From Octopus vulgaris (taxonomy: Eukaryota), in assembly GCA_951406725.2 (NCBI GenBank), contig OX597835.1, forward strand, positions 49,166,001 through 49,230,000: a DNA stretch of 64,000 nt, given 5' to 3'. The first letter of the stretch is position 1, and each line of letters starts with the position of its first letter. Under the pieces are notes generated by a model. That model was not told where the DNA came from. It made no database searches and worked only from the letters and a program-made list of their open reading frames with translations. Position numbers and translations under genes: made by a program. Positions 1 through 64,000 of the stretch are shown piece by piece.

Positions 1-20
1 ATTAACAATAATAATAATAA

Positions 21-67
<47 letters not shown>

Positions 68-560
68 CGAAATGACAACAACTACAGTAGCACATTGTAG
101 AGTGTGTGCGTGTATGTGTGTGTGCGTGCGTGCGTGTAAGCTTGTGTGTGCGCGCGTGTGTATTTGTGAGTGTGCGTGTGTGTGTGTGTGTACATCGGCA
201 AAACGAATGTCAATAAATGTTAATAAATCTTAATAAAAGTTGCAAAGAATTTGTATACACATAAATATGATGTATAAGAAAGAATAAGCGTGTATATAGC
301 AGAATCATGTATGCACACACGCACCCACCGACACAGACACACACTCGCGTGCGTGCAGAGAGGCACAAACACTCACACATATACACACACAACCCGTACA
401 GATAACGAATAATTCGCATCGAATAACACGGTGGACAAATCCATTGAAAATTGTTCATTCGAAATATATATATTTAAGTAATTTCATCAAATATATATCA
501 TATGGTTTTTCCCCCCGCATAATATATTTATACATACATATATATGAATGTGTATGTGTG

Positions 561-631
<71 letters not shown>

Positions 632-1031
632 ATGTATATATGTATGTATGTAGTTGTTCTTCCTCCTTCTTTCTGTTTTCCTTTTCCATTTTCCTTCTTT
701 TTTTGCGTTATTATTCCCCGCTTTTCTTTGCTATTATATATTTTTCTTTCTTCGTTTCGTTTCGGCTTCCATTTATATTTTTGTCCATCACAACGTCTGA
801 CTTCTTTTGTCAGCCATTACATTTCATATATTATATTATATTATATTATATTATATTATATTATATTATGTTATATTATATCCTATTATACTCTATTCTA
901 TTCTGCGTTCAATATTTGGCAATACGTGGCATCTATAAGCGGCAGTTATTGACCCGGGTTTGGGGGTATTCAAATATATGCGCATTTGTGTGTTTGTGTG
1001 AGAGTGCATGTATCTCTATACACACACACAC

Positions 1032-1112
<81 letters not shown>

Positions 1113-1131
1113 TATGTATGTATGTATGTAT

Positions 1132-1176
<45 letters not shown>

Positions 1177-1488
1177 ATATATATATAAGTATATATATAT
1201 ATATATATATATGCGTGTATATGTATATGTACATGCCGGCATGTGGAAGAGGAACATGAATCTTTGTTGAGGTAATTTGACGTTAAAACATATTTAGTAA
1301 AAGAAAACACATTCACACACACACACGCTCACACACATACACACGCGCACGTACACACATGCAACACACACACACACACCCACCAGTCGCATATACACAA
1401 TAACGAACAACACAATACGGAAGATAGTTGAATGCTATTAAAATATAACATACATACATATAAACACATAGTCAAACACAAACGCATA

Positions 1489-1550
<62 letters not shown>

Positions 1551-2051
1551 TCTATACATGTACGTGCGTATGTTTATAAGTATATACCTATGTACATATC
1601 GATAAATACTCACACATATACGCATACATACCTATGTACGTTACATACATGATAAAATGTTATCAATGTGCTTGTCGGTTTTTTAGAGTGTTTTTGCGCA
1701 TGTCGTTTTCTCTGTTGCTCGGTAAGTTTCGGAGTGTGTACAGTGTGTGTGAGTGTGTGTGTGTGTGTGTGTGTACAGTGTGTGTGGGAGAGAGATGGTG
1801 TGTGCTTTGGTGAAATCTCTTAAGAATCTCATAACTGTGCTTTTGGATTGGCACTCAAATGTTTTAAGTTTGTCTTTTTCTCTCAATAAATGTTTATAAA
1901 AATTTCAACGTTCAAATGACGAGGACATATATGTACATTAGTAGTCATAAACGTAGGTTTTCTTATGTATGTGTGCGTGCGCGCGCACGTGTATTTATGT
2001 ATGTATATTGACACGTGCGCACATGTGAATACGCGACAATAATGTGCTTCG

Positions 2052-2093
<42 letters not shown>

Positions 2094-2161
2094 GTATGCG
2101 TGCGAATGTGTATATGTGTATGGATGATTGTTTGCCCGCATGGACAAATATGCGTATACAC

Positions 2162-2321
2162 AGGCGAAGAAGTGGCTGTGTGCTACGTAGCTCGCTTACC
2201 AACTACATGGTTCCGGGTTCAGTCTCACTACATGGCACCAAGCGCATGTGTCTTCTACTGTAGCCTCGAACCGATCAAAGACTTGTGAGTGAATTTGGTA
2301 GACGGAAACTGAAAGAAGCCC

Positions 2322-2371
<50 letters not shown>

Positions 2372-2583
2372 TGTGTATGTATGTGTGTGCGTCTGTCTCC
2401 CCACCATCGCTTGGCAACCGATGATGGTGTGTTTACGTCCCCGTAACATAGCGGTTCGGCAAATCAGACCGATAGAATAAATACTAGGCTTACAAAGAAG
2501 TCCTAGGGTCGATTTTTGGCTAAAGGCAGTGCTCCAACATGGCCACGGTAAAATGACTGAAACAAATAAAAGAATAAAATAAT
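2162..2583 (+). mobile_element. SINE family A (tRNA-type head, CORE-like segment, internal (TG)n/(TA)n, LINE-like tail), near full-length
   Basis: Head AGGCG..GTGGCTGTGTG..GGTTCCGGGTTCAGTC (A/B-box-like); body GGTAGACGGAAACTGAAAGAAGCCC; tail GTGCTCCAACATGGCC..TGACTGAAACAAATAAAAG. About 20 related copies or fragments occur in the window. Confidence 0.85.
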
Positions 2584-2909
2584 ATCTACACTCACGCACG
2601 CACACAGTGAGAGAGACACACAGACAGCCAGACAAATAGAGAGAGACAGAGTGAGAGAGAGAGAGAGGTTGTGGATAGATGAATGAGTATATGCATATAT
2701 TTTATATGTGTATGACCGTGTATATGAGTGTGTGTGTGTGTGTGTGTGTATGCGCTTGTGTGAGTCTAATATGAATAAATGTGCGTGTAGAAACATACAT
2801 ATATATATATGCATATACACAAATATATATAGAGAGAGAGGGGGGATGGGGAGAGACTGAGTGAGTGAGTGGGGCAGAGAAAGTAAGACAGACAGACAGA
2901 TAGATAGAT

Positions 2910-2942
<33 letters not shown>

Positions 2943-2944
2943 CT

Positions 2945-3025
<81 letters not shown>

Positions 3026-3354
3026 GTGGATAGACAGATAGATAGAGTATGCATAAAAGCATATGTACACACACATAGACGCAGATATTCAATAAAAGGA
3101 TAAACAAACGAATAAATGTAAATTTATATAGTTACGCGGTCTCACAGACAAAGCCAGACAGACAGACAGACAGAATAGACAGACAGCCAGGCAGACAGAC
3201 AGACAGACAGGCTGCCCTAATCAAATATATATATTCGCACACATTGCCACATAATTTAATAACGTTCAATGACCAACATGTGTGTTTTTTTATTGATTTG
3301 GTGCGGGCGGGAGTGGTGGGCGTTGGATTGGCGGTGGTCTTACATGAGATAGAA

Positions 3355-3453
3355 AACACTTTCCACTTCACTGAATTTCCACATGACCGAATTTTCACTC
3401 GGTTGAATTTCCACTTGGCTGAATTTCATGTTGGTTGAATTTGTCCTGTTACA
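3355..3453. repeat. Degenerate 16-bp tandem repeat (GAATTTCCACTTGGYT-like, ~5-6 units), probable DNA-transposon subterminal repeat
   Basis: gaatttccacatgacc / gaattttcactcggtt / gaatttccacttggct / gaatttcatgttggtt / gaatttgtcctgttacac. Confidence 0.55.
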
Positions 3454-3654
3454 CACCACTCTCAAAGAATAACTGTATTTTTATATTAAAGATTGTATGG
3501 GTGATGGGTGGAGGAAATGCCCAGGGACGCTTGCCGTATGAATGCTTAATAGCAAAGTATGTGCTAGAAGGCTCAAATATTAGTCTTTTTGTTTGTAAGT
3601 AGGTGTGGATAAGTGGCAGTGCGAATGTGGTTGTATTCAAGTGTTTGTAATTGG

Positions 3655-3975
3655 GTGTGTGTGTGTATGTATGTATGTATGTATGTATGTATGTATGTAT
3701 GTATGTATGTATGTATGTGTGTATGTATGTATTTATGTATGCATGTGTGTATGTATGTATATGTGTGTATGTATGTATGTATATATATGTATGTATGTAT
3801 GTATGTGTGTATGTATGTATGTATGTATGTATGTATGTATGTATGTATGTGTGTATGTATGTATGTATGTATGTATGTATGTGTGTATGTATGTATATAT
3901 GTGTGTATGTATGTATGTATGTATGTGTGTATGTATGCATGTATGTGTGTATGTATGCATGCATGTATGTGCGTG
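3655..3975. repeat. (TATG)n compound microsatellite
   Basis: Direct reading. Confidence 0.95.
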
Positions 3976-4093
3976 TATTCTTGTGAATGCGTACACGTGA
4001 ACATGTGTGCGTCTGTATGTATGAGAGAGAGATTGAGTATTGTGGTGTGCAAGTGTGAGTTTTGGTAAGAGCATGTGTGTATATGTGTATATA

Positions 4094-5370
4094 TTGGGTC
4101 ATCCCATAAATACTGCAGTTGTTTCAATTGCATGAACTAAAAGTTGGAGGGGGACAGGATAAACTACCTGCATCAACTTGTTATAAAACAGGTAGTAATT
4201 TTACCTTGTTCTTATTCTTAGTGTAAGTTTTTAAGAGTGCAGTTCGATTTTAACAGTTATTTTTTCAAAGCCATAATGGAAGGACAAAGGAGCATATTCG
4301 GTATATTTTGCTTTATGAGTTCAAAAAAGGCAACAAAGCAATGGAAAGTGCGAAGAATTATTAATGGAGTATATGGCGATCGGACAATAAGTGTAAGCCA
4401 GTGTCAGCGGTGGTTCCAGAAATTCAGAGTCGGAAACTATAGCCTAGAAGACGAGCCTTGTGCTGGAAGATCTGTAGAGTTCGACGAGGACGTCCTGCAA
4501 ACCCTGGTGGAACAAAATTCCATTGTAACTGTTGTGGAAATAGCAGAGAAGCTAGGATTTGGTCATTCAACCATTCATCGACACCTGTGTGTCATCGGAA
4601 AAGTCAGCAAACTGGGTCAATGGGTTCCTCACAAACTTTCCGAGTCTAATCGGGTGCAGGGAGTGAATCTGTCCCCTTCTTTGCTGTCACGTCTCACGAA
4701 TGAACCTTTTTTTGAACCGAGTAATGACTTGTGATGAGAAATGGGTTCCCTATAAAAATGTGAAGCGCCGAAGACAGCGGGTAGGGAAAGGAAAAACGCC
4801 GACACTGCAGGCTAAAGAAGGTCTTCACCCACGTAAGGTGTGCTTATCTGTTTGGTGGGATGTGAAAGGTTTAGTCCACCTTGAACTTTTAAACCCACAC
4901 CAAACGATAACAAAGAAACTAGCTTGAGCGGCTTTGGTCAGCGCTGGAAGTAAAACGACCATCTTTGGTTTCAAGACGAAAGGTGTTCCTCCATCAAGAT
5001 AATGCTCGACCACATACAGCGAGGATAACATTTCAAAGACGAGGGCAGTTTGAATGGGAAACGATGCCCCACCCAACATATTCGCCGGACATTGTTCCAT
5101 CTGATTATCATTTATACCGCATTTATTCAACATCTTTTGGACGTAAAAAAGTATGATTCCTATAGACGAGGTTAGAACAGTAATGGGGGATTACTTTTCA
5201 TTATGGAAAAGTGAATTTTGGAAGAGGGGCCTTGCAAGTCTACCAGATAGATAGGAGAGCATTTTAGAAAATGAAGGGGAGTATACTTTAGATTAAAAAA
5301 AAACTTTCTTATCTTAATTCTGAAAAATAAAAGAAGTATTGAAAAACCGCATTATTTATGGGGTAACCCA

Positions 5371-5371
<1 letters not shown>
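4094..5371 (+). mobile_element. Full-length mariner (Tc1/mariner, DD34D) transposon, defective
   Basis: TIRs TTGGGTCATCCCATAAATACTGCAGTTGTTTCAAT (from 4094) and ATTGAAAAACCGCATTATTTATGGGGTAACCCAA (to 5371); TA on the left, TG on the right; ~1.28 kb. Confidence 0.95.
4276..5296 (+). pseudogene. Mariner transposase pseudogene split by frameshifts and stops
   Basis: Motifs QRWFQKFR..SLEDEP (HTH), WVPHKL, MTCDEKW, HQDNARPH and HPTYSPDIVPSDYHL, with exactly 34 residues between the 2nd and 3rd Asp; ORF pieces 4237-4734, 4700-4927, 4965-5156. Confidence 0.93.
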
Positions 5372-5404
<33 letters not shown>

Positions 5405-5405
<1 letters not shown>

Positions 5406-5745
5406 TTTGTGTCTTCCAGTATAACCTCAGGCCGACCATAGCCTTGTGAGTAGATTTAGTAAAAGGAAACTGAAAGAAGCCCAGTCGCATATATATATAT
5501 ATATATGTCTCTGTGTGTGCGCGCGCGTTTGTCTGTGTGTGTATGAGTTCATGTGCCCTTGTGTCTGTTTCTATGTCCCCACCCCCACCGCTTGACAACC
5601 ATAGCGGTTCGGTAAAAGAGACCGATAGAATAAGTACAATGCTTGAAAAGAGTAATAAGTCCTAGGGTCAATTTATTCGAATAAAAACCTGTCAAGGTAG
5701 TGCCCCAGCATGGCCGCAGTCCAATGACTGAAAATAAGACAAAAT
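5405..5745 (+). mobile_element. SINE family A, 5'-truncated
   Basis: GGAAACTGAAAGAAGCCC body and GTGCCCCAGCATGGCCGCAGTCCAATGACTGAAA tail. Confidence 0.8.
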
Positions 5746-5775
5746 ATATTATATATACACACACACATACATACA

Positions 5776-5826
<51 letters not shown>

Positions 5827-6117
5827 GCACATATGTGTCTGTTGTTCCGTACATAAAATGAGAGAGAGAATGAATGCACGAAGGATGTGGAATGAGAAAG
5901 TTTAATGTGTTGGTAATTAAGCTACCACATTCTTTATTTTTGTCTGCTTCGTTCTTCCTATCATTGAAAAACTGTCCTAATTTGGATCCCTTGTCGACGG
6001 GCAGGTCATAAAAATCAAGCAAATAGTGCGCGCTGAACGGAATATGTTTCAATGTATTAGGTCTGTTTAGTTTAATTTTAATTAATCGACATAAATCATG
6101 TCACATATAAGTTAAAT

Positions 6118-6462
6118 CAGTGTTTCCCAATCTATTTCTCCCCCAGGCCCCAATATAACTTTCCAGAAAATGCCCCAACTGTGGCTGGAAAATAACAACT
6201 TTATTTTTAATATTTCATAATTATATAACTTTCCTTAAAGAAATATCCACACTAGAGCGTTAGAATAGTGCTGTGCTGTAGCAAACAGTCTTCACACTGT
6301 ATGCTTGGCTGGAGAAATTGGTTTGGTTAGGCTGCCAATAGGTGAAGTATGTTTGCTATGAAAAAAGAATTTTTACAATTCTATGTCCCACTAAAAAAAA
6401 AATTTTTTATTTTGGGTCTCCAGCCACACCACAAGCATATGCCCCACCGGCGGGGATCTCTG
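6118..6462. mobile_element. Degenerate hAT-like MITE
   Basis: Starts CAGTGTTTCCCAA, ends GGGGATCTCTG; flanks AGTTAAAT/TGTTAGAT form an imperfect 8-bp TSD. Confidence 0.5.
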
Positions 6463-6716
6463 TGTTAGATGGTTTGTTGGTGATGGACAATATACATTTC
6501 GTCCGTTCGCATGCTCTTGGCATGCCTTTGAAGTGATCTAAATTAACTCTACGTCGCAGATTCATTTGATAAGCTGATTGTGATTCAAACTAGAATGTCT
6601 GAGGAAGTGAATGAACAGTAATGTTAAAACGTAACATTACACGACGTTCGTTTGCGGAAACGATAGTAACATCGATTTGAAGTCACTTTTCCGCAATCAG
6701 ATTAGACAGACAGACC

Positions 6717-6856
<140 letters not shown>

Positions 6857-7357
6857 TGGTGGTCGTGGTTCTTTGTCGTTCACGATGAGGATACAGTCAT
6901 TCGATCAACTGAATTACGTGCCTCTGAATCAATCTATTATAAGTAGCTGAGTATTCCACAGCCACGTCTGTCTTTAGGCAGACCAAGCATGACACACGTA
7001 ATGTCTCCCATCTGTCACTGGTCGACATATTGGGATAACTAAAAGGCACATTTTTGGCGACAATACAAAATACCCTTTAATTTCTTGGGGTGTTCTCTTA
7101 GTAAGAAGGATCGGAAACAATTTTCTTTGCTTTAAAACGGTGGTGCCCCAGCATGGCCGCAGCTTTAAAACTGAAACAAGTCAAGGAATATTCTTCAATG
7201 CATTCGTGCCATGATCATCTTTTCTCTCATTTCTCGGTAAAAATGTCCGAAAACGTTGGTTTCTTTATCATTTCATGTGTTAGAACAGGGTCAGAGAGAA
7301 ACATGGCGATTTCGAGAAAGGTCAGGGAATAAGTACAAGTTTGCGTGTTGGTCAATT

Positions 7358-7416
<59 letters not shown>

Positions 7417-7869
7417 GGTTTTTTTTGTAAGTTTGATCCTTATTCTTTTGCCAAATTGCTAAGTTACGGGAACGTAAACAGGCCAACACCGGTTTGTCAA
7501 GCGGTGGTAGAAGAAACACAGATAAACAGAGATATGAATAGATATATTTATCGAAGGGCTTCTTACGGTTTCCGTTCATCTAATCCAGTCACAAAGCTTT
7601 GGTGGACTGAAGGCTATTGTAGAAAATCCTTGCCTAAGGTACCATGCAGTGGGACGAAACACAGAATTATTAGCCATGGTTAGTAAGGGACGAAAAAATA
7701 TGAGGTGTGTGTGCGTGTATATCTGCGTATATATGTGTTTATGTTTGTATGTGTGTGTGCATGCGCACGCACACATCAAAGACTTTGAAACTTTAAAATA
7801 CAAAATGGACCGAAATTTCTAAAATTTCATTAATTTGTACTTCTTCCAACATGAATGATGTAATGTCTT

Positions 7870-8135
7870 CTTTTTCTTCTTCTTCTTCTTCTTCTTCTTC
7901 TTCTTCTTCTTCTTCTTCTTCTTCTTCTTCTCCTTCTTCTTCTTCTTCTTCTTCTTCTTCTTCTTCTTCTTCTTCTTCTTCTTCTTCTTCTTCTTCTTCT
8001 TCTTCTTCTTCTTCTTCGTCTCCTTCGTCTTCTTCCTCCTCTTCTTCTTCTTCTTCTTCTCCTTCTTCTTCTTCTTTTTCTTCTTCTTCTTCTTCTTCTT
8101 CTCCTCCTTCTTCTTCTTCTTCTTCTCCTCCTTTT
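7870..8135. repeat. (TTC)n microsatellite
   Basis: Direct reading. Confidence 0.95.
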
Positions 8136-8247
8136 CCTCTCCTTTTACTTCTCCTGTTTCTTCTGCTTCTCTTTCCTCCTCATCTCCCTCTTCTTTTTCT
8201 TCTCCTCCTCCTTCTCCTGAAATACTATTATTATTATTATTATTATT

Positions 8248-8800
8248 GAGTGAGAGAGCAGTGCATGCCATCAAAGTGACACTAGGGTAAAATATACAAA
8301 GCCCAATATACCCATCATGACTACCCGTCTGATAAAGGTACACCAGGCACATCCATCACAACCATATGTGCGCGACATGGTGATCTCATATCAAGATAAA
8401 CAGCACATGACCTTGCAGGTGGGGCCCAGTTAGAATTTTCTTCAGGTTGAGTAGCCCATCCCGCTCAAAAGGTCCTGAATAAGGGTTGTTTAAGGATGTT
8501 GAAAGAACCACCCATGTTTCCAGAGGTGAATTATTCAAACCCCAAAGAATCCCTCTCAACACATGGCTATGATGCTCCCCCACTACTTCTGCTCGTAATC
8601 AGAGATGCACATATCGTCAGCCACTAAGGGACATGCTCAACTGGTTAAGGTCAAACAACTGACAAGCAAATCTGTGGTATTGAGCAGAATATTTGCTGTA
8701 GCCCATCTTTTATACCAAGACAAAACAATGTACATGATAACACTTCCAATCAGTTAAGATCAGAAGCCATGAGATCCACTGTCTGGTACTGCATCAGGGC

Positions 8801-8802
<2 letters not shown>
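8248..8802 (-). mobile_element. Unclassified ~555-bp complex element embedded in (TAA)n
   Basis: Sharp boundaries against (TAT)n on both sides; no recognisable ORF or tRNA head; strand inferred from the (AAT)n polarity. Confidence 0.5.
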
Positions 8803-8855
<53 letters not shown>

Positions 8856-8900
8856 CTTCTCAGAGTGCTCGGTCTTACTTGCTCTGCATTATTACAAACA

Positions 8901-8968
<68 letters not shown>

Positions 8969-9324
8969 TGTTAATATTACTGACAGTAACAACCGGAGTC
9001 TCACTGAAAGAACGAACACACAAAAATATACATCTGCGCTCGCGAGCATCTGTGTGTGTACGGTTGCGTGTGTCTACGTACATCGGTGTGTTCGTCTGTG
9101 TATGTGGTGGTTCGTGTATATAGCCATAGGTGATGAGGAGGGGCGGCGCACGATTGCTACAGCACTTTATAAAAAGAGTGACACAAAGATAATCTTAATA
9201 ATTCTGGAGGCTGGACACCGAATCATAAGCTGCGTTGAATTTGTGCCGGAACGAAACCGTAAAAAATAGTCTTTTTTCCATCTCTCTATATAATATGGAT
9301 ATTTATCTATTCTGTGCATGCCTG

Positions 9325-9503
<179 letters not shown>

Positions 9504-10108
9504 CATATATATATATATATTTGTATTTTTGTGTGTATGTATGTATTAATTTGTGCGCGGCGCATGTGTGGATCTGCCAGAGTGTGTATATGAATGTGTG
9601 CGTGAGAGTGTATTCGCTCAAAGGTCGGTGTGGGTGGAGGTGCAAGTTGGACATATCGGAAAAAATGAAAGAGTCGTGATACTACTAATACTATCAATAA
9701 AGATAACAGCAGCAACAACAATAACAACAATAAAAATATTATGATTAATATTAATAAATATAATTGTAATAATAATAATAATAATAGTAATAATAATAAC
9801 AACAACAACAATAATGATAATAATAATAATAATAATAATGAAAATGCACAAAAAATAAACACATATATGTAAATATATATATATATATAAAATAAACAAC
9901 AGAGAAAGAAAAAATGAAGCTAGTTGGACAAGGGACTAAAGACTTATAGACATATGTAGACATAATCTGATATACCGGTCTTTTATGATGTAAATAAATG
10001 TGCAGAGTCCGGTCTTGCTATGAAGAAAAATATTACAAATATATACTCTGTGTGTTTATGTGTCTATGTATGTATGTATGTATGTATGTATCTATCTATC
10101 TATCTATG

Positions 10109-10156
<48 letters not shown>

Positions 10157-10234
10157 CATCTTTCTATCTATCTGTGCGTTGTGTTCTATCGTAGCAGGAT
10201 TGATTCCTCGGCAAAACCAACATATTACAAAAAG

Positions 10235-10279
<45 letters not shown>

Positions 10280-11162
10280 TAATAATAATAATAATAATAG
10301 TAATAATAATAATAATAATGATAAATGAATTAAAAACACACTCACACATACGCACACACACTTTCTCTCTCTCTTCCTCACACACCCACACTCACAGACT
10401 CACACACATGTGTGTGTGTTCGGTATTGGCGTTACTGACACAAAAGCCACCTCTAATCCGGCATCACACACCACAACAAAATAAGACACACCAACAAACC
10501 ATCACCCTAAATAAAATGTGAAAAATAAAAGATAAGAGAAAAAATATAAAAAGAAGAAAAAAATTACGTATAGAAAAACCAAATATTAATAAACGATGGG
10601 AAAACAAAAATAAAACAGCAAAAGACAAAGAGCGGGAAAAAAAGGCGAAAATAATGATAAAATATAAGCGTAAAAACTATAAATAAAAATATGGATAAGA
10701 AGAAAAGGGAGAAAGAAGAAGAAAGACAACAATATGAACAAAAGTTGGGCAAAAAAGCGAGGAATCAAATTCTCTTGTAGTCATGATGGTTTTTGTTTGT
10801 GATCTGCAAGATTCCTCTCTCGTAATTTCTGCAACCATACTTGATAATGGAATCCGGACATAAGGCTCCACACGGCTAATCTGGAATTGCCTTTCTACAT
10901 ACATTTATCTCGAACTGTTACTGTGGATGGATGTGGTTTGTGTGTGTCTATATTCTACGCGTATATTGATGCGATGTGTGTGTTTGTGTGTGTGTGTGTG
11001 TGGTTGTATGTGTGTGTGTGTGTGTGTGTGTGTACGCTAGCACAAATTTCACGCATTCGTTCTCTTACCTACACACTCTGTCTTTCCTATTCTCCATTTT
11101 TCTCTCTAACTTTCTCTCCCGTTTTTTACACTACTTACTGTATTTCTATGAGTGTCTGTCTT

Positions 11163-11206
<44 letters not shown>

Positions 11207-11239
11207 TGTACACACAGACATATGTTTGTGTATACATAT

Positions 11240-11326
<87 letters not shown>

Positions 11327-11426
11327 TTTATATACATACGCGTATATATATATATATGTATATAAACATATATATGTTTATATATATATATACGCCTATA
11401 TATATATGTATATGTATACACATACT

Positions 11427-11476
<50 letters not shown>

Positions 11477-11869
11477 GTATGTATATACGAAGCATTTTTA
11501 ACCAGAATATTATTTGTAACTATGCTAATGCGTGAGAGCCGAGAGTCAATGCACCATTTTATCTGTAGATGCTTCTCTATGCGAGGCTCTGCCTGCGTCC
11601 ACACCCCACCCCCCACCTGCCCTCGCAGACCTTCCTTCTGTAGTGGTTATGAATTAACTCAAGTCACTCCGGTCCTTAATTCTTCCTAACAAGCCACGTT
11701 CGTTCGTTCGCTTTCTTCTTTTTTTCTTTATTTCTATTTATATATATTTCTTCGTTCATTATTTTTTATCCATAGTTTTTCTGCTTTCAACATTTCTGGA
11801 TCACAATGAAAGATTCCTGAATGTCTGCAAAAATCCTCCCAGAAAGGAATAGAAAAATAACCATTTTTC

Positions 11870-12121
11870 TTGTTTTTCATTGATCTTTTATCTCTGCGGC
11901 TATGCTGGGGCACTGCCTTGCAGGAATTCTAGTCGAATAAATCGATCCCAGTACTGATTTCTTTATTTCATTATTTTTGTTAAGTCTGTTACTTACTTTA
12001 TCGGTCTCTAAGGCACGGGGACATAAACACACCAACGCCGGTTGACATGTGGTGCTGGGGAACATACAGACACATGCACACATACATACACACACAGACA
12101 CGCATACTCATACTTACACAC

Positions 12122-12180
<59 letters not shown>

Positions 12181-12345
12181 CGACAGGCTTCTTTTCAGTT
12201 TCCGTCGAACAAATCTACCCACAAGGCTTTGGTCGACCCGAGGCTATAGAAGAAGACACTTACCCAAGGTGCCATGCTGTGGGACTGAAACCGAAACCAT
12301 GTGGTTGGGAAGCAAACTTCCTGCCACACAGCCACGCCGGTGCCT
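11870..12345 (-). mobile_element. SINE family A, near full-length
   Basis: Reverse complement of head (CCACACAGCCAC), body (TTTCAGTTTCCGTC) and tail (GCGGCTATGCTGGGGCAC). Confidence 0.8.
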
Positions 12346-12956
12346 ATGGCATGGTTGCACCTATGTCGCGGCCATCCATGCACCATACCCAATATATAGA
12401 AAAAGTCGGTAGGCAATTTACTGCGCAATTTGGCATGAGATAACATCGCTAATGGCCGTATAGTGTTTAAAATACAAGGAAGGCTCAGGCGTGGATTTGT
12501 GGTAAGAAGTTTGTTCCAGGTTCGGTCCCACTATGTCGCCTTGTAAGTGAATTTGGTAGACGGAAACTAAAAGAAGCCTATCATGTGTGTCTGTGTGTGT
12601 GTGTGTGCGTTTGCCTAGCACCACTGCTTGGTAACCGGTGTTTGTGTGCTTACGTCTTTGTAACGTAGGCAAAAGAGACCAGCAGATTAAGTACCAGGCA
12701 TAAAAAAGAAAACAATTCATGGTGTTGATTCGTTGGATTAGGCATTCTTCAGAGTGGTGCTCCAGCATGGCCACAATGCATTTTTTAATACACAAAAATA
12801 TGCAAGTTTACAAACATATATATATATATAAATGCATAGATATCTATATGTATGTACATATGTGTACGCGTGTGCATGTGTGTGTGCGCGCATGCGTGCG
12901 TGTGTGTGCGCGCATGCGTGCGTGTGTGTGTATGTATGTATGTACGTAGGTATGTG

Positions 12957-13932
12957 CGCGGGAGTGGCTGTGTGGTATGAAATCTGCTTCCCAGCTTCAC
13001 GGTTTTTGGTTCAGTCCCACTGTTAGTTAGTTAGTTAATTTTGGAGCTCAAACAGCAAAAAGCAAGGCCATGTAGGGGTACATGGAGTTATGTACAGGGT
13101 GGTGTTCATGTAAAGAGTTCAGGCCATTTGTGGTCAAGGGAGACTTTGAACCGAGCGGTCGTCGGCATCTTCATTATCTCGTCCAGCAGCTTATTCCACG
13201 GATCCGCAACCCGGACGGAGAAAGTCCCTCTCCGATTGAGATGAAATCGTCGCAGATAGAGCTTTTCGGAGTGACCCCGCAGCCGACGCTCTGGAGCAGG
13301 AGTGAAGAACAGCTCTTTCGAGAGGTTACACTTTCCGCTTATGATGTTGTGAGCGAGAATGAGATCACCACGGCGTCGTCGTTTTTCTAGAGAATAAAGG
13401 TCGAGCGTCTTCAGCCTTTCTTCATAAGACAAATGCTTGAGACCAAGAACCATGCGGGTAGCCAGCTTCTGGACTCTTTTGAGATGATGTATGTCTTTGA
13501 GGAGATAAGAAGAAGAGGCTTGAATCCCGTACTCCAATATGGGTCTCACCAGCATGACATAGAGCGGTAGGAATATGACTGTTGTGAGCATTCCGAATGA
13601 CCGTCGAATCAAAAACAGAACTCTGCGTGCTTTATTGGCAGCATGGACGCATTTGGCCGAAGGCGAAAAGGAAGAATCGACCAAGATACCCAGGTCCTTT
13701 ACCTGGTCGGTCCTCTCCAGCAGCAACCGACCCGGCTCGAAATCAAGTTGAGTTGCAGGAGGAGAGCCAACAGGCAGATGACAGCACTTTGACACGTTCA
13801 GACACAGGTCCCATTCGTTTGACCATCTGTGTGGCACCTTGGTCAGGTGCTTTTTACCATGACCCATAAAGCAACCGTTGCGAGTGGATAGGGTAGAGGG
13901 AAACAGAAAGGACACCGTCTCATATGCTAATA

Positions 13933-14010
<78 letters not shown>

Positions 14011-14130
14011 CGTGTGTGTGTGCGTGTGTTTCTCTGCTATTACCATTTCTCCAACGGTGTCCGTTTGTTCACGTTCCCGTAACTTAGGGGCAGCATAAAA
14101 GATACCTATAGAATAAGTACCAGGCTCTGA
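12957..14130 (+). mobile_element. SINE family A interrupted by a CR1 insertion
   Basis: Head ...GGTTCAGTCCCACTGT stops at 13023 and resumes CTGTGTGGCACCTTGG at 13827. Confidence 0.75.
13024..13826 (-). mobile_element. 5'-truncated CR1-clade LINE (RT C-terminus, 3'UTR, (AACT)n tail)
   Basis: Uninterrupted ORF W..EWDLCLNVSKC..KDLGILVD..LYVMLVRPILEY..LSYEERLKTLDLYSLEKRRRRGDLI..RGHS..FSVRVADPWNKL; CTGT duplicated at 13020-13023 and 13827-13830. Confidence 0.93.
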
Positions 14131-14259
14131 GATGAATTACTGAGGTTGGATGAGACCCTTCGGCCCCTCCCGCATCGCTCAATGTCTGATAGAAGTAAAA
14201 GAGAATATTTCCATATTATAATATATACACTCATACACACACATACATATATATATACA

Positions 14260-14314
<55 letters not shown>

Positions 14315-14371
14315 GTATATATATGTACATATATATGTATATATATATATATATATAATTGTATGTATGTA

Positions 14372-14556
14372 CGTAATACCAGGGTAAGCACATAAATGTG
14401 TAACAAGGTGGGAAAAAATAGTACTCGAATACCTGAGGTAGAGTAATATGCTTTATTAATATAGCTGCAAAAAGATCACAATCACAACTGTCCGACGAAC
14501 GGAAACGTAAAACTCTGAGTAACAGATTTTCGTGATGTTTTTGCAGCTTTAATAAT
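14372..14556. mobile_element. Penelope-associated foldback fragment with a degenerate hammerhead motif (same family as 56568-56795)
   Basis: Matches the reverse complement of 56715-56790; contains CTGT-CCGACGA-ACG GAAA CGT-AAAA-CTC T GAG-TA-ACAG at 14488-14525; partial inverted arms. Confidence 0.65.
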
Positions 14557-14597
14557 TAAATAGATCTATGTAATATATAGATAATACGCACACGGGT

Positions 14598-14910
14598 TCT
14601 ACTACTATATCCTCGAGCCGACCAAAGCCTTGTGAGTAGATTTGGTAGATGGAAACTGAAAGAAGCCCGTCGTATATATGTATGTATTTGTGTGTCTGTG
14701 TTTGTCATCCCCATCATCGTTTGACAACCGAGGTTGGTGTGTTCACGTCCCAGTAACTTAGCGGTTCGGCAAAAGAACCCGCTAGAATAAATACTAGGCT
14801 TACAAAGAATAAGTCTTGGGGCCAATTTGTTCGACTAAAGGTGGTGCTCCATCATGGCCGCAGTCAAATGACTGAAACAAATAAAAGAATAAAATAATAA
14901 AAAAGAAAAG
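14598..14910 (+). mobile_element. SINE family A, 5'-truncated
   Basis: Body and tail match the 18454 copy. Confidence 0.8.
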
Positions 14911-15563
14911 AATATATATATATATTGTGTATGTATATATATATATATACACGCACATACACAGACACATGTATGCTTGCATGTCCGCATACATGTGTAA
15001 ATATATAGCCACATGCATATATACAACTATAGTCATGCATACACATGCAAAGTATACGTGCATACAACATGGATGCACGAATACATATACTAAAATAGAT
15101 ACACACATACGTACATATTTAGATACATGAATGCATACATACTTCAATACATACACGCATACACACATACATGCATGCACACGTATATGCACACACATGC
15201 ATGCTTGCACATGGCAATTCTTACTCAAAACTGGCACTGCGGTCTGTCAAATAAAATGCTATTAGACACAAGAGCAATTCTTCCGTTTTAATCCTTTAAA
15301 AACCGAAACCACAACAACAACCGCAACAACAACAATATTAACAACAACAGTAACAACAACAACAACAACCAGGGCGGCAATAATACAACTAATTCATAAA
15401 AATTATTAGACAATGCGTGACCGTGACACTGGACATCCGCAGTCGATCAGACCAGTTCAAATATCACCTGACTCCACTGGCGTTTCGTGGTAATTTCGAA
15501 AGCGGAAACGAAATCGAAAGCGAAGGCGTAGAAATCGCCGACGCCGCCATTATTAGGATTATC

Positions 15564-15631
<68 letters not shown>

Positions 15632-16034
15632 CATTATTATTATTATTATTGTTTTACCATCCTCATCGTTACTATTACTACCACCGTTGTTGTTGTTGTT
15701 GTTGTTGTTGTTTCTTTCCGCCATGCCATTTTCGCCAAAGCAAAAGGAAAACCACATTTGGCAATCTGGGAGTTTTGAAAGCAAATTACAGCTGACTCGT
15801 TGACGGCGGATCCTTAAGCGTGACGAAACCCAGAGTACGGCCCTTTACAGCGTTCACATGTCATCTTCCTACTTTCATTGGACTGGACACAAAATGGCCA
15901 ACCACGAAGATTTATTCGATTATTTATTTATTTACTTATTCGTTTCTTTCTTTATTTTATTCATCATGGCGTACAAGTCTTTATTAAACACTTCCGGGGC
16001 TTCATTATGGATCGCCGATGCTCGTCATGTACTT

Positions 16035-16094
16035 AACGATGATGATGACGATGATGATGATGGCGATGACGATGACGATGATGGCGACGACGAC

Positions 16095-16138
<44 letters not shown>

Positions 16139-16248
16139 CGACGATGATGATGATGACGATGATGATGACGATGATGATGACGACGATGATGATGGCGATG
16201 ATGATGGTGATGACGACGACGATTATGATGACGATGATGGCGACGACA

Positions 16249-16279
<31 letters not shown>

Positions 16280-16500
16280 CGACGATGATGATGAAGACGA
16301 TGACGATGTCGATGATGATGATGACGATGACGATGATGGCGATGACGACGACGATGATGATGACGATGATGATGACGATGATGATGACGACAACGATGGT
16401 GATGACGATGATGATGATGATGATGATGATGATAATGATGACGATGGTGATGACGATGATGATGATGATGACGATGACGACGACGACGACAATGATGATG
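16035..16500. repeat. (GAT/GAC)n compound trinucleotide repeat
   Basis: Direct reading; source of the poly-D/M/I/S ORFs. Confidence 0.9.
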
Positions 16501-16634
16501 AGGTGGAGGAGCAGGACGAGGAGAAGCAGGAGGGGGGATGTGGATTTTAGCCCCGAGTAAACAATATTCCGAGCAGACCTATGATGAAAACATTCCAATC
16601 GCGACCGTTCCATTTTATTACAAAGGTTTACATG

Positions 16635-16960
16635 TTTTAGTCATTGGAATACGGCCATGCTGGAGCATTGTCTTCAGAAAAAAATGGTTTAATCAAATAA
16701 ATCGATGTCAGAATATATCTTGAGAAGTCTGGTAATTATTCTATCGGTTTGTTTTACCGAACCGCTAAGTTAAAGTTACGTAAACAAACTAGCACCGATT
16801 GTCAAGGTGCAGCAAAAATACACACACACACACACAGTCAAAACGACGGGCTTCCACACAGTTTTCGTCAGCACTTGCTCAAGGGGCTGCGCAGTGGGAC
16901 CGAATCTGAAACCACGTGATTTCGAGGCGAAATTCTTAATCACAAAGCCATCCCTGCGCC
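16635..16960 (-). mobile_element. SINE family A, diverged
   Basis: CGGCCATGCTGGAGCA..CCGAACCGCTAAGTTA..GCGCAGTGGGACCGAA..CTGCGCCTA. Confidence 0.7.
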
Positions 16961-17118
16961 TACATGTTTCTATTAATAGAAGTGTTTCATATTATAAGGC
17001 GTGATTTGAAGATCTGGCTGTTATTTCTAGCTGACACCGACCAGGCTTAGGAACACCCTCACTGGCATGTAGTACTGCGGTTTGAGGAAGTAGTATTCGC
17101 GGTAGTGTGTTGAGGGTT

Positions 17119-17170
<52 letters not shown>

Positions 17171-17249
17171 CAGCAGCAGCAGCAGTGGCGGTGGTGGTTG
17201 TGCTGGTGTTGGTTGATGTTGAAGAGAAGGACAACGATGGTAAAGAACG

Positions 17250-18130
17250 GCAACAACGATAACGATGACTACGAAGACGACGAGGAGAAGGAGGAGGAGA
17301 AGAGGAGGAGGAGGAGGAGGAGGAGAAGAAGAGGGAGGAGGGGAGGAGCAGGAGGAGAGGAGGAGCAGGAGGAGAGGAGGAGCAGGAGGAGAGGAGGAGC
17401 AGGAGGAGAGGAGGAGCAGGAGGAGTGGAGGAGGAGGAGCAAGAAGGGGAGGAGGAGGAGCAAGAAGGGGAGGAGAAGGAAGAGGAGGAGAAAGAAGAGG
17501 AGAAGCAGCAAGAGGAGGAGGAGAATGAAGAGGAACAGCAGCAAGAAGGGAAGGAGAAGGAAGAGGAGGAGCAAAAAGAGGAACAGCAGCAAGAAGAGGA
17601 GGAGAAGGAAGAGAAGGAGAAGGAAGAGGAGGAGCAAGAAGAGGAACACCAGCAAGAGGAGGAACAGCAGCAAGAGGAGGAACAGCAGCAAGAGGAGGAG
17701 GACAAGGAAGTGGAGGAGGAGGAGGAGAAAAAGAAGAGGAAGAGAAGGAAGAAGAGAAGAAGAAGAAGAAGAAGAAGAAGAAGAAGAAGAAGAAGAAGAA
17801 GAAGAAGAAGGAGGAGGAGGGGGTGGGGGAGCGGTGGAGGAAGAGAAGGGGTGAACGAAGAGGATGGGGAGAGGGAGGAGGAGGAGGAGGAGGAGGAGAA
17901 GGAGGAGAAGAAACAGGTGAAGGAAGTGGAGGAGGAGAAGGAGGAGAAGGAGAAGGAGAAGGAGGAAGAGGAGGAGGAGGAGAAGGAGGAGAAGGAGAAG
18001 GAGGAAGAGGAGGAGGAGAAGGAGGAAGAGGACGAGGTGGTGGAGGAGGAGGAGGAGGAAGAGGAGGAGGGAGAGGAGGAGGAAGGGAGCGAGGGAGAGG
18101 AGGAGGAGCAGGAGGACGACGATGACGATG
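17250..18130. repeat. Polypurine (GAG/GAA/GGA)n low-complexity tract
   Basis: Direct reading; open in several frames on both strands. Confidence 0.9.
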
Positions 18131-18453
18131 ACGTTAATATAGCATAAGCCCTTAATTCTTCCCTGCTCGGAAAGACCCTCATGGACCAAGAGAGGGCGCT
18201 GTTGACGTCGATGTCTTGATAATGTGGATGTTAGTCGTCGGGGTGTTAGTGACGTGTAAGGCGGTGCCGTTGTTGATGGCGTCAATGATGGCAAAGGGGT
18301 TACATAAATGACAAAAAGGGGTCAACAAAGCAGAGAGTTTCAGGGGCAGAGGAACAGAAGAGATATTTCCATGGGGTAATTTATCACTAATAATGATTTA
18401 TGAGTAGGAGTAATTAACATTTTTTTCACGGAAGTTATTAGTTAAATGTTGAA

Positions 18454-18617
18454 TAGGCGCAGGAGTGGCTGTGTGGTAAGTGGCTTGCTTGCCAACCACA
18501 TGGTTCAGGGTTCAGTCCCACTGCGTGGCACCTTAGGCAAGTGTCTTCTGCTGTAGCCTCGGGCCGACCAAATCCTTGTGAGTGGATTTGGTGGACGGAG
18601 ACTGAAAGAAGCCCGTC

Positions 18618-18654
<37 letters not shown>

Positions 18655-18878
18655 AGTGTGTGTTTGTGTGTCTGTGTTTGTCTCCCTAGCATTGCTTGAC
18701 AACCGATGCTGGTGTGTTTATGTCCCCGTTACTTAGCGGTTCGACAAAAGAGACCGATAGAATAAGTATTGGGCTTACAAAAGAATAAGTCCCGGGGCCG
18801 AGTTGCTCGATTAAAGGCGGTGCTCCAGCATGGCCGCAGTCAAATGACTGAAACAAGTAAAAGAGTAAAAGAGAGAGT
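18454..18878 (+). mobile_element. SINE family A, best-preserved full-length copy
   Basis: AGGCGCAGGAGTGGCTGTGTGGTAAG..GGGTTCAGTCCCACTGCGTGGCACCTTAGGCAAGTGTCTT..(TA)n(TG)n..GGCGGTGCTCCAGCATGGCCGCAGTCAAATGACTGAAACAAGTAAAAGAG. Confidence 0.9.
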
Positions 18879-18929
18879 ATAAAATATTATCTGGGGCGAA
18901 AATTTAATAGCAATTAAAATTTTCTTTTA

Positions 18930-19335
18930 ATCACAGGTTTTGTTGGAACTGCTGGAGTCTTGCATGCCTAGCAAGCTTGCTGTCTGCAGCCCACGGTGCC
19001 ATGCTATCCTTTCTTTTCAGCTATGCAATACTTTACTGATTATTCTGGCCGTGCCAAGGAGGCAAACATTTTGTAACACTTCTACTGGTTACTCTATTCC
19101 AGTTTCCTTTATATTCCCCTTGATGCCATCTGATACTGTTCCGAAGGTCCCAACAATAGTTGGCACGATTTTCACCTTTATTTTCCATAGCCGGGCTATT
19201 TCGTAATTAAGAGGGTTGTATCTATCTTTTCGTCTTCTTTCTTGACTATTCGTGGGTCAAAAGGGCATGCAACACCAACTATATAGCATATGTGGTGCAC
19301 CTTGTCCACCCTCACTAGGTCCGGTCTGTAATGCA
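18930..19335 (-). mobile_element. R4/Dong-clade non-LTR retrotransposon 3' fragment (restriction-like endonuclease), family a
   Basis: Hand translation: YRPDLVRVDKVHHICYIVGVACPFDPRIVKKEDEK / RYNPLNYEIARLWKIKVKIVPTIVGTFG..VLQNVCLLGTARIISKVL*; frameshift and stop present. Confidence 0.85.
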
Positions 19336-19477
19336 CCTGATTGTTCATTTACTAAGTTTTGCGAAAGAAAAGATGTAAGAAAACTAGAAGCGAAAAAGAA
19401 AGAAGAAAAAAGAAAGAAAAATAGAGAAAAAGAGAGGGAAAGGAAAAATTTACACGGGTTGTAATCGTTCATAAAAT

Positions 19478-19682
19478 GGCGGCGAGCGGATAAACTTGTT
19501 AGCAGGCTGAGCAAACTGTTTAGCAGTATTTTGTCTATTTTCACTTTCTGAGTTCAAATGCCGCTGGGGTCGACTCTGCCTTTCATCCTTTCGGTGGTCG
19601 ATAAAATAAGCACTGGAATAAATCAAATCGACTTATTCCCTCGCCCGAAATTGCTGGCCTTGTGCCAAAATTTGAAACCATT
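19478..19682 (+). mobile_element. SINE family B (tRNA-type head, Meta-domain-like core)
   Basis: GGCGGCGAGC..TTCTGAGTTCAAAT..GGTCGACTCTGCCTTTCATCCTTTCGG..GATAAAATAAGCAC..GCTGGCCTTGTGCCAAAATTTGAAACC. Confidence 0.8.
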
Positions 19683-19748
19683 ATAGATATTATTAATATT
19701 TATAGGATTGAGGTAACTCCTCCAGAAGATATAGAAGTTATTCAAAAG

Positions 19749-19914
19749 AAAGGTGCCATTGTTATCAAGTGAACGATATTTCGACATCTCTTGTGTCTTC
19801 CACAGGTTCCTCAATAATAACCAAAATGAAGAAGATTGACTCGTTTCTTTTTTGAACCTGTGGGAGACACACGACACGTCGAAATATCATCCTCTTGATG
19901 ACAATGGCACTTTT
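19749..19914. repeat. Imperfect inverted repeat (61-bp arms, 44-bp spacer)
   Basis: AAAGGTGCCATTGTTATCAAG..CCACAGGTTC versus GAACCTGTGG..CTTGATGACAATGGCACTTTT. Confidence 0.85.
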
Positions 19915-19949
19915 TTGCTATTATCATTATTATTATTATTATTATTATT

Positions 19950-19999
<50 letters not shown>

Positions 20000-20034
20000 T
20001 ATTATTACTATTATTATTATTATTATTATTATTA

Positions 20035-20098
<64 letters not shown>

Positions 20099-20112
20099 CA
20101 GCAGCAGCATCA

Positions 20113-20156
<44 letters not shown>

Positions 20157-20203
20157 ATTATTAATATTATTATTATTATCATCATCATCGTCATTATTAT
20201 TAC

Positions 20204-20276
<73 letters not shown>

Positions 20277-20279
<3 letters not shown>

Positions 20280-20683
20280 TAGTTTTATTTTTATAGCATG
20301 CTTTCACTTCACTACCGAGCGCAGCTCTGTGTGCCTTGGGTATGTGTTGTGATTTGTTGTGATGCTCTGATGGTTATTGTATGGAAAGTGTTCTGCGTAG
20401 GATGTGTGCAGTGCCTAGTAGTGCAATTTTCTGTATGTTATATGTGTTTGTAAGTCCTGGTGTTTTTGTTATGTATTTGTCTGAATATTTTTTTTATCAT
20501 GCCTAATGCACCTACTATGATAGGAATTGTTTCTGTTTTTAGATTCCACATTCTGGTTACCTCTATTTCCTGGTCTTTGTATTTTGAGAGTTTCTCCATT
20601 TCTTTTAGAGACACGTTGTCATCTGCCGGTATTGATACATCAATTAGAAAGCATTTTTTTTCTTCATGATCTCTGACAACTAT
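20277..20683 (-). mobile_element. R4/Dong-clade 3' fragment (RLE), family b, flanked by (TAA)n
   Basis: IVVRDHEEKKCFLIDVSIPADDNVSLKEMEKLSKYKDQEIEVTRMWNLKTETIPIIVGALG..IQKIALLGTAHILRRTLSIQ*, then a short UTR and (AAT)n. Confidence 0.9.
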
Positions 20684-20729
20684 ATTATTATTATTATTAT
20701 TATTACTATTACTATTATTATTATTATTA

Positions 20730-20811
<82 letters not shown>

Positions 20812-20813
20812 CA

Positions 20814-21352
20814 TTGCCTTTGCACAGCTTCTAACCCTGGAGATGTACTACAGTGTCAGCTGTTCACTACCAGTGAACTAAGGTAACACCTCTTATTTTT
20901 CGAGCAAGTGCTCCACCCTTACTGCAGCCCCTATTTGTTCCACGTACTTCTCAAGATTTTAACTCACTGTTCCCAGGGCTCCGACAATTATTGGTACTAC
21001 TGCTACCTTTTTCACGGACCACAACCTCTTTTCTTCCCAAGCTAACCTGTCATGTCTCTCAACTTTTCTTTCTTCCTTATCGCAAACCTTGTTGTCAGCT
21101 GGGCATGCTATATCTATGATCCAGCATACTTTGTTTTCTTTCTCAATTAACACTATGTCTGGTTTTCTATTCTCTCTCTCATGGTCACACTGAATCATAA
21201 AATCCCACAGGATCTTTGCATTTCTATTTTCGACAATGCCTTCAGGTTTGTGGTCGTACCAATTTTTTGCTCTGTCAAGACCACACTTGTTGCAAAGTGT
21301 CCAATGGACAAGCCTTGCTATATTGTCGTGATGTCTCTTATATTCCTTCTGG

Positions 21353-21353
<1 letters not shown>
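20814..21353 (-). mobile_element. R4/Dong-clade 3' fragment (RLE), family c, flanked by (TAA)n
   Basis: ORF 20959-21465: YKRHHDNIARLVHWTLC..WYDHKP..KILWDFMIQCD..KPDIVLIEK..CWIIDIACPAD..KEERK..LW..VVPIIVGALG. Confidence 0.92.
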
Positions 21354-21430
<77 letters not shown>

Positions 21431-21877
21431 ATCATCATCGTAATCATCATCATCATCATCATCATTATTATTACATGACAGATAAATATATAGTTAAACA
21501 GATAGATATAAAGTTTGGTTCAGCTCTATATGGCTTCCTGTTTCATGGGTGCGTCAAATTCTTATCAAAAATATAATTCCGACCAAATGTAATTGGGCGC
21601 CACTCCCTTTTATTTGTCCACTTACGAGACGATGAGGGTTGTATAAACGAAATTTCACATCACAAGAAAAAAAAACGAAATTTCACATCACAAGAAAATT
21701 TTAAAACATCGACTTTTTGGCGTATACAATATTTTAAGCACTTAGAAATATTTTTTAACTGAATGTGATTTCAAAAATGTAACTTGTTTGTACAGTAAGT
21801 ATTTATCTTTTAGTTTTCTTTAAACAGACTACATTTTAATGTTTATTATCTAATTTTATTATTATTTTCAAGTGAAT

Positions 21878-22182
21878 GGCGATCTTTCGCTTGTCATCCG
21901 GAGTTCGTTAATTTCCGTAAAAAAATTTTTTTAGTTATTTCTTTTGTTTTAGAGAAAGTGAAAGATGTATGAACGTGTATATGAGATGGACGTGTGTGTG
22001 GGGGGAGGGATAGTGAGAAAGAGAAAGAGAGAAAAAGAAAGAGTGAGTGAAGGGGTGTGTTGTCACGTATACGTACATACATCAATACATATGCGTACAT
22101 CTTTTTGTATGTACGTGTGCATGTATGTGTTCGTGTGAGAGAGAGTAAGTGAGCGTATGTGTTCTCTTGTATGTGTAAGTGG

Positions 22183-22224
<42 letters not shown>

Positions 22225-22356
22225 TACACACACACACACCATTTCATATACACATACATACATCTTTCACTTTCTTCTCTCTTTAAAACAAAAGTAAATA
22301 AATAAATAAAAATTACGGAAATTAACGAACAAGAGATTCAAAGCGAAAGATGCCCC
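21878..22356. mobile_element. Non-autonomous TIR element (GG...CC ends, ~90-bp TIRs, 8-bp TSD) with a microsatellite-filled core
   Basis: GGCGATCTTTCGCTT..GTTCGTTAATTTCCGTAA..GAAAGTGAAAGATGTATG mirrored by CATACATCTTTCACTTTC..TTACGGAAATTAACGAAC..AAGCGAAAGATGCCCC; TSD AAGTGAAT (21870-77) / AAGGGAAT (22357-64). Confidence 0.8.
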
Positions 22357-22783
22357 AAGGGAATACCATCACAAAAGTTTTTTCGAGTGCATTCAACGTA
22401 TCTCAGCGCCAAAGATTTGGCTGTTATTTCTAACATGCCCTGCTACCACGTAACAGCGTTTGCTATAAAAGACCCGAAATACCTGTTACGTGGTAGCATT
22501 GCGTGCGAGAAATATCAGCCAAATCTTTCTTTTTCTGGGGAAAGGAGCTGCTTATGCGTGATTTCGATGTCACATTCGTTGAAGGCATGCGAAATAACCT
22601 GATAGAGAAAAAATAATCACGAAACGAAACTCCGTTTCCAGGTGAGGGTCACGGGCAGTCTAGTATATGTGTGTGTGTGTGTGTGTGTTTAGAAGGGAGA
22701 GCAAAGGAAATCTATTAATATTCGATAAATCAATAATTGAGAAAAAAAAGATGTTTAGGTCGGTCTTTGGATACATCCTTCCA

Positions 22784-22977
22784 CCATATTTACTCAAGTA
22801 TAAGTCGTACTATTTTATGCTTCATCTTATGCGAAAAAAAGACAAAAAAAGCACCGGGATGCGGCTTCCCCGTAACGAGATGCTAAAACTATACAGAAGA
22901 GAATTTTGATCCAAGAGTTCGCATTAAATTAGGGGTGCATCTTATACTCGCGTCCAACTATACAGGAGTAAACGTTG
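22784..22977. mobile_element. Degenerate pogo/Tigger-like MITE
   Basis: Left CCATATTTACTCAAGTATAAGTCG; right GGGGTGCATCTTATACTCG..TATACAGGAGTAAACGTTG followed by TA. Confidence 0.5.
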
Positions 22978-23116
22978 TATATGTCCCGCAGTTAATACTT
23001 TTGCAAGTGACCTGATCTCAGATGGAGAGTTGAAGTTGAATGAAGGGCATTGGGCCGTCATCGTGACGATCAATCACATAACGCACTCGCGCGCCGCATA
23101 CACAAGCACACATAAA

Positions 23117-23147
<31 letters not shown>

Positions 23148-23153
23148 ACATAC

Positions 23154-23233
<80 letters not shown>

Positions 23234-24093
23234 GTGTGCATATATGTGTGTGTGTGTGTGTGTGCGTGTAGATGTATGTATTCATTTCAGTTGTGTTTTA
23301 CTTCGTAATAGAATCCATAAAATAATTTATATATATTAAATTTTCAACATGTTCCGACATAAATCTATGTAAGATCTGGTCCCCGACATTGCACGACTGG
23401 AATATGCGGGTGGTGGGGGTTGGAGTATGTATTTGTGTGTGTGAGTGTGTGCATGCTGTGAGGGTGCGCATACGTCTGTGGGTGCGCGTGCTGTCATCAT
23501 ACCTGACATCTCTTAATGACACAATCTGACCAAAAACCCGGCTGAACTTTCAACACTACGAATGTTATCCATTCTCCAAGAAAGATCACTTATGGAACAA
23601 CAAAGCACCAAAAATCAACAAAAAGAAAATTATCAACAACACCGAAAACTTATAAGGCTAACAACACACACAAAAACAAAACACCCGCGTATACAGACAC
23701 ATGCGAAGCAAGACATCGTCCAGATTCCATTGGTGGTGATAGTGAGGTGTGGCTGATATGATATCGATATCATGCGATATGGTGCTGAGATGTTTATTGT
23801 AGATGAATGATAGAAACAAATGGCGGGTGGAAGAAATTTATTGTATTCCCAAACAAACAAAGCTGGGTGTGGTAGCTTAGCAAATACAATATGTGCATAT
23901 CAATATATACAAGTAGGTATAAAGACATATATATATACATACCTATGTGTATATATATATATATATATACGTATATCAATATAAATTACGGATGACGTTA
24001 AACGATGATGATGATGATGATATATATATATGTAATATATGTGTATGCATACATATATGCATATGTGTATATATATATGTACATATAATTACA

Positions 24094-24264
<171 letters not shown>

Positions 24265-24342
24265 TTACATATATATGTTTATGTATTTATATTATGTATA
24301 TGCATATTGTATAATTATATATCTGAATACGTATGTGTACAT

Positions 24343-24386
<44 letters not shown>

Positions 24387-24784
24387 TCACACACACACAC
24401 ACACACAGATATCTGTGTGTGTGTTTGTGCGTTTATATGTCACGTGACATATCTTGCCGTCAAATGTCATGTTTTGATTTTGTGTTTTATTTCTGGAATT
24501 AATTTTAGGTTAATGAAAGAAAACAGAAATGCATTTCCAAAACAACTTTATTCCCAAATTGAATTTATGGTTTGATACTCTGCGACAAAATAAAGAATGC
24601 TACACGGTCCGATTGTAATTGGGAACACACACACGCACACACACACGTACACACGCGCACGCACACACAAGCACACACAAGCACACATACATACGCACGC
24701 GCACATACACTAATTTTAGTAAACAAATGTTGGAGATAGAAAAAGGGCAACAAGCTCCCATACATATACGCATATATATACATG

Positions 24785-25120
24785 CATACACACACACACA
24801 TACACACATACATACATACATACACACATACACACATACATACATACATACACACATACACACATACATACATACATACATACATACATACATACATACA
24901 CACATACATACATACACACATACACACATACATACATACATACACACATACACACATACATACATACATACATACATACATACATACATACACACATACA
25001 TACATACATACATACACACATACACACATACATACATACATACATACATACACACATACACACATACATACATACATACATACATACATACATACATACA
25101 TACATACATGCATACACACA
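24785..25120. repeat. (CATA)n compound microsatellite
   Basis: Direct reading. Confidence 0.95.
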
Positions 25121-25310
25121 CTTACATGGTGGCTGCCCCCTCTTTATCGAGTACGGCCATTGCACGAAGCTTAATCAATGTTGTTATCGTGCAATGCCTG
25201 TGCAAGAAGAATTTTTTTAAAGTGAGGAAAGGCTGTGCACAGAGTCAATCCCACTCACTAAGCAACAGCAGCCATAATCCGAAAAGAAGAACAAGTCAAC
25301 ATCATCGGTA

Positions 25311-25663
25311 ACCACTGAGCCGCAGGTTTATGTCGGAGTTATCCCAGTTACCTGAGTTACCTTCTCCTAGAAGGATGCCCTAACAAACGCTAGGAGTCCT
25401 TCACTCCCAATGACTTAACCGCGCGATCGGGTATTCAGTCCGATTATTTCTATGTCCCCGTGCATGATACAGCCTTAAGACATTTATTGGATGGCCGTTG
25501 ACTCTCAAGAGTTCCTCCGCTCTTTGACGGGTTTTGTTTTTCATCCCGCAGGGTGTCGAATAAACACCCGCCTCACCAAGCAAGCTTGGTGGGGTTGCCG
25601 GTTTAGTCGCCGACGACCCGACCATGCAACAGGTTGTACTGGGTTATATGCTACCAGTAGCAC
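25311..25663 (-). mobile_element. Probable RTE-type LINE 5'-UTR fragment
   Basis: GC-richer block containing GGGCATCCTTCTAGGAGAAGGTAACTC on the minus strand, resembling motifs recalled from RTE 5' UTRs; no ORF. Confidence 0.45.
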
Positions 25664-25769
25664 ATACATACATACATGCATACATACACACACATACATA
25701 CATACATACATACATACATACATACATACATACATACATACATACATACATACATACATACATAACTTT

Positions 25770-26560
25770 GATAACGTTGATGTTTCGATCAAAGATTGGC
25801 CGACGCCATGTCCAACTTAATGGTATCACCTGACAGGATCTGTTAAGTCATTTTATGCTAAGTTTTGTGGAATCGTGGCCAATTCGAATAAGGATGTTGT
25901 TGTTGACTGGGATTTATCCCGGCATAAGAGGCTTATCTGGTGTCCCTTGAAGAAATTTGTCTTGATATCGTTTGAAGTTGATGGGACGTTTGAGCCTGAT
26001 TTGTGTAGGTGGCGTCTGGCACATAGTTCCATCTTGGATGAATTCTGAATTTGATGTTAAATTTGTTTGGGTTACGCTGGTTGTATGTTCTTCACATTGT
26101 GCAAAGGCTGTGGCGCTCACGACGGCGCTGGAGAGAATACTGCTTCAATATTCTATGTCGGTCCCAATAATCAAGATCAGTCATGCCTTTATTTTTTTTA
26201 GTGAATGTTCTTTAAGATGTGTCAATTCTGATACCGTTTTATTTGGTGTAGCAGGATTCTAGGTGTGGCCGTACAAAGGATGAGAAAAGGGGCAATGATG
26301 ACATCTTGCTCTCTGAACCGGAAAGTTCTGAAGATTCAGGGGATCATCCTGCAAGCAATGTTAACTTTATTGTTCATATGGGCGCTCCAGCTGAGAATGT
26401 TGTCAGCAATCCTTCCTAAGACCCTGATATTATTGGATTCTGTGAGTTCTCCCAAAGGAAGACAATATGGTTGTTTAAGCAGATTCGCTTTTGCAAATTG
26501 CTTCAGTTCAAATTTCCCTTCATCTGATTGATTGTTGTCCGTCCATTGGCTTACAGCTGG
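25770..26560 (-). mobile_element. CR1-clade LINE 3' fragment, degenerate
   Basis: AVSQWTDNN..EGKFEL..LKQPYCLP..ILSWSAHMNNKV..IFRTFRFRE..LQRRRER..FKRYQDKFLQGTPDKP; same family as 43880-44700. Confidence 0.8.
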
Positions 26561-26929
26561 AACTCGCTTCGCTCTTCTCCATTCATGATTTTCTGCACCT
26601 TGCAATCATTCTATTCTTTTCTTTTATTCTTTTACTTGTTTCAGTCACTTGACTGCGACCACGCTGGAGCACCGCCTTTACTCGAGTAAATCTACCCCAG
26701 GACTTGTTCTTTGTAAGCTTAGCACTTATTCTATTTTGCACAACACTATTGTGCTCTGTCCGTTGAAATTTAGAAGGTTGTGGCTCTCTACGGAGCCAGT
26801 ATTCTTTGATGTCACTGCTCTTTGGAAAGCTTCGATGACATGGAAGGTGAGTGAGATCGGGAGATCGTTAAGTGCAAGAGACCCCTTTGAAGCCCAGAAT
26901 AACAGATTGGGATGAGAACTATTTCGGTA

Positions 26930-27165
26930 TATACTTTGATACTTTGATACTTTGATAGGTTTCGGCCATTATTGGCCCAGGCCATGTCTAACTTAATAGC
27001 ACCACCTGTGTTTAAATAGCACCACCTGTGTTTAAAGAATTTCTCCAGAGGTTAGTTCGAAGGGTTGGAGTCTGCATTCCTTCAGGACACTGTACGAGAT
27101 ATGTTGGACATTGAGTTCGTTCACATCCCTTGTGTCAATATCAGTGGGATCACTAAAGGCAGAGC
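26930..27165 (-). mobile_element. CR1-type LINE 3' end with (ATCAAAGT)3 tail
   Basis: GCCATGTCTAACTTAATAGCACCACCTG matches 25806-25832; (ACTTTGAT)3 on the plus strand; internal 20-bp tandem duplication. Confidence 0.6.
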
Positions 27166-27267
27166 ACTATACACACACACAAACACACACACACTCACAC
27201 GCAGGTATGTAGGTAGGTAGACAGACAGATGGCTAGATAAAGAGAGAGAGAGAGCGGTAGACAGACG

Positions 27268-27330
<63 letters not shown>

Positions 27331-28653
27331 GAAATTGCGAGTTGATGGGATTTAGACCTACCTTTGACCGGAATAAATATTCCTTGTGAAATTCGTTCCG
27401 GTTCTGTCCCCGCTGAGACCAAATCTACACATCTCTGCTTTTCTCCATCTTGGGCTCCGTAACAAGATACCAGACATGTTTTCGTGTCGATATGATCGAT
27501 AAACATCATCCTACTCTTCCCACAAGTTTCAGGGTTTTTACCAATTATTAACTACCACTTATTGATACATCATCATAATCACTGTCACCCTCATCAAACA
27601 TAATAATTAATCAAACCAAATCAATCATTATGTCTCATTCAGTATTGATATTTGTAGTTCAAATAACCAAATCGATCGATTTGCGACTAATTTACCAATA
27701 AAATACATTAACGGACACTGAGAGATGGAGCGATATAAAACACAGCGCCAGACAACAAGAGTAAAAAACAATAATATCAACATCATCAGCATCAGCATCA
27801 ACAACAATAACATGCACACCACAATGAAAGTGGTAACAACAACAACAACAACGCATATGATACAAACATCAAATAAATATGTTGTTGTTGTTTTTATATT
27901 TGCTTTGTTGTTTCTTTTTGTTTGGTGATAGAGCTGCGTCGTCGATGACAGTCAACCGTTCCGATAGAAATAGAAATAGCAGTCAAATACTCTCTTCAAA
28001 TCACTACCAAGGGATTTTTAAAAGGCTGAAGGACATATTCCTGGGTAATAATAGGTACAACAACATAAAACGAATGGCGGGCAGTAAGGATGGTTCTCCG
28101 TCAGTTTCGACAATGATTTTACAGTTGTTAGATCAACTGAATCATCTGCCCATTGAATTAACCAGTAAGTGGCTGAGTACTCCGCAGACACATGTACACT
28201 TAATTCATCCTCAACTACACAGAGTAACACAGTGTGTGTATGAGAAGACTGTGCTTTTCTGAATTACTGATATAATCCATTTGATGGGCTTCTATGTGGT
28301 TTCCGTCTGTCTAATTTCACTCACAAAGTATGGGTCACCACAGGCAAGAAAAAATTACATTTTCCTCAGATGCAGCACACACACACATATCACTCTCCAA
28401 CAATAGAATTGATCGCTACAAAGAGTTTCTACTAAGAATCTACATCATTCTCTCTCCGATGATGGAATAGATCGCTACTGTTTGTTTTGAGAGAGATGCA
28501 CTACCTGCGCATCTATACTAGAAACAGCTGTAAGAGACTATCTGCACACCTTCAATGCTCTTCTAACAACTCAACCATAATGTGGATACCTGTTGTTTGC
28601 CTGCGTATACTTTTATTCTATTATACATACATTCACATGCACATATACACCCA

Positions 28654-28707
<54 letters not shown>

Positions 28708-28789
28708 AAACCCCCAAAATATGATTCATATCGTAACATGCTGTAAATGTTTGGAAGACTATATTGGACATACTATATTCTTTTCTAGG

Positions 28790-28930
28790 GAGAGTGGGGG
28801 GCAGTCGATTAGATCGACCCCAGTACGCAACTGGTGCTTTATTTATCCACCCCGAAAGGATGAAAGGTAAAGTCAACCTCGGCGGAATTTGAACTCAAAA
28901 CGTAAGGACAGAGGAAATACCGCTAAGCAC
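28790..28930 (-). mobile_element. SINE family B fragment
   Basis: CGACCCCAGTACGCAACTGG..CCCGAAAGGATGAAAGG..GGCGGAATTTGAACTCA. Confidence 0.8.
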
Positions 28931-29599
28931 TATGGACATATAATATTATCACTACACAGGGGAATGGCGGAACATAAACAACTGCTAAATAATAAAAAAA
29001 TCAGGAGAACCCGTTAAATGAACGGATAGTAACGGGCAAGAATGTAACTGCCGGTATCTTTAAATATTTGCATCTAACAAATGCTCAGACCCAACCACAG
29101 AATAACAATAGATGGTTGACGACATAATATAAAATATAATGCCCACCTGAACAGTTGACTAATGATTTACCTGAATTACATATTAGCGTAATATGCTCAT
29201 TTCGCCAACTCCTGCTTATCATTATAACAACTTCAAATATAGCTAAAAAGCTAAAGTTTCGCTCCTGCTGCTTATCTATTTGTTTCCACATAGAGTTTAT
29301 GTTTTTAACTCTGTTGATACCGCTGGATTGATCGTTATTGCCCAGGTGTCAAAACCATAGTGCTATATGTTAGGCAGCTGAGGATGGGAATGCATGTTTG
29401 ATATGCATATTAGTGAGTCTGTTATTCTGCTTTGTCCTTCATTCTTGTACGGTTGAACATCTTTATGGGTTCATGATTACATATAATGATATTGCTTGAT
29501 TAACTTAATGGATAATCGTATTAGGCTAGGATAGTAATTATTTCTAGTTCTTTGAAGGTTGTCATAGGTGAGAGTCTCTCTGTGCGTTTCTATGTATGA

Positions 29600-30065
29600 A
29601 TGTAGGTAGGTAGGTGGGTAGGTTTAGGTAGGTAGGTAGGTAGGTAGGTAGGTAGGTAGGTAGGTAGGTAGGTAGGTAGGTAGGTAGGTAGGTAGGTAGG
29701 TAGGTAGGTAGGTAAGTGGGTAGGTAGGTAGGTGGGTGTGTAGGTAGGTAGGTAGGTAGGTAGGTAGGTAAGTGGGTAGGTGGCAGGTAGGTAGGTAGGT
29801 GTGTAGGTAGGTAGGTAGGTAGGTAGGTAGGTAGGTAGGTAGGTAGGTAGGTAGGTAGGTAGTGGGTAGGTGGCAGGTAGGTAGGTAGGTGGGTGGGTAG
29901 GTAGGTAGGTACGTAGGTAGGTGGGTGGGTAGGTACGTAGGTAGGTAGGTAGATAGGTAGGTAGATAGGTAGGCGGAGGGTAGGTAGGTAGGTAGGTGGG
30001 TAGGTAGGTAGGTAGGTAGGTAGGTAGGTGGGTAGGTAGGTAGGTAGGTAGGTAGGTAGGTAGGC
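29600..30065. repeat. (TAGG)n microsatellite
   Basis: Direct reading. Confidence 0.95.
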
Positions 30066-30247
30066 AGACATGTATATCGTGTACATCGGCGGAAATCGTT
30101 GCTGTTCGAACGAAATGCTTTGAGCGGACAATGACTTTTGCATCAACTCGTACACGTTCCAGCATTATTCTTCTATCCTCAGAGATGCAATAAACCAACG
30201 ATTGGTCCGTTAGAAAGTACGGCGCTATTGTTCACCAACTGCGATCT

Positions 30248-30280
<33 letters not shown>

Positions 30281-31067
30281 TATCGTAGATTTTATATCTT
30301 CTTGTTTCCCACCTCTTCTTCTTCTTCTTCTCGTCCATGATGGTATTTGTGTTTGTTTTTATTTATTCCATTTTGCTGTTATTTATTTATAATTTATTTT
30401 ATTTTGTTCTAATTTTTGGTTTGTTGATGACATTGTTGTTGTTGTTGTTGTTGTTACTATAGTAGCTTGTTGCTAAGTCTTATTGTTATTACTATCATTG
30501 TTGTTGTCGCAGTTATTGTCATTCGTTGTTGTTCTTCGTTGTTGTTGTTGTTATTGTTGTCATTCTCGAATTCTCTTCATATTTTTGTATTTTATTTCTT
30601 TCTCTCTTGTTTTTTCCGGTATTTTCCTTCGTTTCATTATTCATTATTATTTTTTGCATTTCTTTTATTTATTTGTTTCTTTATTTATATTCTCTATTAT
30701 TTTGTTTTATTTCATTTTATATCCATTTTTATTATATTTGTATTTTTATTGTATTTTTCAAATTTTACTTTATTATTTTATTTTTTATTTTGTCTAAGGA
30801 AGAAGCCTAGCATAGTGTCCACAAAAGCTCGTTTATAACATTCCCCCAGGAGACTTTCTATCAAACAGCCTCTATCAAACTGACTTCACAATAAAATTAT
30901 CTACTGAAAGCTTCACATTATCCGTCGCTTTATTTCTATTACTTTTCTTTTCTGTGTGTTTTCCCGTCATTTATGATTATTATTTTGTTATTGTATTTTA
31001 AAGGGCTAGAAAGTCGATAAATTTATTAGAGTGACACGAAAATAATAATTATGATTTTTTTATTATA

Positions 31068-31099
<32 letters not shown>

Positions 31100-31118
31100 C
31101 ATTATTATTATTATTATA

Positions 31119-31150
<32 letters not shown>

Positions 31151-31189
31151 CATTATTATTATTACTACTACCACTACTACTACTACTAA

Positions 31190-31589
31190 GCCGGCGGTCA
31201 GTCAGAACCATTAGTGCGTCGAACAAAATGCTTGACAGCACTTCTTGCGGCTTATTTCGTTCGGTTGTCTCAAATTCCACCGAGGTCGACTTTGCCTTTT
31301 CATCCTTCCAGTGTTAATAAAATAAGTACCAGTTATGCACTGGGGGAACGAAGTTCTCGAAAATTGCTGGTCTTTTGCCAAAAACTTGAATCTATCATTA
31401 TTTCTCTTTGCTTAGTGGCATTTTTGTCCGTCTACTGCACGTTCTGAGTTCGAATTCCACCGAGGTCGACTCTACCTTTTCATTCTTTCGGGGTTGATGA
31501 ATTAAGTACCAGTGAAACACTGGGGTCGATGCAATCAACTTACCCCCTCCTCAAAATTTCAGGTCTTGTGCCTTCAGTAGAAAGGATTA

Positions 31590-31590
<1 letters not shown>
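31190..31590 (+). mobile_element. SINE family B, two tandem bodies
   Basis: Two copies of AATTCCACCGAGGTCGAC..AAGTACCAG; tail GGTCTTGTGCCTTCAGTAGAAAGGATT(ATT)n. Confidence 0.75.
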
Positions 31591-31659
<69 letters not shown>

Positions 31660-32269
31660 CATCATTATTATTATTGTTATGATTTTTATGATGATTATTA
31701 TTATTATTATTAATACTTATTAATTATTTATAAGAGATTGTGATGTTTGATATTCTGTTTACCCGACAAATTGAATCAACTCATACTAATGATATCGAAC
31801 GTACCGCATATAACTGGTATCTAAAAAAACTCATGAAATCAACGAAAGTTATGGAGTAAAGCCTTCGTTCTTCGCATCATGTTACCGTCAGCGCCACCAC
31901 AATCACGACCACTGCCACCACCACCAACATCACCACCACCACCACAACAACAACCACCACCACCACAACAACAACAACCACCATGCGCATCATAAACAAA
32001 ACTAGTTCTTTCAATTCAACTGTTCTATATGTGTCATTTGAAATTAAAGTAGCGAGGTGTTTGCAACGAGGAAATTCTTTATTTGACCATTAAATTCTTT
32101 ACGGAGTCATAAGAGTTCTATTTGGATACATGGTGTCTCTTAGGAACTCTTAAAACATGCGAAGCTCATCCATCTCCGTGTAAAATCGCAGATATTTTCT
32201 GTGAGGGTGGGAAAGAGAGAGAGAGAGAGAGAGAAAGGGGGAGAAGAAAGAGAGAAGGATTAAGTGGCC

Positions 32270-32423
32270 CTAGTTCTGAAGTGGTAAGTTTTTATCAACC
32301 CACCCAAGAGTTTCAAAAGCTAAATCGATCTCAGCGTGACTTGAACTCAGAGCTCAGAGGATTGAAACGAATGTCACAATGCATCCTAACCGATGCTGTA
32401 AGAACTCTGCCAATTCGTCGTTT
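32270..32423 (-). mobile_element. SINE family B, highly diverged
   Basis: TTGAACTCAGAG and CTGCCAATTCGTCGTTT are reverse complements of the B box and head. Confidence 0.55.
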
Positions 32424-32433
32424 ATAAGGGTCT

Positions 32434-32546
32434 GCTTCCAGCATCTACAACTCCCAGGATGTCATTCATCTAAGTACTACCTGGGTACGATATTGATTAA
32501 CTTTGGTGAACAGACGAGAAGCCATATCAGCAACGTAAAAGCCACG
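32434..32546 (-). pseudogene. Degenerate 5S rRNA-derived sequence
   Basis: Minus strand ACGTTG..TTCTCGTCTGTTCACCAAAGTTAATCAA..TAGTACTTAGATGAATGACATCCTGGGA..TGCTGGAAGC is colinear with metazoan 5S (UUCUCGUCCGAUCACCGAAGUUAAGCAA..UAGUACUUGGAUGGGUGACCGCCUGGGA). Confidence 0.8.
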
Positions 32547-32582
32547 GAGTAACTAGGAAACTATGCCGCAACCCCATTCACA

Positions 32583-32970
32583 CACCTCTGCACTTTTCAC
32601 CAAACCCAGTCCCTCTATTCCACCCATTCTGCACTCACTAGCTAAATACATTTCCATCCTTCTTCCTCGAACCAAAATCCCTCTGGAATTTACACCACCA
32701 CCACCACCAGACTCCCCCACTCAACTCACCTTTGCATCCCTCGTCAATCCCTATCTCTCCATGCTCAGCTAGCTGAATATTTGAATACCTCCACCCTCCT
32801 CCCCACGAACTAAAAGCCCTCTGGAAATTCTTCGTCTCAAATTACCTTTGCACCTTTCATCCACACCAGTCTGTAACTGCCCACTCACACTAAACCTACA
32901 AACTGAATATTTGAACCCACTGATCCTTCCGCCACCTAACTAAAATTCCCACCAGAAATCTTTCATCTCG
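32583..32970. repeat. Three diverged ~115-145-bp tandem units
   Basis: Recurrent ACCT(C/T)TGCA..CT(A/G)AATA..AAC(C/T)AAAA..CCC..GAA. Confidence 0.6.
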
Positions 32971-34019
32971 GCTTTCGGAGCATTTGCTTTTCCATTATAT
33001 ATCACCGTCAACATCCTGTGGAAACGGAAAAAGCAAAGGCGCAATCGTCCGGAGACAGGCAGTACGTCAGCTTCCAAGTAGTCAGTGGACATGCTAGTAA
33101 TAGCGGCCAAAAAAATCCCTTAAATCACACTCTTAAACAATTAATGACATATTGGACAATGTATTCCAAGATGTTTGAATAAAAGATAAAGTAAGAATAT
33201 AATGTCTTTGATCATAGATATGGATATTGAGAAGTGACCTAGCAGTGTCTCTAAACAACAAGTTCATCATATTGTGGGAAAACTACAAATGCTATTGGCG
33301 GGTAGAGCGACAGACTTTTATGCCTTTTTTTAAATCCAAACTTTCAATGTTATTTTTGTTTAATATTTCTTTTTACATTTTTCTTTCAAAGACGTCATCA
33401 TTGTTAAGTCATAGATCTTCTTCTGTGACACTATCAAGTCATATATTTGAGTATGTGACAGCCTTACACCGTCAAACTGCTCCAATGCGTTGATCATATA
33501 TCTTCATCAACGACCCACTCTGCTCATATATCTTAATCTGTGTCAACGAATTAGTTAATTCATTTTCAGATCTTCCAGTTATCCATTTTCATTTTAAAAG
33601 TCATTTTCATCATTGATATAATTCGGTGAAATCGTTGAAGCATCGAATCAAATACTGAAGGCGTTTAGCTACAGCGCTCTCTGTTCTGAGTTCAAATCTC
33701 GCCGAGGCCTTGCTTTTCTTACTTCTGTGACTGATAAAATACAACATAAATACAAGTAAACTACTATGGTCCATTAATCAGCTGCTACTTCCCAAAAATA
33801 TATTACGTTGTACTTGACAGAATCGATAGGGCGTTGGAAAAACTGCTTGCGACATTTTCCCGGCATGTTGCATTTGTCGGAACATTTTACATCGCTTGTT
33901 GAGATCAAATTTGCCTTCCATCCATCTCGGTTCGATATCAATCAGATACTGAAACCGATATAGTCATATGAACTGCTGAGTTAATTTGTTATTAAATATA
34001 TTTAAATTTATTTAGCAAC

Positions 34020-34178
34020 AGGCGTAGGAGTGGCTGTGTGGTAAGAAGCTTGCTTCCCAACCATATGGTTCAGTGCCTCTGCGTGACAACTTGGACCGGT
34101 GCCTGCTACTGTATAGCGTCGGCCGCCGACCAAAGCCTTGTTAGTAGATTTTGTAGACGGAAACTGAAAGCAGCCTGT

Positions 34179-34222
<44 letters not shown>

Positions 34223-34380
34223 TTTGTGTTTGTGTTTATCCCCCCCACCACCATCGCTTGATAATCAACAGAATAAATACCAGGCTTACAAAGAATAAGT
34301 CTCTGGGTCGATTACTTCGACTAAAAGGCGGTGCTCCAGCATGGCCGCAGTCAAAGTGACTGAAACGAGTAAAAGAATAT
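34020..34380 (+). mobile_element. SINE family A, full-length with internal deletion
   Basis: Head, (TG)n and tail as in the 18454 copy. Confidence 0.85.
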
Positions 34381-34853
34381 ATGTAACACCAACTGAATGC
34401 TTTGAGCTGAGAAATCGCGCATTCGTTTTCAATCAAAGAATTCCACTGCAATACTTAATTCCAAATCCAAAACTTTCATAAATGTAAGCATATGGACAAC
34501 AGTTGTGAAATATATTTGAATCGGTGGTGCTCCAGCATGACCGCAGCTTTGAAGCTAAAACATTTTAAAGATTGAAAGATTTATATGTAACACCAACAGA
34601 ATACGTTGAGTGCTATTTTCTTTCTTTTGTTCAATAAATGTCCGGTCTGTGTTTAAAAGCAAATCTATTCCAGCCACAGAGTAAAATCGTTCAGTGACGG
34701 AGGCGAGAGAGAATGCTGGATGCGCATTTCTGCCTCGTTGGCCTTTGTTTTTGGCATGTATTCCCAGACAAGCGCATGCTAAGAAAAATCCCTCGATCCT
34801 AATATAGGAAAACAATGATTGAAAACTAACGTGTAGCTATTAGCCGTCCAACT

Positions 34854-35447
34854 AAGGCGGCGAGCTGGCCGAAACGTTAGCACGCCGGGCAGAATGCTTA
34901 GCGGTATTTCGACTGTCGCTACGTTCTGAGTTCAAATTCCGCCGAGGTCGACTTTGCCTTTCATACTTTCGGGGTCGATAAATTAAGCACCAGTTACGCA
35001 CTGGGGTCGATGTAATCGACTTAATCCGTTTGTCTGTCCTTGTTTGTCCCCTCTGTGTTTAGCCCCTTGTGGGTAGTAAAGAAATATAATTAGGTATTTC
35101 GTCTGCCGCTACGTTCTGAGTTCAAATTCCGCCGAGGTCGACTTTGCTTTCATCCTTTCGGGGTCGATAAATTAAGTACCAGTTATGCACTGGGGCGATA
35201 TAATCGACTTAATCCGTTTGTCTGTCCTTTTTTGTCCTCTCTGTGTTTAGCCCCATTTGGGTAGTAAAGAAATAGGTATTTCATCTGTCTTTACGTTCTG
35301 AGTTCAAATGCTACCGAGGTCGACTTTGCTTTCATCTTTTCGGGGTCGATAAATTAAGTACCTGTTGCGTACTGGGGTCGATCTAATCCTCTGCCCCCCC
35401 CCCCCCCCAAAAAAAAATTGGGGGCCTTGTGCCTAGAGTAGAAAAGA
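34854..35447 (+). mobile_element. SINE family B trimer with a 15-bp TSD
   Basis: One head (AAGGCGGCGAGCTGGCCGAAACGTTAGC) plus three near-identical bodies; perfect TSD ATTAGCCGTCCAACT at 34839-34853 and 35448-35462. Confidence 0.92.
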
Positions 35448-36208
35448 ATTAGCCGTCCAACTGAATGAACATTCGTCGAATGCTATACAAGCAGGATTAG
35501 ATTAAAATAGTCATCTGTGTATCGTGCATAATGTCAATACATCGTGAAAAGACAATTTATTTCGTTATTCGTCCGGTGACAGTATCTCTTATGGACGTGT
35601 TGCGTTTAAAAACACAAATATACCAGAAGCAGAGAAAAATGATCCGGCACCAGTCGTGGCCACGCTAAATATTCTGTTTCTTTGAGCTTCGTCAGTGGCA
35701 TGTCTTTTATCGTGTTCTTGTTTCAGTCTGCGGCCATGCTGGGATACTGCCTTGAAGAATTTTTAGTAGAATGAATCGACGCCAGTACTTATTTCCGTTT
35801 TAAGCTTGGTACCTATTCTTTCGGTCGGTTTTGTATGTATATATACACATATACACATACACATATAGATATATACGACAGGCTTCTTTCAGTTTCCGTC
35901 TACCAAATCCACTTACAAAGCTTTGATCGGCCCAAAGCTATAGTAGAATACACATGCCCAAGGTGCCATGTTGTGGGACTGAACCCGGAACCATGTACCT
36001 ACATTGAATATGATACACAAAGTACTATTTTATTCTAATACTACTTCTGTCGTATATAACGGACTTTTATTCAGTCGAGCGGCAAAATGCAACATGCATG
36101 ATTTGTGTTTTCAAACGTCTCACGTCCGTAAGAGATATCTACGGACGAATACAGCAGCAAATGTACTTTGTGCAATGCTTTGACATTAGCGCGACACACA
36201 GGTGGACT

Positions 36209-36243
<35 letters not shown>

Positions 36244-36606
36244 AATGTATAGTATGCGTGTGGCTGATTCAAATGTTAATGTGGGGACCAACAAACAGGA
36301 AGCGACTTAGGGTTCGTCCTGCCAGAACTTCGGTCGACCAACAGGTGGAAGAATCTCGTCTGATAAAGAGCAACCAACCAAAACCATTGGAGAATTTTTT
36401 AGTCGAATGAATCGACCCCAATATTTCTTTCTTTAATCCTGGTACTTATTTTATTGATCTCTTCGCCGAACCGCTATGTAACGGCGTAGTAAACACACCA
36501 ACACCGGTTGTCAAGTAGTGGTGGAGGACAAACACAGACTCAAACACACATACACAAACACTTACTTAAATATACATACATACATACATGTATATGCATA
36601 TATGGG

Positions 36607-36874
36607 TACAGGACATCACAAAACGTAAACAATATGAAATACGAAAACAACACGAAATATGAAGACAAATTTCGGTATGCAAACAACGAGAGAAACAAAT
36701 AGAAAACAAGACAAGTAACGTAAAGAACGACCCTTCATCCCTTGTCGGCTGTCCATCCACACCTCATTTCGAGGCAGTATCCCAGCATGGCCGCAGACTG
36801 AAACAAGAACACGATAAAAGACATGCCACTGACGAAGCTCAAAGAAACAGAACATTTCGAGCATATAACGACAA

Positions 36875-36924
<50 letters not shown>

Positions 36925-37129
36925 TTCATCTACACCTCATTTAACAACTGTATATATATATTTCGTTTTGGGATTTGGTTTGCAAGATTCTTTATATGAG
37001 TTCGTGTGTTGAAGCATATTCTGTTGTCTGGGGAGATTCATTTTCTTTATATGTATCTATCTATCTATCTATATATATATATACAGTTGTCGCTAAATGC
37101 TCGAAATGAGGTGTAGATGGACAGCCGAC

Positions 37130-37131
<2 letters not shown>
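36607..37131. mobile_element. Fragments of a dispersed repeat (possibly Penelope-associated) in both orientations among (TA)n
   Basis: GTTGTCG..ATGCTCGAAATGAGG..GGACAGCCGACAA at 37086-37131 (+), 36730-36877 (-) and 55225-55385 (+). Confidence 0.55.
36773..36852 (-). other. 80-bp inverted copy of 35672-35751 inserted with an 8-bp duplication
   Basis: Identical to the reverse complement of the donor; CATTTCGA at 36765-72 and 36853-60. Confidence 0.9.
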
Positions 37132-37188
<57 letters not shown>

Positions 37189-37265
37189 CATACATACATA
37201 CATATATATATATGTCTGTATATATGTATATATATATATATATATCAAGAACCGGATCCGTAGTA

Positions 37266-38020
<755 letters not shown>

Positions 38021-38029
38021 ATATCATAC

Positions 38030-38119
<90 letters not shown>

Positions 38120-38121
38120 CA

Positions 38122-38191
<70 letters not shown>

Positions 38192-39570
38192 TCTTTATAT
38201 ATATAAAACTGAGAATGTGTGTCTGTCTGTCTGTCTGTCTGTGTGTTTCCCTAAAACTTGAGAACTACACAACCAATTTCATTCAAATTTTACACATGCC
38301 TTACTTAGGGTCCGGGAAGTGTCATGGGCAAAAATTTTATATATATAACGCCCTAATGGGAGCCTTAACTCCCAAATTTTAGTCATTTCTTTTATGATCC
38401 AAAACTAGGTCAAAAGTACTGAATGGATCTTTATGAAATTTGGAAATTATATCCTATGCATAAGGGCTTAACCCCCATGACAATTCATATATTTTTGCTG
38501 TTGATGAATTTTTAACCATAGATATTAGACACAAATGAAGTAATATTTATAAAATTTCATCTTCTTACAAGTTAGAAAGACCCCTCCATAGGGACTTAAC
38601 ACCCACAATTTTTTCATTTTATCTAAGCAAAAACGAATATAGTTGTGCTCTTGGAAGCTGTATGGTTACCCGAGCATAAAAGTTGGGCATTATTTCTAAT
38701 TCAATGGTACAACAGTGTAACAGTTTGCTTTGACATACACTTACATTGTGATTTCTGCAATATGGTGCATAAATTGTTAAGTAAATGAGAAGCATCTTTG
38801 ACTCCACTGATTCAGGTGCAAAGTTTTGAGTAAAGTTATTTGATTGCAGATCTCCTTTCAGTCTTTTTATTATCACTGGGACACACAGTCCCCAGATGGT
38901 AACATTGATTTCAAGGCCATCCCAGATGAGTGACTGGTTATTCAAAGACATTTATAGATTGTAAATTTATTCTGTCCAGTTACGTATCAATATAGGGGTC
39001 ATTTGCAAACTCCAGAATTGACACTTTCATTTCTCCTTAGCCCTCACGTTACACATTTGTTAATGTTGATTTCGGTTGGGTCATGCCCTTCCAAATGCTA
39101 TAGATTCGTAATGCATCTTACGGCTGTGCCAGTCACCTGGATGGTGAGGAATCCTATATTGGGAGTGCTAACGACTAGGGTAGGGTAACTGACTGCTTAT
39201 TGTGATCATTCGTCTTTTGGTTTCCTGTATATATTTCCTATTTCAAAGAAATTCAAACAATAGATATAAGACCAAAGTTAAAAAGATTCTCAACAATTCA
39301 ACTTCTCTAGTTCACATTAACATGCCCACCCCCAACAGGGGCCTTAACTCTCACATTTAAGACCTTCATTTTTCAGAAGCAAAATCCTTTTAACAGGTTC
39401 TATAAGACTGGAATTTTGGAATATGCGCATAAAAATCAGTAGTATCGGATACATGTGACACAAATACAATTTTTTTAGGGTGTGTAAAGAGAGAAATAAC
39501 CCTCATCTGCAATTTTGATGAAATTCGAAAGATAGATATTCCAATTCATTACAGAAAATATAACAGAAAA
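38192..39570 (+). mobile_element. Non-autonomous Helitron-like element; 3' end not located
   Basis: A|TCTTTATATATATAAAACTGAGAATGTGTGT(CTGT)n..ACTACACAACCAATTTCATTCAAATTTTACAC is typical of Helitron-like non-autonomous 5' ends. Confidence 0.55.
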
Positions 39571-39900
39571 GTCTAATCTTCAATTGAATGTGTTTGTACC
39601 CTCACCTCAATTGTGTCTGTGTTTGTACCCTCACCTCCACTTGACAACCGGTGTTGGTATGTTTACGACTTTGTAACCTAACGGCTCGGCAAATCGGAGC
39701 GATAGAATAAGCAGGAAGGCTTTAAAAAAAAACAAGTGTTGGGATCGATTTGTTGCACAAAAACCTTTCAAGACGGTGCTCCAGCATGGCCGCAGAGAAA
39801 TGAATGAAATAAGTAAGCAAGAAGCATGTAGAAGGTAAAAGATAGCTGCAAACGTGTGTGTGCATGTGTGCGCGTGTGTGTGTGTGTGTGTGTCTGTGTC

Positions 39901-39969
<69 letters not shown>

Positions 39970-40600
39970 TGTGTGTGTGTGCGCCTGTGTGTGTGCGTGC
40001 GCGCATATATCCGTTGTAGCGACTGAAGTCTCAAACTTGTAAATGAAACGAGGAGTCGCGGAACACTCGGCCAGTCCTGTCAGAGATAAAGAGGATGTCT
40101 GCTAAAAGCATTAACTCTTTTCTCTGTCATTTTGTTTTCCTTCTGCTGCAGACCCTCCCCCCCTCTTCCTGTCTAACAATCCATTTGTCCAAAACTCTTC
40201 CTCATTTCTTTTCGCCATTCCCTCCATCTCTTCATCCCTTTTATGCCATCCCTCCCTTTATCTCTCTCTCTCCTTCTCTTATCTGTTTGTTCTCTTCCTC
40301 CTGCTTATCATTCCTCATCTTCCTCATTTCTCTTCAGTCCTCCCACACTCTTTCACGGTTCGTGCACACGTCAAGTGCTACCTCGGTCGCGTTCTTCTGG
40401 CGAAGATTTTCTTCTTCTTCTTCTTCTTCTTCTTCTTCTTCTTCTTCTTCTTCTTCTTCTTCTTCTTCTTCTTCTTCTTCTTCTTCTTCTTTCTCATCCG
40501 TCCTGGAAGTGAGCTGGTCTCTCTCTACCCGACTGTTTATTCTGTTCTTCAGACCGTGTCAAACGAAGTCTGTCCTTCAAAATGAACGTGCCTTTGAAAA

Positions 40601-40691
<91 letters not shown>

Positions 40692-40710
40692 CTCTCTCTC
40701 TCTATCTATC

Positions 40711-40761
<51 letters not shown>

Positions 40762-41153
40762 CTATCTCTCACTCTCTCTCTCTCTTTCTCTGTCTCTCCC
40801 TATCTATCTCCTTCTGTCTCTCTACATACATGCATCATACACGCACACACGCACACACACACATATATATTATAATCATCATCATCATCATCATCATACA
40901 TATAGGTGTGTGTGGGTGTGTATCTTTTACCTTTTATTTGTTCTAGTCATTACATTGCGACCATGCTGGGGCACCGCTTTCTAGAATTTTTAGCCGAATG
41001 AATCGACCCCAGGTCTTATTTTTTCAGGCGTGCAACTTATAGTCTTGGGCTCTTTTCTCAAACCATTAGGTTACGGTGATGTAAAGACAGTCGTTAAGCG
41101 GTGGTGGAAGACAAAAACAGACAGTCACACACACACACGCACACACACACATA

Positions 41154-41370
41154 CGAAGGGGTGCTGAAAAGTTCTTGGCTTTGGGTAAAAGAAAATACTG
41201 GAGGATCAGTTAATTATGATTTCCTTCAACATATTCTCCTTTCAGTTTCACACACTTATTGCAGTGGTCCTTTAGTTTTTCCAAACCCTGTAAAAGAACT
41301 TGGAAAGTTGGGCCTCTAGCCAGACTTTTCACAATACCCTTAAAGCCATGCACTTTTCAGTACCCCCTCG
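41154..41370. mobile_element. Mariner-type MITE (217 bp)
   Basis: TA|CGAAGGGGTGCTGAAAAGTTCTTGGCTT ... AAAGCCATGCACTTTTCAGTACCCCCTCG|TA. Confidence 0.85.
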
Positions 41371-41391
41371 TATCGATCTATCGATCTATCT

Positions 41392-41765
41392 AGGCGCAGG
41401 AGTGACTGTGTGGTAAGTAGCTTGGTTACCAACCACATGGTTCCGGATTCAATCCCACTGCATGGCACCTTGGACAAATATCTTTTACTATCGCCTCGGG
41501 TCGACTAAAGCCTAGTGAATGGATTTAGTAAACGGAAACTGAAAGACGGCAGTCATATATATGTTTGTGTGTCTATGTTTGTTCCCCCACCATTACTTGA
41601 CAACTGGTGTTTACGTCTCCGCAATCTAGCGGTTCGGCAAAACAGACCGATAAAATAAGTACTAGGCTTACAAAGAATAAGGCCTGGGATCGATTTGCTC
41701 GACTAAAGGTGGTGCTCCAGCATGGCCACAGTCAAATGACTGAAACAAATAAAACAATAAGAGGA
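41392..41765 (+). mobile_element. SINE family A, full-length
   Basis: Head, body and tail match the 18454 copy. Confidence 0.88.
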
Positions 41766-41781
41766 AATAATATATATATAC

Positions 41782-41838
<57 letters not shown>

Positions 41839-41901
41839 CATATGTATATATATATGTATATATACATATGTATATATATATATATATATATATATGCATA
41901 C

Positions 41902-41940
<39 letters not shown>

Positions 41941-41943
<3 letters not shown>

Positions 41944-43385
41944 CCCTCCCATCCCACATACACGACACTAATCACGCTCTTCGCCTCTTCAATTCCTTTT
42001 CCTTCCCTCCCGGCCCCTCACACCTCTTCACCTATACACGGTGATTCCCCACAACGACGGTCTCTTAGCCTTCCAATACTTCATCGACCGTCGCGCTGAC
42101 CCCACACCCAGCACCCCCACCCTTCTCCGCTTGGCAGAGCTCTTCCCCACCCTCAACTGCTTTAAGTTCGCCGAGGAAACCTACCAATAGTTGTCTGGGG
42201 TCACGATGGGAACGAGAATGGGCCCCAATTTTGCCAACCTCTTTGGTCACATTGAGGCCCAAGCATTCTCTCAATTCTCCGGGCTGACCTCAGAGATGTA
42301 CGGTCGCTACATAGACAACTGTATAGGTGCCACCTCCCTCTCCCGTGAACAACTCTGCCACTTCATCTCTTTCCTCTTTAACTTCCACCCTTCTCTCCAA
42401 TTCACTTCTACTATCTCTAACACCTCCGTTAACTTCCTCGACATCTCTCTTACCATTGACCACCCCTACCACTCTCTCACCACCTCCGCATTCTTCAAAC
42501 TCACAGATTCCCACCTCTACCTCAACTTCTCCTCCTCTCATCCCTTCCACACCAAACGGGCCATCCCCTACACCCAGTTCCTCGGCCCCCGACGCTTGTG
42601 CAGCCGTGACCAGGATTTTGAGACTCAGTCCCTGTACCTGGCCCGCCTGTTCAGGCATCGAGGATACCCCTCAACCCTTGTCCAAAACGCCCTTGCCTGC
42701 GCTCGTCGAATCGATCGAACTACCACCCTTTCTCCTTCCCCTCACCAAACCCCTAACCGCACCCCTTTCCCCTCCTTTCCACCCCTCCACTTTACCCTTT
42801 CGTCGGAGGATACTACGGGCCTTCGGTCGTCTCCAGCTCGATCCCACCACCAGCCCCATTTTCCCCAACCCACCCTTTAAACGCGCCTGGAACCTACGCG
42901 ATCTTCTGGTCCGTAGCACCTTCTCCTCTCTCCCCCTCATCAGCCCCACATGGATCCTTCCCGTGCTCTACATCCCGCTGCAACACCTGCCCTTTCATCA
43001 ACACTACTTCTCTCACTGGTTCTAACCTGCAAACTGTTCACATTACAAATTCCTTCAGTTGCACTTCTAGCCTCATATACTGCATTAAATGCAACCTCTG
43101 TGGGAAACTATATGTAGGTCAGACGGGCCGCTGACTGGCCGACCGGTTCACCGGACATCTAAGGGGTGTTCGGCTAAGTTCGAACACTCCCGTCGCCCGT
43201 CACTTCCGCTGGGCCAACCATTCCCCCTCTAATATCGTCTTTGACCTCGCTCTACACCATGGATCCACACACTCAAGACCCCGCCTGGAACAGCCCTATA
43301 TCTTTAATTTACAGACAACTATCCCCACGGACTAAACACAACCCCCTCCTCCTAGTGATTGCCTCTACACCTCCCGCAACAAGCA
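41941..43385 (+). mobile_element. Penelope-like element (Neptune type): RT plus GIY-YIG endonuclease, 5'-truncated pseudogene
   Basis: [117 protein letters not shown]. Confidence 0.93.
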
Positions 43386-43879
43386 ACTTAATTTCTTTTC
43401 TTATTTTTCAATTTTACTTGTAATTGCGCCATTTATATTGCATTAACTTCCTTTCGACCTTAAATTTCTATATTTTATTGTTTTTATAATTTTTGTTTTT
43501 TTATTCTTTATAATTTATTGTTTTTATAAATAATTGTTTTTATTTCTATATACACCCACACATGCACACACATACGTACATATCCACGAACGCACATATA
43601 CCTCCCACACACACCACACACATACAACACACATACATGCACATATACACACACATGCTTCCACATACATACACACACGCATACACACATACACACACAC
43701 ATACACCCACGCGCATACACACATACACGTACACACACACACGTGCACAAACGTACACGCAAGGACAGAAATGCACAGATACCTATCCCACACAACCCCA
43801 CGCGCACACAGACACTCATACCTTTATACACACACACACTATACATAATCGAAATCAGTCATGCCTTCAATTCGTTTAG

Positions 43880-44700
43880 TGAGTGCCCTCTGGGGTGATT
43901 CAATCCTTGAGATGTTTTGTTTTGCATGGGAGAACACAAGGGGCAACAGTATTCGAGGTGTGGACGCACAAAGGAGAAAAGTGGAATGATGACACCTTGT
44001 TCTCTGGACCGGAAGGTTCTTAAGATCCAGGAGCTCATCTTACGAGCTTATTGTTCATGTAGGCACTCCAACTGAGATTGTTATCTACAATTACACCCAG
44101 GTGTCTGATATTATTAGATGCCGTGAGCATTTCCCCTGAAGGAAGAGAGTATGGCTGTTTTAGTATAGACTTTCTTCCAAAATGCATCAGCTCAAATTTT
44201 CCCTCGTTCAGTTGCATTTTGTTTATCTACCCATTGACTCACAGCATATAGATCAGACTGGAGTTGAGTTCGGTTTGCTTCTTCATTGATGATTTGCTTG
44301 GGCTTAGTGTCATCAGCAAATATTTTCACTTTGCAGTAATGGAAAGGTCGTTTATGTAAATTATAAAGAGTAGTGGGTCCTGGAGGACACCGCTGGTGAC
44401 TTTTGCTGAGCTTGAGTGGACTCCATCGACTACAACATGCTGTGTTCCATTCGCCAGGAAATACTTAATCCAGTGTAGAAGTTTTCCACGGATTCCAACA
44501 TTTGCCAATTTTGAGAGTAGGATATTATGGTCAACCTTATCGAACGCTTTACTGAAGTCAAGATATATGACATCAGAGTTCGAACCTGTTCCCAAGGCTT
44601 TAAGTATATCTTTAACGTGGTGTAAGGGCTGTGTTAGACAGTCCCTGCCACAGCGAAAGCCGTGCTGATTTGCATTTAGGAGTTTGTGGGTCTCTAGGAA
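43880..44700 (-). mobile_element. CR1-clade LINE RT core fragment
   Basis: NQHGFRCGRDCLTQ..DVIYLDFSKAFDKVDH..SGVLQ..PLLFIIYINDL..KIFADDTK..MQLNEGKFELMHFG..LGVIVDNNLSW. Confidence 0.92.
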
Positions 44701-44826
44701 GTCTACGACAGACATCTTACAGTTTCTGTCTACGAAATCTATTCACAAGGCTTTGGTCAGCCCGAGGCTATGGTAGAAGTAATTTGCCTAAGGTAGCTAC
44801 TTTTGCTATTTGGGATATGAGGGTAA

Positions 44827-44857
<31 letters not shown>

Positions 44858-45544
44858 GATGGCTGCTGCTGTATCATCTGCCAATCTTCGCAGATGGTCT
44901 AACATGGCTCACTTCCACATTTCCTGATGGATGTACGCTTGCGCCTGGTTCTTCTTTTCCTTCTTCTTCTTCTTCTTCTGATGATGGTGGTGGTGGTGGT
45001 GGTGGTGGTGGTGGTGGTGGTGTGACTCGTTAGAATGGTAACTATGGTGGCAGTACTGCTGCTGCTGGAGCTGTTGATGATGATAGGAATGGTGTCTGTC
45101 GATGGTTGAAGAGGCGGTGTTGATGTTGGTATTAGTGACAGCGATGATGATGATGATGACGACAATGATAATGGTGATGATGGTGATGGCTGTGGTGGTC
45201 GTGGTCGTGGTGGTGGCTGCACTGATGGTGACACCGACGATGAGGTTGTTAATCATCATCAGCATCATAATGGTGATCAACTTCGTTGTGAGGGTAGCGG
45301 TGGCTGTGTTGGTGGTGGCGGTGGTGGTGTGGGGTCGTGGTTTTAATTAATCTCCTTCAGGCTGACATCTAAATTACTTGACTGATCGGTCGGTTCACTA
45401 CGTTTGGCTCGGTTTTGCTTCTTCTTTTTGTTTGTTTGTTGTTATTTTTTTGACGGAGGTGAGAGGTTAACATTTTGTAAAGTACTTTGTTATCGTTGTA
45501 TATCTTTTTCTCTATTTTTAACTGAAAAACTGAAAATATACGCA

Positions 45545-45612
<68 letters not shown>

Positions 45613-46256
45613 GATATATATTCGACGGGTTTCTTTTAGTTTCCGTCTAGCAAATCCACTGACAAAGTGGGGCTAATGCAAAATCGCACCTCACATGGAA
45701 AAATACATTTTGGGGGAAAAAAATAAATTGGGGATTCCTACGTTTTAGATGTCGGATGTTACGAATATGCCAAAAAAATTTATTTCGATTTCACCTCCCA
45801 CCCTTTAAAATTTTGAATGTCTTCCTGGGGCTAAAAACAACAGTAACACCGTCCTCTATAGGGCAGCTACATTTAGGTGGCAAATATATTTTATGAATAA
45901 ACGGACAGGGATAAATAGACAGATAGATAAATAAATGGATGAAAAGATCAAACTTTAAAATTGGGGGTGAAATTTGAGCCCCTTATTTAACTTTACAACA
46001 TTAATGTTTGTTTCTCATAAAATGGTCTATAACTAATTTACACTTAATTATTAATTAAGGCAAACACAAATAAAACGCAGATTCTTTTCACTTGAATGTT
46101 TTTGTCTTTCTTTATTTTCGATTTGCTTTTTGCTCATCAATTCACTGCAATCTCTTTAAAGTAAGCAAAATTAAAATTTTAAATTGGGTTGAGGATTAAT
46201 TTTTTTTTTTTTTTTTGCACATTCGTAATCTCCAATATCTAAAACGTAGGAATCCA

Positions 46257-47400
46257 GGATCTTTTCGGTTTGGACGGCAGATTTTTCTAGCAGTGTCATA
46301 TGAAATTGTCACCCATAATTATGACCCTAGTATCGATCTATTGCATTTCAATCTATTTTAGGGTTAGGCTTAGAGTTAGGGTTAGTTAGAGTAAGTTAGG
46401 GTGAGTTAGGGTTAGGGTTAAGAGTGGGGTGGGGGAAGGTTATCTTTTTTTCTTCAGAAATGTAAATAAGCCCAATCTGTTTCTTAAACGAGGGACATAT
46501 TCATACGACACAAAATGTTTTCACCTCAACAGACGCAATTGATTGGTTGAAATTGCAGAAATTGAAGAAAAAGACAACAAATATCTTACAAACTATAGAA
46601 TTTTCTCAATAAAACCAAGAGAAAAAGATGTTTCATAAACACATTCTACCATGCCGTCTATTGCAAGCTGAGCCTATCCAGGTTTTGCCTGCCCGTGTTA
46701 GCTGTCTACCGGCCACCTCTTGCCGACCCCCAGGACGGTGCTCATTTACTCGAAGCGATAAGATTCGTTTCAGCTTCTCATGACTGTTTGATATTAGGAG
46801 ACTTCAACGCTCCCACGATCGATTGGCCCGCATCAATTTGTACATCATCTTCCCGGTTCGGCCAGGCCCTTCTTGACGTGGTTGAAGATTGTTTTCTATC
46901 GCAACATGTTGAATATTCGACAAGGCATCGGTCTGGGCAGCAGCCATCTATGCTGGATCTGGTATTCTCCCGCTATCCAAGATCAGTGTCAAGCTTATCT
47001 GTGTGCGCCCCTCTTGCCAAGAGTGATCATGCGGTCCTGAAGTTCGTCATGCACACAACTTTTTCTGCGCCCACGACTACTTCGCTGCCAAGTAGAGTCT
47101 TCTCTGCAATTAATCTTGAAATTCAAACCGAGGCTTCCGCGCTTCTGGACTGGCGATCCTTGATGACGATGTCCTCAGTTGACGACGACGACCACTTGGT
47201 TCAAAGTCTTCCTTGACCAGAAATGGCCTGAACACTTTGCATGAACACCACCCTGTACATTACTCCATGTCCCCCTACATGGCCTTGCTTTTTGCTTTTT
47301 GAGCCAAAAAATTAACTTAATTTAACAGTATACGAAGTTTAAAAGTGTTTAGTTACGTGGAAATTATTTTGAAAAACTGCCGTTCAAACCGAAAAGATCC
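46257..47400. mobile_element. TTAGGG-bearing MITE (GG...CC, 8-bp TSD; Merlin-like), interrupted by CR1
   Basis: TIRs GGATCTTTTCGGTTTGGACGGCAG / CTGCCGTTCAAACCGAAAAGATCC; TSD GGAATCCA/GGAATCCG; degenerate TTAGGG at 46359-46425. Confidence 0.88.
46652..47326 (+). mobile_element. Internally deleted CR1: APE endonuclease fragment fused to the 3' end
   Basis: AVYRPP..CLILGDFNAPTIDW..LSQHVEYSTR..LDLVF..PLAKSDH; from ~47180 the sequence matches the 3' end/UTR of the 13024-13826 CR1. Confidence 0.9.
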
Positions 47401-47512
47401 GGAATCCGAAAAAATTATTTTTTAAAAAATGCGTTTTTGAAGGAGGGGTGCGATTCTGCATTAGCCCCCTCCTACCCCCACCGATCCATCCACAAGGTTT
47501 TGGTCGGTCCGA

Positions 47513-48213
47513 GGACCTTTTCTGTTTGGATGTCACTTTTCAATTTCTTCAATTTTTGTTTCAATTAATTTCGCATTTGGAGTATTGATGTAGTTTTGTA
47601 AAGTAAACATTGACATGAGATTCATTTTCGCAATAAATCAATAAATAAAGTTTTAATAGCTTTTAAAGTTCACAAATTTTGGTAATTTTACCCAATCAAA
47701 GGCCAGACAATCAAAGGTGGTTGTTTCTATAGTAACAAGCCAACCTGTTACCAAAATGCTTACCACGTGTTCTTTTTGTCGTTCATTAAATGCTTAAAAC
47801 ACGTGCAGTATGAGACGTGCTAACAATAACTGCTAAGTAGGACTTAAATCAAGCGTGACATGTTTTTGTTGGTTAGGGTTGCATAATGGAATATATTCCC
47901 GTGTGTAGAATACAAATTCGCAAAAATTTTCCGAAATTTCTTTTTTAAAGCCACGTGATGTTATATGGCCGTGAAGCAGAATTCCGCCAATATTTCATTT
48001 CTTTAGAGTTGAAAAAACGTGCTGTCACGCACAAGACGACAGCTTCCAAATCCTGATCAAACTTTAAACCTTTGTAACTTTTTAAAAACTTTTCTGGGAA
48101 AAAGCAAAATATCTCCTGAGATTCAGCGCGGAAAACTACTTCAATACTCCAAATTTTAAAATTTTCAATAAACTTGAAAATTTCCACAAGTGGCAGCCAA
48201 TTAGACAAGATCC
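47513..48213. mobile_element. MITE with GG...CC ends and a perfect 8-bp TSD (Merlin-like)
   Basis: GGACCTTTTCTGTTTGGATGTCACTT / AAGTGGCAGCCAATTAGACAAGATCC; TSD CGGTCCGA at 47505-12 and 48214-21, within a SINE A. Confidence 0.88.
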
Positions 48214-48320
48214 CGGTCCGAGGATGCAGTAGATAACACTTGCCTAAGGTGGCATGCAGTCCGCCTTAAAAAAAAAACCTTGAAGCGTAGAGCGGATCAC
48301 CTTAAGCTAATAACTTAATA

Positions 48321-48917
48321 TCTATAAAGCTGAAATGCGAAAAATTTGTTTCATTTTGGGATTGGAACGAGTTGAGGGGCACTAGATGGGGTCGGATTCG
48401 CTCCGAAATTTACAGAGACATGTAAAAAGAGGCGAGGAAGTGAGTGGACTAAGTTAGAAACTTCTATCTCAAAAGCTGTGGTTACTAGGGCAACAAAACC
48501 CACACTTTAACAAGTGCTTGTCGTTTCTCACTTTCGCATATCACCCTCTCTTCCTCCATCTCTCTCTTTCCTTCCTTCCCTCCATTTTCTCTCTATAATG
48601 ACGTTTGACAGCTTCGCCGTCTTTCTACCACTCTTTATCCTACCAACTCTCTCACCGTACGTCTGTCTGTATCTATAGAGAGAAAGCGTTGACAGCCGCA
48701 AAAGTTTAAATATTCCCGTCACAGGTCTTTTAGAACGGTGAATTATTACCGCCCACCACCGCACAATCATAACAGATATTATTAATCAGATATTTATTGT
48801 GTTAATTTATATATATATGTGTGTGTGTGTAAATAAATATATATATATATATATATGTATGTGTGTTTGTGTAGACTTGTATATATAATGCATATATATG
48901 TACATATTTAATACGTA

Positions 48918-48955
<38 letters not shown>

Positions 48956-49192
48956 GTGTGCATATGTGGTCGGATTGAGCTGAAAATATACACACCTATG
49001 TTAAAAATGCTAGCGAGTTTGCATGGCAACTTTGAGTTTGCTCAATTGAAAGGAATGGCCTCTAGAGCAAAATTCCGCATCTTTTAAAACGTGGCCCGCG
49101 TAGACCCGAATGAAATCGGATTATAATATCGAAACAAGTAAAACAATAATAAACTATTTTAATCCCGAGCAAGGCCAGGTATATCTGTCTTA
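48321..49192 (+). mobile_element. Non-autonomous Helitron-like element
   Basis: A|TCTATAAAGCTG start; degenerate 3' hairpin CCCGAGCAAGGCCAGGT.. Confidence 0.5.
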
Positions 49193-49701
49193 TCGATAAA
49201 ATGAAGGTGAACGTTGATGCAACTTGGATTTTTATGTAAAAAGGAGTCTAAATGGGGCTGGAAGGAAATTAAAATTTACAGGAGAGGGTATCTTGAGGCG
49301 AGAAATTGATTGGGGGACGTTTTGGAGCGCTACAGTGGTTGCTTTGCTGTGAAAACGGGGATTTCATTGATTTTTGAGGACACTTGGGGGAGATGTCTAG
49401 ATTGGACACCTTTTTTCCGGTTTCAATCAAATTTTCAACATGGTAAAGTGGAAGCGGATTTGTAATTTAAGCACGGGAATCTAATTTTTTATAAATGGGA
49501 AAGAGATAGATAGAGAAAGATAGATAGTAAGAGAATGCGAGGGAGAGTCCGAAAGAAAGGAAGAGTAAGAGAGTGGGGAAAGTGGGAGAGAAAGGAGAGA
49601 GAAACAAAGAGGGAGAATGTGGCGATAAGAAACAGAAAGGAAGCAACAGAAAGTAACAACCACACCCACATTTGCGCGTAGAGCGGGTCACCTTAAGATA
49701 G

Positions 49702-50264
49702 TCTATATATATAAAAGAGGCTTTGGGTCAAAATTGTATGCACATTTTGATACGTCAGAGGTTGGCGGCCAGAACAGAGGTTGGCGGTCAGAGGTTGGCG
49801 GCCTTTTATTTTTTATTGTTTATATTTTTCATTTTTTCTGAAAGAAATTTACAGCTACATGTAGCCCATGTTTAGAGCTTTCATTTGCATTGTCAATCGT
49901 CGAAAAGTTCCCAAAATAAGTACTAAATTTAACAAAGAAATCATTTTTTTTCCTTATTTTTAATCGCTCAAATACTGGCACGTACAAAAGGCAAGTGTGC
50001 TTTCCGGTGTCACTTGCCTGATATTTATGATTGATCTTTCAAAATGTTTTCTTTTTCAACTTACTCAAGATCTTTTGTTTTTTATAAATGGGAAAGAGAT
50101 AGATAAAGATACAGAGTAAGAGAAAGCAAGGGAGAGTCCGAGAGAAAGGAAGAGTAAGAGTGTGGGAAAGTGAGAGAGAAACAAAGAGGGAGGATGTGGC
50201 GATAAGAAACAGAAAGGAACAACCACACCCTCACCCGCGCGTAGAGCGGGTCACCTTAAGCTAG
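49702..50264 (+). mobile_element. Non-autonomous Helitron
   Basis: 5' TCTATATATATAAAAG; 3' hairpin ACCCGC-GCGTAGA-GCGGGT then CACCTTAAG-CTAG|T; the same 3' end recurs at 49675-49701 and 48286-48310. Confidence 0.8.
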
Positions 50265-50304
50265 TCTCAATATAATAACAAACCCAGCTATATTAATAAT
50301 AATG

Positions 50305-50516
50305 ACTTCAAATTTTGGCAAAAGACCAGCTGGTTTGGAGGAGGGATAAGTCCATCAGATCGGCCTCGGTGCTCATCTGATACTTATTTTATCGACCCCG
50401 AAACAATAACAGGCAAAGTCGACTCCGGCGGAATTTGAACTCAGAATGTCAAGACGGACGAAATTCCACTAAGCATTTTTCCCGGCATGCTAACGATTCT
50501 GCCAGCCCGTCGCCTT
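50305..50516 (-). mobile_element. SINE family B
   Basis: AGGCAAAGTCGACTCCGGCGGAATTTGAACTCAGAA..CTGCCAGCCCGTCGCCTT. Confidence 0.85.
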
Positions 50517-51204
50517 AATAATAATAATAATAATGATAATAATATTTGTACATCAATCAAATTGGATAAGTTCAATAATAGAAAACTAATGTTTCAAATT
50601 AGTTCAAAGATATTTCTTCACTCGTTCGTGTTGGCGATGAAGTTTTTTCTGGAGGATGTTGAAAGCGTTTTCATTGCTATCCCCCACCCCATGCCACCAC
50701 CCAAAAGACGCACCTGCACAGCTTGCATCCCCTATGCCGACCCTTTGTCTAAATTATAAACTTGCGTTAAAATTTCGAGTTAGTTTTTGTTCCAAACACC
50801 AATGCAGTAACCAGTTATTTTACTAAACGTGCAACCACGAACGAAATGACCTATGGATTAAAGGCTAATCAACCACAAATGGATTAAAGGCTAATTAACC
50901 ACAAATCATATTTTTTCATTTTCTTTTATCTTGTTTCAGTCATTAGACTAAGGCCATTCTGGAGTACTGCTTTGAAGAATCAACATTCCGTTCTTATCTT
51001 TTTAAAGCCTGGTATTCATTCTGTCGGTCTTTCATACTGCTAAGTTGCGTGGATGTAAACACACCCGCAACGGTTGTATACTAGTAGACACTTGCCCAAG
51101 GTGCCACGAAGTGGGACAGAACTCGTAACCATGTGGATGGGAAGCAAACTTCTTACCACACAGCCACGCCTGCTATAATTAATGGGTGATGCCAGTCTGA
51201 ATGT

Positions 51205-51440
51205 GGAGGCGCATGGATCGATAGTTAGGGTGTCATAATCACAAGATTACGGTTTCGATTCCTGTACGGGGTGTGTGCTTTGTGTTCTTGAGCAAAACAC
51301 TTCATTTCGCGCCGCTCCAGTCCACTCAGCCGACAAAGTAAAAAATCATAAGCAGACGGACCAAGTGTGCCACCCAACTGGGGGAATTTAGACGCCACGA
51401 AATCCAAGGAACCAGCCTTGTGAGCGTATGGTTCGGGAAA
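51205..51440 (+). mobile_element. SINE family C (tRNA-type head, CORE-like)
   Basis: GGAGGCGCATGG..GGTTTCGATTCC (B box)..GTGTTCTTGAGCAAAACACTTCATTTC. Confidence 0.6.
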
Positions 51441-51788
51441 GAGCTAGAAGTCTTTGATCAGTGTGAATGCGTCCAAAAATGCGTGTATGTGTATGTGTGT
51501 GTGTGTGTACGTCCAATAGTGTGTTTCAGTTTGCGCGTGTGAATGTGTATGCGTATGTGGGTGCGAGTGTATGTGTCAGTACATGTGAAGGGTGAGGGGT
51601 GGGGGTCAGGGTTTGATTCAGTGTCATTGCAACAAGTACTGAGTTGGCAGACTTGGTTGAGTGTCAGATAAAGCCTCCCGAGTTCAATTCCCGTCGAAGT
51701 TAGTTTTGTTTATTTCATTATTTGGGGTTCGATAATTGTTAAAGCACCAATCCAATATTGATGTTGATTCTTCCCTGACGCTACAGAA

Positions 51789-52521
51789 CAGTGATTCTCA
51801 GTCATTTCAGTGAATTCTTTTGAGTCCTATTTTAATCAGAGCCATTCAACGTTTCAAAAATCGTATATTTTCATAATTGAATTTTATTAGGAATTATATA
51901 AAAAACAATTAACAAAATATTTTGTGTATTAAAGAAGTCTAACCAGTTTATCACTCATAAATTTTAATAACAAAATCGTATATGGACCCCTCGAGAGTCA
52001 AATGGACCCCGGTGGAGAGCACCAAGAAAGTTGAAGGCCCAAGGAAAAAAAATGAGTATTTGTGTGTGTATGTGTGTGCGCCCTCATGTACACATATGTG
52101 TAGAAAGCTGTTGGACTTGACCCCAATGAAGGAAATTAAGTTAGCTGCTATATCTAGCATAATAGTTATCAGCCAAGGTCCATATGACTCTTAGAAGTCA
52201 ATCTAAGGTTTTTGAGGACCTACGCGAGCAAAACAGGAAATTGGCGATCTATATCAATATTTTAAAGGTCCATCGAAAAATTTTACTTATTGCCAAAAAA
52301 CAGCAGGGTTTCTTTCTCTAACATATTTTCTGGTCATTGAAACACAATCTCTTAGATTGTTCTTTCGCAATCGTACCCAAGTAAATGTGTGAAGAACAAA
52401 ATAAGAATTTTGAATGCAATATCTATAAAACTAGTTTCAAAACACCGAATGATTATGGGGGTCCACCGGAATAAAATGGTAAACAAAGGAGTCCATAGGC
52501 AAAAATGGTTAAGAACCACTG
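51789..52521. mobile_element. Two degenerate hAT-like MITE remnants (51789-52024; ~52160-52521); related start at 55013
   Basis: CAGTGATTCTCA, GGTTAAGAACCACTG and CAGTGGTTTTCAA termini; GGACCCC/GGGGTCC subterminal motifs. Confidence 0.45.
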
Positions 52522-52632
52522 ATCCCGCGGGTCGACCAATTGCATTGAACAGCCATGGGCCAACTGCATCGCGCAGGACTTTCTGATTGGCACGCCCATT
52601 CAAGAAATACTTTGAATATTTCTGGTAGTGCG

Positions 52633-52850
52633 AAGGCGGCGAGCTGGAAGAATCGTTACTCGCGCCGGACAAAATGCTTAGCAGCATTTCGTCCGTCTTT
52701 ACGCTTTGAATTCAAATTCCGCCGATGTCGACTTTGCCGGTCATCCTTTCAAGGACGTTAAAATAAGTACCAGTTATGCACTGGGGTCGATGTACTCAAT
52801 TCCTTCCCCTTCCCGAAATTACTGGCCTTGCGCTAAAATTTGAAACCATT
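52633..52850 (+). mobile_element. SINE family B
   Basis: AAGGCGGCGAGCTGG..TTCAAATTCCGCCGATGTCGACTTTGCC..AAGTACCAG..TTTGAAACC. Confidence 0.85.
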
Positions 52851-53495
52851 ACTTTTAGTAGTTCGGCTCGGCTGATGTTGAGCCATGTCTCATGCGACCC
52901 GCTTCTCGTAAAAGGTTGCCTGTGCCTGGCGTAGAACCTTCCACTTCAGCTTATCGTAAGCAAATATTTTATGGCAGGTTGGAATCAGCAGGACGGCGGG
53001 GTCGGGGGTGTGGGGGAATATGTTCCCTTTTTTTTTTCTAGTAATCAAAGTTGGACTCCATTATAGAGGTCACGTGGTTATCAATAAACTTCCATATCCA
53101 ACATTAGGTTCTATTCTCGAACTTAAATCCTCCTACTCCGCTTCCATTTACACCCACCTCTCTTAATTATTCAAAGCAATATGTAAAGAGAGAGAGAGAG
53201 AGACACTCACCACACAGAGGGAGTTGGGAGGAGTATTGTCGATCATAAGAGATCAGAAGACAGTAGAATAAAAAGGGAACACATGGACCATCACACCTAC
53301 TTGACCCTCATGCTATTCCCCTCCCTCCCTCACCACTACTGCTACTACTACTACTACCGCCATCAACGCCATAACGTCGACGACTGCAATTACAACCCTC
53401 ACACTCATACACATTCCTTCTCCAACTAAGTCGATTCTTATCCTACCCACCCACTCTTCCCTCTCAATCTTCTCGTCCTTCCTTTTATTCTCTTT

Positions 53496-53537
<42 letters not shown>

Positions 53538-53558
53538 GTTTCACACTCCCGATATCTC

Positions 53559-53594
<36 letters not shown>

Positions 53595-55428
53595 TCTATT
53601 CTATTCTATTCTATTCTATTCTATTCTATTCGTCTATTCTTTCTTTCTGTCCTGTATACAAAGGCGGACATACACAAGGCATGCATAAAGGTCTTTGGCA
53701 ATAAAATTGCCATTTCTCGTTTTAGAGAACGACTGTTGTAGAATGCCAGTCACGTGTGGAGCAATGAATGGCTGGTGGTTCGGATGGAAGAAGAAACGAA
53801 AAAGAAAAAAAAGAAAGAAAAATAGAATCGGAAAGAAAGAGTGAACTAGAAAGAAAGGAGGAAAAGCTGAAAAAGAAAGCGCGAATGAAAGAAAACAAAA
53901 TATATAACAGAGGGAATAATAAACCAAAAAAAAATGGAACAAAATGAGAGAAAGAAAGAAAAACAGGTAGACTGGATGAACGAGAAAAAAAGAAAGAAAA
54001 GAGAATGACAGGAAAAGGAAAGGCAAAAAGAAAGATGAAAGAAGGAAGAAAGGAGGAGAGGAGGAGGGGAAGGGTAAGTGAAACAAATAGCGAAAATAGA
54101 GAATTCAGGTCCAAGACATACAGACAGACAACGGGGAATTAATAAATACCCGTGAAAAGTTGACAAACTTTGATAATCTCGTGTGTCCTTTGGCAAATGA
54201 GAGTTCTGTTTCGAATCCAACAGCCCTTCATCGGGTTTCTTGTCTCCCCAGCAACATACTTAATTATCCCCATTTGCAGACTTGATTAAAGGATTTACGC
54301 TTACACAAACCAATAGTTCTCAGAGACTCTGCTTACTTTCTGTCCGAATTCATCCAGTAATTCATCCTCATCTTAAAGGCAACATGGCGATATTTGAAGG
54401 CGGTTTGGGCCATCAAGTACTCGCGCTGCTTTAAAAAATGACGGTCCAGTTGCGTTTCTGGCTGAAAGTTTGGGTAGCCCGCTGGCTGGCTGGCTGGCTG
54501 GTAGGTTGGTTGGCTAGCTGGTGGATCGGTCATGTGACTGACCAGATGGCATGGAAGACAGGCAGGATGTTATGGACAACTGCGTGCTGCAATTCTATAT
54601 ATGGGAGCGCGTGCGTGTCTTCGCGCGTGTGTGTGTCTATGTGCGCGCATGTGTGTGTGTATGTTATGCAGTGCATGTGATTCTGCGCACTGTGTGTACT
54701 TGTCTTTGTGTAGGAGGGTGTGGAGGAACCGGATGCCATTTCGACTGGCAGCTTTGCATGGCTGGTTGGCCGATGTTCTAGCGGACTGACTGGCTAGTGG
54801 GATGGATGGAGGTTAGCGGGTGGGCGAAATGAGGGTCACATAATCACTTCAGTGTGATGTATGGCAGTGGTCATATGTGGAGAGGTGGGAGAGGAAATAA
54901 CAAAAAATAACCAGCCCTAAACTGGGACAAACCCCACCGAAACCAATATCTTGAGAGAAGAAATAGCTGTGTTGTTAAGAATTACAACAAGCAACAACAA
55001 CAACAACAACATCAGTGGTTTTCAATCGGGGTCTGTATGAACCGTTGGGGGTCCACATACGATTTAGTTAAACTTTATGTTCTTGGTTAAACTTCTGCAA
55101 CACACAAAATATTTCTTAAAAATTACGGAATTCTGAATAATATTTAATTATAAAAATACAGCAGAATTATTATATCTATATAATTTATATTATTATTTAA
55201 TTGAACGCCACGCATCCATTTCCATTGTCGTTGAATGCTCGAAATGAGGAGTAGATAGACAGCCGACAACAAATGAAGGGTCGTTCTTTGTGTTAGTTGT
55301 CCTGTTTTCCATTTTTCTCTCGTTGTTTGCGTATTTAGCTCATCTATTTTCGTATTTCATGTTGTTTACTGTTGGTGACGTCCTCCAGCGTTAAACTAAC
55401 ACATCTAACACACTAATACTAATACACA

Positions 55429-55461
<33 letters not shown>

Positions 55462-56230
55462 ATTGGAGGGTTATGTAGGTCCAGTTGAATAAAATAGGCG
55501 GAGGAGTGTTGTAGTCTCAGTCAGTTATTGCCTTGGGCTCATGACGGGCAAAAATCTAATCTGGGGAGAAAGGGAGTATCCTTCATTTAAGACGGTAAGG
55601 TATCCCTAGATGGGAATTTCGTTGCTATTTCTAGCATGACGAAATACTACTCTACGATGTCTTCTTGGTTCGGTGGAGGCGGAGATTTGATGTTGTTGTT
55701 CTTTAAATCCAAGCTGGTGCTGATCACGAAGACACTTGAACCATATCGTATCTAGATGAAGGATCGTGTAAATTCTGCTACATCTACTGAGTACAACCCT
55801 GCGTCCGAGAGTACGACAAAGAGTCTATATGGACACCCGTATCACTAGAAATATCAGCCAAAATTTTTCTCAACTTTTACGCAACAACAGTTATAGAAAA
55901 AAAAACGACAGACACACCTGATAATGTAGTCCCAGATAACCATGCGATTCTTTCGATTTCAGGTCAGCACGATCAGAGAGAAAACATCTACAGCCAAATA
56001 TGTGTTCGCGTAACTTAGCGGATTGGCGAAAAGACATCAATAGAATACGGACCAGGCTTAACAGAATATAAGTACGCGGGTGGGGAGGGGCGCTCTATTC
56101 TACTAAAAATTCAAGAGGGTGTCCCAGCATGGCCGCATTCTAATGACTGAAACAAGTAAAAGATAAAAAATAAAATATCTGATCATATACACACGCCGTA
56201 TACACATACATGTCAAAATGTACAAAACAC

Positions 56231-56267
<37 letters not shown>

Positions 56268-56523
56268 CAACGTTCTAATAAGCCATTCATCTAAAGTTGG
56301 ATCTAATGGTTGTCTTTTGGTAATATCGCTTCCGTCGCTAATAATTAATTTTTAATAATCCTGCTGATTATTTGTGACATCGGTGTCCGAAATGATGCTG
56401 ATCTGGCGATGCAGTGACCAGACGCTTCCCGCTGACGATTTCCAGTAGAATGAAATCACAGGATATGGGAGTTCCAACACATATGTCTGCTATGATCTGT
56501 CTGCTTTTGTGCCAACACACACA

Positions 56524-56568
<45 letters not shown>

Positions 56569-56600
56569 TTTATTTTAAGCAGCAGAAAATTCAACAAAAT

Positions 56601-56638
56601 CTGTTACTCTGAGTTTCTCGTTGCCGTTCATCAGACAG
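56601..56638 (-). ncRNA. Minimal type I hammerhead ribozyme motif (mirror copy)
   Basis: CUGU CUGAUGA A-CG-GCAA-CG-A GAAA CUC A GAG UA ACAG. Confidence 0.7.
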
Positions 56639-56654
56639 TTTTTGCTAGCAAAAA

Positions 56655-56691
56655 CTGTCTGATGAACGGCACGAGAAACTCAGAGTAACAG
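56655..56691 (+). ncRNA. Minimal type I hammerhead ribozyme motif
   Basis: Stem I CUGU/ACAG, CUGAUGA, short stem II, GAAA, stem III ACUC-A-GAGU, GUA cleavage triplet. Confidence 0.65.
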
Positions 56692-56793
56692 ATTTTGTTG
56701 AATTTTCTGCTGCTTAAAATAAAGCATATTACTCTACCACTGGTATTTGAGTACTCTTTTTTCCACCTTGTTTCACATTTATGTGTTTACTCC

Positions 56794-56839
<46 letters not shown>

Positions 56840-56869
56840 GAGGAACTTAAAAACGATAAAAACGTTTTA

Positions 56870-57267
56870 TCCTCTTCTACTCTAGGTAAAAGGCCTGAAA
56901 TTTGGGGGGAGGGGGGCCAGTTGATTAGATCGACCCCAGTACGCAACTGGTACTTGATTTATCGACCCCGAAAGGATGAAAGGCAAAGTCGACGTCGGCG
57001 GAATTTGAACTCAGAGCGTAAAGACAGACAAAATACCTAATTCTTTACTACCTACAAGGGGCTAAACACAGAAGGGACAAACAAGAACAGACAAACGGAT
57101 TAAGTCGATTATATCGACCCCAGTGCGTAAATGGTACTTAATTTATCGACCCCGAAAGGATGAAAGGCAAAGTCGACCACGGCGGAATTTGAACTCAGAA
57201 CATAACGGCAGACGAAATACGGCTACGCATTTCGCCCGGCGTGCTAACGTTTCTGCCAGCTCGCCAC
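56870..57267 (-). mobile_element. SINE family B dimer
   Basis: Two bodies plus head, reverse complement of the 34854 element; imperfect flanking duplication GATAAAAA..TTTTAT. Confidence 0.88.
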
Positions 57268-57299
57268 CAAAGTGATAAAAAGCATTTTATAGTAATGTT

Positions 57300-58999
57300 T
57301 ATTTCTTTATTCACCATACGGTTTTATACAGGGGGGACATTACAACACATTGGGGACACAAAACATCAAAGAAATAGTCAAATGATAGGATGGAAAAACG
57401 GGTGATAGATGAGAGGTGAAAGTGATGTTAACTGCCCCATCAGTCAAAATCACTTACTTGTCCTTTTCCTATTTCACCGAAAAATCCACAAAATCCCCAA
57501 AATTTAACCCGTATATTTTCCAGAGTTCATCTCTATTTTCCTGTACTAATCTTCCCCTAATCTGCACATATACATCACCAAGTTTATTCTTAAGTTCTTT
57601 CACTTGCTCTTCCGACAATACTCCTTCCATCCCTTCATCCCATCTACCTGGAATTTCTACCTTTCCCCATATTTTTAACCTTTCATATAAATATTCACTG
57701 TCTCTTATCCCTATACAATATTCTTCAGGGTGGGAGTTTTGTGTAATCATTTGTTTGCATGTTTTCTTGTTGGTGGGGGAGTGGGTGAGTTTGGTGTCTG
57801 CGGGGACAGGGTGGGCCACAATGGGTTAGGGTGGTGCTGGCGTGGGTTGGGGTTCACATTCACTTGCCTTTTTTCTTTTTCGCTGTTTTCTTTTTCCTGG
57901 GGTTTCCCATTCTTTTCCATCTTCCTTCACTTGTCTCTCTTCTTCTGTTTCTTTCTATTCCTCCTGGGGTGTTTCTGTTTCTTCCGTTGTTTCTTTGATT
58001 ATTTCCTTCACTACTGTAGTGCAGTTTGCTCTTATGTGGTCTTTCAGCCCGCATTTATAATATCGAGGGCCTTTGCCCTCCACCCATACTCTCATTGTTA
58101 AGTCGTTAGTCGTAATGGTTTCTGAGTTTCTGATAAACTTTGTAAAATTTCCATTTCCGCTTGGACGCTCATTTCCAGCGTCCCACCTCTTCATCCTCCT
58201 TCCTCTGTTATAGTCGCTTGGACTATATCAACTTTCTCCTCATTTCCAACGATAACCGCTGCTACAAATAATTCCGCGTCGATATCTGGTGGTATTCTGT
58301 CCACCCTAATCCTTGTGGCTCTTCTCCCCAGATAAGTGGGTAGAAGTGTTACCATGTCAGTTTTTATTATCTTTGCAGCCATTCTTCTTGCTGTTTCCTC
58401 GTTTTTGTACTGTACCACCACTGTGGCATACTTGTTTCCTCTTGCGAGGAAGATTATCTCTTCCTCTGTTGTTTTTTAGGGCTTCCTCTACCGTTTCCAT
58501 GCTTATTATATCCACTTTTTTCTTTTCGTTAGCAAATACTCGGTACGTTATTTTCTTTCTTTCCATTCTGTTCTTTTTCCTGTTCGACAGCAATAATTCC
58601 GCCTCTCCGTTTTCCCTTTTAATCATATCTTGGCATTCCGGTAACTTTGCCAAATTCATTTCCTTTTTCACTGGTTTTGTTGCTCCTGCATATGTCCTTC
58701 CTTGTAAGACCATGTCCATCTTTCTTACTTGCTTCCACGAACTCTTCTTCGGAAGATGATAAGTCCGACTCACCTCCATTCCTCCTTTTGTCACCTCCAT
58801 TCCTCCTCTTAACGAGGGAAAACTCATTTTCCTTCGCCTGTCTCAAACAGACAGACTAAATTCAACAGTGAAAATCAATAAAAACTAATAAAACTTGTAA
58901 ATAAAACCGACTTTTCAGAATTCCCAACAGAACCGAACGCGTAACGCCGTTTTCACAGTCTTCACCGCACGAGCTCAAAAAAACACAAAGAAAAAACAA
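57300..58999 (-). mobile_element. ORF1-only L1/Tx1-type non-LTR element (HAL1-like), bounded by a 17-bp TSD
   Basis: TSD CATTTTAT(A/C)GTAATGTT at 57283-99 and 59000-16; 5' UTR, frameshifted ORF1, ~170-bp 3' UTR ending AATAAAGAAATA. Confidence 0.8.
57469..58827 (-). pseudogene. L1/Tx1-type ORF1 (gag-like nucleic-acid-binding protein), frameshifted
   Basis: RTYAGATK; VVQYKNEETARR..YLGRRATRIRVDRIPPDI (RRM-like); RVWVEGKGPRYYKCGLKDHIRANC (CX2CX4HX4C knuckle, first C>Y); acidic/basic linker EWETPGKRK. Confidence 0.8.
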
Positions 59000-59582
59000 C
59001 ATTTTATCGTAATGTTAAGTTAAACAGGTGTACACAGACATTTTTATACTGCACTGTAAGGTCAGGATGAAGTCCATTGTCAAAATAGAGGAAGCTAGGT
59101 GTAATTAGCCAAACTGTAAAACTATAACAAATTGGCAAGACCCTGGCAAACCTTTATAAACAGACATAATTGTACTTGTGGCAGGTTGTGTAATAATTTG
59201 GCTATTTTCTGTTAAGATAAATGTTAAAATTTGTATAAATAACTGGAATGTGCATGAATAAAATTTTCATTTCGCCCATTTTTTGTATTAGACAACTAAT
59301 TGTAAATTTTGTCTAATGGTTACTCAGCATGATCGTATGAAGCAGTTTTGTAAGAATTTAAAGCAACCTAGATTTTTTGGGTTTTACTATTTTAATTTCT
59401 TTAACTATAATTATTGATGCAGTCTGGCAGCCGTTTTGTGTCATGAACTTTGAGTTTAAATGGTTGCTTTGACATTAGATTTATTTATGTTTAGGTCCAA
59501 GGTTCGAAACCCAGGTTTTGAATACCGAATTTGTGAAGCCACATTTTATGAAATCTAAATTTTCGAAATCCATATTTTCGGC

Positions 59583-60419
59583 AGATCTTTTCGGCAAATT
59601 TTTAAAATAATTTCTTTGTAACTAAACACTTTTAAACTTCGTATGCTGGTAGAATGTGTTTATAAAACATCTTTTTCTCTGTGGCCATAAACTGAGGAGT
59701 CACTCGTAAACAGAGCTGGATAACAAAACCGTTCCCTCTTTAGTGCCCACCCATAATTAGGACCCTAGTATCGATCTATTGCATTTCAATCTGTTTTAGG
59801 GTTAGGGTTAGGGTTAGGGTTAGGGTTAGAGTTAGGGTTAGGGTTAGGGTTAGAGTTAGGGTTAGTGTTAGGGTTAGGGTTAGAGTTAGGGTTAGGGTTA
59901 GGGGTTAGGGTTAGGGATAGAGTTAGGGTTAGGGTTAGGGTTAAGGTTAGGGGTGGGGGGAAGGGTATCTTTTTTCTTCAGAAATGTAAATAAACCCAAT
60001 CTGTTTCTTAAACGAATATATAATATGTAATGTGTGCAACAGAGAGGGAAATTAAAACTGCGTATGTTGTGAACTTAGAATATGTGTTTATTAATAAAAG
60101 TTTAATAACGATAATCTTTTATTCATACGAACGTAACTGATATGAAATATGTCATAAATAACAGGGACATTTTCTTATGACACTGCAAATAATTGTTGTT
60201 GACACACTACGGCAGAAATTGAATTCCCCTCAATAGACGTCATTGATTGGTTGAAATTGCCGAAATGCAAGAAATTAAGCTTACAAACTACATAATTTTC
60301 TCAAGAAAGCCAAAATAAAAAGATGTTTTATAAACACATTCTACCAGTATACGAAGTTTAAAAGTGTTTAGTTACAAAGAAATTATTTTAAAAATCTGCC
60401 GGTCAAAGTGAAATGATCC
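59583..60419. mobile_element. TTAGGG-bearing MITE with ~100-bp TIRs (same family as 46257-47400)
   Basis: AGATCTTTTCGGCAAATTTTTAAAATAATTTCTTTGTAACTAAACACTTTTAAACTTCGTAT.. mirrored at 60318-60419; shared internal sequence with the 46257 copy; TSD not evident. Confidence 0.85.
59796..59952 (+). repeat. Interstitial (TTAGGG)n, roughly 25 units with TTAGAG variants
   Basis: Direct reading. Confidence 0.95.
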
Positions 60420-60634
60420 AAATCAAATTTATGAGGCCAGGTTTCCTGTGAGGCCAATTTGGGTGAGACCAAAATTTGTGCATCCAGAGTTTCGAATCCC
60501 AGTTTATGAAATCAAGTTGGTGAAGCACGGTTTCTGAGTTCGAATTTCTGAACTGTATATATTACCTTTATTAATTTTTGTTCATATTTATTTATTTTGT
60601 ATGTAGGCTGTTTCTTATGCCGACACTTAATTGT

Positions 60635-60905
60635 TACTCTTTTACTTGTTTCAGTCATTTTACTGCGGCCATGCTGAAGCTCCGCCTTTAGTCGAGCAAA
60701 TCGACCCCAGGACTTATTCTTTGTAAGCCTAGTACTTATTCTATCGGCCTGTTTTGCCGAACCGCTAAGTTATGGGGACGTAAACACACCAGCATCGGTT
60801 GTCAAGCGATGTTGGGGGGACAAATACAGACACGCAAACACACGCACACACACACACACACACACATATGTAAATATAGATACGACGGGATTCTTTCAGT
60901 TTCCA
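60635..60905 (-). mobile_element. SINE family A, 5'-truncated
   Basis: Reverse complement of tail and body. Confidence 0.85.
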
Positions 60906-61036
60906 TCTATGTGTGTGTTTCTTTGTGTTTGTCTCCCACCGCTTGACAACCGGTATTTACGCCCTGTAACTTAGCGGTTCGGCATGAGGGCCGATAAATG
61001 TTCACAGAAAACGTTTTAAAATTTTTTTGACAACAT

Positions 61037-61135
<99 letters not shown>

Positions 61136-61632
61136 TATAAGATTACAAGACAGATTTCCACACAGTTTCCGTCTTCTGAAGTCATTGAGAAGGTGCCGCG
61201 CAGTGGGACTGAATCGGAGACCATCTCGTTGCAAAGCGAGCGAGACAAACAGACAATTGAGGTAGACGGGCAGATACCCCAAACATCTTTCAAATGACAT
61301 AAACGGCAAGCATTTTACACATTCTTTACCCATATTGAATCCAAAGAAACCCCGCATGTCTCACACACACACACACACACACACACATTTGTATATATTT
61401 TGTGTACATACATGCACAACGCATGCATATACTGCACAAAGGAATACAATCAATACCACACAGCGCACACTATATATACAGATACAAAACATAATTAGAC
61501 ATGTATTGTTATACACAAATACATGCGTATCATTCTATGTATCTATCTAGCCACACACACAGACACACACACATATATATATACACACATATATATACAT
61601 ACACATATACACACACTTACGCGTGCGAAGAG

Positions 61633-61683
<51 letters not shown>

Positions 61684-62263
61684 GCATTTATATCTAAATA
61701 ATACACACATTCAATTATCATTAATAGAAGTCCTGTCACTTTCTCACACGGTTCACAAAGTCTATTCACAAAACTTGTATTTATTGAGGAAGGAGGTGGA
61801 GGGTGGGGGGGCTTCCGGAAGAGGGGGGGGGCTAGGTTTTTCTCCTCTTTCATTTTTTTTGTTTGTTCTATTATTATTATTATTATTATTATTATTTCTT
61901 ATTAGACGAACTTCCCGTTCGGCACATTTGTTTTTTAATATTTCTATTGCATACACGTGCCGTGTCTGAGTAGATGCGCATGCGTGTTTCGTGCATGTAT
62001 ACGTGAGTGTGTGTGTGTGTGTGTGTTAGTGCGCGTGTGCCGTAACCGGAATATACAACTTAAATAAAGAGTGCATCCATGGACTCTATAATGACCAACG
62101 ACGCTTCTACTTTCACTTTCTACGAGTCCACGCGGGCGGCGTAGCGGTGGTCACGTGCCTATTTTCTTATTTCCTCTCCTTTCACTTTTCTCTCTTTCCT
62201 ATCGCTCTATGTGTATATATTAATATATATACATACATCTCTTTCTCTCTCCTTGTCTCTCTC

Positions 62264-62294
<31 letters not shown>

Positions 62295-62399
62295 CATAAT
62301 ATGTATATATCTGTTTTCCTTTCTCCATATTCTTCTCCCCCAACTTCTTTCCTTTTTGCAGTCACAATCTTTCTCTTTCACCTTATCTCACCCCCTCTC

Positions 62400-62483
<84 letters not shown>

Positions 62484-63257
62484 TGCCGCTGCTCGAACCG
62501 CACTCTTTCCTTCAACTTCAGTAAAAAAAAAAGCCACTACACATGTCGTCCTTAACACGATCAGTGTCGTACGCCAACCAAGAGGAGGCGGTTTCTAATT
62601 CAAATGAGGTTATAATTTTTCGACTTTCATTTTTTCTTGATTTTGTTGGTTTTTTTCTTTCTTTGTTTTGTCTTTTTTTTTTTTGCTCTTTTGTTTCTTG
62701 AATACGAAAGTCAGTTGTCTTTATTCCTGAATGTCTTCTCCAGTTATTTATATATTCATTCATTTATATCTGTCTGTCTGTCCTTCACTCTTTCATCCTT
62801 CCTTTCTTCCTCGCTTTCTTTCCTTCTTTCTTCACTGTCTTTTTTAGTTGTTATTGTTGTTTTTGTCAACATTTCTTATTGACAATTTCGGTTTCATTTT
62901 TGTTTTGCGAATCAGCGGGTCACGTGTAACGGATACTTGACTCCGAATACAAAACGCACACGCACGCGCGCAAACACACTCACACACTCTCCCTCTCTCT
63001 CTCTTTCTCTCTCTACACACACAGCACTCGCGCGCGCGCGAGTGTAGCCTCAACAGTAAAAACTACCAATGTCTTTCGTCGTTCCAGTTATCATCATTAT
63101 CAACAGCAGCGAAAGCGCCGACTCTACACCACCACCACCGCCGCTCTTAATCATAATCATCTTCGTCGACATCATCACCATCACCATCCTGATCAATCCT
63201 CGTCGCTGTCGTCTTTGCCATCAATGTCATGATCGCAACCATCATCATCATCACTAT

Positions 63258-63475
63258 AAGGCAGTGAACTGACAGAATCGGTAGCACACTGGACTAAATG
63301 CTTAGCGGCATTTTTCTGTCTTTGCGTTCTGGGTTCAAATTCCGTCGGGATCAGCTTTGCCTTTCATCCTTTTGGGGTCGATAAAATAAGTACCAGTTGA
63401 GAACTGGGGTCGAGGTAATCAACATAGCCACACACCGAAAATTGCTGGCCTTGAGCCAAAATTTGAAGCCAATCA
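63258..63475 (+). mobile_element. SINE family B
   Basis: AAGGCAGTGAACTGACAGAATCG..GGGTTCAAATTCC..CTTTGCCTTTCATCCTTTTGGGGTCGATAAAATAAGTACCAG. Confidence 0.85.
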
Positions 63476-63501
63476 ACACCATCATCATCATCATCATCAT
63501 T

Positions 63502-63892
63502 TTGTTTCAGTCATTTGACAGCGGCCATGCTGAAGCAGTGGCTTTAGTCGTACAAATGGACCCCAGGACTTATTCTTTGTAAACCTACTAAGTATTCTAT
63601 CGGTCTTTTTTTTACCGAATCGCTAAGTTACGGGGACGTAAACACACCAACATCGGTTGTCAAGCGATGCTAGAGAGACAAACACAGACATGCAAACACA
63701 CACACACACACACATGTATATATAGATACAACGGGCTTCTTTCAGTTTCCGTCTACCAAATCCACTCACAAGGCATTGGCCGGCCTGAGACTATAGTAGA
63801 AGACACTTGCCCAAGGTGCCACAAAGTGGGACTGAACCCGGAACCATGTGGTTAGGAAGTAAGCGTCTCACCACACAGTCACTTCTGCACCT
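63502..63892 (-). mobile_element. SINE family A, full-length
   Basis: Reverse complement of the 18454 copy. Confidence 0.88.
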
Positions 63893-64000
63893 ATAGATAG
63901 AGAGGATTATTGTAATCCTGGTTAGTATTCCAGAATCAAAAGATCTGTTAGGCTTCAGGAATCCTTGCACAGTTCCCAGGTAAGATCCGGTCGGCTTAAT

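Follow-up and report, generated by a model that had tools for sequence, protein, structure and literature searches.

Non-autonomous LINEs with ORF1 present are known from three clades, represented by HeT-A (Jockey), HAL1 (L1) and Ag-Sponge (CR1) (PMC5786205). HAL1 is non-autonomous, harbors ORF1 only, has long kept its coding capacity and has several origins (PMC5753468, PMC3627910). The ORF1-only element HeT-A of Drosophila is found in head-to-tail, same-direction arrays together with its autonomous partner TART/TAHRE (PMC5537684). Tx1 elements target non-autonomous piggyBac and Mariner copies, and tandems of SINEU occur at such a site (PMC4494074). The tandem arrays of R1 were attributed to recurrent insertion at a single site and later expansion, with site preference explaining the tandems (10.1101/158386). 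In octopus, 80 families of L1-Tx1 have been counted, 13 of them recently active (PMC13282606). All of these papers are cited for excerpts; the excerpts of PMC13282606 make no mention of ORF1-only elements, although its deposited library may contain the units, and those of PMC8967140 and PMC11203168 hold nothing on ORF1-only elements of octopus. Neither ORF1-only Tx1 elements in cephalopods nor a Helitron-targeting Tx1 was found described in the literature searched, which lies outside Repbase, Dfam and subscription papers. ORF1-only LINEs and the targeting of DNA transposons by Tx1 are each known, and their combination was not found in that literature. A preliminary description of the locus reported here had regarded ORF1-only families as known mainly from vertebrates; HeT-A and Ag-Sponge extend them to invertebrates (PMC5786205, in part).

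The element under study occupies positions 57283-59016 on the reverse strand of the window, a 64,000-nucleotide stretch of Octopus vulgaris DNA (GCA_951406725.2, contig OX597835.1, 49,166,001 to 49,230,000). It is very probably a dead copy of a family that likely arose from a Tx1-type LINE by deletion of ORF2 and is likely copied in trans by a LINE of the L1/Tx1 group. The 1.7-kb element lies between 17-bp repeats on the same strand, CATTTTATCGTAATGTT at its 5' end (59000..59016) and CATTTTATAGTAATGTT at its 3' end (57283..57299), which differ by one mismatch, as described before. No other non-simple pair of 17-mers with at most one mismatch occurs in 56500-59800, if a SINE dimer and an internal duplication of 21 bp are set aside. 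The pair is a true target site duplication (TSD), because copies of the surrounding repeat that lack the insert (L140, L154 and L142) hold this site only once. This high-copy, unclassified host repeat (best 40 of 1033 candidates scored) covers 59017..59580 on the reverse strand and continues at 57270-57282 and 56837-56862. A SINE-like dimer (56863..57268), flanked by its own 13-bp duplication (56850-56862 and 57269-57281), lies 13 bp from the 3' TSD of the element and was inserted later or independently. Elsewhere in the window, a near-perfect palindrome of ~140 bp (56577-56715; fold-back or MITE-like) lies between TA microsatellites, and a degenerate interstitial TTAGGG-type repeat (59790-59910) adjoins the host repeat.

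All parts of the element are read from the reverse strand. The 5' UTR (58828..58999) is full length relative to other copies, and with 172 nt and 43% T it is T-rich as first noted. ORF1 extends over 453 codons from the ATG at 58827 to the TAG at 57469 (57469..58827), in accordance with the ~450 frameshifted codons of the preliminary description, but the damage is greater than stated there and comprises four frameshifts (two compensating pairs) and three in-frame stops. The 3' UTR of 169 nt ends in AATAAAGAAATA and has no poly(A) tract; the element has no space for ORF2, and the earlier figure of ~170 bp, too short for an endonuclease or reverse transcriptase (RT), holds. Its 3' tail (57300..57365), with an AATAAA-type end, is common to sister families and to LINEs of the L1/Tx1 group. 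A Pfam search of the five ORF fragments of the window copy gave no match, and this copy is a dead fossil of its family.

The core of ORF1 was modelled from an intact relative (L004; 19 sequences, pLDDT 80). The model resembles tandem-RRM proteins, which are at the top of the Foldseek list (best E 5e-5). Its first domain, corresponding approximately to 58321..58590 in the window, matches the RRM of La (Z 9.6, rmsd 2.4, 81 aligned), and its second, RRM/ferredoxin-like domain (approximately 58075..58320) matches folds of the RRM/ACT/NikR type (Z ~8). These domains are followed by a CCHC zinc knuckle (58021..58062), detected as zf-CCHC in 17 of the 19 relatives at E<=1 (best 4e-5). The RRM-like and CCHC motifs proposed previously therefore stand on the evidence of intact relatives, whereas in the window copy the first Cys of the knuckle is a Tyr and Pfam was blank. 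Transposase_22 was not matched by any of the 19 core sequences or four full ORF1s. The combination of RRM and CCHC defines type I ORF1 and has been tied to Tx1 in non-mammalian animals (PMC5203782, in part). Since ORF1 is of this type, it is Tx1-like rather than that of mammalian HAL1 proper. The model of the C-terminal alpha/beta domain (57472..57735; pLDDT 78) had no Foldseek match at E<=0.001, and its fold is not called new.

Purifying selection on ORF1 was evident from 12 window-type copies. In the core, the substitutions shared between copies comprised 108 synonymous and 84 non-synonymous changes (ratio ~0.21), and the private ones 80 and 187 (ratio 0.64; Fisher p 2e-8). Pairwise dN/dS had medians of 0.23 (core), 0.26 (C-terminal domain) and 0.55 (low-complexity linker); between the window element and its nearest copy the value was 0.74. 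Such a pattern is to be expected if source lineages are under selection and copies decay neutrally once inserted. Several pieces of ORF1 are annotated as octopus genes, either hypothetical or EPM2A-interacting 1-like (P0126, P0001-P0005 and P0138). Among named proteins, those of Octopus vulgaris have matches of 79-97% to a young sister ORF, and remoter relatives come from O. bimaculoides, O. sinensis and Argonauta. Some relatives (P0142, P0276-P0278 and P0132) come from contigs of 1.7-1.9 kb, about one unit in length, and are possibly ORF1-only elements of other species.

A DNA search of the 2.8-Gb genome with the window element yielded 49 matches (best 40 of 660 candidates scored), including seven other near-full-length copies with 76-89% identity to it and many 5'-truncated copies, all with a common 3' end. 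Six loci have TSDs of their own of 14-21 bp (L005, L006, L007, L012, L015 and L030); a TSD was looked for and not found in L002, L003 and L008, and that of L004 is doubtful. TSDs, a fixed 3' end and 5'-truncated copies are signs of retrotransposition, and the family constitutes a multi-copy unit in which the 5' part of a LINE and ORF1 are joined to a LINE 3' end without ORF2. Among 60 loci combined from the DNA search and a protein search, ORF1 could be scored in 51, none of which showed homology to ORF2 downstream of ORF1 within the available 0.6-2.3 kb; in most of them a tail is located ~700 bp past the knuckle. As the searches scored the best 40-150 of up to 23,812 candidates, an unseen ORF2-bearing member is possible. 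The junction between ORF1 and the 3' UTR is common to all 11 aligned copies that cover it. It retains a motif (GTAAGTGATG in other copies, 57448..57459 on the reverse strand of the window), and the LINE described below carries GTAAGTAATG between the ORF1 stop and the ORF2 start codon. The motif therefore appears to be the scar of a deletion that removed ORF2 from just after its start codon in the ancestor of the ORF1-only family. The consensus of 5' splice donors is AG/GTAAGT; the spacer fits it in all families, in the LINE as in the ORF1-only units, and no spliced form was seen. The window subfamily shows 42 different 3' flanks; a common host repeat was seen in four small groups only, one of which contains the window element and L012, inserted in the same repeat 5 bp apart. 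This older subfamily is mostly dispersed and not strictly site-specific.

The phylogenetic tree of ORF1 (29 rows) grouped the window family with the young array families in a single 14-row clade (100/100) that has a long stem. Two further ORF1-only types are positioned elsewhere, one of them with an O. bimaculoides protein (100/99), and the ORF1s of LINEs fall separately outside the 14-row clade, that of the putative helper LINE described below being only 32-34% identical to the window family. Because these types occupy separate places in the tree, there are at least three ORF1-only lineages. Among the best candidates scored, no ORF2-bearing LINE was found whose ORF1 is close to that of the window family and which could represent the parent of the main clade.

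The main feature of the family lies outside the window and consists of arrays targeted to a Helitron. The protein search revealed a young family with intact ORFs and a period of ~1.75 kb (best 114 of 18,991 candidates scored). Among 22 loci examined, 16 picked by matches to the young family and six as occupied Helitrons, the inserts lie inside a ~1.05 kb repeat with Helitron ends at 21, the exception being C14 (53.07-53.09 Mb), which has no Helitron flanks. Non-autonomous Helitrons are recognized by 5' TC, 3' CTAG, a hairpin near the 3' end, A/T insertion and the lack of a TSD. The repeat belongs to this class, with 5' TC after A, a hairpin, CTAG before T and no TSD; the hairpin folds at the expected place, not more strongly than shuffled sequences (z -0.75). 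The arrays run head-to-tail with 1 to 15 units per locus, six loci having at least 10, and the last unit is joined at one and the same base, before ACATGGAGGAAAG, at all 21 Helitron loci. Young sister families and an intact LINE are co-located at this base, the LINE being the 3'-most unit in 10 of the 11 mixed arrays. The 30 best Helitron matches comprised nine occupied copies (one of them the query), 19 empty copies and two deleted at the site. An Rfam search of five array flanks gave no match, so that no snRNA, tRNA or rRNA serves as a target there. The arrays are interstitial, one example lying at 138.8 of 215.6 Mb of C2.

Unit heads start with target-like sequences (ACATG, ACGTG or ACGCG), and many junctions duplicate 15-20 bp of the unit's own 5' end; several have no duplication, and many left ends are short of ~25 bp of the target. 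Most arrays have a mosaic composition, their units being 1-10 mismatches away from those on other contigs. On C2, the array is homogeneous locally, with mostly 0-5 mismatches within it and 15-22 to units outside, and its heads differ nonetheless. Units shared their 3' junction type in 45 of 83 cases against 30 expected by a test of inheritance, a hint only, the units not being independent. Some units start with left-arm sequence of the Helitron, suggesting that they are transcribed from it. Both the young unit and the LINE are covered by contigs of four runs tentatively taken as RNA, and some of these contigs join them to Helitron sequence on either side; the window copy had almost no coverage in three runs of this kind, and these observations do not count as evidence here. 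Frameshifts at A-runs in young copies may be assembly errors. The right arm of the Helitron (L067:3750-4050 and other copies) holds a decayed Tx1-type ORF1 fragment that is ~35% identical to ORF1 of the LINE and contains the insertion site. At two loci (L201:5500-7800 and L205:6270-8540), an older ORF1-only copy within another repeat was found, this repeat having itself entered the same Helitron ~80 bp upstream of the main site.

The LINE in these arrays is 5.26 kb long and intact, with ORF1 and an ORF2 of 1132 aa. ORF2 contains the Pfam domains Exo_endo_phos, RVT_1 and zf-RVT, i.e. an APE endonuclease, an RT and a C-terminal zinc finger, and its closest solved relative is human L1 ORF2p (8e-65, compared with 5e-26 for R2). 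Type I ORF1 (RRM and CCHC), this ORF2 domain set and the preference of the young elements for a repeat target are features of Tx1; the RT was compared with the L1 group and R2 only, and the Tx1 label rests on the other features. Among 150 scored LINE matches, 34 have 99% identity across the C-terminal 199 aa and many retain a complete ORF2, in keeping with a very young and apparently active element. At 30 young LINE 3' ends, 23 adjoin the right arm of the Helitron and four adjoin another unit via the target duplication, giving 27 of 30 at the Helitron target (counted by eye); the preference holds for all 21 young arrays and is not strict for the older subfamily of the window. Two others adjoin a tRNA-like sequence starting with ACATGG (L249 and L250), a possible secondary target, and one adjoins something else. 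Autonomous LINE tandems with a period of ~5.26 kb occur on C12 (75.76-75.77 Mb), C3 (34.86 Mb), C4 (143.17 Mb), C27 (32.96-32.98 Mb) and C22 (14.23-14.24 Mb); in the three that were read, the target duplication separates the units. A programmed frameshift was considered for split LINE ORF1s and rejected, as the breaks track A-run length and one copy reads through.

Comparison of 3' tails links the window element to such LINEs. Compared with the tail of an older C12 LINE, the window tail scored 53, where 1000 shuffles reached at most 30; its match to the young LINE is weak, with a score of 35 and at most 31 in 1000 shuffles; and the tail of one ORF1-only lineage is nearly identical to that of the young LINE (43/47 nt). 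With a 3' end resembling those of L1/Tx1-group LINEs, a junction common to many ~1.7-kb copies, several with their own TSDs, and dN/dS well below 1 on ORF1, the three tests proposed in the preliminary description came out in favor of its reading of the element as a non-autonomous, protein-coding parasite of an L1/Tx1 element. No significant folding of tail RNA was detected (z 0.56, -0.08 and -1.64). L182, in which ORF2 is followed by a window-type tail, was rejected as a helper, since its ORF2 is 280 aa short and it has no upstream ORF1.

The common tail and target suggest that ORF1-only units are mobilized in trans by the ORF2 protein of the partner. ORF1-only RNA would make its own ORF1 protein, which would package that RNA in cis, and the ORF2 protein of the LINE would bind the common 3' tail and perform target-primed reverse transcription at a nick that would precede ACATGG in the Helitron or fall at the 5' ends of units already present, which resemble this site. 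Because the nick would also fall at these target-like 5' ends, each insertion would likely renew the target and trains could grow through repeated insertion, some being then lengthened through local amplification. The helper of the window's older subfamily would likely have had looser specificity or other targets, because this subfamily is mostly dispersed. The same dispersal, together with a window tail that is closer to the older C12 LINE than to the young LINE and differs from other LINE tails in the genome, could also imply that the older subfamily owed its mobility to another LINE, perhaps now extinct, and that only the young sisters use the Helitron-targeting helper, which we rate at slightly under an even chance. 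However, this would alter only the identity of the helper: one motif is common to all tails, and both LINEs belong to the same group (60-79% ORF2 identity).

Growth of the trains by repeated insertion in trans must be weighed against the formation of each array in a single event, in which the RT of the LINE would copy its own RNA at the nick and then jump to ORF1-only RNAs in the same particle. The terminal position of the LINE in mixed arrays would follow from such jumping, which also accords with mosaic arrays whose units are often nearest to those on other contigs and with the presence inside arrays of 5'-truncated units of 289-372 bp and Helitron-derived 5' extensions without target duplication. 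Moreover, a simple birth model at 30% occupancy predicts 0.004-0.03 loci with at least 10 units, compared with the six seen, although at 50% occupancy it gives 0.6-5, and the loci were picked by a search that favors arrays. On the other hand, the frequent duplication of a unit's own 5' end at junctions is what sequential insertion predicts, 10 of 21 loci have no full LINE behind the train or have a single insert, and the target duplication is kept in LINE-LINE tandems. The data fit both sequential insertion and template jumping, the latter being in our judgment a possible but rather unlikely origin of the arrays.

It is improbable that the trains are composite elements spread by transposition of the Helitron itself, or that they represent one LINE with many copies of ORF1, even though both Helitron flanks are common to the 21 loci and some left junctions recur at several of them. 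LINE copies differ by 0.1-0.7% at six loci and by 4-4.6% at a seventh, whereas divergence of the Helitron arms at the same six loci is 4.6-7.7%, on a par with that of empty copies. The flanks are thus ~10x more diverged than the LINEs (7.4% to each other and 7.3% to empty copies), and in a weakly resolved tree the occupied Helitrons are interspersed with the empty ones, evidence that insertion was independent and site-specific. In addition, the number and order of units differ at every locus, and lone ORF1-only units and lone truncated LINEs exist. Finally, although atlas look-alikes include a ZCCHC3 RNA-binding-domain cluster at 0.90 and some copies are annotated as hypothetical genes, the idea of an isolated internal deletion within a LINE, or of a processed pseudogene derived from a spliced host RRM-CCHC gene (ZCCHC3-like), either of which the preliminary description had named as grounds for abandoning its reading, is refuted by the family structure and hardly credible, given the invariant junction, the lack of copies running into ORF2 among the 51 loci scored, selection on the branches between subfamilies, the LINE-like tail and spacer and the homology to the LINE's own ORF1.

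The octopus family adds a fourth source of ORF1-only LINEs, Tx1-type and from a mollusc, to the three in the excerpts of PMC5786205. Intact, near-identical copies of helper and passenger make it directly testable why a non-autonomous element keeps ORF1. The arrays represent satellite-like DNA built at a defined site out of protein-coding retroelements, and the helper LINE, which appears to be active, inserts with base precision into a target that exists in many copies and is probably harmless. ORF1s annotated as hypothetical octopus genes also inflate gene sets.

Like HAL1, the octopus family is non-autonomous, carries only ORF1 and has kept its coding capacity. Copies of L1 end in a poly(A) tail. 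Octopus copies, unlike HAL1, end at AATAAA-type motifs directly on the TSD without a poly(A) tract; their ORF1 has two RRM-type domains, CCHC and a different C-terminal domain instead of Transposase_22, their host is a mollusc, and the young families form site-specific arrays. The earlier label "HAL1-like" therefore applies to the ORF1-only way of life and not to ORF1 itself, which is Tx1-type: the octopus family works like HAL1 but is not HAL1 in the strict sense. It likewise shares with Ag-Sponge the character of a non-autonomous LINE with ORF1 present, although Ag-Sponge belongs to the CR1 clade (PMC5786205, in part). According to excerpts of PMC4494074, the targeting of a non-autonomous DNA transposon by a LINE parallels Tx1 in Tx1D and Tx1-Mar/SINEU in Mariner-N4_AMi, where non-autonomous passengers also have the same target and occur in tandems around a TSD. 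Nevertheless, the octopus target is a Helitron, its passengers are protein-coding, and its arrays reach 15 units with several families mixed. R1 arrays differ in being formed by an autonomous element of the R1 clade in rDNA. The arrays, with ORF1-only units head-to-tail and mixed with an autonomous partner, resemble those of HeT-A; unlike the Jockey-derived, telomeric HeT-A, they are interstitial, inside a Helitron and with an L1/Tx1-group partner. HeT-A takes its promoter from the upstream unit, and the Helitron-derived 5' extensions of octopus units hint at a similarly upstream start. We tentatively propose, with a little less than even confidence, that the system is an octopus interstitial counterpart of HeT-A/TART, in which long-lived ORF1-only lineages, at least three in number, would share one nick site with a single active Tx1-type LINE in a promoter-supplying, non-autonomous Helitron and build self-renewing trains of up to 30 kb, either via 5' ends that mimic the target or by RT jumping from the LINE RNA onto ORF1-only RNAs.
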